Assembly (NCBI GenBank): GCA_038886535.1
Contig: JAVZXS010000002.1
Location: forward strand, 182,151-246,150
Direction: 5' to 3'
Length of the DNA: 64,000 nucleotides
From: Candidatus Micrarchaeia archaeon
GTDB lineage: Archaea; Micrarchaeota; Micrarchaeia; CABMEP01
The position numbers were made by a program, and so were the translations under genes. The notes under the pieces were generated by a model. The model did not search any database. It was not told the origin of the DNA and saw only the letters and a program-made list of their open reading frames with translations. Positions within the stretch are counted from its first letter, which is position 1. Each line of letters starts with the position of its first letter. Positions 1 through 64,000 of the stretch are shown piece by piece.

Positions 1-837
1 GTTAGGGCTTTCGTTATTGAAATAAGTGGTAACATGATATTGGAGAAGTTCCCACAAATCCTCTATGATGAGTTGAGGTGCCCCTGCATTTATGTTAGAT
101 TCCAATCTCTGATTTATTCTCAAAACTTCTACAAGCTTATGAGTAAGGTTGTCTTCGCTTCTTTCACCACTTTCAAGAGTTATAGAAGGTCTTACATTGA
201 CAGGTGGAACAGGTAAAACGGTAAGGACTGCCCATTCAGGTCTGCTGTATTCAGGATCAAAGCCTAGCTCTCTTAAGTCATCATCCGAAATCTTAGCTAA
301 TCTGTCTCTTACCTCTGTAGGAAGCATTAATCTGTCATCTTCATAGAAGTTGGTTGGTCTCTCAAACTTTATTTCTTTTTGTTCAGTTTGGCAGTGAGGA
401 CACTTCTTAACTTTCTTAGTTCTTGCAAGAATTGTAGCAATCATTTCGTCCCTTGTCATTAAGCTACTTTTTATTTCATCTATTTCCTCCTTTGTAAGTA
501 GTACTTTTCCACATGAATTACAAGTTGACCTTAGAAACATATATATCATTGGGGCGAATTCTGGATGTATCACAGGCCTTATCAGTTCTATTGAACCAAA
601 ATGACCAGGGCATGTTCTGACTGTTCCTCCACATGTCTTACATCTTAAACCAGGATCTATAACACCCATTCTTAAGTCTGCAAATCCTCCTTCAATAGGA
701 TATCCATCATCATTATATGTATCAGGTACAAAAAGTTTTACTGCAGACATCTTTCTAATCATCTCTGGAGAGAAAAGAGTGAACTTTATTTTACTTATGT
801 ATTTTTCGAAAATTTCATTTTCATCTAATGTTGCCAC
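1..837 (-). CDS. rpoA1: RNA polymerase subunit A' (5' part; runs off the window start)
   Basis: Not in ORF track. GTG at 837 after GGTGGT; reads MATLDENEIFEKYISKIKFTLFSPEMIRKMS...GVIDPGLRCKTCGG...CPGHFGSIEL (RpoA' clamp zinc motif); follows rpoB'. Confidence 0.95.
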   Translation of the reverse strand, partial: MATLDENEIFEKYISKIKFTLFSPEMIRKMSAVKLFVPDTYNDDGYPIEGGFADLRMGVIDPGLRCKTCGGTVRTCPGHFGSIELIRPVIHPEFAPMIYMFLRSTCNSCGKVLLTKEEIDEIKSSLMTRDEMIATILARTKKVKKCPHCQTEQKEIKFERPTNFYEDDRLMLPTEVRDRLAKISDDDLRELGFDPEYSRPEWAVLTVLPVPPVNVRPSITLESGERSEDNLTHKLVEVLRINQRLESNINAGAPQLIIEDLWELLQYHVTTYFNNESPN

Positions 838-874
838 ACTACCACCATTAATATTATAAACAAATAATGAAAAA

Positions 875-2713
875 CTATTCATCTGTCTTATTGCTTGTAA
901 TCATTCTTGGGAAGATTCCGAGTGATTTTATTTCATCAATTAGAAGTTTAAATGCATAAGACATCTCTACTTGTGAGAAGTTTGTAGAATCGCAGATAGG
1001 ACATATTGGTTTGTTCTTGAGATAATCATAGTATCCAAACGACCCACATTCATTACAGATTATCTGGACTGTTTTATCTGATTCATCCATTAAACGTTCT
1101 TTGAGTAGCATAGTTGCTCCATATCCTATGATACAATCTCTTTCCATTTCTCCTAATCTAAGACCACCTTCTCTTGATCTTCCTTCTGTTGGCTGGTGGG
1201 TCAAAAGTTGTACTGGACCTCTACTTCTTGCATGTATTTTGTTAGAGACAAGATGTTGCAGTCTTTGATAGTAGATTACACCTATAAATATCTCTGCTTC
1301 AATTCTTTCTCCTGTAACACCATCATAAAGAACTTCATAACCATTAGGTTCAAATCCGTATTTCTTTAAAGTTTCTTTTGCCTCATCTAAATTCGCTGGT
1401 GTGAAAGTAGTTCCATCAACACGTTTTCCTTCGAAACAAGCAGCCTTTCCTAAGAGTGTTTCAAGAAGATGACCAACTGTCATACGAGAAGGAATTGCGT
1501 GGGGGTTAATAATCAAATCAGGTACAATACCATCTTTTGTAAACGGCATACTCTCCTGAGGTACAAGTAATCCTATAACTCCTTTCTGTCCGTGTCTAGA
1601 TGCAACTTTGTCACCATTTTCAGGTATTTTTGTTTCTCTTACTCTAACCTTCACCATTTTATTTCCAGAAGGACTTTGGGTAATAAGAACAGAATCGACT
1701 ATTCCTTTTTCTTCTGCCTTAAGTGTAACTGAACTCTCTTTCTTTTTTTCTTCAGCTATTCCAAATGCACTCACTTCTTCGAGGAATCTTGGAGGAGAAG
1801 TTTTTCCTACTAATACATCTCTTCCTCCTACTTCTATTCCAGGTGATATTAATCCATCTTCATCTAAATATTTATATGCATTCTCTCCTCTATACCCATT
1901 AACTGTAGGGACAGGAATTTCAAATTTATCTTTTTGTCCTCCAGGATACCTTCTTTCCTCTGTCGAATACGTTTTAAACATTTCAACTCTAAGTAATCCC
2001 CTGTCTACAGCGGATTTGTTAACAACAACTGCATCTTCCATGTTGAATCCTCTATAACTCATTACTGCAACAACCAAATTATTTCCTCCTATTCTTTTAT
2101 CAGTTCCAAGTATCTTTTGAGGCCTAGTTGTTACAATTGGAGTTTGAGGATAGAACATCACATACGCTTTTGTATCGTATCTCAATGAATAGTTGGAAGC
2201 ATATAATCCCAGCGCCTGTTTAGCCATAGAGCAAGCCATGGTAGTTCTTGGTGATGAATTGTATTCTTGCATTGGCAGTTGAGATGTAACGAAACTGAGT
2301 ATACCTACTGGATCGATTTCAAGGTGTGTGTGCTCTGGCGTTATATCTTCTTCTCTAACTGCTATATAAGAAAGAGTGTCTTCCTCTCCAGGATCCAAAT
2401 ACTCTATTATACCGTTTCTTATTAAATCTTTCCATTCAATTTCATTGTTTTTTATTTTCGCTTTAATTTCTGGGGTTAGCTTAGATTTTCCATTTTCTAC
2501 TATTATTAAAGGTCTTCTGCTTCTTCCTCCATCGCTGTTTATGTAGACTTCTTTAAGCTTTGGATAAAATTCTACATTAACCTCATGATTTATTTCACCG
2601 TTTCTTCTTTTTCTAATTATCTCGCGTACGAGCTCTTCACCATTTGGATGAGAACCAACAATTTTACCATTAAGATATACTATGAATTCATCACTTTTCT
2701 TTGCCACGTTCAC
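875..2713 (-). CDS. rpoB1: RNA polymerase subunit B' (C-terminal half of split RpoB)
   Basis: GDKVASRHGQKG, NPHAIPSRMT, GGLRLGEMERD and C-terminal Zn ribbon; the true start may be GTG at 2707 (AGGTGTGA upstream). Confidence 0.97.
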   Translation of the reverse strand: MNVAKKSDEFIVYLNGKIVGSHPNGEELVREIIRKRRNGEINHEVNVEFYPKLKEVYINSDGGRSRRPLIIVENGKSKLTPEIKAKIKNNEIEWKDLIRNGIIEYLDPGEEDTLSYIAVREEDITPEHTHLEIDPVGILSFVTSQLPMQEYNSSPRTTMACSMAKQALGLYASNYSLRYDTKAYVMFYPQTPIVTTRPQKILGTDKRIGGNNLVVAVMSYRGFNMEDAVVVNKSAVDRGLLRVEMFKTYSTEERRYPGGQKDKFEIPVPTVNGYRGENAYKYLDEDGLISPGIEVGGRDVLVGKTSPPRFLEEVSAFGIAEEKKKESSVTLKAEEKGIVDSVLITQSPSGNKMVKVRVRETKIPENGDKVASRHGQKGVIGLLVPQESMPFTKDGIVPDLIINPHAIPSRMTVGHLLETLLGKAACFEGKRVDGTTFTPANLDEAKETLKKYGFEPNGYEVLYDGVTGERIEAEIFIGVIYYQRLQHLVSNKIHARSRGPVQLLTHQPTEGRSREGGLRLGEMERDCIIGYGATMLLKERLMDESDKTVQIICNECGSFGYYDYLKNKPICPICDSTNFSQVEMSYAFKLLIDEIKSLGIFPRMITSNKTDE

Positions 2714-2765
2714 ACCTTTTTAATTTAGTATTAACATCAAATATTGAAACTCATCATTGTGAAAA

Positions 2766-4232
2766 TCATTTTATAGCTGTTACTCCAATTTTCTTTAGAA
2801 TACTCTCCACTTCTTTTTCATCTACTCCAATTGAAATTTCGTTTGTTAAAGCCATATTCTTAACTAGAGATGCAGATGCACCTTCAGGAGTTTCATTTGG
2901 ACATAACCTTCCAAACTGAGTTCCATGCAGATCTCTTGCTTCAAAGTGAGGATGCACTCTGCTAAGTGGTGAATTAATTCTTCTTAAATGCGATACTGTC
3001 GCTAAATAAGAAACTCTATCAAGAAGTTGACATACTCCTGTTTGACCGGCTATCCAGTTTCCAGTAGCCATTGCATATCTTATTCTATCACTTAAAGAAT
3101 CAGGTCTCACAAATGTTTGTACGTCCTGTAATCTTCTTCCTCTTGCAACAGCTCTTTCTGCTTGGTAGGCTATATCTCTTACCAAGAACTGGAATGAGTA
3201 TCTAAATAACTCTTCCATCAAAACTCCACTTAATTTAATTCTTTTATTTCCATAATGGTCTTTATCATCTGCAGGATATTTCTTGTTTGCTACAAGTGTT
3301 GTTCTTTGTGCCATTAATGCAAGGAATTTTGCTTTAAGATGCTTTGCAGCGGGAGTAGTTCCAAAATGAGGTAGCAAATAATTGTTTAACAACACTTCTA
3401 CTCTTTTATCTCTATATTCTTTGGGTTGTCCAGGAACTGCTTTTTTACCAATCTCATCTATTGCATCATCAACAGTCTTTACCTCACCAATTTCTATATT
3501 TAAAAGTACATCATTGATTATCTGCTTATCGTCGTCAAATAATTCAAGTATATCCTCATCTTTCTTTATTCCAAGAGCACGAAGTACAACCATGAACGGT
3601 AGCTTAGGTGGAGCAGCTGGAAATTCAATAGTCCATGTACCATCTTCTGATCTGTTTACCGCACATCTCATTCTTGCTCCGCCGCTTTGTGAAAATATCT
3701 TCGCTGTGATTATTGATCCTTGTTTTTCTTTGGTTACCATAATTCTATTTGCAATCAAATCCTCTATTCCGATTAAAACTCTTTCTGTTCCATTTATGAT
3801 CATGTATCCTCCCGGATCCATTGGGTCTTCTCCTGCTTTTATCAGTTCTCCTCTTGACATTCCTTCAGTATAGCATATTTTCGATCTTACCATAGCAGGA
3901 ATGTCTCCAATATATGCAATTGTAGTTTTTCTTTCAATATCATTTATTATCGGGGTTATTTCCATATATACTCTTCCAGCATAAGTTAGGTCTCTTTGTC
4001 TTGCTTCCATAGGTAGAATCGGTCTTGTTGCAGAATCAGCTTCAATAACCATAGGTTTCTCAACCCATGCCCTCCCAAGCTTAAGTTCATAATTCGGGAC
4101 ATTAGGCCTTATTACTCCAACTGAACTTACTATTCTTTGTATTCCTTCTTCTATAAACCTATTATATGAGTCAAGATGCTGCTTGACTAATTTATTTTCA
4201 TTTAAATATTTCTCTAACAGATCCTTTGTCAC
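2766..4232 (-). CDS. rpoB2: RNA polymerase subunit B'' (N-terminal half of split RpoB)
   Basis: DPGGYMIINGTERV, DDKDHYGNKR, SHLRR, ETPEG motifs; GTG start. Confidence 0.97.
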   Translation of the reverse strand: MTKDLLEKYLNENKLVKQHLDSYNRFIEEGIQRIVSSVGVIRPNVPNYELKLGRAWVEKPMVIEADSATRPILPMEARQRDLTYAGRVYMEITPIINDIERKTTIAYIGDIPAMVRSKICYTEGMSRGELIKAGEDPMDPGGYMIINGTERVLIGIEDLIANRIMVTKEKQGSIITAKIFSQSGGARMRCAVNRSEDGTWTIEFPAAPPKLPFMVVLRALGIKKDEDILELFDDDKQIINDVLLNIEIGEVKTVDDAIDEIGKKAVPGQPKEYRDKRVEVLLNNYLLPHFGTTPAAKHLKAKFLALMAQRTTLVANKKYPADDKDHYGNKRIKLSGVLMEELFRYSFQFLVRDIAYQAERAVARGRRLQDVQTFVRPDSLSDRIRYAMATGNWIAGQTGVCQLLDRVSYLATVSHLRRINSPLSRVHPHFEARDLHGTQFGRLCPNETPEGASASLVKNMALTNEISIGVDEKEVESILKKIGVTAIK

Positions 4233-4320
4233 GTAATCATCCCCATGAGCCGGATTTTATAAGTTTTTAGATCTCATTCGAGATCTAAGCTTTTAGATCA
4301 AGATCAAAAACAGAGGCACA

Positions 4321-4587
4321 TCAAACAACCACTCTATAATAAATACTTTTTGCATGCCTTTCTTCTCTGTATATTTTTATTATGTCTCCTTTTTTCGGAT
4401 TAAGATGTCTTATAGCCGGATCATCTATTTTAATTTTTGGTAACTGTTCTTTTGTAACATTAAGGCTCTCCAGCAACTTTTTTTCTTCTTCTTCTTTTAA
4501 TATTTCATGCTTAGGAATTAGTTTATGCACTATAGGTTCATTTTCAAAATTCGAAGTTTCGTGTTTTTTAACCTTAGTTTTGGCCAA
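4321..4587 (-). CDS. rpoH: RNA polymerase subunit H (Rpo5)
   Basis: HKLIPKHEIL...LPKIKIDDPAI...YYRVV; first gene of the RNAP operon; TTG start after GGTGGT. Confidence 0.96.
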   Translation of the reverse strand: MAKTKVKKHETSNFENEPIVHKLIPKHEILKEEEEKKLLESLNVTKEQLPKIKIDDPAIRHLNPKKGDIIKIYREERHAKSIYYRVVV

Positions 4588-4819
4588 ATTACCACCATAG
4601 AATGCCGGTTAGATATCACTAAGGATAGCCTAACAACTAGCATTTCTTTCAGAGATCTAGATCTAAAAGCAAAATATATTAGTTATTAAGATTTATAAAT
4701 ATTTTGTTACTTTTAGATTTTTTTTCTTTTTTAATCGGCCAGTGGGATTTTTGGTTAGTTTTTTAAAACTCACTACATATTTCAATAATATAATTCAAAT
4801 GTAATTAATCAGTGATAGA

Positions 4820-5188
4820 ATGAATGATATAGAAGAGAGGCTTTCTTTAATACTTAAAGAAATTAAAAGTTCAGGAGATGTCGAGGCTTCTGTTATAATG
4901 AGAAGAGATGGAATAATTATATCTTCAGATTTTCAAAACATTTCTTCAAAAAATCTTTCAGTTATATCCTCCCTTATTTCAGTTGCTGAGTTATCTTCCC
5001 TAGAATTAAAACGTGGTGTTTTTCAAGAGATGATGATTGAGAGTGAAAATGGTAAGATTATTTTAATTAATGCAGGAAAAAATGCAGTTTTACTTTCATT
5101 TGTTAAAAAGGAAGGAAATATAGGTTTTATTTTAATTACTTTAGAAAGCGCAGCAAAGAAGATACAAAGTATAATCGATAAAATTTAG
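4820..5188 (+). CDS. Roadblock/LC7 (MglB-like) domain protein
   Basis: 122 aa with ASVIMRRDGIII...IESENGKIILINAG...NIGFI pattern. Confidence 0.85.
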   Translation: MNDIEERLSLILKEIKSSGDVEASVIMRRDGIIISSDFQNISSKNLSVISSLISVAELSSLELKRGVFQEMMIESENGKIILINAGKNAVLLSFVKKEGNIGFILITLESAAKKIQSIIDKI

Positions 5189-5213
5189 AAATTATATTTG
5201 ATAGGTAGATAAA

Positions 5214-5951
5214 ATGGAAAATACAGTGAAGAGGAAGTTATTCTTTACCTCTCCTCCTAGGGTTCCTTCAGGTATATTTGGACTTGATGACATGATGGAG
5301 GGAGGTTTCGAAAAAAACAGTTTAAATCTCGTATGTGGAGAATTAGGATCAGGAAAAACTTTGTTTGCAATGCAATTCGTTTTCTTCGGTGCACAAAAGT
5401 ATAATGATAATTCATTATTTATATCATTTGAAGAGACAAAGGATGAATTAAGAAGGAGAATGGGGAGATTTGGCTTTGATCTTACAGCACAAGAGGCGAG
5501 TGGAAAACTTTTGATTTATTCTTATTCTCCAAGAGAAGTAAACAAATTTATTGAGGATCTTCCTAATATAGAAAGCTTGATAAAAAAGAATAAAATATCT
5601 AGAATAGCATTTGATTCTCTTACAACATACTCTGCTTTCTTCGATAATCCTTCAAGGAGGTCACTTGAGGTAATTTCATTGATCGATAAACTCAAAAAAC
5701 TAGATTGCACATTTGTTATCACTTCTGATCTTAAATTACCTTCTAAGACACTAGAAGCAGAGGAAGGATTGATCAATGAATATTTAGTTGATTCAGTAAT
5801 TTCACTTTATTCTGTGAGAAGGGGAGATATTAGAGATTTTGGACTTGAGATAATAAAAATGAGAGGTACAAATCATAGTAGAAAGATAGTTCCAATGAGA
5901 ATCATACCCACAGGGATGATTGTATATCCAGATATGCCATTTATTAAGTAA
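5214..5951 (+). CDS. Single-domain KaiC/RAD55-like RecA-superfamily ATPase
   Basis: SGIFGLD, Walker A GELGSGKT, FEE, RIAFDSL, KMRGTNH. Confidence 0.9.
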   Translation: MENTVKRKLFFTSPPRVPSGIFGLDDMMEGGFEKNSLNLVCGELGSGKTLFAMQFVFFGAQKYNDNSLFISFEETKDELRRRMGRFGFDLTAQEASGKLLIYSYSPREVNKFIEDLPNIESLIKKNKISRIAFDSLTTYSAFFDNPSRRSLEVISLIDKLKKLDCTFVITSDLKLPSKTLEAEEGLINEYLVDSVISLYSVRRGDIRDFGLEIIKMRGTNHSRKIVPMRIIPTGMIVYPDMPFIK

Positions 5952-6004
5952 TCTTTATATAAGAATTCTAAAAATTATTTGATTAGGAAAATTATTTACT
6001 CTAG

Positions 6005-8032
6005 TTAGACGTTTAGTTCTTTTCTTAATTCTTTTATTAACCTTTCTTTTCTCTTACTGTCTTTAATTGCATGTTCAATTACATCTATTAGGTTGCTCAC
6101 AGCTATTATCTCTATTTTCTTTCTTTTTTCTTCACTCAATACTATGTCATCTAAATTCTCTTTCGGAACAATTACTGCCTTTAATCCTGCATCAACAGCT
6201 GCTTCAACTTTAGCTGTAACACCGCCCACTGGAAGAACTTGTCCTCTTACACTTAATGAACCTGTCATTGCAACATCCTGTTTTATTGCAACTCCTTCCA
6301 TTGCACTTAAAACCGCGAGGGCAACAGAAATCGAAGCGCTATCTCCTTCTACACCTTCATATGTTTGTAAAAATTGAATATGTATATCATAACCAGTTAC
6401 ATCTTTTTTCATATGTTTCTTTATTATTGCACTTACATTGTCGACTGCTTCTTTTGCAATCTCTCCAAGCTTTCCAGTTGCTATAACCTTTCCTTCGAAT
6501 TTAGATGAAGCAGGAGTCACTTCCGCAACTATTGGCATTACTAATCCGCTGCTTCCATCTCCTATCACCGCCAACCCATTCACCCTCCCGACTTTTGCTC
6601 CATGGGTCTCTAAAACACTGTATTCTTTCTTTTGTTCAATCATCATATGTGCAAGTTGTTGTTCTATTGTTTTAGCAACTCCTTTTGCCTTAAGTACATG
6701 AGATACGTCTGTTACTGGAGAATTTTCACTTTTTGCTATGTCTCCTGCGGCCCTTATAAGACCACCTAGCTCTCTTAATTTTAATGTAAGTCTTTTCTTT
6801 CTACCTGCTTTTCTTTTTGCCTCTTTGATTATTTCTATAACTGCATCTCTTGTGAAGTGAGGGATTTTTCCGTCTTTCTTTACTTCCTGTGCAACGAATC
6901 TAACTAATTTCTCTCTATTTTCTTTAGTGTCTGGCATAGTATCGTTAAGGTATATTTCATATCCATATCCTCTTATTCTCGATCTTAATGCAGGATGCAT
7001 GTTCTGAAGATCATTTAAATTTCCTGCTGCAACTAGAACAAAGTCACATGGAACAGGTTCAGTTCTGGTTAACGCTCCGCTTGACATTTCACTTTGACCT
7101 GTAATTGGAAATTTCTTTTCCTGCATTGCAGTGAGCAGATCTTGTTGTGATTTTAGATTTAGTGTTCCAATTTCATCTATATAAAGAACACCCATGTCAG
7201 CCCTATGAATTGCTCCGCTCTCAACTCTGAGATGTGCTGGAGTACCCAAGCCTCCTGTTTGTAAAGGATCATGCCTGACGTCTCCAAAAAGGGCTCCAGC
7301 CTTAGCACCAGTAGCTTCGATAAAAGGTGCAGTTCTTCTTCCAGTATTGTCAACTATAAGTTTTGGTTCATTATACTCTTCTCTTCTGATTCCACTTTGA
7401 AGTCTTGATGTAAACATCCACATTGCAAGGAAGAATAATCCTCCAAGTACAATAGCAGCAATTATTGAAGAGTATTTCTCAATTTCTGAAAGTACTGAAA
7501 GGTCTACAAATTGAAATATCAGCAAACCAATTAGAAGAATGATAAGTAATTTAGTTATCCAAGATATGCCACCTTGTTTCTTTGGCATTAGTTTTTGCAT
7601 CTTACTTGCAAGTATTATTTTCCTTCCCTGTCCAATTTTTTCCTCTTCAGGTGCATTTTCAGGTGGAAGTCCATTAGGATAGGTAAGTACTGTTTTTATC
7701 TTTGGATTATTCTCATCGAATTCATTTGGATATACTAATACATCCCTCAGGTTTTCTGCAGGCATTAATTCCGCCATTCCTTGTGCAAGCATACTTTTTC
7801 CAGTACCTGGAGAACCAAGAAGAAGAACGTTTCTTCTTTGTGCAGCGGCTTTCTTTACTATTTCTACTGCTTTATCCTGTCCTATTATTTGATCGATTAT
7901 TTTTTCAGGTATTTTTATTTCTGCAGTTGTATTAAATTTAGGAATAGTCTTTTCGATATCTTCTAAGTCTTCACCGATTTTTGTTGTTTTTTTCTTTTCT
8001 TTTTTTAATTTTAATGTTTTCTCTTCCATCAA
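6005..8032 (-). CDS. lonB: Archaeal membrane-anchored Lon protease (LonB)
   Basis: GSPGTGKS, two TM helices within the AAA domain, YIDE, GDSAS Ser-Lys protease domain. Confidence 0.97.
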
Positions 8033-8096
8033 ATCACTATATTAATTATTAATATCAAACTAAAAATTTTAAAAAAATATATTTTCAACACTCTAT

Positions 8097-8885
8097 TTAT
8101 TTCAATCTTGAAAAAGCAGTATCCCCCGATGGTAAAAGACGAATTACCTCATCTTTTTTAAGACTTAGTTGCTTTGCGATTTTTTCTGCAACTATGTCTT
8201 TTGAATATCTTCCAGGTTGCAGAGTAAAACAAATCTTGAATTTATCTGCTCCACTTTCTTCTGGAAGACACAGAAGTTCACCATTTTCATTTAATCCGAT
8301 AAGCAATTTTAATTGAACTCCTCTGAAGTAATTTTTTCTTCCAGAAATAAAAAAGCTTCCTTTTTGTAAATATTCTCCAGATGGTGGAGATTTGCTTACT
8401 TGATCTTTTGTTACATAATAAACGTCAATACTTCCGTATCCCGTCTTCCATGCAGATGAATAACAAGCAGCGAATTGGGCAGTTTGTCTAAGAGATGATT
8501 CTGGTGCATTTTTTCCTTTTTTAAGTACTACAGCAGGAGCCCCAATTATATCAGCGTGAAAAAATAAATCATCCTCTTCAAGTCTTTTTTTGACAATTTC
8601 TTCATTCTGTCCTGCGCTTTTTCCACCTATTGCTAAAAATCCATCTGTTGTAAAAAACCAATGATATTGGCTATACCATTCTTTCTTTTCTTGCTTTTTT
8701 TCTTGTTTTTCTTGCTTTTTTTCTTTTGATCTTTCTGTTTCTTCTTCTATCTCTTTTTTTGTTTCTTCTATTGCTTTTTTTGTTTCTTCTAGTTTTCTTT
8801 TCATTTTTTTTGCATTTTCAAAATAAATATTTGCATTGTCAAAAACTTCTTTATTCGGATCGATTATTATTTCCATATCTATCAA
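8097..8885 (-). CDS. NFACT-R (DUF814) protein; C-terminal half of an Rqc2/NEMF-like protein
   Basis: Coiled coil, then WY..YHWF...GGKSAGQNE...FFHADIIGAP...QVSKSPPSGEYL.KGSF. Confidence 0.88.
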   Translation of the reverse strand: MIDMEIIIDPNKEVFDNANIYFENAKKMKRKLEETKKAIEETKKEIEEETERSKEKKQEKQEKKQEKKEWYSQYHWFFTTDGFLAIGGKSAGQNEEIVKKRLEEDDLFFHADIIGAPAVVLKKGKNAPESSLRQTAQFAACYSSAWKTGYGSIDVYYVTKDQVSKSPPSGEYLQKGSFFISGRKNYFRGVQLKLLIGLNENGELLCLPEESGADKFKICFTLQPGRYSKDIVAEKIAKQLSLKKDEVIRLLPSGDTAFSRLK

Positions 8886-8950
8886 TATTCCAAAATATTA
8901 TAAATAAGTATAAATAAGATATTAAGAAGAAAAAATCTTAAAATAAGTCT

Positions 8951-9139
8951 TTATTCTTTTATCTTTGCCGCATATCTACCTGGAGTTTTTATTCCTAACT
9001 TCTTTGCGATTTCAGAAACTTCTGGATTAATTATTATTACCTCTCCACTCCATCTATCCGTCAATCGTTCGCTTCCACAGAGTGGACACTTGTTTTGACC
9101 TTTTGAAATATATTTACAATCTTTGCATGCTTTTTCCAT
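8951..9139 (-). CDS. spt4: Transcription elongation factor Spt4 (RpoE'')
   Basis: ACKDC...CPLCGS...WSG...PGRYA; downstream of rpoE'. Confidence 0.95.
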   Translation of the reverse strand: MEKACKDCKYISKGQNKCPLCGSERLTDRWSGEVIIINPEVSEIAKKLGIKTPGRYAAKIKE

Positions 9140-9172
9140 ATAAACACCTGTAATGATTTATATTAAATTCGT

Positions 9173-9784
9173 TTATTTTTTCTTTCCTTTTTCGGTTTTC
9201 TTCTCTTTCTCTTCTTCTTTTTCTACTTTCTTTGCTTTCTTTCCTTTTTCTTCTTCATATAACCAAGTTAAATTTCCTAATCCATCTCCCTTCATTGTCA
9301 TTGCAATTTTAGTTTCCGGAATTGTCGGTTTCATACTTACAGATACTATCTTTGCTCTTACTATATCTCCTTTCTTTACAGTATGTTTGCTTCCTTTTAG
9401 AAGCAAGCTTCCTGTTTTTTTATCAAATGTTATGAAATCATTTGCGATTTGAGATAAGTGAACAAGTCCATCGAATGGACCTATATTTATAAATATTCCA
9501 AAATCCATTACTTCTGTTACCTCTCCATTAACAATTTCATGTGTCTCCGGTATATATACAAGTACGTTATACTTGACATCGTAGTATGCTGCTCCATCAC
9601 CCAATACAACCTTTCCTCCTTTTATGTCATGTATATTCCATATTTTCAATACAACTCCGTTTTCTAGGTCAACCTTTCTTTCATATTTGTCTTGTAATAT
9701 TCTCAATATGGAATCATTAAGTTCCATTGTAAAATAAGAAGGAGGTACTCTGATTGTATCAGAAATCGTTATAACTTTGTACAT
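9173..9784 (-). CDS. rpoE1: RNA polymerase subunit E' (Rpo7)
   Basis: IRVPP, GDGAAYY, S1 domain FGIFINIGPFDGLVHLSQI. Confidence 0.96.
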   Translation of the reverse strand: MYKVITISDTIRVPPSYFTMELNDSILRILQDKYERKVDLENGVVLKIWNIHDIKGGKVVLGDGAAYYDVKYNVLVYIPETHEIVNGEVTEVMDFGIFINIGPFDGLVHLSQIANDFITFDKKTGSLLLKGSKHTVKKGDIVRAKIVSVSMKPTIPETKIAMTMKGDGLGNLTWLYEEEKGKKAKKVEKEEEKEKKTEKGKKK

Positions 9785-9941
9785 AAGATCAAACCTCGCG
9801 ATTCAAATCAACATTTTATATTTGGCAAAATCCAATAGGACATTGCCATATAATTAATGTAATATCTAATTATCCACTTATAATCGCTTAGAATATATTA
9901 GATACTATATATTAATTCAGAAAATTTTAAATTGTATTGAT

Positions 9942-10361
9942 TTAGTCTCTAAGCATTATAATTTGCGCGCCTAACCTTTTTAAATATTGCTTGAGTTTTT
10001 TATCGTATGTTACTATAGAGAGTTTTTGTTTCTTTGCTATTTTTATGAACCATCTATCTAAAGGAGGATCAGCTTTTTCGACATTTATCTTCCCATCCTT
10101 TTCCCATTTTTGGATTATTTTTAGTGCTATAGTTGCATTTCTTTTTTCAGATAAACTACTTTTCTTTGAGTTGATAATTTTTTCTAATTCATCATAGATT
10201 CCAGAGGGAACTACTACAATGGATTTTATTCCTCTAATTTTTTTATGGAGCGTTTCTAAGATGTCAATCTTCTTTTGTATAGAATAGATAATCGCATTGG
10301 TATCAAAAGTTAATATTTGTTTTTCTTTGTTTGTTTCTATCTCTTTCTTTTCCTGTCTCAT
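9942..10361 (-). CDS. PIN-domain protein (Utp24/Fcf1-like)
   Basis: FDTNAI...DELE...D...IVTYDKKL; usual position upstream of rpoE'. Confidence 0.85.
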   Translation of the reverse strand: MRQEKKEIETNKEKQILTFDTNAIIYSIQKKIDILETLHKKIRGIKSIVVVPSGIYDELEKIINSKKSSLSEKRNATIALKIIQKWEKDGKINVEKADPPLDRWFIKIAKKQKLSIVTYDKKLKQYLKRLGAQIIMLRD

Positions 10362-10365
10362 TTGA

Positions 10366-12969
10366 TCACTGCTTTGTTCTTAGTAGATGTTTTTTAGCTT
10401 CAAATATTATTGTAATAATTACAATAAGAGGAACAATATGTATCCATTGCATCAGAGTAAGAGGTTTAAGTTCAAATAAAGGCGCCAAGAATGGTATGTA
10501 AAATGCAGCAAATAGAATTAGAAATGTTAAACAAATAGAGAGAATAGTATCCGAAGAAATATGTTTCCATGACTTAAGTAAGCTATCTTTTATTGATATT
10601 GAGTTTATAGATATTGTTAATACAGTTATAGATAATACTGCTATTGCTAATGTTCGACTATATCCTTCAAATATTGGGATCAATGTTAAATACCCAAAGT
10701 ATATAGATGCAACAAGTGCAATTAAGAGCATCGCAAGGTATTCACTTGTTTCAGGGAATTTTTTCGATGTTTTAATTGCCAATGATTTTTCATATAATCT
10801 TTCCTTTGAGAAATTCGTTGCAATTGCAACATCCGCAATTAAATTTATAAGTAGTATCTGGGTTGCAGTCATCATGTCTCCTGTAAATATTATTGCGCTT
10901 ACCATAACAGTAAAAAATATTGCCATATCTGATGCTGATAAAGCATAAAAAGTTCTTTCTATGTTTCTTCTCATATCTCTTGATTCCTCTATTAAATCTA
11001 CTATACTTTCATATCTGTCGTTCTTTATTATTCCATCTGCATTATTTTTTATTATACCTGGAGCACTTTCAACTGCGAGAGATAAATTTGTGTACAATAA
11101 TGGACTGTAGTCTGTTCCTATTGATTCGATGTATGTGACATGATGCCCTTCTTTTTTAAACGTATCTAATATCATTGCCTCGTATTCTTCTGTAGATTCT
11201 GAGAAAACAACTGATTCAAGTATTCTTTTTGTCCTTTCTTCAGCTCTCATATATTTTAGTTCTTCACATATAACAGCTTTGTCTTTTTCAGTCATTATTC
11301 CAATTTCTCTTGCAAAGCTTACTGCTTCTCCACTTTTTACTTTAGTTATTATAATTGGCTTTATTCCGGCTTCCTTAAGTTCTTGTACTGTTTTTTTGAC
11401 TTCCTGCTTTGGTGGGTCATATATACCTAATAGAGAAAGGAATGTGAAATATTTTGGTTCTTCTTTTTTCCAGGCAAATGCAATTGCGTATGGGGTTTGT
11501 CCATTTGCGGTCATTTTAATCTCTTGAGCTTCTATTTCTTCTTTAATTTTTTCATCAATCTTTAGGAATTTTCCATTTGAGTAAAGTGATTTGCATCTTT
11601 CTTTTACTTTTTCAGAGGGACCAAACATAACAAATGCAAATCTGTTTCTTTTCTTTATCTTAACAATTTTTACATCTTCTGTTTCTTTTCTTTCAAGCAT
11701 CACCCATTCTCCTCTTACATTTGTTATTGGGATTCTATTTTTCATTGCCATTACTACCAGTGCGCCTTCGATTGGATCTCCATCAAGATATGGTATATTA
11801 TCTTTATATTCTAATGTTGCTTCTGTAGCAGCTGCAGCCATTTCTGTCATCATATCTATAGTTGCATAATTTCTTGTTCCTTTGAAAATACCAAGAACAT
11901 CCCATCCATCTCCAGTTACCTGTACTTCTTTTCTATCTATCCATATTCTTCTTACTGTAGGTTCATTTCTTGTTAGAGATTTTAACATTTCTGTAGCTAC
12001 AATTGTAGTCTTGCCAATTTTATCCGCTGCACCTTCTCTTCTAAGCACAACGAATTTAGACATCCTTTCTATTGTCGATGCATATATGTAAGTTGCAACA
12101 CTAAAAATAGTGTCAGGGATTGCAGCCACTGCAGCGGCGGCAGCAATTACAATTGCATTAAATAAAGGCATTCCGTCTGCAACTAGTTGAAATACTATAA
12201 TAAGAGAAGCGAGATATACTACATTTCCAAAAGAATCAGTGGCCTTCTTTACTCTACTTATAGAATCGTTTTTCTTTGGATCTGTTGATAAAATGTTTTT
12301 AATCCCAAAAACAGTAAAGTATTTTGTATTCTTTCCTGTAGCTGTGACTGTTATTGTACATTCTCCTTTTTTAACAAATGTTCCTGCATAAACAGAAGAT
12401 GGATCTGATTTATATGGTTTGAATGTTTTTTCTACCTCCATTTCCGGTACTTTTTCCACGATTCCTCTTTGGAATATATTTTCATCAACCAAGCAGTTTT
12501 TAGATTTAATAACTATTCCATCTGCAGGAATAAGCATTCCTTCTTCGAGTATTAATATGTCACCTGGAACAACTTCTTCTATATCAAGTCTAACTATCTT
12601 TCCATTTCTATATGCTTTTACATATCCATAAAATTCTTTAAGATTTTTTATTATTTTTTCTTCACTTTCTCTGTTTCTTATCCAATTTATGACCACCGTT
12701 AGCAAGATTATTGATATTATGAATATACTATGGACAATATCTACGGTAGCAAGAAAGATAGCTGCAAGAATTAAAATAATAATAGGATAGCTAAACTGTG
12801 AAATAAGGAGTTCCAATTCACTTGTTTTTACATATTGATAAATAACGTTTTTTCCATGTCTTTTAAGTCGTTCATTCGCTTCTTCTGTTGTCAATCCAAT
12901 TGGTAGATTTTTAATTTCCTTACTAGTTTTTTCTTTTTTTTCATTTATTTCTTTTTGTCTCTCCACCAT
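10366..12969 (-). CDS. P-type (P2-like) ATPase homologue with degenerate catalytic motifs
   Basis: GLTTEEA..RL..HG.N, VVPGDI, IPADG, GDPIEGAL and DPPK retained; DKTGT, TGES, TGD and GDGxND absent. Confidence 0.85.
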   Translation of the reverse strand: MVERQKEINEKKEKTSKEIKNLPIGLTTEEANERLKRHGKNVIYQYVKTSELELLISQFSYPIIILILAAIFLATVDIVHSIFIISIILLTVVINWIRNRESEEKIIKNLKEFYGYVKAYRNGKIVRLDIEEVVPGDILILEEGMLIPADGIVIKSKNCLVDENIFQRGIVEKVPEMEVEKTFKPYKSDPSSVYAGTFVKKGECTITVTATGKNTKYFTVFGIKNILSTDPKKNDSISRVKKATDSFGNVVYLASLIIVFQLVADGMPLFNAIVIAAAAAVAAIPDTIFSVATYIYASTIERMSKFVVLRREGAADKIGKTTIVATEMLKSLTRNEPTVRRIWIDRKEVQVTGDGWDVLGIFKGTRNYATIDMMTEMAAAATEATLEYKDNIPYLDGDPIEGALVVMAMKNRIPITNVRGEWVMLERKETEDVKIVKIKKRNRFAFVMFGPSEKVKERCKSLYSNGKFLKIDEKIKEEIEAQEIKMTANGQTPYAIAFAWKKEEPKYFTFLSLLGIYDPPKQEVKKTVQELKEAGIKPIIITKVKSGEAVSFAREIGIMTEKDKAVICEELKYMRAEERTKRILESVVFSESTEEYEAMILDTFKKEGHHVTYIESIGTDYSPLLYTNLSLAVESAPGIIKNNADGIIKNDRYESIVDLIEESRDMRRNIERTFYALSASDMAIFFTVMVSAIIFTGDMMTATQILLINLIADVAIATNFSKERLYEKSLAIKTSKKFPETSEYLAMLLIALVASIYFGYLTLIPIFEGYSRTLAIAVLSITVLTISINSISIKDSLLKSWKHISSDTILSICLTFLILFAAFYIPFLAPLFELKPLTLMQWIHIVPLIVIITIIFEAKKHLLRTKQ

Positions 12970-12991
12970 ATGGATCAGCTATGTAAAAGCT

Positions 12992-14218
12992 TTATTGCTT
13001 TACAATTATTCTTTCTCCTACGCTGCTTATTCTCTCAAGTTTTATGGGTATCTTTGTTCCTACAGGAGTCTGTGCTATTGCAGTTCCTGCTTTTTTATCT
13101 ATACCTATTACTTTTCCAATATATGCACCTATTTCGGTTATTATCTCCTTTCCTTCTAATCTTATCTTCGCTGCGACTCTTATCTTTAAAGTTCTAGCGA
13201 ATTCGGTTGCAAGTAATGTTACTATTATAGAGAGAATTATGGCAATTAAAAATTCATAGAACCATGCCTCTCCTACTATCCAAGAGAGAGCAAGATATGA
13301 TAAGAAAGAGACAATTATTCCATTGAATGAATATAATCCACTGTCTATAAGTTCAAACAAACTTCCTTTTGGATATAGTTCAATCACTCTTCCAACCATT
13401 ATTAAAATTATTATGAATACTGCAAAGGGCCACAGTATAGGTCTTAATCCAAAGGATAGAGATTCAAAAAAGCTATAACTATTTAAGCTTGCATTAATAA
13501 ATTCGTTCACACCTATCGAGATAGATATCAGGGCCAATGCAACTATAGGTACATAAACAACAAGTGTAGTTCTTGTAGAGGATGAGAATAGATTTCTCAC
13601 TGTATTTATTATAAAATCCTCTATTCCAAATCCTTTGAGTAGGAGATATAGACCAACAATACCAACTATAGGTCTCCATCCATATCCAAGCATATCACTA
13701 ATAAGAAAAGATATCAATATTAAAGCAGGAACTCCGAAGAAAAGTTTTGCATAATACGGCTCTTTGAGCTTACTTAAAAGAGTAACGTATGTTTTTTCAA
13801 GCTCTTTTGCCTGTTTCATAACTACAGTTCTTTTTGAGTCAAGTTTTACTCTTGAAGAGATTAAAGGAAGTAGTTCTTCGTCATCAGCTCCGTCAGTTAC
13901 AAAAATACATGATGTTGCATGAAATTGTTGAAGAATAGATTCTAGTTGTGTAACTATTTTCTTATCTGCATAATACCCTAATCGACTATCTCCAGTAATG
14001 GTCACAACTTCTGCTTTTTTAGTTTTTATTATTTCATCATAGATTTTTACTGCCTGAAACATTGCATTTGCATCTGTATCTTCTGGATCACTTAAAAGAA
14101 GACTTGTTGCAGCATGTATATTTGCTTGTCTTCCTATCACTGGACCAGTTATTTGCGCTTTTTTACCTAAATCATCGTCACGGTCTATACACAATATAAG
14201 TATATTCTCTTTTGTCAT
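12992..14218 (-). CDS. DUF373 family membrane protein with C-terminal PRC-barrel-like tail
   Basis: LILCIDRDDDLG.K...DPEDTDAN...FVTDGADDE followed by several TM helices. Confidence 0.88.
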   Translation of the reverse strand: MTKENILILCIDRDDDLGKKAQITGPVIGRQANIHAATSLLLSDPEDTDANAMFQAVKIYDEIIKTKKAEVVTITGDSRLGYYADKKIVTQLESILQQFHATSCIFVTDGADDEELLPLISSRVKLDSKRTVVMKQAKELEKTYVTLLSKLKEPYYAKLFFGVPALILISFLISDMLGYGWRPIVGIVGLYLLLKGFGIEDFIINTVRNLFSSSTRTTLVVYVPIVALALISISIGVNEFINASLNSYSFFESLSFGLRPILWPFAVFIIILIMVGRVIELYPKGSLFELIDSGLYSFNGIIVSFLSYLALSWIVGEAWFYEFLIAIILSIIVTLLATEFARTLKIRVAAKIRLEGKEIITEIGAYIGKVIGIDKKAGTAIAQTPVGTKIPIKLERISSVGERIIVKQ

Positions 14219-14374
14219 TGAAGCACCATTTAATTTTTTCTTTTTTTCTATGAATAAATGTTATTAAATATTTATAAATTCTATTATTGTATATAATATA
14301 GTCTTGTGTTATTATAAATCTAAGATCTATTTTAATTGATTAAAATTTGAAATTTAATTTTAAAGTGGGTAGCT

Positions 14375-15082
14375 ATGGAAAACGATGAAGAGATTATAGC
14401 TGTTCCTGGAGATATACTCGGAACGGAAGAGGAATTCTTTCCTGGAGAGGGAACGTATACAGATAAAGAAGGTAATATTCGTGCATTAAATGCAGGATTT
14501 GTTGAAATAAGCAAGGATAGAAAAATATCTGTTTTTTCAGATAGACAACCCGAAAAACTTAAACCAGGTGATGTAGTTTATGGAAGAGTAGAAGAAATGT
14601 TTGAATCCGTTGCATTCCTTACTATCGAACATCCAAATTCCGCAAGTATAGAACGAATTGATAGGATGTCAGCAGTTATTCCAATTTCAGAAATAAAGGA
14701 AGGATATGTTAAATCAATACGAGATGCAATTCATGTTGGTGATATTGTTATAGGTGCAGTCAAAGAAGTTACCCCGTTAAGAATAGTTGTTACTCTTAAG
14801 CCAAAGGGAATGGGCGTGGTGATGGCGTATTGTAGTTATGATCGAAAGCCTATGTTATTGAAAGGAAGGTATCTTATATGTAGTAAATGTGGACAAAAAG
14901 AGGAACGTCTTATTGCAGATAACTACGGAAAATTTGAATATATAGAATCTGCCCAAATAGTTCCGGAAAGAAAAGATAGATTTCAGAAAGCAAGAATAGT
15001 AAAGGGAAGACTTTCTGTAAGAAGGAAATACAGACATTTTCAGGAAAAATTTCAATTTAAGCAAAGAAGATCAAGATTCTAA
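14375..15082 (+). CDS. csl4: Exosome RNA-binding subunit Csl4
   Basis: VPGD.LG.EEEF.PGEGTY, S1 domain, Zn-ribbon-like end; upstream of rpoL. Confidence 0.92.
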   Translation: MENDEEIIAVPGDILGTEEEFFPGEGTYTDKEGNIRALNAGFVEISKDRKISVFSDRQPEKLKPGDVVYGRVEEMFESVAFLTIEHPNSASIERIDRMSAVIPISEIKEGYVKSIRDAIHVGDIVIGAVKEVTPLRIVVTLKPKGMGVVMAYCSYDRKPMLLKGRYLICSKCGQKEERLIADNYGKFEYIESAQIVPERKDRFQKARIVKGRLSVRRKYRHFQEKFQFKQRRSRF

Positions 15083-15147
15083 TAGTCTTAGTATTTTAAA
15101 GCTTTGTCTACAATAGCTTTAATATTGTGTACTAATGAGGTGTTCAA

Positions 15148-15411
15148 ATGTCTGAATTAAAGGTTAATAAAATAGATAAAAATCATGTAGAGATTCATTT
15201 TTTTGGTGAGGATATTGCATTTGTTCATGCGCTTAGAGAATTTGTTATCGAAAACGATGATGTTGAGTTTGCGGCAGTTAAGCAGGAGCACATAGAAGTT
15301 GGAGAACCTATTCTTGTTGTGAAAACAAAGAAAGGAAATCCAATTCCTATAGTTGCAAAAGCTGCTGCAAAGCTTGCAAAGACAGCTGAAGATCTCTCAA
15401 AGTCAATCTAA
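15148..15411 (+). CDS. rpoL: RNA polymerase subunit L (Rpo11), divergent
   Basis: GED..F..ALRE.....DVEFAA...EH; csl4-rpoL-DUF99 synteny. Confidence 0.85.
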   Translation: MSELKVNKIDKNHVEIHFFGEDIAFVHALREFVIENDDVEFAAVKQEHIEVGEPILVVKTKKGNPIPIVAKAAAKLAKTAEDLSKSI

Positions 15412-15440
15412 TAAAATAATATATGGAATTCTCTGATTAG

Positions 15441-16031
15441 ATGTCACAACTAATCTGCAAAGAAAGTATAAAAATAGATAAAAATATCCGAATTCTTGCA
15501 GTGGATGATACCCCTAGGATTAATTCTTCTTCTTTTCTTATAGGGATAGTTTATAGGAATGGAATTGTAGAGGGAGCTGTCAGTACTAAAATAACATACG
15601 ATGGGGAGGACAGTACTGAACAAATAATAAAGATGATAAAGAGATCTCGTTTTTCAAATCAGATAAAATTAATTCTCCTAAATAGCATTACAATGGGAGG
15701 GCTGAACATAATAGATATTTCTAAATTGTCTGCCTCTCTTTCAATACCTGTAATTGCAATCACTCGTCATCTGCCAAGAGTTTCTGAACTGGAAAAAGCA
15801 GTTAGTAAACTTGATATTTCTAAAGAGGAAAAAGAAAGAAAACTTAATGCAATTAAGAATGCTGGGGAACCGTTCAAAATCAAAACAAAGCCGATACTTT
15901 ATGCTCAAGCAGCAGGCATAGACAGGTTTAAGGCAATAGAAGCAATCAAAAATATAGGCATAGAACCTTTGAGATTATCGCATATAATAGCTTCTGCACT
16001 TGTTTTAGGCGAATCAAAGGGAAGATTCTAA
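15441..16031 (+). CDS. DUF99 (endonuclease V-like) protein
   Basis: RILAVDD, DGEDST, GGLNIID, EPLRLSHIIA...GESKGR. Confidence 0.9.
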   Translation: MSQLICKESIKIDKNIRILAVDDTPRINSSSFLIGIVYRNGIVEGAVSTKITYDGEDSTEQIIKMIKRSRFSNQIKLILLNSITMGGLNIIDISKLSASLSIPVIAITRHLPRVSELEKAVSKLDISKEEKERKLNAIKNAGEPFKIKTKPILYAQAAGIDRFKAIEAIKNIGIEPLRLSHIIASALVLGESKGRF

Positions 16032-16280
16032 TTAATTTTAATTTTGCAATATTGTTTCTAAAGTAATGCTACCCCGATATAAGTAGAGCGAATAAATCTT
16101 ATTTTTTGGTTTGGATCTAGATCTAATATCTTTTTTATCTTATTTTCTGTCACATATTTTTATCTTCCTTTATATTGCATCTCTTTTATACTTCATACTT
16201 TATTGCATAATTTTTATTTTCAGTTATATTTATCTATTTTTTTATCTATAATTATTTATCAGCAACTAATGGGTCATAAT

Positions 16281-16457
16281 GGGCCAGTAGCTCAGAGGTA
16301 GAGCGCTTCGTTCGCATAAACTTTCTTAGAAAGAAAGTTTAATCAAAGAAACTCTTTTAAGAAAAGAGTTTCATTAGAAAATTATGGATTAAGCTTTCAT
16401 ATTAAAAGAAAGTTTCGGAAAACGAAGAGGCCGCGAGTTCGAATCTCGCCTGGTCCA
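16281..16457 (+). tRNA. tRNA-Ala(CGC) with 105-nt intron at 37/38 (16317-16421)
   Basis: Acceptor GGGCCAG/CTGGTCC with G3:U70; anticodon stem CTTCG/CGAAG; TTCGAAT T-loop; BHB with central helix TTCG/CGGA and 3-nt bulges CA|T and AA|A. Confidence 0.93.
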
Positions 16458-16504
16458 TGATTAGTATGATCCATAATTAGTAAAAATCAATTAAAGAGGT
16501 TAAT

Positions 16505-17743
16505 ATGAAAAAAGCTGAAGGAAAAAAGAATATTAAAAGTAATGTCTTTTGGCTTGGGATTGTAAGCCTTCTTGCAGATGCTTCTTCAGAAATGATTGCT
16601 CCAGTTATGCCATTATTTCTTTCTACTGTTCTTGGGGCAAGCGGATTTATGATAGGATTGATTGAAGGAATTGCAAAATCTGCTGAGAGGCTGCTCTCAT
16701 TTGTTTTTGGATGGTATTCTGATAAGATTGGAAAAAGAAAACCTGTGATTGCGTTTGGTTACTTTCTTTCATCAATTATGAAGGGAGCATTCGCATTTAC
16801 AACTGTCTGGACTGAATTTTTGTTTGCAAGAGTTATTGAAAGAACAGGAAAGGCAATTAGAGATGCACCAAGAGATGCATTGCTTGCTTCTTCAACTGGA
16901 GATTCACTTGAGGAGAGAAGAAAGGGATTTGCGCTGCATAGAATGTTAGATACGCTTGGTGCAATAATAGGTCCTCTAATAGCGCTTCTTTTTGTAGCCT
17001 CTCTAACGCTGGATTTCGAAAGCACTGTAAGGAATCTTTTCATTCTATCACTCATCCCAGGTCTTCTTGGGGTCTTAATAGTATTGATCTTTGTAAAGGA
17101 TGTTGAGCTCAAAAAATCAGAAAGAACAAAAAAACCAATCTCAAAATCATTTTCTATAGAATACGGAAATAGTTATAAGCAATTTCTGTTTTCCTTAGTT
17201 CCATTTTTCCTTTTTACTCCTCCACTTGCATTCATATATTTACAAGCTAGCGAATTCGGCCTTGTTCTATCTGGGGTTATAACACTTGGCTTTTTGTATT
17301 CCGTATTTTATATCTTAGGTGCGAATCTAATTAATTTTATATCAGATAAATTCGAGATAAAAATAGGAAAGAAGCAGGGAATTGAAATTTCACTTTTGTT
17401 TGTAATGCTTTCATTCCTATCAGTTTTTCTTGTCCATTATTTGCAATTAGATCAGGGGAATGCTCTTACGTTTATTGTTTTGATCTTAGCATTGGTTCTT
17501 TATGGAATAGGAATGGGAATGTTTGAAGTGGAATCTAAGTCCTATATATCTCTTCTTGTAGATAAAAAAGATATGGGCGGAGCATTTGGAGCTTACCAAA
17601 CAATAAGTGGAATTATGATAATCTTTTCAGGTTTGGTATTTGGATTCATTTGGGATTTTTCACCGGGATTTGCATTCTTAATAGCAAGCATCGCTTCGCT
17701 TCTTTCATTAATTATCTTCAGACATTTTATTAATTTCAGTTAA
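16505..17743 (+). CDS. MFS transporter
   Basis: About 12 TM segments; GWYSDKIGKRK motif A; ERTGKAIRDAPRDAL. Confidence 0.92.
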   Translation: MKKAEGKKNIKSNVFWLGIVSLLADASSEMIAPVMPLFLSTVLGASGFMIGLIEGIAKSAERLLSFVFGWYSDKIGKRKPVIAFGYFLSSIMKGAFAFTTVWTEFLFARVIERTGKAIRDAPRDALLASSTGDSLEERRKGFALHRMLDTLGAIIGPLIALLFVASLTLDFESTVRNLFILSLIPGLLGVLIVLIFVKDVELKKSERTKKPISKSFSIEYGNSYKQFLFSLVPFFLFTPPLAFIYLQASEFGLVLSGVITLGFLYSVFYILGANLINFISDKFEIKIGKKQGIEISLLFVMLSFLSVFLVHYLQLDQGNALTFIVLILALVLYGIGMGMFEVESKSYISLLVDKKDMGGAFGAYQTISGIMIIFSGLVFGFIWDFSPGFAFLIASIASLLSLIIFRHFINFS

Positions 17744-17769
17744 CTTATTTTTTATATCTTAATATAATC

Positions 17770-18672
17770 CTAATGTAATAAAATAGTGTCGCAGCCTTCT
17801 GGTTCTCCATAATATGCAGGACCGCTTATAACAAGTTTTACATATCCAAGTATGGGTATTCTGAAGATTACTTTTCCTTTTATGTCACTTTCTCTCACAA
17901 TATCAAAATAGCTAATGTCCATATAGTTGTTATTGTCTCCCTTTGTTAGCAAATAGTAGCTTTCCCCCACTTTAAGCTTGAGAAATACTCTGTGAACTAT
18001 ATCCATATTTGTATATGTTCCGTTTAGATGGGATGCATAAACTATTACGTCATTAGTAAGATTTTCACTTATTTCCTTTTCATCAATATATATTGATCTA
18101 ACACATTCAGGAGAATAACCTACCAATTTCTTTGCTGAAGAAGAAATTCTTGGGCACATGCTCTGACATTTGTAAATGATGCTTCCATTCTTACTACTGC
18201 CGCATAAAACTTTAGAATTGTTTATGTCATTCAGTTCTTCTTCTGTTATTTCAATCGTAGGCGCATTAATGTCTTTTGCCTTAATTCCTTGCACTATTAC
18301 AAAGTCTCCTCTCTCATAAGATGGCAGGAGAGAGCAGGAAACAACACTGCTAATTGGAACAGAGGTTCCAAGCAGGAAAGATATGGTTGCAAATATAATT
18401 ATTGCAAGTGCCGCAGCCTTTAATATCTCAATTATTTCTTGTTTCCAGCTTGTTTGTGATGCACTTACATAAATGTCAACAAAAAAATACGCAATAAGTG
18501 AAAAGCCTGAAAGAAATGCAAAGATTATGGATTTTGTCAAAAGATATAGAATGAAAGATATTCCAAAAACAATCAATAGCAGATTGCTTTTATGTAGTTC
18601 TGTCAGTTTTTCTTTTCGTTTGTCTTCCTTTTCTATTTTTGTATTTTTTTCTAATTTATCTTCCATGATCAT
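17770..18672 (-). CDS. Signal peptidase I (Sec11-type) with insertion
   Basis: VVSCSLLP...RGD, IVHRV, TKGDNN..D, IP.LGY; N-terminal TMs. Confidence 0.85.
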   Translation of the reverse strand: MIMEDKLEKNTKIEKEDKRKEKLTELHKSNLLLIVFGISFILYLLTKSIIFAFLSGFSLIAYFFVDIYVSASQTSWKQEIIEILKAAALAIIIFATISFLLGTSVPISSVVSCSLLPSYERGDFVIVQGIKAKDINAPTIEITEEELNDINNSKVLCGSSKNGSIIYKCQSMCPRISSSAKKLVGYSPECVRSIYIDEKEISENLTNDVIVYASHLNGTYTNMDIVHRVFLKLKVGESYYLLTKGDNNNYMDISYFDIVRESDIKGKVIFRIPILGYVKLVISGPAYYGEPEGCDTILLH

Positions 18673-18810
18673 ATTTGTTTGTAAAGTAATTAAAATATAT
18701 CTTAAAATGTCGCAAAAATAGAATTAAGAAAAAATAAACGATTCAAATAATAAAAAATAGAAATATAAAAAAGAAAAAATAAGGCGATTGCAATGACAGA
18801 CTAGTTATGT

Positions 18811-19887
18811 TTACCACATAACCTCTTCTATCATTTCATATGCCTTGTGTTCTTGTTTCTGCGGTTCAAGGTTTCCAAGCAATGATGTTGATGTTACACC
18901 AGTCATGATTGCAGTGACAACAACCTTGTCTCCGAGTTCTGGCATGAGTCTTGCTCCCCAGATTACATTTGCATTGTTGTCAAATGCTGCAGTTATTCCT
19001 TCACCAATCTTGGTTGCCTCACCCAATGTAAGGTTTGGACCACCTGCTATGTGGATGAGGGCTCCCTTTGCACCCTCATAGCTGACATCAAGCAATGGGT
19101 GCTCTAGTGTGCTCTTTATTGCATCCTCAACTTTGTTTGTTCCCTTTCCTTCTCCAACAGAGAGCATTGCAACTCCACCGTTGCCCATGATTGCTCTTAT
19201 ATCTGCAAAGTCAATGTTGATGAGTGATGGGGTCATTATAGTATCGGATATTCCTTTTATTGCTCTTGCAAGGATTTCATCTGCTACATTGAATGCCTCA
19301 TTCATTGGTAAGTTTGGCACATATTGAACTAATCTGTTGTTGTCAATCACAACCACGGTGTCACATGTTTTTCTTAATTCTTCCAATCCCCATCTTGCCT
19401 TTTCTGTTCTCGCTCTCTCAAGAGAGAACGGGTATGTAACCATACCAACTACTATTGCACCCTCTTTCTTTGCAACCTCTGCAACTACTGGTGCAGCACC
19501 TGTACCTGTACCTCCTCCCATACCTGCTGTAATGAATACTAAATCTGCTCCGCTTAATGCCTCTGCAAGCTTGTCTTTTGATGCCTCAGCTGCCTTTCTT
19601 GCAACCTCCGGATATCCTCCAGCACCAAGACCTCTTGTTATTGACTGACCAATTAAGAGTCTCTTGTGAGCCTCTGTTATCTTTAGGTGGTTGACATCAG
19701 TGTTAATTGCTATTGTGTCTGCTGTTTTTATCCCAGATCTCATTATTCTGGTGATGCTGTTGCATCCACCTCCACCTACTCCTACAACAGTGATTCTGAT
19801 CTTGTCAGATCCAAGGTAATCTTTCTCCGGTGCCTTGGTCGCCTTAACTGTGGTTCCAGATGTAAACGAACTTAGGAAGCTTTCCAT
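18811..19887 (-). CDS. ftsZ: Cell division protein FtsZ (FtsZ2-like), downstream copy
   Basis: [35 protein letters not shown] at 19887 chosen because of the GGGTG SD and a MES start like the paralogue. Confidence 0.95.
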
Positions 19888-19936
19888 TTTAACACCCTGC
19901 CTCAAATATTATTTTCCACTAAAAAAATTAAGTGGA

Positions 19937-19955
19937 CTGGCTGAAAATCAGCCAG
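19937..19955 (-). terminator. Stem-loop between the two ftsZ genes
   Basis: CTGGCTGA-AAA-TCAGCCAG perfect 8-bp stem, followed on the minus strand by a T7 run. Confidence 0.45.
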
Positions 19956-19964
19956 CTAACAAAT

Positions 19965-21026
19965 TCAACCAATTATTTCAATGTCACCATAAACTGGTGA
20001 TTCTACTTTTTGCTCTTCAAGTGGTACTCCTACTACACTTGCGCCCTTTACTCCAGTTACGATCGCAACTATTTCTATCTTGCCATCGTATCCTGGAATA
20101 AGTCTTGCTCCCCACTTGACGCTTGCTGTTGAATCCATTCTTTCAGTTATTATTTCTCCTGCTTTGATTGCATCTCCCAGTGTTAGATCGTTTCCACCAG
20201 AGATGTGGATCAAAGCACCCTTTGCTCCTTCGAAGTCAACATCAAGCAATCTGTTCTTTAGAACTCCTTCTGCAGCTGCCTGAACCTTATTTGTTCCTCT
20301 TCCTTCACCAACTGCAATGAAACCAACATCACCTTGAGACATGATTGCTCTTACATCTGCAAAGTCAATGTTGATTAATGAAGGCTGTGTGATTGTCCAG
20401 ACAAGTCCACCAATTGCTCTTGCAAGTATCTCATCTGCAACTCCGAAAGCCTCGTTCATTGGGAGATTTGGAACTAATTGAACCAGTCTGTTGTTGTCAA
20501 TTATAATAACACTGTCTGCGTGTTTTCTAAGCATCTGAATTCCTTCGTCTGCTTTGCTTCTTCTTGCCTTTTCAAGTGCGAATGGGTATGTAACCATAGC
20601 AACTACTATTGCACCTTGTTCTTTTGCAATTTCTGCAACAACAGGAGCACTTCCTGTACCTGTACCTCCTCCCATACCTGCACATATGAATACTAATTGT
20701 GCGTCCTTCAATGCTCTTTCAATTAAAGGCTTGTCAATTTCTGCAGCCTTTCTTCCTACATCAACATATCCTCCAGCACCAAGACCTCTTGTTATAGATT
20801 TACCTATAAGAATCTTTTGAATCCTTTCATCTAATGTCAATAAGTGCTGGTTATCTGTATTGATTGCAATCAAATCAGCACCCTTGACACCATATCTAAG
20901 AAGTCTCTGAAGGGTGTTGTTTCCTCCACCACCGCAGCCCACGACTGCGATCTTAATTCTTTCAACTGGACCAAGATTTGACTCAGCCTCAGTGTGTCCT
21001 GTAACAGATTTGATTAAGCTTTCCAT
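19965..21026 (-). CDS. ftsZ: Cell division protein FtsZ (FtsZ2-like), upstream copy
   Basis: [36 protein letters not shown]. Confidence 0.95.
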   Translation of the reverse strand: MESLIKSVTGHTEAESNLGPVERIKIAVVGCGGGGNNTLQRLLRYGVKGADLIAINTDNQHLLTLDERIQKILIGKSITRGLGAGGYVDVGRKAAEIDKPLIERALKDAQLVFICAGMGGGTGTGSAPVVAEIAKEQGAIVVAMVTYPFALEKARRSKADEGIQMLRKHADSVIIIDNNRLVQLVPNLPMNEAFGVADEILARAIGGLVWTITQPSLINIDFADVRAIMSQGDVGFIAVGEGRGTNKVQAAAEGVLKNRLLDVDFEGAKGALIHISGGNDLTLGDAIKAGEIITERMDSTASVKWGARLIPGYDGKIEIVAIVTGVKGASVVGVPLEEQKVESPVYGDIEIIG

Positions 21027-21191
21027 TACAATCGCCTCAATATTGCTATTAATATATAATATTTAAATATGTTTCTTTTTTTCTTTTTTCTTCGTCGTAA
21101 ATTTTTTGAAAAATTTTCAATTTTGAAGAACGAAAATAACTATTTTGATACTTTTTCAATTTTTTGACGACTCAAAAATAAAAAAATAGTT

Positions 21192-21258
21192 TTAAAAATA
21201 TTGAATTATAATTCTTATTTGTATATATAAAATTGTTAAAAATATTGAATTATAATTC
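21192..21258. promoter_or_regulatory. Two identical 23-bp repeats, each containing the palindrome GAATTATAATTC (putative operators)
   Basis: TTAAAAATATTGAATTATAATTC at 21192-21214 and 21236-21258, flanking TATATATAA. Confidence 0.65.
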
Positions 21259-21309
21259 ATGTACTTTAAACATTATGTGCTGTCAAAATATTGCTAATAA
21301 TCAAGTGAT

Positions 21310-21594
21310 ATGATGCCAAAAAAGAGAAAATATAGGAAGATAGGTTCGGTTCCTAATGTAAGAATATTCAAGCCATTTGGAAATAAAGTAAATCATTTAG
21401 ATGAGATCGTATTAACAATCGATGAATTCGAGGCACTAAGACTTGCTGAATTAAACAATCTTAAACAGAAACAAGCAGCAAATAGAATGTGGATTTCTCA
21501 ATCTACTTTCAATCGTCTTCTTAAATCAGCTAGAAAAAAGATTGCTTTGGCAATTATAGCGGGAAAACAAATTAGAATCGAATCAAGCAAATAA
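21310..21594 (+). CDS. DUF134 (UPF0251) HTH DNA-binding protein
   Basis: FKP.G...LTIDEFEALRL......QKQAA.RM.ISQSTF.R.L.SARKKIA. Confidence 0.92.
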   Translation: MMPKKRKYRKIGSVPNVRIFKPFGNKVNHLDEIVLTIDEFEALRLAELNNLKQKQAANRMWISQSTFNRLLKSARKKIALAIIAGKQIRIESSK

Positions 21595-21618
21595 ACAAAA
21601 CGTAAATGAATTTAGTCA

Positions 21619-22764
21619 TCAGATTATTTCTTCGATATTTCCGTCTGCAGCTTTTTCAATTCTTTCCATTATTGCTCTTCCTATTCCGAATTCATAAACT
21701 CCTTCAATTAAGATAACATCGAAATTATTTTTATCGGCATTTCTCAACTCTTTAAATAGACAACGGGCCATTTGAATATGGTTTTCATACTCTGTGATGT
21801 TTCCTAATTTAGAAAATTCTTTCTTCATTTTTTCAGGTATTGGTTCTGAGAATATTATCTTTACTTTTTTCTTTTTATTGGATAATTTTTCTGCAGCATA
21901 TGCCATATTTATTATTGTTTTCATTCTGCCATCCTTTCTTCTTCCTATGAATACCTTTGCATCTGGAGAATAGTGTTTATATTTCATACCTGGAGAAAGA
22001 GGTTTTTCGCAGTTCTTTTTGCAGATTTCAATATTCTTCTTTAGTTCTTCTTCTATTTGTTCTTTTGTTATGTAACCTTCTCTTAAAATAGTATATGGTT
22101 CAGACACCATATTAATTACAGTTGATTCAATACCTATCTTACATTGGCCACCATCTATAATTAATGGGACCTTTCCTTGAAGATCAAAAAATGCATCTTT
22201 TGCATTAGTGGCACTCGGTTTTCCTGAAAGATTTGCAGAAGGAGCAGCGATAGGAAATCCCGATGCTTTGATTATGTCTAATGCAATAGAGTGGTTTGGC
22301 ATTCTTATTGCAATAGTATCTAATCCTGCAGTTGTTATCTCTGGTACTAAAGTATTTTTCTTTAATATCAAAGTTAAAGGTCCAGGCCAAAATTTGTTCA
22401 TTAGTCTCTTAGCATCTTCGCTTATCTCTTCAACTAAGAATTTTAACATTTCTAAAGATGATATATGAACAATTAATGGATTGTCTTTAGGTCTGTTTTT
22501 TATTTTAAATATCTTAGAAACAGCGCTAGAGTCAAATGCATTTGCACCTAAGCCATAAACTGTTTCGGTTGGAAATACTATAACCTCTCCAGAATTTAGT
22601 AATGATGAAACTTCTTCTATTATTCTTTTATATTCATGTACATGTAGTTTTCTTACATCGATTATTTTAGTGTTGATAATCCGTTCTTCTTTTGGGTTGA
22701 GGATTTGATGGTTTTTATTTTTTCCCCTTGCTTCTTTCTCTTTTTTATTTCTTTTCAAATCCAT
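21619..22764 (-). CDS. sua5: Threonylcarbamoyl-AMP synthase Sua5
   Basis: FPTETVYGLGA, K.RP.DNPLIVH, APSANLSG, SPGMKYKHYSP. Confidence 0.96.
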   Translation of the reverse strand: MDLKRNKKEKEARGKNKNHQILNPKEERIINTKIIDVRKLHVHEYKRIIEEVSSLLNSGEVIVFPTETVYGLGANAFDSSAVSKIFKIKNRPKDNPLIVHISSLEMLKFLVEEISEDAKRLMNKFWPGPLTLILKKNTLVPEITTAGLDTIAIRMPNHSIALDIIKASGFPIAAPSANLSGKPSATNAKDAFFDLQGKVPLIIDGGQCKIGIESTVINMVSEPYTILREGYITKEQIEEELKKNIEICKKNCEKPLSPGMKYKHYSPDAKVFIGRRKDGRMKTIINMAYAAEKLSNKKKKVKIIFSEPIPEKMKKEFSKLGNITEYENHIQMARCLFKELRNADKNNFDVILIEGVYEFGIGRAIMERIEKAADGNIEEII

Positions 22765-22868
22765 AATCTACACCATATAATAACCAACATAACTAATTTT
22801 GACTTAAAATTTAACGAAATTTTTCTTTATATATTTAACGATTTTTTAATGCAAATGTAAAATGAGAT

Positions 22869-23798
22869 CTAAACCTTGATTTTTCCAATTATTCTCATCT
22901 TTCCTTCTGGCCTTAGTAAAAGATACTCATTTCCAGGAATGATTGCAATATCTTTATCTGATTTAAGTTTTATCTTTCCATCTGAAACACTTACAACATC
23001 AACCTGCCTGTATTGAAGATGCGCAGCGATAAATATTTTGCTGTTTTCTTTTACTTCTTCTGTGTAATACTTATTCTTTATGAAATCGCCCTCTATTTCC
23101 TTTGCAGATTTTAATTCCTGCTTTGAAAATAAATGCCCTCGTTCTACCTCTTCAACGCTGACTCCTTTTAGTGCCAAGCCAACTCTTTCTCCTATTTCAG
23201 CGGATTTTACATCTTTATCATGGACTTGTATGGATCGAATCGTTACTTTTTTTCCTCCAGGATATATTCCGAATTCATCATGGACATTTACACTCCCTCT
23301 CGCCACGCCAAGAACGACAGTTCCAACGCTTTTAACGTCAAAAGCGGCATCGATTATTACATGTTCTATTTCTGATTTTTTATTTTCAAATTTTGCAATT
23401 CTTGGATATATTTCAGATGGAACCTTATCTACAATTATGAATGATTCAAGCACAGTTCCTTTTACTAAATTTACAAATTTGTCTTTTTCGACATAATCAT
23501 CAAATATTATCAATCCTTTGTTTATTCCTAAAAGGTCAAGCGCTATTATGTACTCCCCCAATTCTTTATCTAATTTTTTAACAACTAAAATTGCTGCATC
23601 TGCCATTGCCAAGCAGTGAGTTAGTGATTGAAGCTTTTCTGGATAGCTTGTAGGAACTAAGAAAGTCGCAGTCAGTTCTCTACCTTGCATGTCACTTCCT
23701 TTGTAATTATATATTGTAAAATCAGTAACAGTTCCTTTTTTTCCAAGTTCTTTTGCAAATTCGTTGTCTCCTAAAATTACGACATTTATATTCTTCAT
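22869..23798 (-). CDS. SelB/EF-Tu-like protein with degenerate G domain (MM1309-like)
   Basis: LGKKGTVTD, YPEKLQSL, domain II IDAAFDVKSVGTVVLG...RSIQVHD...RVGLALKG; no GxxxxGKT or NKxD. Confidence 0.85.
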   Translation of the reverse strand: MKNINVVILGDNEFAKELGKKGTVTDFTIYNYKGSDMQGRELTATFLVPTSYPEKLQSLTHCLAMADAAILVVKKLDKELGEYIIALDLLGINKGLIIFDDYVEKDKFVNLVKGTVLESFIIVDKVPSEIYPRIAKFENKKSEIEHVIIDAAFDVKSVGTVVLGVARGSVNVHDEFGIYPGGKKVTIRSIQVHDKDVKSAEIGERVGLALKGVSVEEVERGHLFSKQELKSAKEIEGDFIKNKYYTEEVKENSKIFIAAHLQYRQVDVVSVSDGKIKLKSDKDIAIIPGNEYLLLRPEGKMRIIGKIKV

Positions 23799-23897
23799 TT
23801 TTTACACCGCTATATTTTATACAATAAATAATTAGTATAATTATAATTAAAATTAATATTTATAATATTTAGCAGGCTAATTTTTCCAGTTGATAAA

Positions 23898-24617
23898 ATG
23901 ACTAAATTTGTAAGACTACATAGGTTTTCTAATATTTCCGCTTCACAACTTTGGTCTTTTACGATAGCTGCAAGAAAGATGCCTAAAGGATTTTATCAGC
24001 TTAATCCAATTTCGTTTGTTAAAGAGAATGAAGGAGAAATGTTTATTTTAGAAAAGGATTTAGAAAAATTTTCTAAATCTATTCCAACTGAAGTTCAAAA
24101 TACATTGATTCAAAATTTCTTTTCAGAATGGTTTAAATCTTACGAATTAGCAAAAATTTCAATTAATGATCTTAATGGACTTTCCTTTTCTTCTCTTTCT
24201 AATGAAGTTCTTTACAAAATTTATTCTATAATAAGTATGCAAAGCAGCGATGTTTCAAAAATTATTTTCTTTTCAAAGGTATTGGAGGTAACAAATAAAG
24301 ATATGCATTCGAAATTGAGGACCTTTCTTTCAAATAGATCAATATCCGATGGAGAGATCCTTTCTCTTTCTTTGAATTTGTTTAATGACAAACTATTTGA
24401 AGAGATAGGAAAACGAATATACAAAACAAAAAAAGAAACTTATCTAATGTCTCCAGAAGAGTTCCATTCCGCTCTCTATGGTGGTGTTTTTGACGATGAA
24501 GAAATAAACGAAAGAAAAACAAATTACATAATGGTTTATGATCTTGAAAAGGATGCGCCACATATCTATAGCGGAGAAAAAGCAAGGGTAATGGAAGCCT
24601 CTTTATTAAAAAGTTAA
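23898..24617 (+). CDS. Hypothetical protein
   Basis: 239-aa ORF; no recognised motif. Confidence 0.6.
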   Translation: MTKFVRLHRFSNISASQLWSFTIAARKMPKGFYQLNPISFVKENEGEMFILEKDLEKFSKSIPTEVQNTLIQNFFSEWFKSYELAKISINDLNGLSFSSLSNEVLYKIYSIISMQSSDVSKIIFFSKVLEVTNKDMHSKLRTFLSNRSISDGEILSLSLNLFNDKLFEEIGKRIYKTKKETYLMSPEEFHSALYGGVFDDEEINERKTNYIMVYDLEKDAPHIYSGEKARVMEASLLKS

Positions 24618-24646
24618 ATATAATTTGTATATTTCAGGGTGGTAGT

Positions 24647-24931
24647 ATGATGTCTGAAATACCTATAAGACTAGATAAGGTAAATAAGAAAGATATAGAC
24701 AAAGAGATTTTAAGAGCAGGAATAATTGCAGAACTTGATGCAATTAATCTATATGAGCAAATGGCAGCATTGGCTCAAGATAAGAAGATAAAAGCTATGC
24801 TTCTTGACATTGCAAAAGAAGAGAAGACCCACGTCGGCGAATTTCAAAGGCTTCTTTTGAATAGAGATAAGCAACAGGTGGAAGAATTAGAAAGGGGAAA
24901 GGAAGAAGTAATGAAAGAAGTAGGAGAATGA
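24647..24931 (+). CDS. Ferritin-like/rubrerythrin-like protein (Flp type)
   Basis: EILRAGIIAELDAINLYEQ...DIAKEEKTHVGEF di-iron motifs. Confidence 0.9.
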   Translation: MMSEIPIRLDKVNKKDIDKEILRAGIIAELDAINLYEQMAALAQDKKIKAMLLDIAKEEKTHVGEFQRLLLNRDKQQVEELERGKEEVMKEVGE

Positions 24932-24934
24932 GTG

Positions 24935-25294
24935 CTATTCCTTCAATGCTTTTTTTACTTCTTTTATTAAATCTGTATGTATGGATGTTTTAGGCAGAAC
25001 TCTAACTGGAAAATATTTTGCTGCGAATTCTCTTTCTATTTCAAATGGCATTCCTACTGCAGTCACTACTATTACTGGTTTATTTAATCTCATTTTTTTG
25101 AATTCAGCCATTACTTCTCTTCCAGACATTACCGGCATCATGATGTCTAAAAGTATAAGGTCATAATTTTTTGCCTTTTTGATTCCTTCTTTCGGATTCA
25201 ATGCATAGTCTGCTTTATACCCATTCATTTCTAAAAGCATCTTAACACTTTCTGCAACATCACTTTCATCTTCTATTATTAATATCTTTTTCAT
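24935..25294 (-). CDS. Stand-alone response regulator (REC)
   Basis: ILIIEDE, LLDIMMP (phospho-Asp), VVTA, LPK. Confidence 0.93.
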   Translation of the reverse strand: MKKILIIEDESDVAESVKMLLEMNGYKADYALNPKEGIKKAKNYDLILLDIMMPVMSGREVMAEFKKMRLNKPVIVVTAVGMPFEIEREFAAKYFPVRVLPKTSIHTDLIKEVKKALKE

Positions 25295-25307
25295 TTTATC
25301 ACCATTA

Positions 25308-28300
25308 CTATTCCCTTGGAAGAATTATCTCAAATCTAGTACCTTTTCCTTTTTCACTCTTTACGTTTATCTCTCCTTTGTGTTTATCAACAATTTCTTT
25401 AACAATTGTTAAACCAATTCCCGTGCCCGGTGAATTTGGATCTGCCTTATAAAATTTTTCAAAAATATGGGATTTTTCTTCTTCTGTCATTCCGATTCCA
25501 GTATCTTCTACAGCAATCATAAATTTATGGTCGAAGGATTTGGTTTCTATTTTTATTTCCCCTTTATCAGTAAATTTAACAGCATTGCTTATAAGGTTTG
25601 ATAGCATCAATGAAAACAAATTTTTATCTATCATAGCTACTATAGGTTCTAATTCCCTTTTAATGACTATTCCTTTTTTATTTGCTAGCGGAGAGTACTC
25701 TTCATAAATCTCATTAATCAAATCATTTATTATTGTTCTTTCTTTATTTAGAGCCACTGAACTTAATCTAGTTAAATTCAATATCTGATCTATAGAGTTC
25801 TTTAATCTTTCACCACTTCTTTGCAGCATTTCAATCATTTTGAGCCATTCTTTTTCCTTTCCAATTGGTGCCATTTGCTTTAGCATTTCTAAATTTGTTA
25901 ATATAACTGAGGTGGGCGTTTTAAGTTCGTGCGTCATATTTCTTATAAATTCATCTTTTGTTTCTTCTAGCCTTTCAATCTGCTGCAATTTTTCATTTAG
26001 CTCTTTAGTTTTATTTTCTACTTCTTTTTCCAATTCTATCCTGTAGTTTTTCTCTAAATTTTCTTTTTCTTTTCTTTCAGTTATGTCATGAAACATAATG
26101 TATATTTTATTTAATTTATTTTTTTCTAATTCTCCTTGAGCTAGGATTTCAACATCGTATTTTTTACCATCTAAGCTTATTTCTATATCGTCGTGATAAA
26201 TTCCATCTCTTTTAACTGCAGAAATTATTTTTTTAATAAGTTTTTTATCCGAGTAAATATCAAAAATATTCTTTCCGATCAGTTCAGTTGTTTTTAACCC
26301 ATATCTCTCAATAGAAGGGGTTACTAATTCAATGTTTAGCTTATCATTTAACTCAAAATATATGTCGTTTATGTTTTGGAATAATGTTCTATATCTTTTT
26401 TCAGATTCAGTTATAAGATCTATTATTTCTTTTTCTTTCGTTATATCACGATATACAATAATAAGATCGCCTGTTTTAATTTTAAAAACATAGTAATCAC
26501 GCCATCCTTTTCTTATCGGATCACTGTAATATATGTTTTTAATTTGCGTTTTTTTACCTGTTTTGAGTGTCTGTCGAAGCTGTTTTAATAATCCTAGTTT
26601 TTTAATTCCTGGAAACATTTTTGCGATGTTCTTTCCTATTACTTCTTCTTTTTTAACTTTGCTTATTTCAGTGGCTCTTTCGTTTATTTCTTTAATAATG
26701 AAGTTTCTTCCATTTTTAATAGGGGTTAAAACAATTATGCCATCACTGATATTCTCAAATATATTAAAGTAAAGTTCTTCTCTTTCTTTTAATTTTTCTT
26801 CTATTGATTTTCTTTGTCTTATATCTCTTAGGATTGCTATTAATTTTATTTCATTTCCTATAGTAAATTTATTCATAGTTAATTCAATTGGAATATTTTC
26901 TTCTTTTGTTCTAATATTTACTTCTACTGTTTTTCCAATTAGGGGCGATTTTCCTGTCTTCTTAAAAATATTTAATCTATTCAATGGATATTCTTTGACT
27001 GAAAGTATAGAATGAATATCCTTTCCTTTTATCTTTTCTAACTGATAGCCTGTTAGTTTTTCAAATGCTTTATTAACATATTCGAACCTAAGATTGCTGT
27101 CTCCCACTACGATTGCATCTACACTAGCATCGAAAACGCCTTTTAAATATTCATTGTCTTTTTTAATTTCGTCTAACAATTCCTGCTCTCTAGTTAGATT
27201 TATGTGGTTTGCAAAAAAGTAAGAAGGCTTGCCTTTTTCAAAAACAGTATCAATTATTAATCTAACTGGAATATTATTTCCATATTTATCTTTGTTGATG
27301 ATATTCCCTTCCCAGTGACCTTTTCTTTTGTCTAAAATGGATTTCCACATTTCTTTATAGGTTTTTAATGGAGTCAGTCCAGATTTTAATATTTTTGGAT
27401 TTTTACCGATTACTTCTTTTTCATCATATCCATAAAGACCAGTGAAAGCAGAATTAACGTGCATTATAACTGGTTCATTGTTTTCATATTTTACTAAAAG
27501 TCTTGAAATTGCACTTAATGTGAATCCTTTTTTTAGTAATTTTAATTCATCAATTTTTCTTTTTTCAGATTCTTCAAGTTCTTTTTTGTAAATCATTTGG
27601 CTGATTTGCGAAGCTAAATCTTTGATCAATTTAATCATATATCTGTTTATTAAAATCTCATTTCTGAAATGTATAGTTAGGATCCCATAGAATTTGTTTC
27701 TTATTTTTATAGGATATAATGCAGCAGAATGGCTGCCAGTTTCTTCTTTATGCTGTCTGTAAATTCCTTTAGAAACATCTTCAATGACGAATCCCTTTTT
27801 CTTAACTTTCTCAATCAATTCATCATTATAAAAACCTAAAATCTCCTCTTTTGTTTGATCAGTCGAAGAATAGAAATAAAGTTCCTTGCTTTTTCCATCA
27901 ATTCTTAAAAGATGGATGCAACCTAAATATTTATTTTTATGGATTTTTTGAACAACTGCGCTTAATATTTTTTCTTCTATAAGTGGCTTATTCAAAATTA
28001 TATGAACATCCAGTAAGGTTCTAAGTAGTTCATTTACTACTTTTAATTCTTCAGTTTTCCTTAGCTCTTCAGTTATTTCATTTAAAATCAGCATAACTTC
28101 GACAATGTTATTATTTTCATCCGTTATTGGGTTACAGATGGTTATAAATTTTCTTTTTTTACCCCCTATCATTAATTCCAAATGTTTTATTCCTTCTTTG
28201 CCGTTTACCGCATTTAAAAACAAACGTTGTACTTCATTATTTTCAATTTCTTTAATTCTTAAAAAAGGAATTTTTTTCATCAATTTGTTCTTAAAAATAA

Positions 28301-28400
28301 AGTTTCCTTTTAAATCCAGAATTGCAATATTTACTGGGAGATTTCTGATTATTCTTTTCATTAATGGTGTTATAATTTGTTTTGCACCTGCTGTTTCCAT
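25308..28400 (-). CDS. Cytoplasmic multi-PAS/GAF sensor histidine kinase
   Basis: Several PAS repeats, a GAF-like segment, H-box THELKTP, NLISNAVKF, DTGIG, GTGIGL. Confidence 0.93.
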   Translation of the reverse strand: METAGAKQIITPLMKRIIRNLPVNIAILDLKGNFIFKNKLMKKIPFLRIKEIENNEVQRLFLNAVNGKEGIKHLELMIGGKKRKFITICNPITDENNNIVEVMLILNEITEELRKTEELKVVNELLRTLLDVHIILNKPLIEEKILSAVVQKIHKNKYLGCIHLLRIDGKSKELYFYSSTDQTKEEILGFYNDELIEKVKKKGFVIEDVSKGIYRQHKEETGSHSAALYPIKIRNKFYGILTIHFRNEILINRYMIKLIKDLASQISQMIYKKELEESEKRKIDELKLLKKGFTLSAISRLLVKYENNEPVIMHVNSAFTGLYGYDEKEVIGKNPKILKSGLTPLKTYKEMWKSILDKRKGHWEGNIINKDKYGNNIPVRLIIDTVFEKGKPSYFFANHINLTREQELLDEIKKDNEYLKGVFDASVDAIVVGDSNLRFEYVNKAFEKLTGYQLEKIKGKDIHSILSVKEYPLNRLNIFKKTGKSPLIGKTVEVNIRTKEENIPIELTMNKFTIGNEIKLIAILRDIRQRKSIEEKLKEREELYFNIFENISDGIIVLTPIKNGRNFIIKEINERATEISKVKKEEVIGKNIAKMFPGIKKLGLLKQLRQTLKTGKKTQIKNIYYSDPIRKGWRDYYVFKIKTGDLIIVYRDITKEKEIIDLITESEKRYRTLFQNINDIYFELNDKLNIELVTPSIERYGLKTTELIGKNIFDIYSDKKLIKKIISAVKRDGIYHDDIEISLDGKKYDVEILAQGELEKNKLNKIYIMFHDITERKEKENLEKNYRIELEKEVENKTKELNEKLQQIERLEETKDEFIRNMTHELKTPTSVILTNLEMLKQMAPIGKEKEWLKMIEMLQRSGERLKNSIDQILNLTRLSSVALNKERTIINDLINEIYEEYSPLANKKGIVIKRELEPIVAMIDKNLFSLMLSNLISNAVKFTDKGEIKIETKSFDHKFMIAVEDTGIGMTEEEKSHIFEKFYKADPNSPGTGIGLTIVKEIVDKHKGEINVKSEKGKGTRFEIILPRE

Positions 28401-28442
28401 GATTTATTTTTATATAGTATATTTTTAAATTTATTTAATCAG

Positions 28443-28555
28443 GGCCGCAGAGGGGAATCGAACCCCTGCTTGGAGGTTTCTGCATCTTTGATGAAACTTT
28501 CCTTTGCAGAAAGTTCCTCCACAGCCTCCCGTCCTGCCATTAGACGACCGCGGCC
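28443..28555 (-). tRNA. tRNA-His(GTG) with encoded G-1 and 41-nt intron at 37/38 (28478-28518)
   Basis: GCCGCGG/CTGCGGC acceptor, C73, anticodon stem GGAGG/CCTCC; central helix CTGT/GCAG with AA|A bulge (relaxed BHB). Confidence 0.92.
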
Positions 28556-28616
28556 ATATTTTCTAACTTTCAATATTCTCTAAAACTAAATTATATTGCT
28601 TTTAAAAGATATAAAC

Positions 28617-29711
28617 TTATCTGGTTATCTTTGCATTTTCAATTATTTGCTTAGTTTCTGCAGCTTCCTTATTTTTCTTGAAATATTCTCTGACTGGTTC
28701 AAGTATCTCTATTAAATTTTCTGCAACTGAATTTTTAAGGTCCATCGGATGAAGTTTTCCTTCAGAATAAATGTTTGTCAACTCATCAAAAGAATGGATC
28801 TCGATATTTCCTCCAAATTTTGCAGGCCTTTCTATTATCATTTCATTTTTTTCTCTAAAGATGACATGTTTTGCAAGATCCATTATTGGATTATTTTCAA
28901 CTTCCTTTTCGGGGCAGAACGCCTTTGATATCTTTGTTCTTATTTCTTCAGGTTCATCATAAATGAATATCGCTGTGTTTGGTTTTGATTTTGACATCTT
29001 CACCGCACTCAATGCCTCTTTTCTTTCAGTTGGATCTTTTGGTAAAGGCCAGATTGGAGGTTTTACAAGACCTTGCAATAAATGATGATGGACAGGAACA
29101 GGTTTCCAGAATCCAATCTTTTCTCCAACCTCCATTGCAACCACATTTGCCTTTCTCTGATCCATTCCTAATTGAGGAATCTGAACACCGAAATGAAATA
29201 TATCTGCAACCTGCATTGGAGTGTAAAGAAGAGAAGCAAGCTTTAATCCTTCGCTTTCTTTTCTTCCAGCTATTTCCAATGTTCTTATTCCTCTTGCAAG
29301 CGTCATTTCTTTTGCAACCTTTACAACTATCTCCCAGTAATCAAGATCATCATATAGCTGGTCAGGCCAAATGAATTCTATCTTATCTTCAGGTACTCCC
29401 AAAGCTATCCATGAATGCTTGAAGTGCATGGCTGCCTTCTTAATCAATTCTCTGTCTCCACCAAGTTTGTCATTTATCCAGGCATGCCAGGTTGCAAGAT
29501 ATACTTTGAATTTTATTCCCGCCTGAATAAAATCTTTCATTTTGTAAGAACATATCAAACCAGTTCCTAGATGAACCTTTCCAGACGGCTCAAATCCATT
29601 GTATGCTACTGGCCTGTCGTTTGTCTCTAAAAGTTCTCTTAGTGCCTGGACAGTTATGATTTCATCTGTAGGCGGCCTTGCAATAAGTTCAATTTTTGTT
29701 TCAATATCCAT
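28617..29711 (-). CDS. tyrS: Tyrosyl-tRNA synthetase (archaeal type)
   Basis: YNGFEPSG.VHLG, YTPMQVAD, GMDQRKA, KMSKS. Confidence 0.96.
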   Translation of the reverse strand: MDIETKIELIARPPTDEIITVQALRELLETNDRPVAYNGFEPSGKVHLGTGLICSYKMKDFIQAGIKFKVYLATWHAWINDKLGGDRELIKKAAMHFKHSWIALGVPEDKIEFIWPDQLYDDLDYWEIVVKVAKEMTLARGIRTLEIAGRKESEGLKLASLLYTPMQVADIFHFGVQIPQLGMDQRKANVVAMEVGEKIGFWKPVPVHHHLLQGLVKPPIWPLPKDPTERKEALSAVKMSKSKPNTAIFIYDEPEEIRTKISKAFCPEKEVENNPIMDLAKHVIFREKNEMIIERPAKFGGNIEIHSFDELTNIYSEGKLHPMDLKNSVAENLIEILEPVREYFKKNKEAAETKQIIENAKITR

Positions 29712-29820
29712 AAGCTATTTTTCTAGCTAAGACTTATAAATATTTAACAGCTAAAGAAAGATATAAAAATTAATTTATACAAATATATCTAAACATTCAA
29801 CATTTTTATTAGGTGATTAT

Positions 29821-29934
29821 TTGGGTTCTAGACCAAGAAAATGGAAGAAAAAAGGAAAAATGAGATGGAAATGGATTAAGAAGAGAAGAAAGAAAATGAG
29901 AAGAATGCAGAAGAGAAGAGTAGGAGAACTGTAA
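29821..29934 (+). CDS. rpl41e: Ribosomal protein eL41 (eS32)
   Basis: Not in ORF track. AGGTGA SD then TTG; MGSRPRKWKKKGKMRWKWIKKRRKKMRRMQKRRVGEL matches the archaeal eL41 pattern RPRKWKKKG.MRWKW.KKR. Confidence 0.9.
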   Translation: MGSRPRKWKKKGKMRWKWIKKRRKKMRRMQKRRVGEL

Positions 29935-29943
29935 GGTGTTTTT

Positions 29944-30111
29944 ATGACAAGAAGCTTCATAAAAAACATGTCTTCATGGTTCAAGTCAACTTTTTGGGAT
30001 AGGGTTTTCTCTAAAAAGCCAGAGCCATATTCCAAAAAGGAAAAAACACCTAAGCAGTATTATAAAGGAAAAGAACGCCAGCAAATCTCTTCCATGAAAA
30101 AGAAAAGATAA
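29944..30111 (+). CDS. Small basic hypothetical protein (55 aa)
   Basis: AGGTG SD overlapping the eL41 stop; MTRSFIKNMSSWFKSTFWDRVFSKKPEPYSKKEKTPKQYYKGKERQQISSMKKKR; T7 run after the stop. Confidence 0.65.
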   Translation: MTRSFIKNMSSWFKSTFWDRVFSKKPEPYSKKEKTPKQYYKGKERQQISSMKKKR

Positions 30112-30153
30112 TTTTTTTAGATTTTTATTTATATTTTTATATCGGCGTGTCTT

Positions 30154-30963
30154 ATGGTAAAAAGATCAATAAAAATAAAAGGTAAATCTGCAAAAAGCAA
30201 ACTTACTCATTCTAATTCTTCAAAGAAGGAATACAGCCTTTATAAGCTTATAACAGCTAGGAACATAGGCGCATTGACTGAAAAAGAACAGGATATTCTT
30301 TTTAATGCAAAGATTGCAGTTGTTGGCTGCGGTGGCCTTGGTGGAATTGCTATAGATCTCCTTGCAAGGGCAGGAGTAGGAAATCTGACCATTGCAGATG
30401 GAGATGTATTTGAAATTTCAAATCTAAATAGGCAGATCTTTAGCAGCTATTCAGTGATTGGCAAAAAGAAAGTAGATATAATAAAGAAAAGAGTCTTAGA
30501 TATTTCTCCTTCAATTAAGATTAAAACCTATGACAAATTTGTTGATTCAGAAGAAGCAGCATTTAATCTATTGAAAGGACATGATTTAGTAGTTGATGGC
30601 TTAGACAATGTTCTTTCAAGAATCTATCTTTCAAGAGCAGCAAAGGACCTGCAGATACCATATGTCTTCGGTGCAGCAGAAAAGACAAGAGGCTATTCAA
30701 CTATATTTCTTCCAAAAGGCCAGAGCTATGAATCAATATTCATGCTTCCTTCAAACGGTAAGAGAATAGATGAAAAGCTGAAAGAAAGATTACAAAAGGC
30801 AGGCGGATGCTATTCCATACTCGGTATAACTGCAAATATCATAGGTTCAATAGAGGCAATGCAGACAATCAATCTTCTCTTAAATAAGCCTTATGTGCGT
30901 GCACCAGAATTTATTCACATTTCTTTATTTGATTCAGTTCCATTTAGAGTTTCATCCCTCTAA
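30154..30963 (+). CDS. ThiF/MoeB/UbaA E1-like adenylyltransferase
   Basis: VVGCGGLG, DGDVFEISNLNRQ, DGLDN...R; Zn CxxC motifs absent, one Cys in GGCYSILG. Confidence 0.9.
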   Translation: MVKRSIKIKGKSAKSKLTHSNSSKKEYSLYKLITARNIGALTEKEQDILFNAKIAVVGCGGLGGIAIDLLARAGVGNLTIADGDVFEISNLNRQIFSSYSVIGKKKVDIIKKRVLDISPSIKIKTYDKFVDSEEAAFNLLKGHDLVVDGLDNVLSRIYLSRAAKDLQIPYVFGAAEKTRGYSTIFLPKGQSYESIFMLPSNGKRIDEKLKERLQKAGGCYSILGITANIIGSIEAMQTINLLLNKPYVRAPEFIHISLFDSVPFRVSSL

Positions 30964-31010
30964 TCTAAATGGCCTTTAATCTAAACAATAACATTTAAAC
31001 CAGTGATTTT

Positions 31011-31841
31011 ATGAAATTCGGCACAGCTGGAGTTCCAATCTCATGTGAAAAAAGAGATTCGATTTCTGGAATAGAATGTGTTTACAAATTAGGCTTAGAT
31101 GCATTTGAGTTAGAATTCGTGCATGGATGTAGGATGAGTGAAGAAAGTGCGAAGGAGGCAGGACAGATTGCTAAAAAATATAACATAGTTCTAAGCGCAC
31201 ACGCTTCATATTATTTGAATCTGCTTTCTGAAGAGAAGCTGAAATATAAGAAAACAGTAGATGAAATAATCAAAACAGCAAAGATACTTGATATTGCAGG
31301 AGGGGATAGATTAGTTTTTCATCCTGGTTTTTTCTTGAAGATGAGTCATGATAAGGCTTATGAGCGAATGAAAAGAGAGTTTAAGTCTCTTGCTAAGCAG
31401 ATAAAAGAGAATAATTTTAATGTTCATCTTGCTCCAGAGACAACTGGAAAACCAACTGCATTCGGTTCATTTGAAGATCTTTATTCTCTTGCAGAAGAGA
31501 TCGGATACGATTTAATAAGGCCAACAATTGATTGGGCACATATACATGCAAGAGAGAATGGAAGGTTTAAGACAAAAGAAGATTATGTTAAGGTATTGGA
31601 GTTTGTAGAAAAGAAAACAGGAAAAGAGGGATTAAGGACGCTTCATTGTCACATGTCATCCATCAACTTCACTTCAAAAGGAGAGCGAAATCACCTTACG
31701 ATGGATAATGACATTCCTCCAGTCAAACCGCTTTTTGAAGCATTGCATGAATTTAAATGTGATGGTGTGATAATCTCTGAATCGCCAAACATTGAAAAAG
31801 ATGCAATTTATATGAAGAAATTGTTCAACTCTATAAAGTAG
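31011..31841 (+). CDS. nfo: Endonuclease IV-like (AP endonuclease 2) TIM barrel
   Basis: SAHASYYLNL, VFHPG, PETTGK...FGS, IDWAH.HAR, GERNH, ISESP. Confidence 0.85.
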   Translation: MKFGTAGVPISCEKRDSISGIECVYKLGLDAFELEFVHGCRMSEESAKEAGQIAKKYNIVLSAHASYYLNLLSEEKLKYKKTVDEIIKTAKILDIAGGDRLVFHPGFFLKMSHDKAYERMKREFKSLAKQIKENNFNVHLAPETTGKPTAFGSFEDLYSLAEEIGYDLIRPTIDWAHIHARENGRFKTKEDYVKVLEFVEKKTGKEGLRTLHCHMSSINFTSKGERNHLTMDNDIPPVKPLFEALHEFKCDGVIISESPNIEKDAIYMKKLFNSIK

Positions 31842-31914
31842 CTATTAATATATTATTTACAGCTCAAATTTTGGTTTGACATCACTTTTTTAAATTATAT
31901 TACTAAATCATTTT

Positions 31915-33129
31915 ATGGCAAAGAAAATCAAATCTTCTGGCAATTCTAGATCAATAGGTCCAAAAAGGCCTAGATCTTTAATTTCAAAACGCATTCCTGA
32001 GAGCAGGGATGAAAAAAGAGATCTTATTTTCATGGATTATGCATCGTCTACACCAATACGGGAAGAAGTTTTGGAGGCGATGCAACCATATCTTAAAAAT
32101 AAATTTGGAAATCCATCTTCTCTCCATTATTATGGCCGTGAAGCAAAGCTGGCAATAGAAGAATCAAAGGAAATAATTGCAAAGACAATCAATGCATCCC
32201 CAGAGGAAATCATTTTCACCTCAGGTTCAACAGAATCTTCAGTTCTTGCAATAAGAGGAGTAGCCAAAGCAAAGATTGCATATGGTAGTCACATATTATC
32301 CTCAGCGATAGAGCACGATCCAGTATTTTCAACATGTAAATCACTGGTTACAGAAGGTTATACTCTTTCAAGTCTTCTTGTAGATGTAGATGGAATGATA
32401 AGCATAGCGGATTTAAGATCAAAGATAACTCCAAAGACAATACTTGTATCTATACAGCATTCAAACGGAGAGATAGGAACAATTCAGCAAATAGAAGATG
32501 TGGGAAGAATAACAAAAGAAAAAAACGTGACCTTACATACTGATGCAACATTTTCTTATGGCTGGGTTCCATTAGATGTCAAAAAGATGAATGTAGATTT
32601 AATGACATTTGATGCGCATCATTCCTATGGTCCTAAGGGGATTGGTGCACTTTATGTAAAGAATGGAACTCCTATCAAGCCGATTTTTCCAAATAGAGAG
32701 AACATTCTTCGACCAGGTACACTGAGTGTTGCATCTATAGTGGGTTTTGCTACTGCCGCAGAGTTAGCACATAAAGAAATGAACAAGAATCAAAAGAACC
32801 TGATCAAGCTTCAAAAGATGTTTATTGATTATGTGGAAGAAAACATAAAATTCGTGAAACTTAACGGTCATCTTACAAAAAGATTGCCAAATAATGTTAA
32901 CTTTAGCTTCAGTGGAATAACTGGTACTGAACTTGTTAAGCAACTTGAGGAGAAAGGATTTATCACCTCAACTTGCATAGATTGCAGGGTTCTTGAGGCA
33001 ATAGGTGTCAAAGGAGAGAAATTTACTGGATCCGTAAGATTCACATTTGGAAAAGACACTAGTCAGGAAGAAGTAAAAAGATTATCTATAACGTTGAAAT
33101 CACTTGTGGAAAAAGCGAGACATAGCTAA
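31915..33129 (+). CDS. IscS/NifS-like protein lacking the PLP lysine
   Basis: DYASSTP, FGNPSSLH, FTSGSTES, NGEIGTIQ retained; DAHHSYGPKG replaces SxHKxxGPKG. Confidence 0.85.
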   Translation: MAKKIKSSGNSRSIGPKRPRSLISKRIPESRDEKRDLIFMDYASSTPIREEVLEAMQPYLKNKFGNPSSLHYYGREAKLAIEESKEIIAKTINASPEEIIFTSGSTESSVLAIRGVAKAKIAYGSHILSSAIEHDPVFSTCKSLVTEGYTLSSLLVDVDGMISIADLRSKITPKTILVSIQHSNGEIGTIQQIEDVGRITKEKNVTLHTDATFSYGWVPLDVKKMNVDLMTFDAHHSYGPKGIGALYVKNGTPIKPIFPNRENILRPGTLSVASIVGFATAAELAHKEMNKNQKNLIKLQKMFIDYVEENIKFVKLNGHLTKRLPNNVNFSFSGITGTELVKQLEEKGFITSTCIDCRVLEAIGVKGEKFTGSVRFTFGKDTSQEEVKRLSITLKSLVEKARHS

Positions 33130-33177
33130 TATCTTTAATTTTTTATTTTAGTTTAATTTTAGATAATTTGTGATTTA

Positions 33178-35283
33178 ATGATTGGAATAAAGAAAGTTCA
33201 AAAGAGAGATGGTTCAATAGTAAAATTCGATCAATCTAAAATCACAAATGCAGTTTACAAAGCAACGGAAGCCGCAAAAACACCAGATATGAAACTTGCA
33301 CAAAAGATTTCAGATAGAGTTGTTAAAAAGCTCTCTGCCGTCTTTAAAAACAAGATACCTTCAGTTGAAGAGATACAAGACATAGTTGTAGAAGAACTTT
33401 TAAGGGAGAATAAAAAAATTGCAAAACTTTACATCAACTACAGAAGAGAAAGAGCAGAGATAAGAGAAAAGAAAAAAGTTCTTTTTGGAGTTTATGATGA
33501 TCTTAAATTGGATCTAAATGCAACTAAGGTATTGGCTTCAAGATATCTACAGAAAGACGTTAGCGGAAAAATCATCGAAACTCCAAAGCAAATGTTTAAG
33601 CGAGTCGCAAAGAAAATCGCAGAATCAGATCGAGTTTATGGAGAAGATGTGAAAAAATCAGAAAAAGTTTTCTATGAAATGATGAGCAATCTTGAATTTC
33701 TGCCAAATTCACCAACATTAATGAATGCAGGAACAAGATTAGGACAGCTTTCCGCATGTTTTGTGCTTCCAATAGATGATTCTTTAGAAAGTATTTTTGA
33801 GACATTGAAGCACGCAGCACTCATACATCAAAGCGGAGGAGGAACTGGTTTTTCATTTTCAAGGATTAGGCCAAAAGGTGACTTAGTACGTTCTACAATG
33901 TCAATCGCATCAGGTCCTGTTTCATTCATGAAGATATACGATGCGATGACAGAAACAATAAAGCAAGGGGGGAGAAGGCGCGGTGCAAACATGGGTGTTT
34001 TGAGATGCGATCATCCAGATATAATTGAATTTATCAATTCCAAAAAACAAGGTGGACTGAAAAACTTTAACATCTCAATCGCGGCTACAGATCGTTTCAT
34101 GAAAGCAGTTCAAAAAGATGACGATTATGAATTAATAAATCCAAGAACGGGGGAAGTAACAAAAACAATCTCTGCAAGAGAAGTGTTTAATCTTGCAGCT
34201 GAACAAGCATGGGAAATAGGCGATCCAGGAATTATATTTATAGATAGAATTAATAAATTACATCCATTAAGAAAAATTGGAGAAATAGAGGCTACAAATC
34301 CTTGTGGTGAGCAGCCTTTATTGCCATACGAATCTTGTAATCTAGGAAGTATAAACCTTACTAAATTCATACTTTCAGATGGAAGTGATTTTGATTGGGA
34401 TAGATTAGAAATTGCAATTCAAAATGCAGTGCATTTTTTAGACAATGTTATTGATGCAAATTCTATTCCTATTAGTGAAATAGATAGAGTTACAAAAGCA
34501 AATAGAAAGATAGGATTGGGTATAATGGGATGGGCGGATTCTCTCATTCTTCTTGGAATTAGATACGATAGTAAAGAAGCAATTTTAATGGCTGAAAAGC
34601 TGATGAGATTTATAAGACAGATATCATACAATACATCTACAGATCTTGCAACTAAAAGAGGAAGCTATCCAAACTTCAAATTTGCAATTTATCCATCCAG
34701 ATATAAACGATTAAGAAATGCAACATTAAATACCATTGCGCCAACAGGTTCGCTTTCAATAATTGCAGGTGTATCTTCTGGAATCGAGCCTTTATTTGCA
34801 GTTGCTTATTATAGACAAGTGCTAGAAAACATGAAGCTGATAGAGATAAATAGAATCTTTCATTCTATTTCTATTGAAAGAGGTTTCTATAGCAGATCAT
34901 TAATGGAAAAGATCTCACATGGTTTATCAATACAGAAAATGAGTGAAATTCCAAGAGATGTAAGAGATTTGTTTGTTACTGCTTATGATATTGAACCGAT
35001 ATGGCATTTAAAAATGCAAGCAGCTTTCCAAAAATATGTTGATAATGCAGTTTCAAAAACAATAAATCTGCCATATGACGCAACTGTAGATGAAGTTGAA
35101 GACATCTATCTTAAGGCATACGAATTAGGAATAAAGGGAATAACTGTTTATAGATATGGAAGCAAAGTAGAGCAAGTAATATACCTGGGTCTTCCAAAAG
35201 AAGTGGGCGAAGAACAGAAAAGAAAGGTCACTGTTTCTTCTGAATTCGCAGGCCATTGTTCATCAGGTATTTGCCAATTATGA
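33178..35283 (+). CDS. nrdJ: Class II (adenosylcobalamin-dependent) ribonucleotide reductase with ATP cone
   Basis: KRDG ATP cone, NSPTLMN, SACF, TNPCGEQPL, IAPTG, C-terminal CSSGIC. Confidence 0.94.
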   Translation: MIGIKKVQKRDGSIVKFDQSKITNAVYKATEAAKTPDMKLAQKISDRVVKKLSAVFKNKIPSVEEIQDIVVEELLRENKKIAKLYINYRRERAEIREKKKVLFGVYDDLKLDLNATKVLASRYLQKDVSGKIIETPKQMFKRVAKKIAESDRVYGEDVKKSEKVFYEMMSNLEFLPNSPTLMNAGTRLGQLSACFVLPIDDSLESIFETLKHAALIHQSGGGTGFSFSRIRPKGDLVRSTMSIASGPVSFMKIYDAMTETIKQGGRRRGANMGVLRCDHPDIIEFINSKKQGGLKNFNISIAATDRFMKAVQKDDDYELINPRTGEVTKTISAREVFNLAAEQAWEIGDPGIIFIDRINKLHPLRKIGEIEATNPCGEQPLLPYESCNLGSINLTKFILSDGSDFDWDRLEIAIQNAVHFLDNVIDANSIPISEIDRVTKANRKIGLGIMGWADSLILLGIRYDSKEAILMAEKLMRFIRQISYNTSTDLATKRGSYPNFKFAIYPSRYKRLRNATLNTIAPTGSLSIIAGVSSGIEPLFAVAYYRQVLENMKLIEINRIFHSISIERGFYSRSLMEKISHGLSIQKMSEIPRDVRDLFVTAYDIEPIWHLKMQAAFQKYVDNAVSKTINLPYDATVDEVEDIYLKAYELGIKGITVYRYGSKVEQVIYLGLPKEVGEEQKRKVTVSSEFAGHCSSGICQL

Positions 35284-35336
35284 TTTTTGAACCGAATAGT
35301 TTTTTTCTAAATTGATGTCTTTTCGTTTCTTTATGT

Positions 35337-35957
35337 TCATTCGGTTTCTTCCTCTTCTTTAGATTCTTTCCGTTTTTGATACCTGCCTCTCTTTTCTATT
35401 TCATCCATTTGTCCGATTATCTTTTCCCATCCTTTAAGATTTTTGTATCCTTCTAAAAAATATTTGAAATTTCTCCCTATAGATCTTTTCATTAATAAAA
35501 CATCTATTGCTCTCTCTTCTGGATCCTTTGAAAATTCTGCGAGACCAAAATCTATGATATATGGTTCATTTTTTATGAACATTACATTTGCAGGGGTGAA
35601 GTCACCATGTGTTATTCCTATTGAATGAAGCTTACAGAGTAGCTTTCCAACGTTTCTATAATCATTAGGAGAATTTTTTCGATCTTTCATTAATTTTCCT
35701 TCAAGCCTTTCAAGAATCAACTCGTATTTGCCGGCATGGTATATTTTAGGAACATTTATGCTATTTTTTAAGGCGTGAAGTATGCATCTTGCTTCTGTTT
35801 TGTTTCTCGTTTTTCTAAGTATTTCATCTAATTCACTTATTCTGTATTCCTTTTTATCTCTGATTTTTATAACAACAGGAAGACCAAATAAATCAGAGAA
35901 ATAGACCTTTGCTTCTGCGCCTCTGCTTTTGTAATTCCTTTGTTTACTTTGGCTCAC
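35337..35957 (-). CDS. bud32: KEOPS kinase Bud32
   Basis: RGAEA, K.R..K.YR...LD, HGDFTPAN, IDFGL, RGRY; GTG start overlaps the DAC stop (GTGA). Confidence 0.93.
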   Translation of the reverse strand: MSQSKQRNYKSRGAEAKVYFSDLFGLPVVIKIRDKKEYRISELDEILRKTRNKTEARCILHALKNSINVPKIYHAGKYELILERLEGKLMKDRKNSPNDYRNVGKLLCKLHSIGITHGDFTPANVMFIKNEPYIIDFGLAEFSKDPEERAIDVLLMKRSIGRNFKYFLEGYKNLKGWEKIIGQMDEIEKRGRYQKRKESKEEEETE

Positions 35958-36649
35958 TCTTCTCCCTTCTTTTCTTTGAGAACGGTCGGTCCCCTCTTTA
36001 GAAATTCACCCAAGCTTCTTGCACCACTTTTTGTTATAATATAAGAACCTGTGAATACTATTGCTGCAACAAATGGATTCAATCCTAGTGCCAATGCACC
36101 TATGCTTCCTCCACCTATCAATGGCAGAGAGGGCGAAGTGAGCAACTCAGCTATTTTTTCACTTAAAGTAGGTGGTGTTTTAGTGAATGGATTTATCTCT
36201 ATTAACGTCTTTCCATTCTTCATAATTCTTACAGCACCATCCTCTTCACTTGAGATTATAGAAAGAGTTCCTGGCACTTCAGATATCCCAAGCGCAGCGC
36301 TATGTCTTGTGCCATGTCCTTTGTAATGTTTTGTCTTTTTAATTTGAGCGCCATATGCAATAAGATATCCGTCTTCATCGATTATTATTGCACCATCAAG
36401 TTCAGCAAGCTTCCTTATAACTGGAAGGATTCTCTGATTATTTATTTTGACTTTTGTTTTTTCCAATATATCAGTGTATAACCATGAATAGTACGGTTTA
36501 AGATTTCTATTAGTGATTATGAAGAATGAACCTTTTTTTTCCTGTCCGAATTCCATTGCGAGATCAATCACTAATTTAACTATATTCTTTTCTAAGTCTA
36601 TATCATTGATTATTTTTTCTTTCACTTTTTTATCTACCATTATTTCCAC
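35954..36649 (-). CDS. Diadenylate cyclase (DisA_N/DAC domain) with C-terminal hydrophobic segment
   Basis: LAELDGAIII, HGTRHSAALGIS, SSEEDG motifs. Confidence 0.88.
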   Translation of the reverse strand: MEIMVDKKVKEKIINDIDLEKNIVKLVIDLAMEFGQEKKGSFFIITNRNLKPYYSWLYTDILEKTKVKINNQRILPVIRKLAELDGAIIIDEDGYLIAYGAQIKKTKHYKGHGTRHSAALGISEVPGTLSIISSEEDGAVRIMKNGKTLIEINPFTKTPPTLSEKIAELLTSPSLPLIGGGSIGALALGLNPFVAAIVFTGSYIITKSGARSLGEFLKRGPTVLKEKKGEE

Positions 36650-36744
36650 CTATATTTCTTCAATTTTAATTTGAATTGGTCGTATAATTAATTAGTAGAC
36701 AAATGTATATAAACTTTAATGCAATTTTTTCTAAAACTTGCAAG

Positions 36745-37743
36745 CTATTGCCATTTTATTAAAAATTCATCGGTTCTAAACTTAGGCTTTGGAAGTATTT
36801 TGTTGGGAGAGAGAAGATATTTTCTTTGTTTTTTTTCATCCAATTTTGATATTAGATATCCCACATATGCAATCATTCCACCATTATCTGCATTGAATTC
36901 ATTTGGTGCTACTCCGAATTTACAGTTCCATTCTTTCGCCATATCTGAGAGCATTTTTTGCAATCTTTTATTTTGCGCAACTCCCCCGCAGATTGTTATT
37001 TCTTTTTTTTCAGTCAATGCAAGGGCTCTTTCTGTTATTTCACATAATGCTGCATATGATGTTTCTTGCAATGAATAACATATGTCTTCTATTTTCTCCT
37101 TTCCTATTAATTTTTCTGAATGTGTCAATATCCCGCTGAAAGAAGCATCCATTCCCTTTACAGAATATGGCATCATTATGTACTTCTTTCCATTCAGGGC
37201 TTTTTCTTCCACATCTTTTGCATTTTTTAATCCCGCAGATCTTGCAAATGTATCTAGCATGTTTCCAATTCCAACATCAAGAGTTTCTCCGAGAATATGA
37301 TATCTATTTTCCTTCTTAATAAGTATCTGTGTATTTCCGCCGCTTACATAAAGAACAAGGGGATCTTTAAATCCAGTGAAATACTTAGAGATTTCTATAT
37401 GTGCAACACAGTGGTTAACACCTACAACTGGTTTATTAAATGAAATCGCAAGTGTTCTTGCTGCTATTGAGGATATTCTTAGACAAGGCCCGATTCCAGG
37501 TCCTTGAGAAAATGCTATTAAATCAACATCTTTTAATTTAATTCCAGCTTTTTTAAGAGCTGCTTCCATTACTTCTTGGAATGCATCTGCATGATGGTCT
37601 GCTGTCTTTCTTGGATGGATTCCATACTCAAAAAGCATACTTTTTTCGTTTGCAATTATTCTTCCATTTTTTACTATACCTATTCCTAGTGTATGCGCAG
37701 TGCTTTCAATTCCTAGTACTATTTTTGTTGTATTCGGTTTCAT
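36745..37743 (-). CDS. kae1: KEOPS t6A transferase Kae1
   Basis: LGIESTAHT, GPGIG, NHCVAH, VSGGNTQ, GGVAQN, DNGGMI. Confidence 0.96.
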   Translation of the reverse strand: MKPNTTKIVLGIESTAHTLGIGIVKNGRIIANEKSMLFEYGIHPRKTADHHADAFQEVMEAALKKAGIKLKDVDLIAFSQGPGIGPCLRISSIAARTLAISFNKPVVGVNHCVAHIEISKYFTGFKDPLVLYVSGGNTQILIKKENRYHILGETLDVGIGNMLDTFARSAGLKNAKDVEEKALNGKKYIMMPYSVKGMDASFSGILTHSEKLIGKEKIEDICYSLQETSYAALCEITERALALTEKKEITICGGVAQNKRLQKMLSDMAKEWNCKFGVAPNEFNADNGGMIAYVGYLISKLDEKKQRKYLLSPNKILPKPKFRTDEFLIKWQ

Positions 37744-37803
37744 GTCTATCTATTCATCTTTAATCCGAGCAATTTAAAATTGTTTTCTGATTTATTTATA
37801 TTA

Positions 37804-37870
37804 GATGATGACAATGGATGAATCTGAGTCCTAGCTTGCTGGGGCAGTGACGAATGATTGGCGGTCTGAT
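37804..37870 (+). ncRNA. Box C/D methylation-guide sRNA
   Basis: C ATGATGA 37805-11; 12-nt guide; D' CTGA 37824-27; hairpin GTCCTAG-CTTG-CTGGGGC; C' GTGACGA 37847-53; 12-nt guide; D CTGA 37866-69. Confidence 0.88.
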
Positions 37871-37929
37871 AAATTAAATCAATTTAGATATTATTATATC
37901 TTTAAATTTCTTTTTGTCAATATAACTTC

Positions 37930-39510
37930 ATGCTATTCGAATTGATATTTATTCTTGCAGGAGTTGCAATATTCATTTATAGTATTGAGCAGCTTAGTGA
38001 TCAGCTCCTGCGAGTTTCAAAAGAAAGACTTAAAGAAATACTTCAAAGATTTACAGACAAACCTCTAAAGGCATTAGGGACAGGTTTGATAGTAACTGCA
38101 GTTATTCAATCAAGCACTGCAACTACTTCTATCTTAGTTTCTCTCGTCAATGCAGGTTTGATATCTTTTGAGCAGAGTCTTGGTGTTATAGCAGGTGCAC
38201 ATATAGGAACAACAGTTACAGCACAACTTGTTGCGTTTAGGTTTATGTGGTTTGCGCCTATTTTTATATTATTGGGATTCCTATTAAGTTTGTTCCAGAG
38301 ATACAACTTGCTAGGAAAGTCAATCTTCCTTTTTGGTCTTGTGTTTTTTGCACTCTCTATAATCTCAGAAGCAACAACGCCATTTAAAGAGAGCCAAGAA
38401 TTAAAGGACTTGCTTGTTTCTTTAGACAATCCATTATATTCTATTATTGCAGGCATTGTTTTAACCCTAATACTTCAATCCAGCTCAATAGTCACTGCAC
38501 TTGCAGTTCTGCTTACAATGGAAGGTTTAATTCCTGTATCTATTTCAATTCCATTGGTGTTGGGAAGTAACATAGGAACAACATCTACAGTTTTATTTGT
38601 TTCAAAGAATATGGACATATATGCAAAGAGGACTGCATATGCACACTTTCTTTTCAGCACTGTAGGTGTCATTCTTATATATCCATTTCTTACTGACTTC
38701 ACTTCTTTTGTAAATTCTATAAGTTTGAATGAAGGTTCAGCGGTTGCAAATGCACATACAATATTCAATGTAATAATGGCTGCCGTTTTCTTAATTTCAT
38801 TACCTGTTTTCATAAAATTAATAGAGAAATTAACTCCAACTACCGAAAAGCAGATTCTTTTCATGCCTAAGCATATAAAAAGAATACCAAGAGATACGGA
38901 TCTCGCAATAGAAAAGATAAAGTTGGAACTTGTCAATCATTTGCAAATCTCTAAAGAGATGTTTACGATAGCAACAGATATGATAGCAAATAAGGACATC
39001 TCAAAATTGCAAACAATAGAGAAGTATGAATCTTTAAGCGATTATTTGGATTCTAAGATAACCAATGCGCTTGTTGAGCTCTCTCAAAGAAATCTTACAG
39101 AAAAGCAATCTTCGCAGATCGTTCTTCTTTCAAAAATCTCAAATGAAATTGAAAGATTGGCAGACGCTGCGCATGATTATGCGTATATCACGCAAAAACT
39201 AAATGAAAACAATTTAGAGTTTTCAAAAGACTCTATCAGGGACATATTAAAAATAAAGTTCGCTCTGGATGAAATTTATGATTTTGTTGAATTCAATTTC
39301 AATTCGATTAATTCTTCAAAACTATCAAAGATAATCAAGATGAGAAAAAATGTAGATAAGCTTATATCCTCTTCGCATAGATTAAGAATTAAACTGCTTT
39401 CAGATGAAAAGATCGGTACGTACTCCACTGTTTTATTTATTGATGCAATTTCTTTTTTTGAGGAAGCAGTTTCAGTTTTGGTAAGAATATCAAAGAATCT
39501 AAAAACGTAA
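37930..39510 (+). CDS. Na+/Pi cotransporter (NptA/YjbB) with PhoU-like C-terminus
   Basis: Two QSS repeats, G(A/S)(H/N)IGTT twice, helical PhoU-like tail (EIERLAD). Confidence 0.92.
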   Translation: MLFELIFILAGVAIFIYSIEQLSDQLLRVSKERLKEILQRFTDKPLKALGTGLIVTAVIQSSTATTSILVSLVNAGLISFEQSLGVIAGAHIGTTVTAQLVAFRFMWFAPIFILLGFLLSLFQRYNLLGKSIFLFGLVFFALSIISEATTPFKESQELKDLLVSLDNPLYSIIAGIVLTLILQSSSIVTALAVLLTMEGLIPVSISIPLVLGSNIGTTSTVLFVSKNMDIYAKRTAYAHFLFSTVGVILIYPFLTDFTSFVNSISLNEGSAVANAHTIFNVIMAAVFLISLPVFIKLIEKLTPTTEKQILFMPKHIKRIPRDTDLAIEKIKLELVNHLQISKEMFTIATDMIANKDISKLQTIEKYESLSDYLDSKITNALVELSQRNLTEKQSSQIVLLSKISNEIERLADAAHDYAYITQKLNENNLEFSKDSIRDILKIKFALDEIYDFVEFNFNSINSSKLSKIIKMRKNVDKLISSSHRLRIKLLSDEKIGTYSTVLFIDAISFFEEAVSVLVRISKNLKT

Positions 39511-39557
39511 TATTATAAGATAATATTTTCAAGTATTTTATGGTTGTTTAATGAAGA

Positions 39558-40148
39558 TTAGTAATCGACCCCCCATCTTGCAAGAATTCCTTTGTCAAAT
39601 GGGTGCTTTATTTTTTTAACTTCGCTAACTAAATCAGCGATTTCTATTATTTTTTGAGGGGGCTTAAAGCCAGTTAGAATAACCTCTGTATGCTTATTTT
39701 TTTTCTTTAAAATATCAACTATTTCATCGTATCTGAAATGCCCAAAGGCAGCTGCAGTATTTATCTCGTCTAAAATAACTAAATCATATTTTCCTGAAGA
39801 AAGAAGTTTTTCGCTTAGTTTCAATCCTTTCTTAGAATTTTCAATTATGTGTTCATCATATTCAAAATAAATCTTAGTAATTTTTGCTTTTCCATCTCTT
39901 ACAAGTTTATCATATTCTTTTCCAGCAGAAGGTCCCAATTCGAATATTTTTATCTTGTGTTTTTTAAGATAATTAAATTCTCCACTTATTCCTCCATCTT
40001 TAAGGAATTGAACTACTGCAACTTTTAATCCATGCCCAGCTGCCCTGATTGCAGTTCCAATCGCTGCGCTTGTTTTTCCCCTTCCATTTCCATAAAATAC
40101 CTGGATCAATCCAATTTCTAATCTTTTCTTTTTATTACTTTTTCCCAT
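39558..40148 (-). CDS. btuR: Cob(I)alamin adenosyltransferase (CobA/BtuR/CobO)
   Basis: YGNGRGKTSAA.G...RA.G.G, QFLK, DLVILDEI, KHPFDKG. Confidence 0.93.
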   Translation of the reverse strand: MGKSNKKKRLEIGLIQVFYGNGRGKTSAAIGTAIRAAGHGLKVAVVQFLKDGGISGEFNYLKKHKIKIFELGPSAGKEYDKLVRDGKAKITKIYFEYDEHIIENSKKGLKLSEKLLSSGKYDLVILDEINTAAAFGHFRYDEIVDILKKKNKHTEVILTGFKPPQKIIEIADLVSEVKKIKHPFDKGILARWGVDY

Positions 40149-40218
40149 GCTTTAATTATAGTGTGTTCATTTTAAATCTTTTATGGATTAAGGCTATTGA
40201 AACGATAAAAGATTTAAA

Positions 40219-40237
40219 AACTTAACAGTGTAAAGTT
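40219..40237. promoter_or_regulatory. Imperfect palindrome (putative operator) between TATA box and HTH start
   Basis: AACTT-A-ACA-G-TGT-A-AAGTT directly after TTTAAAAA and just before the ATG at 40242. Confidence 0.5.
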
Positions 40238-40241
40238 ATTT

Positions 40242-40592
40242 ATGATACCTTGCGAATTCATGGTTACTGAACTTCTCCCAACAATAAGAAAGGAAACTGT
40301 GAAGTTCCTTATTTCAAAAAATTACTCTCAAAGAGAGGTTTCAAAAATGATAGGAATTTCAGAAGCTGCAGTTTCATTATATTTGAAAAAGAAAAGAGGA
40401 TTGCATAAGAAGGAATTAGAAAAAATTATTACAGATTACATTCAAAAAAACTATGATTTAAATAGGACATTCAGCGAGAATGTTTGTAAACTTTGCAACG
40501 ATTTCAGAAAATCTGGTTATTTCTGTAAGAGCCATAGAATAATATCGGAAATACCTAAAGTAGAGTGCGAAGGTTGTTTGATAAAATCATAA
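40242..40592 (+). CDS. Cys-rich HTH transcriptional regulator heading the iscSU operon
   Basis: MIPCE...LP.IR...SQREVS..IGISEAAVS.YL.KKRG; CKLC, CKSH, CEGC. Confidence 0.85.
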   Translation: MIPCEFMVTELLPTIRKETVKFLISKNYSQREVSKMIGISEAAVSLYLKKKRGLHKKELEKIITDYIQKNYDLNRTFSENVCKLCNDFRKSGYFCKSHRIISEIPKVECEGCLIKS

Positions 40593-40607
40593 AGAAGGTG
40601 AGATTAA

Positions 40608-41780
40608 ATGAAGAGAATATATCTTGACTATGCAGCCACTACTCCAGTAAGAGATGAAGTTATTCAGGAGATGTTGCCGTATTTTAATAAGAATTTTGGT
40701 AATGCTTCTTCTCTTCATACAGATGGAAGAATTGCTGCAGACGCATTAAAAAGAGCAAGAGAGAAAATAGCAAATATAATAAACGCTTCACCAGAAGAAA
40801 TAATATTTACTTCAGGGGGAACAGAATCTGATAATCTTGCAATAAAGGGAATTGCCTATGCAAACCAAGACAAAGGAAATCACATAATAACCTCTTCAAT
40901 TGAACATCATGCTGTACTAAACACGGTAAAGGAGTTAGAAAAGGAAGGCTTTAAAGTTACTTTTCTTCCTGTTAATAAATTCGGTGAAGTAAATCCTAAA
41001 GATGTTGAAAATGCGATAACTGATAAGACAATATTAATTTCTATTATGCACGCAAATAATGAAATAGGAACAATACAGCCAGTAGAAAAGATAGGTAAGG
41101 TAGCAAGAAAGTATAATATCCCTTTTCATGTAGATGCAGTTCAGAGTTTTTGTCACATTCCCATTGATGTAAAGAAAATGAATATCTCTCTTTTATCAGT
41201 TTCATCACATAAAATAGGCGGTCCGAAAGGAGTAGGGGCACTGTATGTAAGAAAAGATTTGAAATTGAAACCTCTACTCACTGGTGGGCCGCATGAATTC
41301 AATAAAAGAGCAGGAACAGAAAATATCCCAGGAATAGTTGGTTTTGCAAAAGCAGCTGAAATCTCATCAAATGAAATGGAAAAGGAAAGTAAAAGATTGT
41401 CAAGACTTAGAGACAAACTAATCAAATCAATTCTTTCAGAAGTTCCAGGATCAAGATTAAATGGACATCCTAAGAATAGACTTCCAAACAATGTTAATTT
41501 TGGTTTTGTTGGAGTAGAAGGAGAGGCATTACTTCTCATGCTTGATTCTTTAGGAATTTCAGCTTCAACAGGGTCTGCATGTTCTTCGCATGATCTTTCT
41601 CCTTCTCATGTGTTGCTTGCATTGGATCCCGATCCAGTTAAGGCACACGGTTCTCTCAGATTAACATTAGGATACAAAACAAAGGAAGAAGAAATAGACA
41701 AAGTAATAAAGGTAATTCCTAAGATTGTTAATCAGATAAGAAAGATTACACCAAGAATAGAGGGGGTAACTACTTATTGA
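40608..41780 (+). CDS. iscS: Cysteine desulfurase IscS/NifS
   Basis: YLDYAATTP, DAVQ, SSHKIGGPKG (PLP Lys), STGSACSS (catalytic Cys). Confidence 0.96.
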   Translation: MKRIYLDYAATTPVRDEVIQEMLPYFNKNFGNASSLHTDGRIAADALKRAREKIANIINASPEEIIFTSGGTESDNLAIKGIAYANQDKGNHIITSSIEHHAVLNTVKELEKEGFKVTFLPVNKFGEVNPKDVENAITDKTILISIMHANNEIGTIQPVEKIGKVARKYNIPFHVDAVQSFCHIPIDVKKMNISLLSVSSHKIGGPKGVGALYVRKDLKLKPLLTGGPHEFNKRAGTENIPGIVGFAKAAEISSNEMEKESKRLSRLRDKLIKSILSEVPGSRLNGHPKNRLPNNVNFGFVGVEGEALLLMLDSLGISASTGSACSSHDLSPSHVLLALDPDPVKAHGSLRLTLGYKTKEEEIDKVIKVIPKIVNQIRKITPRIEGVTTY

Positions 41781-41797
41781 TATAAAATGGTGATTAT

Positions 41798-42250
41798 ATG
41801 GTAAAGAATAAGAGTACAAAAAAGAGCAAAAGAGTTGAGAAGATCAAAAGCCAGGAAATTACAAATTCATCTCTTTATACTCAAAAAGTGATGGAACATT
41901 TTATGAATCCACATAACATGGGTGAGATAAAGGACGCAGATGCAATTGGAGAGGCAGGCAATGCAGTCTGTGGAGATGTTATGTATCTTTATTTAAAGAT
42001 CAAGGATAACAGGATAAAAGATATAAAATTTAAGACATTGGGATGCGCTGCAGCCATAGCAACTAGTAGTATGGTGACGGATTTGGCGAAGGGAAAAACA
42101 CTTGAGGAAGCGATTAAGATAACAAACAAAGAAGTTGCAGAAGAACTTGGCGGTCTCCCAGCTATTAAAATGCATTGTTCTGTTCTTGCACAGCAGGCAT
42201 TAAAGAATGCAATTGAGAACTATTGGAAGAAACAGGAAAAGAAACGATAG
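41798..42250 (+). CDS. iscU: Fe-S scaffold IscU/NifU
   Basis: HFMNPHN.G, CGD, GCAAAIA, LPAIKMHCS. Confidence 0.96.
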   Translation: MVKNKSTKKSKRVEKIKSQEITNSSLYTQKVMEHFMNPHNMGEIKDADAIGEAGNAVCGDVMYLYLKIKDNRIKDIKFKTLGCAAAIATSSMVTDLAKGKTLEEAIKITNKEVAEELGGLPAIKMHCSVLAQQALKNAIENYWKKQEKKR

Positions 42251-42277
42251 AGTATGATTTAGCAAAAAATCTTATTG

Positions 42278-42402
42278 AGATCTGCAGAGTAGACTCACCT
42301 AAGTAAAGAAGGAGGAAATAAAGCTTAAGGCACTTGTCTACAATCTATGTATTCTAATGACGAAGAAATCCTATGATGAGAAAATAGGATTTCTACAAAG
42401 CC
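42278..42402 (+). mobile_element. Remnant right end of an IS5-family (IS903-like) element
   Basis: One frame reads DLQSRLT*VKKEEIKLKALVYNL...GFLQS, resembling a transposase C-terminus with an internal stop; it ends in ATTTCTACAAAGCC (reverse complement GGCTTTGTAGAAAT, like the IS903 TIR start GGCTTTGT). Confidence 0.55.
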
Positions 42403-42445
42403 CTATAAAACAAATATTTATATATTAAAATGTTGTGCTATTCTT

Positions 42446-42925
42446 ATGCAAAATCAGAATTTCAAACAAACAGATCAAAACAGTTCATTAAATTTAGGAA
42501 TTCGTTGCTATTCAAAATTTACGAAATTACTAGAAGAAGGATATATTAGTTCAGTGGATTATATAAAAAATAATCCAGCGAGAGTTTTAAAATTAGGTTC
42601 TACCACTATTCTCTTTTCATTTATGCTTGGATATGTTTTAGGAACTAAGAATGTTACTGAAAATATGGTTCGGTCTGTCAATTCCACACTTTCATCGATT
42701 GATAGACAGAATCTTAAGATTATTTCAAAATTAGAAGAGATATCTGCAATGCAAAATAGTTTGAATGAAAGAGTAAAATCTCTCGAGCAGCAATCTAAAG
42801 CTAGATTAGATACTATAGAAAATAAAATTCAGTTCCAAAAAGCATCAGAAGAAGGTCAAAAGAGAGTAGAAGAAATTAAAAAGAAAAACAATTGGAAGAA
42901 ATTGCTTCCATGGAATTGGTTTTAA
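42446..42925 (+). CDS. Hypothetical protein with one TM segment and a coiled coil
   Basis: TTILFSFMLGYVLG hydrophobic stretch, heptad-like region, aromatic C-terminus WKKLLPWNWF. Confidence 0.6.
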   Translation: MQNQNFKQTDQNSSLNLGIRCYSKFTKLLEEGYISSVDYIKNNPARVLKLGSTTILFSFMLGYVLGTKNVTENMVRSVNSTLSSIDRQNLKIISKLEEISAMQNSLNERVKSLEQQSKARLDTIENKIQFQKASEEGQKRVEEIKKKNNWKKLLPWNWF

Positions 42926-42980
42926 ATTAATATTTTTAAGTGAATAATGTATTTTTAATCTTTTTTATATATTATATTAA

Positions 42981-43087
42981 GCCCCTGTAGCTCAGCTTGG
43001 ATAGAGCGACTGTCAGACTTAACTTATTGTTTTGTCTGGTCGAACCTCCTAAGCAGTAGGTCGAGGGTTCAAATCCCTCCGGGGGCG
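42981..43087 (+). tRNA. tRNA-Arg(CCT) with 32-nt intron at non-canonical position 30/31 (43013-43044)
   Basis: Removing the intron restores stem ACTGC/GCAGT and loop CT-CCT-AA; strict BHB with central CGAC/GTCG, bulges TG|T and AA|C, outer helices CAGAC/GTCTG and GAG/CTC. Confidence 0.92.
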
Positions 43088-43154
43088 CTAAAAACCTCAT
43101 TCCCTCTAATCCAGCAGAATAAGATTACTATTTAAATATTTCCGAATATTATAA

Positions 43155-43358
43155 ATGTATGAGGCAGATATTATGGCAGAAATAAAGACAGGTATTCAGA
43201 TTCAGAAGTCAAGTCAGACTGTTTTTCAACGAAGCATAGGTACCTTAGAGCGAGGTCTAAGGACTTTTAAGTCAGTAGCAGTTGAAGGTATTTTAAAGAA
43301 AAAGAAATTTACAAAAGAAGAATTAGAGCAAGCTGAACAAGCTTGGATAAGGGGCTGA
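43155..43358 (+). CDS. Small hypothetical protein
   Basis: 67-aa ORF after a TTTAAATA box; no recognised motif. Confidence 0.45.
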   Translation: MYEADIMAEIKTGIQIQKSSQTVFQRSIGTLERGLRTFKSVAVEGILKKKKFTKEELEQAEQAWIRG

Positions 43359-43473
43359 ACGCTAATTTCCATTATATATATTCATCTAAAATTATTCCGT
43401 TTGCTTTTCCCTTTTCATGATTTTTCTAGAATATTAAATCAACATTTTTAAAATTATTGATTAAACTATTCTT

Positions 43474-44166
43474 ATGAATAAAAAAGAAAAAAGATCCCAA
43501 CATGATTTGCTTCAGATATTTCCAGGCATATTCAAAATAGACGACAAGCTAGCTACACTTAATGCATATCCAGGGAATACAGTTTATGGAGAAAGATTGA
43601 TTGATGTTGACGATAAGGAGTACAGATTATGGGATCCATTCAGATCAAAGTTTGCAGGGGCAATTAAAAAAGGTCTTAAATCAAGCGGGATAAAGAAAGG
43701 AGACTCTGTACTTTATCTTGGAGCTGCAAGTGGAACAACTTGTTCTCATATTTCAGATATTATTGGAAAAAATGGTGTTATTTATTGTGTTGAGTTTTCA
43801 GAAAGGCCTTTGAGAGATTTGATCTCTGTTTGTGAAGTAAGAGATAACATGATACCTATCCTTGGCGATGCAAGGAAACCTCATGAATACAAAAAATATA
43901 TAGAAGGCAAGGTTGATTTTATATATCAGGATGTCGCGCAACCGGATCAGATAAGAATATTTAAGCTTAATTCTGATATGTTTCTTAAAGATGGTGGAGA
44001 AGGTTTTATTTGCATAAAATCTCAATCTATAGACGTTACAAAACCATCAAAAGAAGTTTACAAAGAATCTTTGAAAGAACTTAAAAGTTATAACTTCACA
44101 ATTTTGCAAGAAGTTGAGCTTTCTCCTTATGATTTAAATCACCTTTTTGTTCATGTTAAAAAATAA
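43474..44166 (+). CDS. flpA: Fibrillarin (box C/D 2'-O-methyltransferase)
   Basis: VYGER, YR.WDP.RSK, VLYLGAASGTT.SH, DVAQPDQ. Confidence 0.96.
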   Translation: MNKKEKRSQHDLLQIFPGIFKIDDKLATLNAYPGNTVYGERLIDVDDKEYRLWDPFRSKFAGAIKKGLKSSGIKKGDSVLYLGAASGTTCSHISDIIGKNGVIYCVEFSERPLRDLISVCEVRDNMIPILGDARKPHEYKKYIEGKVDFIYQDVAQPDQIRIFKLNSDMFLKDGGEGFICIKSQSIDVTKPSKEVYKESLKELKSYNFTILQEVELSPYDLNHLFVHVKK

Positions 44167-44210
44167 TAAAAATAGATCAAAATAATAAAAACTAAAGACC
44201 TTTCTGTTTT

Positions 44211-45161
44211 TTATTCACCTTTGCATTGTTCTAGTTTTGGATACAAGTAGCAATAAGCATTGTTTATGTATGCTGGATAAATTATATACATGCAATCTAC
44301 GACAATCATTGGAGTTGTTGGTTTGCCAATGAATGTTTCTGCAAATCTTTCATCAGTTCTTAATTCTCCTTTTGGATAGTCATCATTTACACATTTCTTT
44401 ATAACATCTATGTCTCCTCCGTTCTGCTGAATGCACATTAAAAGTTCATCTTCAGAAAGGAAATCTTTCTTTTCATTGTATCTGTTTATTACGCAGGATT
44501 TGAATTCATTGAAATAGTCCTTGTCTTTTGCACATTCATAATATAAAAGTGCAGTATATGCAGGGGAATTTGCATTTTCTGATATATACTTGTATGTGTA
44601 TGTTGAAAGGATCCTGTAGTTTAGCCGTATGTCTTCATTAAATGTTTGAATGAATTTTTTAATTTCACTATCGTATTTTATTGACCATGGATCATACGGA
44701 TCAATATAAATATCAACTGTCTTTTTATCTCCAACGCTGCATCCAATTTCTTTTCCAGTTTTTCTGATTGTGGAAGGTTCTGAGGGTATGACTAGATTTT
44801 GGCTTACTTTGTTAATTGTAAAATCATTTGCATTCATCCATAAATCAATGTTTACTATTCCATCAGTCGAATAGCCGTTAATATTCAGTTTCCATACTCC
44901 ATTTTCAAGAGTTTTATTGTTTATAGTGATATTTACTATCCCATAGTAAAGGTTAAGGAAGCGAATAGCCCTGTTGTCGATAATAGCTGACGGTCCTTCG
45001 TCTCCAAATGGAATCTTGATTCCAAGAACGAATAAAGCAAAAATTAATGCTAATATTGCAAAAAATAGTAAATATGGAAAGCTTATCTTTTCTCTTACTT
45101 TCTCTTTTACTGAATGTAATACCTGCCTTATCTTTGATTTATTCTGTCTTCTTGATTTCAT
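44211..45161 (-). CDS. Membrane-anchored DsbA/thioredoxin-fold-like protein without CxxC
   Basis: N-terminal TM; DIYIDPYDPWS at the expected CxxC position; TTP cis-Pro-like motif; several structural Cys. Confidence 0.55.
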   Translation of the reverse strand: MKSRRQNKSKIRQVLHSVKEKVREKISFPYLLFFAILALIFALFVLGIKIPFGDEGPSAIIDNRAIRFLNLYYGIVNITINNKTLENGVWKLNINGYSTDGIVNIDLWMNANDFTINKVSQNLVIPSEPSTIRKTGKEIGCSVGDKKTVDIYIDPYDPWSIKYDSEIKKFIQTFNEDIRLNYRILSTYTYKYISENANSPAYTALLYYECAKDKDYFNEFKSCVINRYNEKKDFLSEDELLMCIQQNGGDIDVIKKCVNDDYPKGELRTDERFAETFIGKPTTPMIVVDCMYIIYPAYINNAYCYLYPKLEQCKGE

Positions 45162-45195
45162 TTAACCACCTTTCTATATAGCTGTCTATATAGCT

Positions 45196-45741
45196 TTATC
45201 TACATTGCGATAGAAATAAGTTCAATTCAGATTCTGAATTAAAACTTCCAATATGTATCTGAGAATTTTTCAGACATATAAACGTAGGAGTACCTTCTAA
45301 TTCAAACGAGTTCATGCAATTCATGAATTTAATCAGCTGTTCCACGTCTTCTGTGTTTATCATTCTTATATTATATTCTGTTTTCATTTTAGCTACCCAA
45401 TGGGTGTTCTTTTGCGAATAAACGCAATCATCCCCATATATGTAAATAACTGACTCATTAATTCCATATCCAGCTAGACATTCCGTCGTTGTTCTTATAG
45501 TGCTTTGCTTTATGATTATTGAAGCATTTGTGTTATTTTCAATATTAATCTGGTCCTCTTGATTCTCTGTGAATAATATAAGCAAAGATACAAATGCAAT
45601 AAACACTAATATGATTAGCACTGCAATTATTACTTTGTTTCTATTGTTTATATCTCTTATATTTCTATTTATTTCCTTATTCTTTTTCTTGCTTTCTAGT
45701 TCTTTGGCTATTTTTTTCCCATCATTTTTTTTCTTTACCAT
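45196..45741 (-). CDS. Membrane-anchored thioredoxin/glutaredoxin-like protein (CxxS)
   Basis: TM anchor; YIYGDDCVYS and GTPTFIC. Confidence 0.6.
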   Translation of the reverse strand: MVKKKNDGKKIAKELESKKKNKEINRNIRDINNRNKVIIAVLIILVFIAFVSLLILFTENQEDQINIENNTNASIIIKQSTIRTTTECLAGYGINESVIYIYGDDCVYSQKNTHWVAKMKTEYNIRMINTEDVEQLIKFMNCMNSFELEGTPTFICLKNSQIHIGSFNSESELNLFLSQCR

Positions 45742-45904
45742 AATCTAAATTAAATATAAAGGATTAAAAATTTAAAGTAAATATAATAAATAAAAATAAT
45801 AAATATCTAGAGAGATAACTATCATGGTGAGAGCAATAATTTAATATCTTTACTTCCAATATATTATTATATATTTATGGGTTTATTTATGGGTTGGGCA
45901 TTAC

Positions 45905-46016
45905 CCCACCGTAGCTCAATCTGGCAGAGCATCTCGCTGTAGTCCAGCCTGTCAGATCCTCTGGCAGTCGTTTTGTAGAAACGAGAGGGTTGCTGGTTCA
46001 AATCCGGCCGGTGGGA
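45905..46016 (+). tRNA. tRNA-Tyr(GTA) with 38-nt intron at 37/38 (45943-45980)
   Basis: C1:G72 acceptor CCCACCG/CGGTGGG, A73, stem TCTCG/CGAGA; relaxed BHB CTGT/GTAG with AA|A bulge. Confidence 0.92.
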
Positions 46017-46027
46017 TTTAAGAATGC

Positions 46028-46137
46028 GCTTGGGTGGTGTAGAACCTTGTTGCGCAAGTTCTGCGCACTTGGTGCACAGTGGTCTAGCATTGCGGCCTGT
46101 CACGCCGCCGACCCGGGTTCGAATCCCGGCCCAGGCG
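46028..46137 (+). tRNA. tRNA-Asp(GTC) with 37-nt D-loop intron at 15/16 (46043-46079)
   Basis: GCTTGGG/CCCAGGC acceptor, G73, uninterrupted anticodon arm GCGGC-CTGTCAC-GCCGC; BHB central GTGT/GCAC, bulges AG|A and AG|T, outer helix ACC/GGT. Confidence 0.9.
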
Positions 46138-46189
46138 CTTTTATATTCATTTTTATAAATAAGAACAACTGAATTAAGTTATTTGAGAC

Positions 46190-46549
46190 TTATTTTGGAC
46201 ATTCTCCTTCTGTCCAATATTCAACTTTAGGATCTTGACATGCGAAGCATTTGTTTGAGTATGTTGCTGCGCAAGGGTATCTCACACATTTTATTGATTC
46301 GTTAAACCATCCGCAAACAGGTTCATATAAAGTAATGCAAACTTCTGCATTTCTTGATTCTGGAGTACAATAATTCTTGTTTTTATAATCAAAATTATCA
46401 GAATTTTCTTTCATAATTTTATCTGCAAAGTAAATTAAAGCAGCTATTGCAATCATAGCTATTGTAAAGTAGAAAACAATTTTCATTTTTTTATTCATTT
46501 TAACTTTCGCCCCATTTTTCTTCATAAGACCACCTTCAATTACATCCAT
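46190..46549 (-). CDS. Membrane-anchored Kazal-like Cys-rich protein
   Basis: CITLYEPVCG...TYSNKC.AC.......GEC. Confidence 0.75.
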   Translation of the reverse strand: MDVIEGGLMKKNGAKVKMNKKMKIVFYFTIAMIAIAALIYFADKIMKENSDNFDYKNKNYCTPESRNAEVCITLYEPVCGWFNESIKCVRYPCAATYSNKCFACQDPKVEYWTEGECPK

Positions 46550-46554
46550 AAATG

Positions 46555-48282
46555 TTATCTTTTAGAAAACCAATCTATTAATCTCTTGAAATCCATTGCA
46601 TTTAAAACATCATTCTTTTCACACCATCCTCTTCTTGCTACTCCAACTCCATATTCCATATAATTAAGATGGTCAACCGCATGCGCATCAGTATTTATAC
46701 ATAGTTTGATCCCAATCTCCTTCGCCTTTCTTGCATACACATCGTTTAAGTCCAATCTCAGTGGGAAGCTATTTATTTCCATTGCAATGTTTTTTTCCTT
46801 GCACACTTCCATAATCTGATCCATATCAACTTCATAAGGCATTCTTTCATTTATTAGTCTTCCTGTCGGATGTCCGAGTATTCTTACATATTTATTTTCT
46901 AATGCAGTAAGAATACGGTTTGTCATTTCTGATTTTGGTGATTTGAATCTGGAGTGGACTGAAGCTATGACATAATCCAGTCTCTTCAATATATCATCAG
47001 AATAATCTAGGCTTCCATCTGGAAGTATGCTTACTTCGCTGCTGTGTAGAATTTGTATTCCTTTTATTTTCTTTCTGATTTCTTTTATAGCCTCGATCTG
47101 CTCTTGAATTCTTTTTTCATCCATCCCATTAGCAATTCTTTCTGATTTTGAATGATCCGCAATTCCAATATATTCATATCCTTTTTTCTTTGCAGCTATT
47201 ACCATTTCCTCTATTGTTCCAGTTCCTTCTGACCAATTAGTATGAACATGGAGGTCTCCTTTTATGTCTTTAACTTCTATAAGATTTGGCAATTTGTCAT
47301 CTATTGCAGCCTTTATCTCTCCTTTGTTTTCACGAAGCTCAGGTGGAATCCATTTCATTCCAAGCTTTTCATAAATCTCTTCTTCCTTTTCTCCAGCGAT
47401 CTGCTTCTCTCCTTTAAATATTCCATATTCATTTAATTTCCATCCTTTTGAAATTGCAATCTTTCTCAATTCAATATTATGCTCTTTATTGCCAGTAAAA
47501 TACTGCAAGGCTGCGCCAAAAGATTTTGACTCAATTATCCTTAGATCCACCTGAATCCTATAATCTCCTTTTTCTATGACAATCATTGATTTCTTCTCTC
47601 CCTTAGCTAGAACCTCTACAACATTAGGAAGAGAGACAAATCTATCCATTATTTCTTTTCCTTCAGCAACTTCAGCCAGTATGTCTATATCACCTATTGT
47701 TTCCACTCTTCTTCTTAAGGAGCCACCGATCTCTATTCTTTTAACTCCTTTTGTACTCTTCAATTCTTCCACTATCTCTCTGGCTATTGGAAGCGCAACT
47801 CCAAGCGGCAACCTTTCCTTTCCTTTCTTTGCAATCTCTATCGCCTTGATTATGTTTTCTTCTGTTTTTTTCCCAAATCCTTCTAATTTTGCAATTCTAC
47901 CCTCTTTTGCTGCAGCTTCCAGCTCATCTATGGAATTTATTTTTAGTTCCTTGTACAATCTTATTGCCTTTTTTGGACCCAACCCTTGGAGATCCATTAT
48001 CTCTCTTAGTCCTTTTGGTATTTTTTTCCTTAATCTTTCATATTCCTTAACCTTACCTGTAAGTATGAATTCCTCTGTTTTCTTTGCTATTGCCTCACCA
48101 ACTCCTGGAATCTCCATCAAAGCTTTTATTCCTCCTTTTTTGTACACTTCTTCTATAGGTTCAGAAAGAGTTTCTATTGCCCTTGCTGCCTTTCTATATG
48201 CAATTGGCTTCCATTTGACATCCTGCAATTCAAGTATATCTGCCATTGCATAAAATATGGATGCAATTTCTATGTTTTTCAT
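46555..48282 (-). CDS. polX: DNA polymerase X with PHP domain
   Basis: GGSLRR.VETIGDIDIL, VDLR, YFTG.KEHN, DLHVHT, NTDAH. Confidence 0.96.
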   Translation of the reverse strand: MKNIEIASIFYAMADILELQDVKWKPIAYRKAARAIETLSEPIEEVYKKGGIKALMEIPGVGEAIAKKTEEFILTGKVKEYERLRKKIPKGLREIMDLQGLGPKKAIRLYKELKINSIDELEAAAKEGRIAKLEGFGKKTEENIIKAIEIAKKGKERLPLGVALPIAREIVEELKSTKGVKRIEIGGSLRRRVETIGDIDILAEVAEGKEIMDRFVSLPNVVEVLAKGEKKSMIVIEKGDYRIQVDLRIIESKSFGAALQYFTGNKEHNIELRKIAISKGWKLNEYGIFKGEKQIAGEKEEEIYEKLGMKWIPPELRENKGEIKAAIDDKLPNLIEVKDIKGDLHVHTNWSEGTGTIEEMVIAAKKKGYEYIGIADHSKSERIANGMDEKRIQEQIEAIKEIRKKIKGIQILHSSEVSILPDGSLDYSDDILKRLDYVIASVHSRFKSPKSEMTNRILTALENKYVRILGHPTGRLINERMPYEVDMDQIMEVCKEKNIAMEINSFPLRLDLNDVYARKAKEIGIKLCINTDAHAVDHLNYMEYGVGVARRGWCEKNDVLNAMDFKRLIDWFSKR

Positions 48283-48358
48283 GAATGAGTTTTATGTTGT
48301 TGGTTTTAAATATTTTATGTTGTATATCTATTTATTCTATTTATTCAAAGTGAGAATC

Positions 48359-50290
48359 ATGAAGGCAAAATTACCAGACGGCTCTTCTTTAGAGTTTAAG
48401 AGCGGAGAAACTGGGTTTGATTTAGCAAATAAGATAGGCAAAAAATTAGCTAATGATGCAGTTGCTTGCGTAGTCAACGGAAGGATTGTTGATCTTTCAT
48501 ATCCTTTGACAGAAGACTGTGAATTCAAAATTCTTACATTCAAAGATAAGGAAGGAAAAGAGGTATTTTGGCATAGCGCAAGCCATGTAATGGCAAAAGC
48601 GGTTAAGAGATTGTTTCCAGATGCAAGGCTCGCAATAGGTCCTGCAATAGAGGAAGGGTTCTACTATGATTTTGATTTAGATCACAGATTTACTCCTGAA
48701 GACTTCAAGCTTATTGAAGAGGAGTTCAAAAGAATAGTGGAAAAGAATGAGCCATTTCAAAGAAAAGAGATTTCAATAGCAGAAGCAAAGAAAATATTTG
48801 CTGAAAGAAAAGAGAAATACAAGCTGGAGATGATAGAGGAATTGGAACAGCTAGGTGAACAGACAGTTTCGGTTTATTACACAGACAGTGATTTTGTTGA
48901 TTTATGCAGAGGACCTCATCTTCCTTCAACTGGTAAGATAAAGGCATTTAAGATAATGAAGAATGCAGGTGCTTACTGGAGAGGAGATTCAAAAAACAAG
49001 ATGCTTCAAAGACTTTATGCAGTTGCCTACCCTGAGCAAAAGATGCTCGATGAATATTTGAAATTCTTAGAGGAGGCAGAAAAAAGAGACCATAGAAAGT
49101 TAGGAAGAGAACTAGGCATTTTCATGACTCATGATTATGCATTGGCAGGAAGTCCATTCTTCTTGAAAGGAGGAGTTGTTATATACAATGAATTGCAGAA
49201 ATTTTTAAGAGAAGAATATTTGAAAAGAAATTACAATGAAGTTATAACACCACAGGTTTTCAAGAAAGTTCTTTGGGAGACATCCGGGCATTGGCAACAC
49301 TACAGACAGAATATGTTTTCATTTGAGATAAATGGAGAGGAGTATGCATTGAAGGCAATGAACTGTCCTTCCCATCTTTTAATCTATAATTCTACATCAC
49401 ACAGCTATAAAGATCTGCCATATAGAATTGCAGATTTTGGGCAGCTGCACAGAAACGAACTTGGTGGTGTGCTTGGAGGATTGACAAGAGTAACAAAATT
49501 TGCACAGGATGACGCACACATATTTGTAACTCCAGAACAACTAGAGGACGAGATTTCTGATCTTCTTGCTTTTATAAAATATATCTATGGAGATCTTTTC
49601 GGATTCAAATACAGAATGAAGCTTTCAACAAAGCCTGAAGGTGCAATGGGAGATCCTAAGCTTTGGGAGAAAGCAGAAGATGCATTAGCAAATGCATTGA
49701 AAAGGAATGGAATTGATTATATAATCAATCCTGGAGATGGAGCGTTTTACGGTCCTAAGATTGACGTTGACATCTCTGATGCATTAAATAGGCCATGGCA
49801 GTGCGCAACAATACAGCTTGATTTCCAGATGCCATTGAGATTCAATGCAACATATGTGGATAAGGACGGAACTAGAAAGCCAGTCATAATGGTTCACAGA
49901 GCAATATTAGGGAGTATGGAAAGATTCATTGGAATATTGATTGAGCATTATGCTGGGAAGTTTCCAACATGGCTTTCCCCAGTTCAGGTAATTCTTCTTC
50001 CTTTGACAGATGATCAAGTTGAACACTGCAAAGAACTTGATAAAAGAATGCGAGAGATGGGAATAAGATCTGAAGTGGATGCAAGAAATGAAAAACTTGA
50101 GGCAAGAATAAGAGATGCACAATTGAGAAAGATTCCTTATATACTTACAGTAGGAAAGAGAGAAATGGCTGCAGGTACTTTGTCCGTAAGAAAAAGAACA
50201 GGAGAGGTTTCATCCTTGCAAGTAGAGGAGTTCATAAAAAGAATAAAAGAAGAAATAGCAAGCAGATCAAAGGAGCTTAAGGTAATCTGA
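48359..50290 (+). CDS. thrS: Threonyl-tRNA synthetase, bacterial type (TGS plus editing domain)
   Basis: LPDGS TGS domain, WHSASH, DLCRGPH, RDHRKLG, MNCP, HRAILGS.ERF; start reassigned to ATG 48359. Confidence 0.96.
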   Translation: MKAKLPDGSSLEFKSGETGFDLANKIGKKLANDAVACVVNGRIVDLSYPLTEDCEFKILTFKDKEGKEVFWHSASHVMAKAVKRLFPDARLAIGPAIEEGFYYDFDLDHRFTPEDFKLIEEEFKRIVEKNEPFQRKEISIAEAKKIFAERKEKYKLEMIEELEQLGEQTVSVYYTDSDFVDLCRGPHLPSTGKIKAFKIMKNAGAYWRGDSKNKMLQRLYAVAYPEQKMLDEYLKFLEEAEKRDHRKLGRELGIFMTHDYALAGSPFFLKGGVVIYNELQKFLREEYLKRNYNEVITPQVFKKVLWETSGHWQHYRQNMFSFEINGEEYALKAMNCPSHLLIYNSTSHSYKDLPYRIADFGQLHRNELGGVLGGLTRVTKFAQDDAHIFVTPEQLEDEISDLLAFIKYIYGDLFGFKYRMKLSTKPEGAMGDPKLWEKAEDALANALKRNGIDYIINPGDGAFYGPKIDVDISDALNRPWQCATIQLDFQMPLRFNATYVDKDGTRKPVIMVHRAILGSMERFIGILIEHYAGKFPTWLSPVQVILLPLTDDQVEHCKELDKRMREMGIRSEVDARNEKLEARIRDAQLRKIPYILTVGKREMAAGTLSVRKRTGEVSSLQVEEFIKRIKEEIASRSKELKVI

Positions 50291-50336
50291 TTTTTCTGTT
50301 TTTAGATTTTTGACTGTTAGCTCTTTTATCATGAAT

Positions 50337-51245
50337 TTACTTTTTCTCTTTGTTTTCTATCATTGGATAGATAAAGCTGAATGCAATTAAGATTATTCCT
50401 GCTCCAACTATCATTAATCCTTGTGTCAATATGCTTCCAAATATCGGAGAGAGAAAGTCAATTATGTTTGTCATTGTTATCAGCTGTTGAGAAGATGTCA
50501 CTCCTGTTCCGGATACTGCATCTTTCACAAGGTTGGGCAAGAGGAAAGATCCGGCTGATATTAATATTCCAGTTATCAGTAAAGGCCAGCCAAGAGTTTT
50601 TGCAAAGTCTTTCAAGTTAAGAGTAAGTATGAATATAATCACTACTATTGCCAAAATCCCAATGAATAACTGAGAAACCATGCTCTTAAACATCAGTACA
50701 TTACTTTTTAGATCAGAAAGCGCTTGTTTTGTTCCAGGTGCAAACTGTTCAACATCGATCGGATCTGGTATTGACTTTACTATATCCAGTTCATTTGCTA
50801 AGCTGGTTGCAGCTGATTGAGACAATCCTATCTTATCTACAATCAAGTTAGCAATTCCTTCCGCTATTTTAGGCTTTAGAGATATTGAAAGGTTGACGCC
50901 TTTTGTTTCATCATTAAGATACCACATTAAATTCCTTATATTCCTATCCACTTCTCCCTTCACCCATTCTTTAGTTATAGATTTTGACATTGCATTCTTT
51001 AGATCTGTTTCAGTTATTCCATAAGCAGCTAATTGACTTGCTGGAATCTGTGAAGATATCATGTTCAGCAATCCATTTTGTATTTTTATGTACATTCCTG
51101 TCTTTTCAAACTGAGTCTCATAATACTTTTGATCAAGAAGATTAGATTGAATTGCATTCATTACAATATACGATGGCAATGCAGCCATTAGAATAAGTAC
51201 AAGTATTCCAATCACAAATCCCTTAAGCAGATCAATTATACCCAT
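50337..51245 (-). CDS. Hypothetical membrane protein
   Basis: One N-terminal and three C-terminal hydrophobic helices around a soluble helical domain. Confidence 0.7.
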   Translation of the reverse strand: MGIIDLLKGFVIGILVLILMAALPSYIVMNAIQSNLLDQKYYETQFEKTGMYIKIQNGLLNMISSQIPASQLAAYGITETDLKNAMSKSITKEWVKGEVDRNIRNLMWYLNDETKGVNLSISLKPKIAEGIANLIVDKIGLSQSAATSLANELDIVKSIPDPIDVEQFAPGTKQALSDLKSNVLMFKSMVSQLFIGILAIVVIIFILTLNLKDFAKTLGWPLLITGILISAGSFLLPNLVKDAVSGTGVTSSQQLITMTNIIDFLSPIFGSILTQGLMIVGAGIILIAFSFIYPMIENKEKK

Positions 51246-51323
51246 ATATTCACCTATAATTTATTGAACATCAAATCTGATTGTTGATCTAAATTTATAT
51301 AGTTTTCTCTTATATATTCAATC

Positions 51324-54300
51324 ATGGTTGAGGAAGATACTAAGAAGGAAGTTCTTGATGCAGATGCATATTATGAAAAAGGAAACTATTACTACGAACA
51401 AGGAGATTATGATAGAGCTATAGAAAATTACAACATGGCTATAATTCTTAATCCTAGATTTTTAGAGTGCTATTTTAACAGGGCTTTATGTTATTATAAT
51501 AAAAAGAATTATGACAAGGCAATAGAAGATTACACTAAAGCTATAGAGATTGATCCAGATAATCCAATGATATATAACAACAGGGGAGATGCATATTATA
51601 GGAAACAAGATTTCGAAAAGGCGATAGCAGATTATAATAAGGCTATAAGCTTAAACCCAGAGTACTTAAAAGCATATTATAACAGGGGATTGGCATACGC
51701 ATCAATGCAGGACTATGAAAGCGGAGTAGAGAACTTTACTAAGGTTATAGAGCTTGATCCTAATTTTGTAGAGGCATATAATGCAAGAGGATTGGCCTAT
51801 GAATTTCTTGAGAAATATGATGAAGCAATCGCAGATTATCAGAAGGCATTAGAGATAAACCCTAATTTCACAGAGGCACAAGAGCACTTGGCAGCAGCAC
51901 AGAAAAAGAAATCAGAAAAAGAAGCATCCAGTGGCGAAGGTGTTTCAGCTGTCAAATTCATGGCAAAGCCAAAAGTGACTTTCAAGGACGTAGTGGGAAT
52001 GGATCAGGTAAAAGAACTAATCAGAGAGTACATAGTTTATCCACTGAAAGATCCTGAGCTTGCAAGGAAATATGGAAAGTTTGGTGGAGGTGGAGTTCTT
52101 TTCTATGGACCACCCGGATGTGGTAAGTGTGTTTCTCCAGACACACCAATTCAGTTATCAAACGGTCAGATTCTCTCAATTGAAGAGATTTATAACATTG
52201 CAAGAGGGAATGGGAAAGAAATAAAGTTAGGAGAGGAAGAGATAGTAGAAAATCCTTCAGTTAAGGTATTATCCTTAAATCCAACCACTCTAAAGATAGA
52301 AGAGAAAAATGTGTTATTTGCATACAAGCAGAGATATAAAGGAAAGATGTATGAGATAATAACTCGCTCTGGCAGAAAGATATCTGTAACCCCAGAACAT
52401 CCTTTCTTCTCTGTTGACAATGGAGTAGTAAAGATAAAAGCAAAGGATCTCTCTGTTGGTTCCTACATTGCAACCCCAAGGGAATTAACCGTGCAGCCGG
52501 TTCCTTTGATTGCAAATGAATCTCAAGACATGTTCCTTCCAATTTCTATATTCAGAATACAGAATTCAAGGTTGGATAGCGTTTCAAATCAAACGAATGT
52601 TAGATTGAGATATAAAGCTTATAGAAGGCCTGCAAAAGAATTCAATCAGATAAATTATGTGGATCAGGATGTTGCTGAATTATTCGGTTATCTTCTTTCT
52701 GAAGGCTCTTCAAATGGAGGCACAATATTCTTTTTCAATTCAGATAAAAACCTAGTTGACAGAGTAGAGCATCTCTCCTCTAAGGTTTTTGGAATAAAGC
52801 CACGCATAAAACCGGACAGATCTCAAAATGTATTAAGGTTAGAAATATCATCAACAGGACTAATAAAATATCTAGAGCAAACTCACGGATTCAAGCTTAT
52901 AGGTTCTAGAAATACAAAGGTACCAATAAGCATAATTACGGCTAAAAATAAAATAGTGGCAGAGTTTCTTTCTGCTGTTTTTGAAAGCGAAGCAAACATT
53001 CGTAAGGATGTTCCAGAAATCGAATTCACAACTGCAAGCAAGGTATTTGCAAATCAGATATCATATTTGCTTTTAAGATTCGGAATAATCGGAAGAATCA
53101 AAGAGAAATCAGTTAGAGGATATGATCATACCTATTATAGAATCTATGTGACAGGCCATAATCAACTAAAATTATTTGAAGAAACAATAGGCTTCAAGAG
53201 CGAAAGAAAAAGAAAGCTATTAAGAAAGTGGACTTCTAACCAAGTTAAAGAAAATACAAACGTAGATGTAATACCAAATATCAGCAATCTGTTAATGAAA
53301 GCAAGAGAAGGGCTTGGAATGAACAAAGAACAATTCTATGACACAAGCTCAAAACATGGAAAGGCATATGAATCATCTAAGCATCTTAGCAGGAATCTTC
53401 TTGCGAGATTAATTTCAGATAAGAGAGAAACAAATGAAATTAAAAAACTAAGATTACTTGCTGATTCTTCTGTGCTATGGGACGAAGTTGTAAAGATAAG
53501 AGAATTCGACTATGACGGATTCGTTTATGATCTTACAGTGGAAGACAATCATAATTTCATAGCTGGTTTTGGAGGGGTAGTGGTACATAATACATTTATC
53601 ATGAAGGCGGCAGCAGGAGAGGTAGGTGCAAACTTCCTTAATGTGAAATTAAGCGATGTTCTTGATATGTATGTCGGTAACACTGAAAAGAACATTAGAA
53701 ATATTTTCGAAGCTGCAAGAAAAGCATCGCCATGCATAATTTTCATAGATGAAATTGATGGGTTAGGTGGAAGAAGAGAACAGATGAAGGAATCAGGTCA
53801 ATACATGAGGATGGCAGTCAACCAATTGCTTTACGAAATGGATGGAGTTGAGGCAAGAAATGAAAATGTATTAGTAGTAGCGGCGACAAACGCGCCATGG
53901 GATGTTGATCCTGCATTAAGAAGAGCTGGACGATTTTCAAAGCTTATTTATGTAGGAGAACCAGATTATGCATCAAGAAAGGCAATGTTTCAATACTATG
54001 CAAAAGGAAGACCTGTTTCTAAAAATGTTGATTGGGATAGATTAGCAAGGGCAACTGAGGGATATTCCTCTTCTGACATTAAGGCAATCAGCGATGATGC
54101 AGCAGCTATTCCATGGATAGAGGCTTTGAAGACAGGAAAACAAAGAGAGATAACAATGAAAGATTATATAGAAGTATTAGATCCATTTGCAGCAGATCCA
54201 ATTAAATACTTAACCGCAGCTAAAAAGCCTAAAGGAAAGAAATCCTCTCTTCCACCATGGTATGAAAGTGCAAAGAAAGAGATAGGCAAGCAGGAAGAAG

Positions 54301-54539
54301 TAGAGACAGTTGATGGAAAAGAGATAAAGAGAATAAAGGAACCAAAAATGCCACCTGGAGAAAGAGAGTATTTCAAAGAATTGATAGATTTAATTGAAAG
54401 TAGGAATAAACCCCACAATAAATTCCTTCTTTGGTTATGGAGAAAAAGCGCTCTTTACCAAGATTATTTAGTTCCATTTGTTATTGCAGGAATAATATAT
54501 TTGCTTTATATTGCATTCCAATCTTCTTTAGGCTTCTAA
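51324..54539 (+). CDS. TPR-repeat AAA+ ATPase (CDC48/Vps4-like module) with intein and C-terminal TM
   Basis: About 5 TPRs; GPPGCGK|intein|T; pore loop MYVG; FIDEID; ALRRAGRF; hydrophobic C-terminal tail. Confidence 0.9.
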   Translation: MVEEDTKKEVLDADAYYEKGNYYYEQGDYDRAIENYNMAIILNPRFLECYFNRALCYYNKKNYDKAIEDYTKAIEIDPDNPMIYNNRGDAYYRKQDFEKAIADYNKAISLNPEYLKAYYNRGLAYASMQDYESGVENFTKVIELDPNFVEAYNARGLAYEFLEKYDEAIADYQKALEINPNFTEAQEHLAAAQKKKSEKEASSGEGVSAVKFMAKPKVTFKDVVGMDQVKELIREYIVYPLKDPELARKYGKFGGGGVLFYGPPGCGKCVSPDTPIQLSNGQILSIEEIYNIARGNGKEIKLGEEEIVENPSVKVLSLNPTTLKIEEKNVLFAYKQRYKGKMYEIITRSGRKISVTPEHPFFSVDNGVVKIKAKDLSVGSYIATPRELTVQPVPLIANESQDMFLPISIFRIQNSRLDSVSNQTNVRLRYKAYRRPAKEFNQINYVDQDVAELFGYLLSEGSSNGGTIFFFNSDKNLVDRVEHLSSKVFGIKPRIKPDRSQNVLRLEISSTGLIKYLEQTHGFKLIGSRNTKVPISIITAKNKIVAEFLSAVFESEANIRKDVPEIEFTTASKVFANQISYLLLRFGIIGRIKEKSVRGYDHTYYRIYVTGHNQLKLFEETIGFKSERKRKLLRKWTSNQVKENTNVDVIPNISNLLMKAREGLGMNKEQFYDTSSKHGKAYESSKHLSRNLLARLISDKRETNEIKKLRLLADSSVLWDEVVKIREFDYDGFVYDLTVEDNHNFIAGFGGVVVHNTFIMKAAAGEVGANFLNVKLSDVLDMYVGNTEKNIRNIFEAARKASPCIIFIDEIDGLGGRREQMKESGQYMRMAVNQLLYEMDGVEARNENVLVVAATNAPWDVDPALRRAGRFSKLIYVGEPDYASRKAMFQYYAKGRPVSKNVDWDRLARATEGYSSSDIKAISDDAAAIPWIEALKTGKQREITMKDYIEVLDPFAADPIKYLTAAKKPKGKKSSLPPWYESAKKEIGKQEEVETVDGKEIKRIKEPKMPPGEREYFKELIDLIESRNKPHNKFLLWLWRKSALYQDYLVPFVIAGIIYLLYIAFQSSLGF
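52128..53591 (+). mobile_element. Intein (488 aa) with LAGLIDADG homing endonuclease in the Walker A motif
   Basis: Starts CVSPDT; block B VTPEHPF; LFGYLLSEG and FLSAVFESEA helices; VYDLTV..HNF; ends VVHN before Thr+1. Confidence 0.95.
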
Positions 54540-54557
54540 TTATTTATCGGTGATTTA

Positions 54558-55745
54558 ATGATTTATATAAATTATTCTAATTCCATTCCTATAGATTTAA
54601 AGAATTATGAAATAGTAGAAAGGAAAGGACTGGGCCATCCAGACACTCTAACTGATGGGATAATAGAAGAAATAAGTAGGCAACTTTCCATAGAATATTT
54701 AAACCATTTTGGAAAGATAATTCATCACAATGTAGACAAAGCTATGATAACTGGAGGAGCTACACACGTTGAATTCGGAGGTGGCCATTTCTTAAAACCT
54801 ATCGACATAACATTAAGTGGTCGAGCCACCTCTCAAATAGGAAACACTGTAATTCCAGTTACTCAAATAGCAATAAAAGCAACGCACCAATATCTAAAGA
54901 AGGTGGCCAGAAACCTTGGCGAATATGATTTTACAATCGAATCAAAGATTTCGCAAGGTTCTCGTTCATTAACATCTTTAGTGGAGCCAAAAATGCCAAG
55001 ATGCAATGATACCTCCATTTGTGTAGGTTATGCTCCTCTTTCAGTTTTAGAAAGAACTGTCCTCCAAACTGAAAAGGAATTGAATTCTAAATCATTTAAA
55101 TCAAAATATCCAGAAGTGGGAGAAGACATTAAAATTATGGGTTGCAGGATTAAGTCAAAAAAAGAGAATATCATCGAGCTAACAATTGCAGCTGCCTTTG
55201 TTTCTAAATACGTTTCTTCATTAGGCGATTACAATTCAAAGAAAGAAAGACTAAAGGAAAATGCCAAGAAAATAGCAGAAAGAATTGCAGGAAGTGATTA
55301 TGAGGTAATAGTAAATGTGAACACTGCTGATAAGGGAGATAACGTTTATCTCACTGTTTCAGGATTGAGTTGCGAGATGGGTGATGATGGAAGTGCAGGG
55401 AGAGGAAATAGAGCGAATGGTTTAATCTCTCCAACTAGAATAATGACTATGGAGGCAGTTGCAGGAAAGAATCCAGTGAGCCACATAGGAAAGATCTATT
55501 CTGTTCTTGCAAATAGAATTGCAAAAGATATATGTGAACTTGGTGCAATTGAGTGTAACGTTTATTTGCAATCAAAAATAGGCAACCCTATAAATAAGCC
55601 TGCAGCAGCAATTGCTGATATATTATGGGATAAAGAGAAAATAAAGGAAAATGAAAATAAAATAAATTCAATATTCAAAGAGCATCTAGATTCTATTCCT
55701 GAATTAACATTGGAATTTGTCAAAAGAAATGTTTTTGAACTTTAA
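54558..55745 (+). CDS. mat: Archaeal S-adenosylmethionine synthetase
   Basis: [46 protein letters not shown]. Confidence 0.95.
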
Positions 55746-55826
55746 TGTGTGCTTGCCCTGTTGATAAGAATTAGCAGAATTAAGATTTAATCACGAAACA
55801 TTCCTTTATTTTTAAGGTGATAGAAA

Positions 55827-56567
55827 ATGAGTGATGAAGAGATTCATAAAATTAAGCAAATGAACGAGCATGAAATTCATAAAAGAGCAGGTAGGTTGAC
55901 AGTTTTTACAGGACCTATGCGCTCAAAGAAGACAGCGCTTTTAATAGAAGAGATATGGCAGTCAGAATATATGGGACTTAAAACAAAAGCTTTTTTACAT
56001 CGTCTTTCTCGTAGTGATCAAATCCAAAGTAGGATGAGTCTTAAGACATACAACGCTATAAAAATAGAAAATGCATTTGAGATATTTAAATACATTGAAT
56101 TAGATACGCAAGTTATAGCTATTGACGAGGCACAATTTTTCGGAAATGAAATTTTAACAACTGTAAAAATATTGATAAATGGCGGAAAAGATATCTTTGT
56201 CTCAGGTTTAGATTTAAACTGGAAAGGAGAACCATTCGGCCCAATGGGTGGCTTGATGGCAATGGCGGACGAGGTTATAAAATCAAAGACAGTATGCAGC
56301 ATTCCAGGTTGCCAACTTGCAAGATATGCCACAAAAACAGGATTCAATAAATTTGATTTAAATCGTAGTCAATTAGATACCACTAATGCTCCAGATATTT
56401 TTGTAGGTGATGAAAATATAGAGAGCAAGGTATATCCTACAAGATGTAACCTTCATTGGCATTATATTTTATCAAATGAAGAAAAAGAAACTATAGATGG
56501 GTTAAGTGAAGAGATAAAATCTATGATAAGAATGATAGATAAAAAAATATCAAAAATTTATGAATAA
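55827..56567 (+). CDS. tdk: Thymidine kinase (TK1 family), divergent
   Basis: TGPMRSKKT, IDEAQFF, SGLDL..KGEPFG, C....C Zn-site remnant. Confidence 0.85.
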   Translation: MSDEEIHKIKQMNEHEIHKRAGRLTVFTGPMRSKKTALLIEEIWQSEYMGLKTKAFLHRLSRSDQIQSRMSLKTYNAIKIENAFEIFKYIELDTQVIAIDEAQFFGNEILTTVKILINGGKDIFVSGLDLNWKGEPFGPMGGLMAMADEVIKSKTVCSIPGCQLARYATKTGFNKFDLNRSQLDTTNAPDIFVGDENIESKVYPTRCNLHWHYILSNEEKETIDGLSEEIKSMIRMIDKKISKIYE

Positions 56568-56657
56568 CTAATCATTTCTTATTTAATTCAAAATTAAAAT
56601 TGGTGAATTTAATCTTAAAAACAAAAGATTTATATATTTCATATATGTTAGAAATTT

Positions 56658-57707
56658 ATGCACAGAAAAGAATATTTGATAAAAATAGAGCCTAGAGGGC
56701 ATGAACCATATCATTTCTATATTAGACAGCCGAAGAAAGAAGAAATAATGTTATTGCCGATTGGAAAATTCATAAAAATAGAAGATGAAAATACTTCTTT
56801 CATAATAAAAAAAGACTACTATAAATTATTTTTAGATGGAAATCATACATTTAAGGGACACATTTCTTTGGCTCCAAGAACAATGAATATAGTTCAATAT
56901 GCAGAAGTTTCTTGCAATAATTGTGAAAAAAACAAAAAAATCAAATATGTTTTCAAGTCTGGAACAAATCAAAGAGTCGAAAAAGAGTTTAATAATTATA
57001 TATCGCTTCATTCGATTTCTTATGGAATTACACTATTCCCAATAGGATGTTTAATAAATAAAATATCTGATTGTCCTTCATCCAGTCTACTTTTTACAAA
57101 ATTAGAATCAGATGTTATCCCGCTTTCTGCTATCGAATTTAATAATCTTGTAAATGAAGATAGATTGAGATACATAAAAATGTCAGCTGAATTGCTTGCT
57201 TTACTACATTACAATGGGTATACACATAATGATGCTAAATTAAAAAACTTTCTTTTAAAGAAAAACGAAGATCGATTATTGATTATAGATTTAGTTAAAA
57301 TGAATTATAGTAGATCTAATCTTATATTGGATATGGAAAGTAAATTAAGTTCCTATAAAATGCAATCAATAAGGTATGATCTTCTTAATTTGCTTGGAAA
57401 CGCATCATATGTTAATATGTTAAGGGAACCAGAAGATATTGTATTTTTTATAAAAAATTATGTTAAAATGCAACATAAATTTTCAGAAGGGGAGATAAGT
57501 AAGTTAAAACCTCATGAAATAAATCATTTTCTAGCTGATCTTATGACAGCTATTTTTCTACATAAAACAGATAAGAATATATTAAATATACTAAAAGTGT
57601 TAAATAAGGAAACACCTAGTGCAGTTCATGATAACGACGTGGATTCAAATCAACTAATGTTTGAATTTATGTTTGATATAAATAAAGGAGGCAAGAAGAT
57701 AAAATAA
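56658..57707 (+). CDS. Protein-kinase-like fold protein (Kdo/RIO-like)
   Basis: VFK...EF, LH..GY.HNDAKLKN catalytic loop, IIDL. Confidence 0.7.
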   Translation: MHRKEYLIKIEPRGHEPYHFYIRQPKKEEIMLLPIGKFIKIEDENTSFIIKKDYYKLFLDGNHTFKGHISLAPRTMNIVQYAEVSCNNCEKNKKIKYVFKSGTNQRVEKEFNNYISLHSISYGITLFPIGCLINKISDCPSSSLLFTKLESDVIPLSAIEFNNLVNEDRLRYIKMSAELLALLHYNGYTHNDAKLKNFLLKKNEDRLLIIDLVKMNYSRSNLILDMESKLSSYKMQSIRYDLLNLLGNASYVNMLREPEDIVFFIKNYVKMQHKFSEGEISKLKPHEINHFLADLMTAIFLHKTDKNILNILKVLNKETPSAVHDNDVDSNQLMFEFMFDINKGGKKIK

Positions 57708-57733
57708 ACAAATCAATTTGGGGTGTAGATTAA

Positions 57734-58819
57734 ATGGAGAATAAATATAATAAGAATATGCAAAATAATCGAAATAAATCTAATCCAATAAACATTGATC
57801 CAAAGTTTGAGGGTTTAATAAAGGAAAATCTTTCTGGTTCTGCTCATGATAGAGTAGTTCATTCATTAGTTGAAGCATTTAATATGAATCCAGTAATAAG
57901 GCAAGAGGCATATGATAGAATAAAGTCGACTGGAAGACTAGCTCTCCCTACCTTATACGCAATAATGCTTGATGACAAAGTATGTACTTATATTTCTGCT
58001 AAATCACTTGGAATTAAAAGAAGAGAAATGGAAATCAAATTGAAAGACAAAGAAATCGAGGATAAGATTAATATAAGAAATATCTGTCTAAGAATAACAG
58101 TACCACCCTTAATCTCAAAAATAGTTTCTAATTTAGATTATGAAGAAAAAAATAGAGCGGTTGAGGTATTCCAAAAAGTTCTGTTAAGGGAAAAAAATCA
58201 AGATGTAATTCATTCTGTTCTTATTTCTTTGGAAAAGGTTGGAGATGCATCTATTATATTAATTCATTTACTAAATGAGATTGCTAAAGATCCAAAATAT
58301 TCTCAAAGGAATAGAAGTCAGGCAATTCTACTAATTGCAAAAGCTGTAGAATTTACAAAAAGTTCTGGAAATTTGCTTATTAATATTATTTCAAATCCCA
58401 ATGAAAATTTTGATGTGGTTAATGGCGCAATATCTGTCCTTACAGATTCAGCAGAATTTTTAAGTAAAGAACAAAGCAATGAAATAGTGAATAGATTAAT
58501 TACACACCCGAAATTTATAGAAGATACAGCTTTTAGAAATAGAAGTATAGAATTATTTTCAGCTTGTGGTAGTAAAGTTCTTGATTATATGTTCTCGCTA
58601 ATACAGGATGAAAATAAACCTTTACAGGTGAGAGAAGCAGCATGCTTTGCTTGCTTTGGTATTGCAAAAAAAGATTACAATTTAGAATATTATATATTAG
58701 ATTCTTTTTCAAAATTAATCGATAAACTTAGACCAGAAACACAAATAACATCATTAGTTGACAATAATTCAAAAATTTACAATTTATTAGTTGATTTAGC
58801 GAAGAAATTAAGCTATTAA
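57734..58819 (+). CDS. HEAT/ARM-repeat protein
   Basis: Repeated helical units (IRQEA, NRSQAI, VREAA). Confidence 0.65.
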   Translation: MENKYNKNMQNNRNKSNPINIDPKFEGLIKENLSGSAHDRVVHSLVEAFNMNPVIRQEAYDRIKSTGRLALPTLYAIMLDDKVCTYISAKSLGIKRREMEIKLKDKEIEDKINIRNICLRITVPPLISKIVSNLDYEEKNRAVEVFQKVLLREKNQDVIHSVLISLEKVGDASIILIHLLNEIAKDPKYSQRNRSQAILLIAKAVEFTKSSGNLLINIISNPNENFDVVNGAISVLTDSAEFLSKEQSNEIVNRLITHPKFIEDTAFRNRSIELFSACGSKVLDYMFSLIQDENKPLQVREAACFACFGIAKKDYNLEYYILDSFSKLIDKLRPETQITSLVDNNSKIYNLLVDLAKKLSY

Positions 58820-58845
58820 GAGATTATATTTAATCTAGTGAAAAA

Positions 58846-59061
58846 ATGAATAAAAAAAAGAGAATAGAAGTGTTTGGGATTATAATTTCAAGCGAGGATA
58901 AAAGAGACATTGGAAGAATAGTGAGTTTAAATCCTAAAAAACTAAAAATGTTAGAGCAAAAATTTGAAGGGAAACGGATTAGACAGAAGTTCCTTAATAC
59001 AGGACATGAAGAAATAATGAAGATGTATAAGAAATTTTATTCTGCAAAGAAATTAAAATGA
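58846..59061 (+). CDS. Small basic hypothetical protein
   Basis: 71-aa ORF co-oriented with the upstream cluster. Confidence 0.45.
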   Translation: MNKKKRIEVFGIIISSEDKRDIGRIVSLNPKKLKMLEQKFEGKRIRQKFLNTGHEEIMKMYKKFYSAKKLK

Positions 59062-59070
59062 GATTTTATT

Positions 59071-60111
59071 TCATTCAAACCAACTGTCAAGCTTTGTTTG
59101 ACTCTTTCCTTCCTCTTTTTTCATTATCCTGTCAAGTGCCCCTTCCACTCTTTCTATCATGAACTCATGCTCTCCGCAAAGAAAATCAATTATTTCTTCT
59201 CTTTTTGGATCTCCGAATTTAATTATCGGTTCGCGCTTTGGTTTGGGGGGTTCTAAAAAGAACCTTTCAATTTCTTCCAAATCTGTTTTGTTTGTTTCAT
59301 AAATATCGATTGCTTTTGCCCTTTCAAAACATTCTTTAAGTGAATTTGATTCTTTTGCGATTGCAATTCCTTTCTTTGGACCTATACCTTTGATACCTTC
59401 AAAATAGTCAGTTCCCATCATTATGGCTGCCCAAATGAGCTGTTTTCTTTCTATTCCGATCTGAGAGAGCGATTCTTCCGCATCGATCATCTCGGGTTCG
59501 ACTTCAACCCATACACCTTTTCCAGGAAGCTTTCTCCTTCCGCTTAATGTTATATTTCTTACGAGTCTGTTTGCGCCAAAAAGTATTGAGTCATAGTCTT
59601 GGGATCCGACTGCATATGCCATTCCTTCACTTACCAATCGGGCAGCTTCGGCCTCTCCTTCACTAGGTGCGATAACTACAGGAACTCCCATCAATTCAAG
59701 CATCTTTTTTGATTCTTCAATAATTTCAGGAGTCATTTTTACTGTTGCTTGAGCATAGGTTTTTAATTCAGTTTCCCCTCTTGCTATTGCTTCCTCCAGT
59801 TTCCTTTGTGCCTCTACTTTCATTTCCTGTCTCTTTTCTATGGTTTTCATTTTAAATTTCGGAGGTTCTCCATCAAATACAAATACAGGCTGTATATTAA
59901 TTTCAAGAAGTTTAGACACTCTGTAGAGCAATCCAGATAGATGGCTCGTTATTCTTCCTCTGCTGTCCATTAAAGGTGTTCCATCTTTCTGCCTAATTGT
60001 TGAAAGAAACTGATAAATCATATTGTAGGAATCAATGGCAATCCTTCTTCCAGCAAGATTTTCTAGTTTAATTGGTCTTTTTATTAGAACACTGCCTAAG
60101 TCTACTCCCAT
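59071..60111 (-). CDS. fen1: Flap endonuclease 1
   Basis: MGV start (ATG 60111), YQFLSTIRQ.DG.PL, APSEGEAEA, SQDYD, GTDY, C-terminal PIP box QTKLDSWF. Confidence 0.96.
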   Translation of the reverse strand: MGVDLGSVLIKRPIKLENLAGRRIAIDSYNMIYQFLSTIRQKDGTPLMDSRGRITSHLSGLLYRVSKLLEINIQPVFVFDGEPPKFKMKTIEKRQEMKVEAQRKLEEAIARGETELKTYAQATVKMTPEIIEESKKMLELMGVPVVIAPSEGEAEAARLVSEGMAYAVGSQDYDSILFGANRLVRNITLSGRRKLPGKGVWVEVEPEMIDAEESLSQIGIERKQLIWAAIMMGTDYFEGIKGIGPKKGIAIAKESNSLKECFERAKAIDIYETNKTDLEEIERFFLEPPKPKREPIIKFGDPKREEIIDFLCGEHEFMIERVEGALDRIMKKEEGKSQTKLDSWFE

Positions 60112-60138
60112 AAAATCATCTTTTAAATTCAAAACCTA

Positions 60139-60591
60139 TTATTTTTTCTTCTTTTTTATTTCTATTATATCTCCTAGAGTTAAAGACTCATCAGCTATTT
60201 TTTCCTTATTCTTCTTTGAGACTACTACTTCTTCAAGTAATTTAATGTTAAAGAATTTCTCAAGCTTTCTTGCAACCTTTTCGCTAGGTATTACTTCATC
60301 TCTTTCGATTCTGTCGATATATGATTCTTTTTCTGCAATTGCAGTTGCAAGCTGCTTCAATGTCATACCTTTCTTTTCTCTTTCCTTTCTTATGATCTCA
60401 GCAAAATCATCTACTATTTCAAGTTCAACTTCCGCCTTTTCTTCAATTTCCTTGTTTTTTCCTTTCTCTTCTTCAACCAGTGTCCTTATTATTTTTCCAT
60501 GCTTTGTGCATTTGTCACAGACATTCATTTCTACTCCTTCTACAATTGCAATGAAGGTTGCATTCGGTCTTCCACATAATTCGCAATCCAT
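60139..60591 (-). CDS. mbf1: Archaeal multiprotein bridging factor 1
   Basis: CELCG...VCDKC Zn ribbon, HTH, TLGD. Confidence 0.93.
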   Translation of the reverse strand: MDCELCGRPNATFIAIVEGVEMNVCDKCTKHGKIIRTLVEEEKGKNKEIEEKAEVELEIVDDFAEIIRKEREKKGMTLKQLATAIAEKESYIDRIERDEVIPSEKVARKLEKFFNIKLLEEVVVSKKNKEKIADESLTLGDIIEIKKKKK

Positions 60592-60659
60592 TTTAACACC
60601 AGAATATATATTCTAAATTTATAAGTAGTTTTTATAAATGTAATTATAAAATATAATTT

Positions 60660-62048
60660 ATGCAATTAGATAGTATTTGCAAAAAAGAATCATGCAAATT
60701 AGCAGGAATTGTAATAATCTCATTTCTTATATTCTTTCTTATAGTGACTAGCGACATTTCTGCTTTTCTTAAGGGGATGCTTTCAATTGCCATTCTATTG
60801 ATAGCAGGAATCTCAATAAGAAAAATAACTGGCGCAGATGGATGGAGCGGTTTCTTAATGCTTAAGATCAAAGAAGGATTGGATTTTATTAAATGGTCAA
60901 ATAGGGTTTTTGGAAAATGGATGGATGCAATAGCTGATTTTGGTCTTGTGTTTGGGTTTGGACTTATAAGTACAAAAATTTTCAGACATGTAAAAATGAA
61001 TACGATAATTATCGGTTTGGCAACACTGGCTGTTTTTTCTTTATTCATCTCCCCATTCATAACTGTAATTGCTTTGTCTGTGATAGATCTACCTCAAACC
61101 GAGATACCTGATTCAAGTTCAAGCGAATTTTCAATTCTTTCAATTCTTTCTTTTGCAGTTCTTTTGATTTTTGGATTTGCTGGTTTTGTTGCATTAGGCC
61201 TGATTGCAAAAGCTGCATCTGTAATCTACTCGATTATATTATTTCTTCTAGGCATTGCACCAAAAATTGATTCTTCTCCAGGAGTTTCATTCATTATTCC
61301 AGGAATAACTATTCCTCTTTTCGAAGGCATAATCGCGCTTCTTGTATTGCTTGTTATACATGAAGGGGCGCACGGCATAGAGGCAATCCGTTCAAAAGTA
61401 AGGTTGAAATCTTCAGGACTTCTCCTTTTTGGTTTTATACCTGTGGGTGCATTTGTTGATATTGATGACAACCAGCTTTCAAAGAGACAAACAAAACAAA
61501 AGCTGAGGGTTGCAGCTGCAGGAGCTGCATCAAATATAGTTGCAACTATTATTTTCTTCATCCCCACTATATTGCTATTATTTTCATTGCCTAACTTTTA
61601 TTCAAATCATGTTACTGTAATAGGAGTAAGTAAGAATGTTACAGATTTATCAGTTGGGACTGAGATATATTCAATAAACGGAATTCAAATCAATTCTCTT
61701 AGTGATTTTAATAGCGTCAAGAAGACATTCATTCCCAATTCAACTGTAACATTAGAAACCAATAAGGGAATAATTAATGTAAAAACAGATGAAAAAGGTG
61801 CTATTGGCATTTTAGTTTCACCAACAATAAAGCCAGAGTACTGGTTGATAAAATCAATTTATCTAATCTTTGCTCTTTTGACAGTATTGAATTTCTTTGT
61901 GGGTGTAATCAATCTTTTGCCAGTTCAGGCTTTTGATGGTCATAGAATTCTTCAGGATTCCATAAAAGATAAAAAAGTGGTTGATTTAATAGCGTATATT
62001 GTTTTATTTGCACTCGTTATGAATGTAGTTCCCTGGATATGGAGTTAA
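60660..62048 (+). CDS. Site-2 protease (M50) with PDZ-like insert
   Basis: HEGAH, GAFV, AGAASN, NLLP...FDG. Confidence 0.93.
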   Translation: MQLDSICKKESCKLAGIVIISFLIFFLIVTSDISAFLKGMLSIAILLIAGISIRKITGADGWSGFLMLKIKEGLDFIKWSNRVFGKWMDAIADFGLVFGFGLISTKIFRHVKMNTIIIGLATLAVFSLFISPFITVIALSVIDLPQTEIPDSSSSEFSILSILSFAVLLIFGFAGFVALGLIAKAASVIYSIILFLLGIAPKIDSSPGVSFIIPGITIPLFEGIIALLVLLVIHEGAHGIEAIRSKVRLKSSGLLLFGFIPVGAFVDIDDNQLSKRQTKQKLRVAAAGAASNIVATIIFFIPTILLLFSLPNFYSNHVTVIGVSKNVTDLSVGTEIYSINGIQINSLSDFNSVKKTFIPNSTVTLETNKGIINVKTDEKGAIGILVSPTIKPEYWLIKSIYLIFALLTVLNFFVGVINLLPVQAFDGHRILQDSIKDKKVVDLIAYIVLFALVMNVVPWIWS

Positions 62049-62116
62049 CTTAAATATTTTTAAATTTAATATATACTTCATTATAACTTCATCATAATTT
62101 ACCGGAAGTGAGCTGT

Positions 62117-64000
62117 ATGAGGAAGATATCGAGTTTGAATTATTTATTTTTGTTCTTTATATTAGTAAGTATCTCTTTTGCAGCAAATTGTGGAGGTTCA
62201 ACCCCTTGCAACTGTGGAGATACTATAATTCAAGATTATGTGATGACAAGTGATCTTCCTTGTTCAGGTACTGCTCTCACCATTGGTGCAGATCACATTA
62301 CCCTTGACTGCCAAGGATATACAATCACTCACACCGGTTCAGGCTATGGAGTGTATGCAGATGGAAGGACAAACATTACCATAAAGAATTGTAACATTGT
62401 AGGAGATACCAATACTTATAACAATCATGGAATTTATTTCTATTCAACATCAAATAGTTTTATTCTCAATAACAATCTGAGTTCAAACTACTACGGCATC
62501 TACCTCTACTCCAGCTCTAACAACACCCTCTCCAACATAACTGCTTCCAACAACTATGGCAATGGCATCTACCTCTACTCCAGCTCTAACAACTCCCTCT
62601 TTGACATAACTGCTTCCAACAACAATGATGGCATCTGGCTCGAATCCAATTCCAATTACAACACCCTCTTTGACATAACTGCTTCCAACAACAACAATGG
62701 CATCTACCTCTACTCCAGCTCTAACAACTCCCTCTTTGACATAACTGCTTCCAACAACTATGACAGAGGCATCTACCTCTACTTCAACTCCAATTACAAC
62801 TCCATCTCCAACATAACTGCTTCCAACAACAACAATGGCATCTACCTCTACTCCAGCTCTAACAACTCCCTCTCCAACATCACTTCATCAAATAATCAGC
62901 AATGTGGAATTTATTTATCCGCGAGTTCTTATAATAATATATCTAAAATTTTAGCATATGATAATGTTTATGGTCTCTATATTGATTCTGATCCTCAATA
63001 TGAATCCAATTATAACTATGTTTTTGATAGTCTATTCTCAACTAGTGATTATGGCATAAGATTATATAATTCTAATAATAACATTATTTTTAATAATGAA
63101 GTTAATTCAATTTATATAGTAGGTATAGACTTATGGTATTCTAACAATAACAATATTTCTAACAATAACATTTTTGAGAATAATTATTATTCTATAAATT
63201 TCCATGATAGTTATTATAATCTAATATCTAACAACAATATTTCAACATCTCTTGGAGCAATTGGAATCGAATTTGAATCCGATTCAAGTAATAACACCAT
63301 TGTAAATAATTTCATTAATGGCTCTTTTGATTGGAAAGGAGCGATTCATTTTTACTTTTCCAATGAAAATAATGTTTCTAATAATACAATTTTAATCTCA
63401 TCTGGAAATGGTATAACTTTAGAGCAAGAGTCAATGAATATTAGAATTTTTAATAATTCGATATCTACAAATGAGAATGGCATTTATATAAAAGATTCTT
63501 CAGATAACAGTGAAGTATTTAACAATTCAATCCTAGCCGGCGGTTCGCTTTTTATTTTTAATTCTAATTCAAACTTTATATTTAACAATGATTTAATTTC
63601 AATTCAGGCTCCCGGTTTAGGATTATACACAAGCTTTAATAACATAATTTCATCAAATAAAATTAAGACATTATCTTCTGAACCCACTAATTATTTTGGA
63701 ATTTATATACACGATTCTCAAAGTAATGAAATCTATAATAATATAATTAACGGTTCCATTCCTGTTCATTTCGAGGGTGATGTTTACGAAAACTTCTGGA
63801 ACACTACTCTTGACTGTTCTGCAGGTCCTAACATAGTTGGTGGACCCTGCATAGCTGGAAACTTCTATGCAACTCCTTCAGGAACAGGATTTTCTGAAAC
63901 ATGTACGGACAATGATGGAAATGGAATCTGTGATGAAGCGTATGAACTCGCAACAAATAACATAGATTTCTTACCATTGGCAGTATACACCGCTCCTTCT
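62117..64000 (+). CDS. Secreted right-handed beta-helix (NosD/pectin-lyase-like) surface protein; runs off the window end
   Basis: Not in ORF track. Signal peptide MRKISSLNYLFLFFILVSISFA, then ITLDCQG, GIYLYSSSNN repeats and GN(F)Y...D..G.G..D end motif. Confidence 0.9.
   Translation, partial: MRKISSLNYLFLFFILVSISFAANCGGSTPCNCGDTIIQDYVMTSDLPCSGTALTIGADHITLDCQGYTITHTGSGYGVYADGRTNITIKNCNIVGDTNTYNNHGIYFYSTSNSFILNNNLSSNYYGIYLYSSSNNTLSNITASNNYGNGIYLYSSSNNSLFDITASNNNDGIWLESNSNYNTLFDITASNNNNGIYLYSSSNNSLFDITASNNYDRGIYLYFNSNYNSISNITASNNNNGIYLYSSSNNSLSNITSSNNQQCGIYLSASSYNNISKILAYDNVYGLYIDSDPQYESNYNYVFDSLFSTSDYGIRLYNSNNNIIFNNEVNSIYIVGIDLWYSNNNNISNNNIFENNYYSINFHDSYYNLISNNNISTSLGAIGIEFESDSSNNTIVNNFINGSFDWKGAIHFYFSNENNVSNNTILISSGNGITLEQESMNIRIFNNSISTNENGIYIKDSSDNSEVFNNSILAGGSLFIFNSNSNFIFNNDLISIQAPGLGLYTSFNNIISSNKIKTLSSEPTNYFGIYIHDSQSNEIYNNIINGSIPVHFEGDVYENFWNTTLDCSAGPNIVGGPCIAGNFYATPSGTGFSETCTDNDGNGICDEAYELATNNIDFLPLAVYTAPS
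62495..62887 (+). repeat. Six near-identical 66-69-bp tandem units encoding beta-helix coils
   Basis: Units start with GGCATC at 62495, 62564, 62630, 62699, 62768 and 62837; five contain ATAACTGCTTCCAACAAC. Confidence 0.92.

Follow-up and report, generated by a model that had tools for sequence, protein, structure and literature searches.

A gene encoding a diadenylate cyclase (DAC) domain protein, here named dac, lies between kae1 and bud32 in DNA from Candidatus Micrarchaeia archaeon. As these neighbors encode subunits of the KEOPS complex, this raises the question of whether the cyclase acts on tRNA modification, or whether the genes keep company by descent. To our knowledge, archaeal c-di-AMP signalling has been characterised only for the DacZ-type enzymes of Euryarchaeota. 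We analyzed the locus within a 64,000-nucleotide stretch of contig JAVZXS010000002.1 (the window) and consider it probable that dac encodes a membrane-anchored diadenylate cyclase that is co-expressed with bud32 by descent, as a gene-order state established one time.

Organization of the kae1-dac-bud32 Locus

The features of the locus, in window coordinates, are given below.

36745..37743, minus strand: kae1, KEOPS t6A transferase subunit (332 aa; TIGR03722 2.3e-128, 427.9 bits, cut-off 375; PF00814 1.3e-71)
36695..36717, minus strand: BRE/TATA-like element AAAGTTTATATACATTTGTCTAC, candidate internal dac-bud32 promoter, in the kae1-dac spacer (95–104 nt)
36646..36650, minus strand: GGTGG, Shine-Dalgarno-like word read from the sequence, 5 bases 5' of ATG 36640
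35954..36640, minus strand: dac, 228 aa from ATG 36640 (231 aa, 35954–36649, if started at GTG 36649)
35954..35957, minus strand: GTGA, 4-nt overlap of the dac stop (TGA 35954–35956) and the bud32 start (GTG 35955–35957)
35337..35957, minus strand: bud32, KEOPS kinase/ATPase (206 aa from GTG; TIGR03724 1e-49, 168.6 bits, cut-off 125)
21619..22764, minus strand: sua5, TC-AMP synthase, long form with Sua5_C (PF01300 4.2e-64, PF03481 5.4e-28), for context only

A preliminary description of this DNA had placed a DAC gene with DGA and RH motifs between kae1 and bud32, with its TGA overlapping the bud32 GTG, and a sua5 gene within the same window. The open reading frames and the sequence confirmed all of these, and both flanking genes passed the equivalog-level cut-offs of their profiles (TIGR03722 for Kae1, TIGR03724 for Bud32). 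Naming the region the KEOPS locus was an overstatement, as the genes for Cgi121 and Pcc1 are on another contig of the same genome. By tblastn, the sua5 of the window was the only Sua5/YrdC homolog in the genome (G000).

Translation of dac probably begins at ATG 36640, giving a protein of 228 aa, because the alternative GTG at 36649 falls within the Shine-Dalgarno-like word preceding that ATG, a database protein 97% identical to the dac product is likewise 228 aa long, and the related locus L003 has no GTG at the alternative position. The BRE/TATA-like element is kept in the window and in loci L003, L004, L005, and L007 (alignment A3), and is absent from L008 and L009, in which the kae1-dac spacer is 12–14 nt. 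We presume a promoter role for this element from its likeness to the archaeal TATA consensus.

Fold and Catalytic Motifs of the dac Product

The dac product matched the Pfam DAC profile PF02457 over residues 34–147 (59.3 bits, cut-off 27, E 3.6e-16, profile positions 7–118 of 119), and this was the sole DAC match in the 88%-complete genome. In the AF2 model the pLDDT is above 90 over residues ~20–155. The best Foldseek matches to the model were DacM, CdaM, and CdaA (E 5e-9 to 1e-7, probability 1.00), with TM-scores, normalised by the target, of 0.55–0.69 for the listed CdaA, CdaM, and DacM chains; CdaA chains were also matched by sequence profile at 5.6e-13. As modeled, the protein has a bona fide and confident cyclase fold. 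Its motifs, in the numbering of the 231-aa form, are as follows.

36389..36397, minus strand: DGA motif, residues 85–87, aligned to HDGA of CdaA
36299..36310, minus strand: T-R-H-S, residues 114–117, the RHR motif with Ser for the second Arg, aligned to GTRHRAA of CdaA
36242..36250, minus strand: S-E-E, residues 134–136, invariant in alignment A1 and aligned to SEE of CdaA

Among 32 aligned relatives, D85, G86, R115, and H116 are invariant, whilst A87 and S117 are each present in at least 90%. The RH sits in G-T-R-H-S (residues 113–117), so that the classical RHR reads RHS here, with Ser117 at the position of the second Arg.

Because of this RHS, the protein could be a DAC fold that does not synthesize c-di-AMP, serving as an inactive nucleotide-binding sensor or making another product. 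Such a reading would fit the Ser found in 90% or more of the aligned relatives and the lack of a receptor or dedicated phosphodiesterase among the proteins found in this genome (see below). It would also fit two precedents: M. tuberculosis DisA loses its activity when RHR is changed to AAA in a triple mutant (PMC3328451), and the PanDA preprint describes a minimal DAC for which cUAMP is a further product (PMC13640721). However, the relatives show no variation at D, G, G-x-R-H, or S-E-E, and the third RHR position is variable in DacZ-like proteins. Arg occupies it in only 8 of the 125 nearest relatives, DacZ-like proteins included, and the DacZ-like long forms tested carry Y, I, A, T, or V there (8/8), which makes it doubtful that the second Arg should count as a defining feature. 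Activity has been reported for archaeal enzymes of the DacZ type (PMC12699388; PMC10249747). We therefore think it unlikely that the protein is no c-di-AMP synthase.

C-Terminal Hairpin and Comparison With Known Cyclases

C-terminal to the catalytic domain lies the following feature.

36029..36133, minus strand: Gly-rich hydrophobic C-terminal hairpin, residues ~173–207, a pair of short hydrophobic stretches with N-P between them, followed by FTGSYIITK

The earlier account had described this hairpin, along with a lack of the N-terminal extra domains of the DacZ and CdaA types, and both observations held. The hairpin is real and kept across the family, as is its FTGSYIITK. In the window protein it is moderately hydrophobic (Kyte-Doolittle 15-residue means of 1.0–1.9), and AF2 confidence there is below 50 pLDDT. 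A hydrophobic C-terminal segment was scored in 21 of 32 short relatives, the remainder being mostly fragments, and in 1 of 29 long forms. We regard the hairpin as probably a membrane anchor, judging by these sequence features. The N-terminus is hydrophilic, and the profiles of known cyclases cover only their C-terminal DAC parts, far below their cut-offs and short of a full-length match: DacZ NF041371 at 48.4 bits against a cut-off of 430 (positions 123–267 of 270), CdaA TIGR00159 at 38.5 bits against 188.8 (positions 113–232 only), and CdaM NF038327 at 24.7 bits against 225.

CdaA/DacA has the same catalytic fold, DGA, G-T-R-H, and S-E-E, and, as predicted for the window protein, is tethered to the membrane and acts as the cell's principal or sole cyclase. 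Three N-terminal helices anchor CdaA, whose gene belongs to a cdaA-cdaR-glmM operon; here, in contrast, the hydrophobic part is the C-terminal hairpin and RHR is changed to RHS. The best structural matches were to CdaM/DacM of Mycoplasma (7dg0, 7dfx, 8ofj), also a small cyclase, whose single hydrophobic anchor is, in CdaM, N-terminal. By profile, the closest catalytic domain is that of DacZ/CdaZ (Haloferax, Methanocaldococcus, Pyrococcus; NF041371 7.4e-13). The window protein is without the N-terminal pyruvate-kinase-C-like domains of DacZ. Its nearest long relatives are DacZ-like and share the lack of the second Arg, but the DacZ-like matches do not have the C-terminal hairpin. From these alignments, DAC plus C-terminal hairpin is a compact architecture separate from the DacZ type. 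A catalogue by Galperin in 2023 reportedly holds 22 DAC architectures, and this one may already be listed there.

All 75 relatives recovered through the word index (129–262 aa) carry PF02457, and an exhaustive search gave 51 cluster representatives at E ≤ 1e-30; these are for the most part ~200 aa long, and their matches take in the hairpin. Similar archaeal DAC-only clusters are present in the protein atlas. The ~200-aa archaeal family extends over Micrarchaeota, Iainarchaeota-like lineages (DPANN), and some methanogen-related archaea; dacZ orthologues are described as absent from DPANN in a 2025 paper (PMC12699388).

A short DAC without a regulatory domain but with two hydrophobic helices also recalls PanDA, an anti-virus signalling system in which a minimal DAC feeds a membrane effector, with PanS/PanE as precedent (PMC13640721); the effector would here be fused to the cyclase as the C-terminal hairpin. 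We give this hardly any credence. The beta-barrel part of the effector is absent from the protein, and the adjacent 2TM-beta-barrel effector gene by which PanDA is recognised was found neither beside dac, whose neighbors are kae1 and bud32, nor beside its relatives. Defence genes were not found nearby, and dac is a single-copy, strongly conserved gene in a stable housekeeping block.

Candidate c-di-AMP Partners in the Genome

Searches for RCK_C, PstA/DarA, and CPA-type exchanger found none of these in the 88%-complete genome. Its sole DHH-DHHA1 protein was considered as a c-di-AMP phosphodiesterase and rejected, as homologs occur in 266/301 genomes of the phylum (two of them, G029 and G197, unpublished) with or without a DAC, which itself is present in 26/301. 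We take it to be a housekeeping RecJ/GAN-like protein. Since receptor domains were not found and the DHH-DHHA1 protein is near-universal irrespective of DAC, neither a c-di-AMP receptor nor a dedicated phosphodiesterase was identified in this genome. The failure to find canonical receptors may leave room for unconventional c-di-AMP targets. Two CBS-domain proteins are encoded in the genome (G000:C4:~1234–1590 and C2:~99371–100102). In 11 of 12 supplementary files from the co-culture study of Ca. Micrarchaeum harzensis (PMC8975820) there were no relevant rows on DisA, diadenylate, Bud32, Kae1, or tsaD.

Distribution and Single Origin of the Gene Order

A synteny survey, which had been proposed as a check on whether the arrangement is unique to this genome, showed that it is not. 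The kae1-dac-bud32 trio was found in 9/9 genomes sampled from the GTDB family of the window (class sample) and at 8 of 27 public loci, and dac-bud32 occurs in the sister family. Elsewhere, neither kae1 nor bud32 was found within 4–5 kb of other DAC-family loci (17 public and 21 from the phylum). The trio DACs form a single clade in the tree (100/99 support), and an AU test, run with an unsettled root, rejected the grouping of all Micrarchaeota DACs in one clade (p 0.004), for which transfer and paralogue sorting are the candidate explanations. Synteny extends over ~10 kb, in a NifS-RNR-bud32-dac-kae1-NaPi-CobA-NifS block whose unrelated flanking genes are equally syntenic. On the gene order and tree, the trio arose once, in one order-level lineage, and its gene order has been inherited.

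Within the trio, comparison of the window with its relatives indicates that DAC is the best conserved protein, under purifying selection. Identity to L004 is 96.5% for DAC, 86.8% for Kae1, and 85.9% for Bud32; the corresponding values are 93, 80, and 73.5% for L005, and 72.7, 63.4, and 50.3% for L008.

Coupling Between bud32 and the Gene Upstream

The 4-nt overlap between dac and bud32 is also present in L002, L003, L004, L007, and L008, whilst L009 has a 9-nt gap; this tight junction persists within the family where Bud32 identity has dropped to ~45–50%. An apparent frameshift in the bud32 of L009 was rejected, the break being a run of 10 N. Where kae1 and bud32 are directly adjacent, possible bud32 starts overlap the stop codon of kae1 in 11 of the 13 pairs, and also in G042. 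The order kae1-sua5-bud32 was found in 5/61 sampled genomes, five genomes of four other Micrarchaeota families, in which a short sua5 homolog fills the middle slot; the sua5-to-bud32 gaps are -4, 0, 11, and 78 nt in four of these five operons, and sua5 and bud32 overlap in L065. Since bud32 overlaps an upstream kae1 or sua5 in other Micrarchaeota, the coupling is a property of bud32 and not of dac, and overlap with whichever gene lies upstream is a general trait of bud32 in the phylum. Adjacent or fused kae1-bud32 genes (a profile model, NF007174, exists for the fused form) and the kae1-sua5-bud32 operon have the same flanks and the same tight bud32 coupling as the trio locus. They differ from it in the middle gene, which is DAC here and either nothing or sua5 there.

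The recurrence of the arrangement at public loci, in the family genomes, and in the sister family makes co-expression of dac and bud32 likely. To that extent the suggestion that c-di-AMP synthesis is co-regulated with Bud32 was retained. Its second part, an action on Bud32 or on t6A, gained no support, given the single origin, the lack of linked loci elsewhere in our samples, and the generic nature of the bud32 overlap.

A true link to KEOPS would mean that the cyclase is co-produced stoichiometrically with Bud32, with either c-di-AMP or the DAC protein tuning the ATPase of Bud32 and the synthesis of t6A, or with Bud32 controlling the cyclase; a second messenger would then be tied to translation capacity. 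The tight junction, held as a 4-nt overlap or 9-nt gap in the family, with dac-bud32 in the sister family, agrees with this, as do the stronger conservation of DAC compared with Kae1 and Bud32 and the failure to find a canonical c-di-AMP receptor domain in the genome. Membership of a kae1-x-bud32 operon is also not always functionally neutral, since the middle gene is a true t6A gene, sua5, in five genomes. On the other side, the trio has a single origin within a block whose unrelated flanks are just as syntenic, the DAC-family loci outside the lineage (17 + 21) are without nearby kae1 or bud32, and Bud32 overlaps any upstream gene. A TATA-like element between kae1 and dac is conserved in genus g1, the Cgi121, Pcc1, and Sua5 genes lie elsewhere, and our literature search found no paper that joins 'diadenylate cyclase' with 'Bud32', or 'KEOPS' with 'c-di-AMP'. 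We regard a KEOPS link as quite unlikely. In a narrower form of it, the sole cyclase took the middle slot of an ancestral kae1-sua5-bud32 operon and became coupled in translation to Bud32, and c-di-AMP or the membrane-bound cyclase acts on the Bud32 ATPase of KEOPS. Such an action is conceivable because the usual c-di-AMP receptors were not found in the genome, and it would let the state of the membrane or the osmotic conditions bear on t6A modification of tRNA, and on translation, in a genome-reduced symbiont, but we see it as a very long shot.

A Probable Membrane Cyclase Co-expressed With bud32 by Descent

For the favored reading, a membrane-anchored cyclase inherited beside bud32, we infer the following course of events. 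The archaeal family of the protein (~200–230 aa) combines a short helix at the N-terminus with a catalytic DAC domain that is nearest to the DacZ type and with the C-terminal Gly-rich hairpin, which would keep the enzyme at the membrane and probably help two DAC domains to meet. Placed face to face, each with one ATP and a metal ion, these domains would condense two ATP into c-di-AMP, most likely for ion, osmotic, or envelope homeostasis as in other organisms. In the ancestor of the window's order, dac would have entered the middle slot of the kae1-(sua5)-bud32 operon, or replaced sua5 in it. It would now be co-transcribed with bud32 and, because bud32 in this phylum couples to its upstream gene, also translationally coupled with it.

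Several observations speak against this reading, namely the Ser for the second Arg, the moderate hydrophobicity of the hairpin and its pLDDT below 50, the lack of a receptor or dedicated phosphodiesterase among the domains found, and the use of the same slot by sua5.

If the favored reading is right, dac offers a small, tractable enzyme for studying cyclase regulation where an N-terminal sensor domain is lacking, and an entry to the role of c-di-AMP in genome-reduced symbionts. The occurrence of kae1-dac-bud32 beside kae1-sua5-bud32 in sister families also suggests that tight operon coupling need not imply shared function.

The setting of the dac relatives at loci elsewhere is one of membrane and transport genes, in support of the favored reading: their neighbors include a Na+/H+ exchanger (4 loci), SecD/SecF (4 loci), and ABC-2 (3 loci), and at one DAC-family locus two TrkA_N genes and a DHH gene adjoin the cyclase gene.

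A probable diadenylate cyclase gene between kae1 and bud32

The window ORFs placed three minus-strand genes, kae1, dac and bud32, between plus-strand genes on both sides. Sua5 was also encoded in the window, as the preliminary description had stated.

Genes of the trio, bounding genes and sua5
21619-22764, minus: sua5, 14 kb from the trio; the single Sua5 in the window's genome
33178-35283, plus: ribonucleotide reductase (RNR), bounding gene
35337-35957, minus: bud32; Bud32 model at 168.6 bits (cut-off 125)
35954-36649, minus: dac, the middle ORF; Pfam DAC at 59.3 bits (cut-off 27)
36745-37743, minus: kae1; equivalog model of archaeal Kae1 at 427.9 bits (cut-off 375)
37930-39510, plus: Na/Pi cotransporter-PhoU protein, bounding gene

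That a DAC gene separates kae1 and bud32, with its stop overlapping the bud32 start, was confirmed by the ORFs, the profile scores and the sequence GTGA, in which the dac TGA and the bud32 GTG share bases. The ATG at 36640 seems a likelier dac start than the upstream GTG, because GGTGG lies five bases ahead of it, a 97%-identical database protein is 228 aa long, and L003, a public relative with the trio, lacks the GTG. Genes for Cgi121 and Pcc1 were on a different contig of the assembly (Micrarchaeota, DPANN; 1.14 Mb, 88% complete).

The DAC protein and its family

A word-index search gave 75 relatives of 129-262 aa, every one with PF02457; the few named ones were Micrarchaeota, 'ainarchaeum', unclassified archaeon, Syntrophoarchaeum or Methanosarcinales. 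An exhaustive search returned 4494 DAC-domain proteins at E ≤ 1e-3; E ≤ 1e-30 was reached by only 51 cluster representatives, mostly of ~200 aa, the match extending through the C-terminal hairpin. The protein atlas contains similar DAC-only clusters from archaea.

A profile built from 32 relatives matched CdaA chains at 5.6e-13 across the entire catalytic domain, with DGA, GTRH and SEE of the window DAC aligned to HDGA, GTRHR and SEE, and in the alignment of the 32 relatives D85, G86, G113, R115, H116, S134, E135 and E136 were invariant. The AF2 model (residues ~20-155 at pLDDT >90) had DacM, CdaM and CdaA as top Foldseek matches (E ~5e-9, probability 1.00). The DGA and RH motifs described previously stood, as DGA and R115-H116; S117 takes the place of the second Arg of RHR. 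Arg occupied this position in 8 of the 125 representatives having a G-x-R-H word; 60/70 short forms had Ser or Ala, and long forms had Ala, Ile, Val, Met or Leu, and others. Judging from these sequences, the second Arg is not general among the nearest DAC relatives. All eight long forms tested (8/8) were DacZ-like by NCBIfam, yet under the haloarchaeal cut-off.

Against the DacZ, CdaA and CdaM models the window DAC covered just their DAC parts, far under the cut-offs, and none of their N-terminal modules was present, in agreement with the reported lack of DacZ/CdaA extra domains. The C-terminal hairpin was likewise seen, at residues ~173-207, as two short Gly-rich hydrophobic segments with Asn-Pro between them; this region is of low confidence in the AF2 model. 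After the two segments comes FTGS(Y/W)I(I/V)TK, strongly conserved in the family alignment. The dac product is, most likely, a c-di-AMP synthase with a membrane anchor and a compact archaeal architecture.

Among the papers searched, none mentioned 'c-di-AMP' together with 'KEOPS' or 'Micrarchaeota', or 'diadenylate cyclase' together with 'Bud32'. Passages of PMC12699388 describe DPANN as without dacZ orthologues and review DacZ-type enzymes active in archaea, along with phosphodiesterases of the TrkA_N-DHH-DHHA1 type. Extracts of PMC10249747 attribute to Galperin 2023 the prediction of DACs in several candidate archaeal phyla; extracts of PMC13640721 credit Galperin 2023 with 22 DAC families and report a defence system built on a minimal DAC.

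In the phylum sample, 26/301 genomes had a DAC family match, three of them weak and in ~400-aa frames. These three, from one genus (G095:C5:13940-14323, G096:C11:6099-6488 and G250:C7:12025-12345; E 3e-9 to 4e-6), were restricted to the first ~110-127 profile positions, and tblastn with the window DAC gave no match at the sites. Some Micrarchaeota have two copies of the family, in tandem in genome G076 (L038:4998-6432) and dispersed in G060, G159 and G042.

Distribution and origin of the trio

A synteny survey for dac-bud32 showed that the arrangement is not unique to this genome. The order kae1-dac-bud32 occurred in 8 of 27 public loci (L002-L009, DAC identity 61-99%); around the DAC of the other 19 (17 family members and two weak DAC-only matches), kae1 and bud32 were missing over up to 4 kb, less at contig ends. 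Within the phylum sample the trio was present in the four further members of the window's GTDB family, and in 0/21 DAC loci outside that family (18 DAC-bearing genomes). Four additional family members came from a class sample (61 genomes), and by coordinates DAC lay between kae1 and bud32 in 9/9 family genomes, the window's included. In a sister family of the same order (n = 1 genome), DAC was truncated at a contig start with bud32 directly next, and kae1 was at the end of a separate contig.

In the DAC tree, arbitrarily rooted, trio DACs formed a single clade (support 100/99), and the trio has a single origin. Sister to the trio DACs was a clade with 4/13 rows titled Iainarchaeota, Diapherotrites or 'ainarchaeum' (support 95/88), other Micrarchaeota DACs not being sister to it. 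Forcing all Micrarchaeota DACs together, a group chosen after the tree was inspected, cost 34 log-likelihood units (p-AU 0.004, arbitrary root). This fits a gene gained through transfer as well as old paralogues that sorted out between lineages.

Gene neighborhoods of the DAC

The block NifS-RNR-bud32-dac-kae1-NaPi-CobA-orf116-NifS was syntenic throughout the window's family, the most distant members losing only NaPi and RNR, so conservation of the trio is inseparable from general gene-order conservation. This tells against a functional link between c-di-AMP and KEOPS, although the dac-bud32 junction, in its favor, is tight even where Bud32 identity is ~45-50%. Also against such a link, KEOPS genes never adjoined DAC outside the trio lineage among DAC-family loci with annotated neighbors; there the neighbors were membrane and transport genes.

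Genes beside DAC
Divergent Na+/H+ exchanger: 4 loci
SecD/SecF: 4 loci
ABC-2 permease and CARDB protein: 3 loci
Obg-like GTPase: 3 loci, one also with RelA/SpoT
Tyr/Trp-tRNA synthetase: 3 loci
Two TrkA_N genes and a DHH gene: 1 locus

At L053:3325-7190 (Micrarchaeota genome G217), two TrkA_N genes precede DAC and a DHH protein is encoded downstream on the opposite strand; this context is the nearest to known c-di-AMP/potassium systems among the loci examined. On a Candidatus Iainarchaeum contig (L018:2544-3944 and 4001-4696), a RelA/SpoT-TGS protein is encoded immediately upstream of DAC on the same strand, making two nucleotide-messenger synthetase genes adjacent, with an Obg-like GTPase nearby. 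Seven Iainarchaeota-like loci (L011, L012, L013, L015, L016, L019 and L022) encode large 'Decapeptide'-repeat proteins (PF25296, E ~1e-125 to 1e-133) one or two genes from DAC, with a ~140-150-aa ORF without family between the two.

Coupling of bud32 and transcription units

Stop-start overlap is a property of bud32. Where bud32 directly follows kae1 (13 sampled genomes), a bud32 start candidate overlapped the kae1 stop in 11, and likewise in G042. The order kae1-sua5-bud32 was seen in five Micrarchaeota genomes, spread over four other families; it makes a coherent t6A operon, with sua5 in the slot held by dac in the window.

Compact kae1-sua5-bud32 operons
L062:83-2395
L063:46-2367
L064:68-2614
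L065:55-2365
L066:27-2861

Sua5 in these operons is short and YrdC-like (215-227 aa; PF01300, E 2e-28 to 8e-53), and four of the five sua5-to-bud32 gaps were -4, 0, 11 and 78 nt. A true t6A gene in this slot favors a KEOPS link, but overlap or tight spacing upstream of bud32, seen with kae1 and in some cases sua5, counts against reading the dac junction that way. Elsewhere kae1 and bud32 were 1.7-3.3 kb apart (five genomes of another family; intervening genes unrelated, mostly opposite-strand), divergent (three genomes), distant on one contig (three) or on separate contigs (19); three genomes were without a match.

The kae1-dac spacer in the window's genus (95-144 nt) contains a conserved element, AAAGTTTATATAC...TTTGTCTAC, which resembles an archaeal BRE/TATA and suggests a dac-bud32 unit, a further point against the link. 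L008 and L009 have a spacer of only 12-14 nt, suggesting one three-gene unit.

On the other side, neither RCK_C, PstA/DarA nor a CPA exchanger was found in the window's genome (88% complete), which had only two CBS proteins. Its only DHH-DHHA1 protein was rejected as a DAC-linked phosphodiesterase because homologues are near-universal in the phylum (266/301 genomes, including the unpublished G029 and G197).

That dac lies between kae1 and bud32 is an operon state inherited within one lineage, with co-expression as its probable result. The co-regulation with Bud32 proposed earlier is probable in this sense, whilst c-di-AMP acting on KEOPS is without independent support.

Other features of the window and its relatives

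Two FtsZ paralogues are in tandem (18811-19905 and 19965-21026, minus). A stand-alone response regulator (24935-25294, minus) and a PAS-rich 1030-aa histidine kinase preceding it (25308-28400, minus) are encoded in this reduced DPANN genome. At 51324-54539 (plus), an intein that contains a LAGLIDADG endonuclease (PF14890, PF14528) splits the AAA domain of a 1071-aa TPR and AAA ATPase. The RNR at L004:5335-8541, in a public relative, aligns to the window RNR as two pieces, residues 1-376 and 342-701, with ~1 kb between them, which suggests an insertion, possibly an intein, not in the window RNR.
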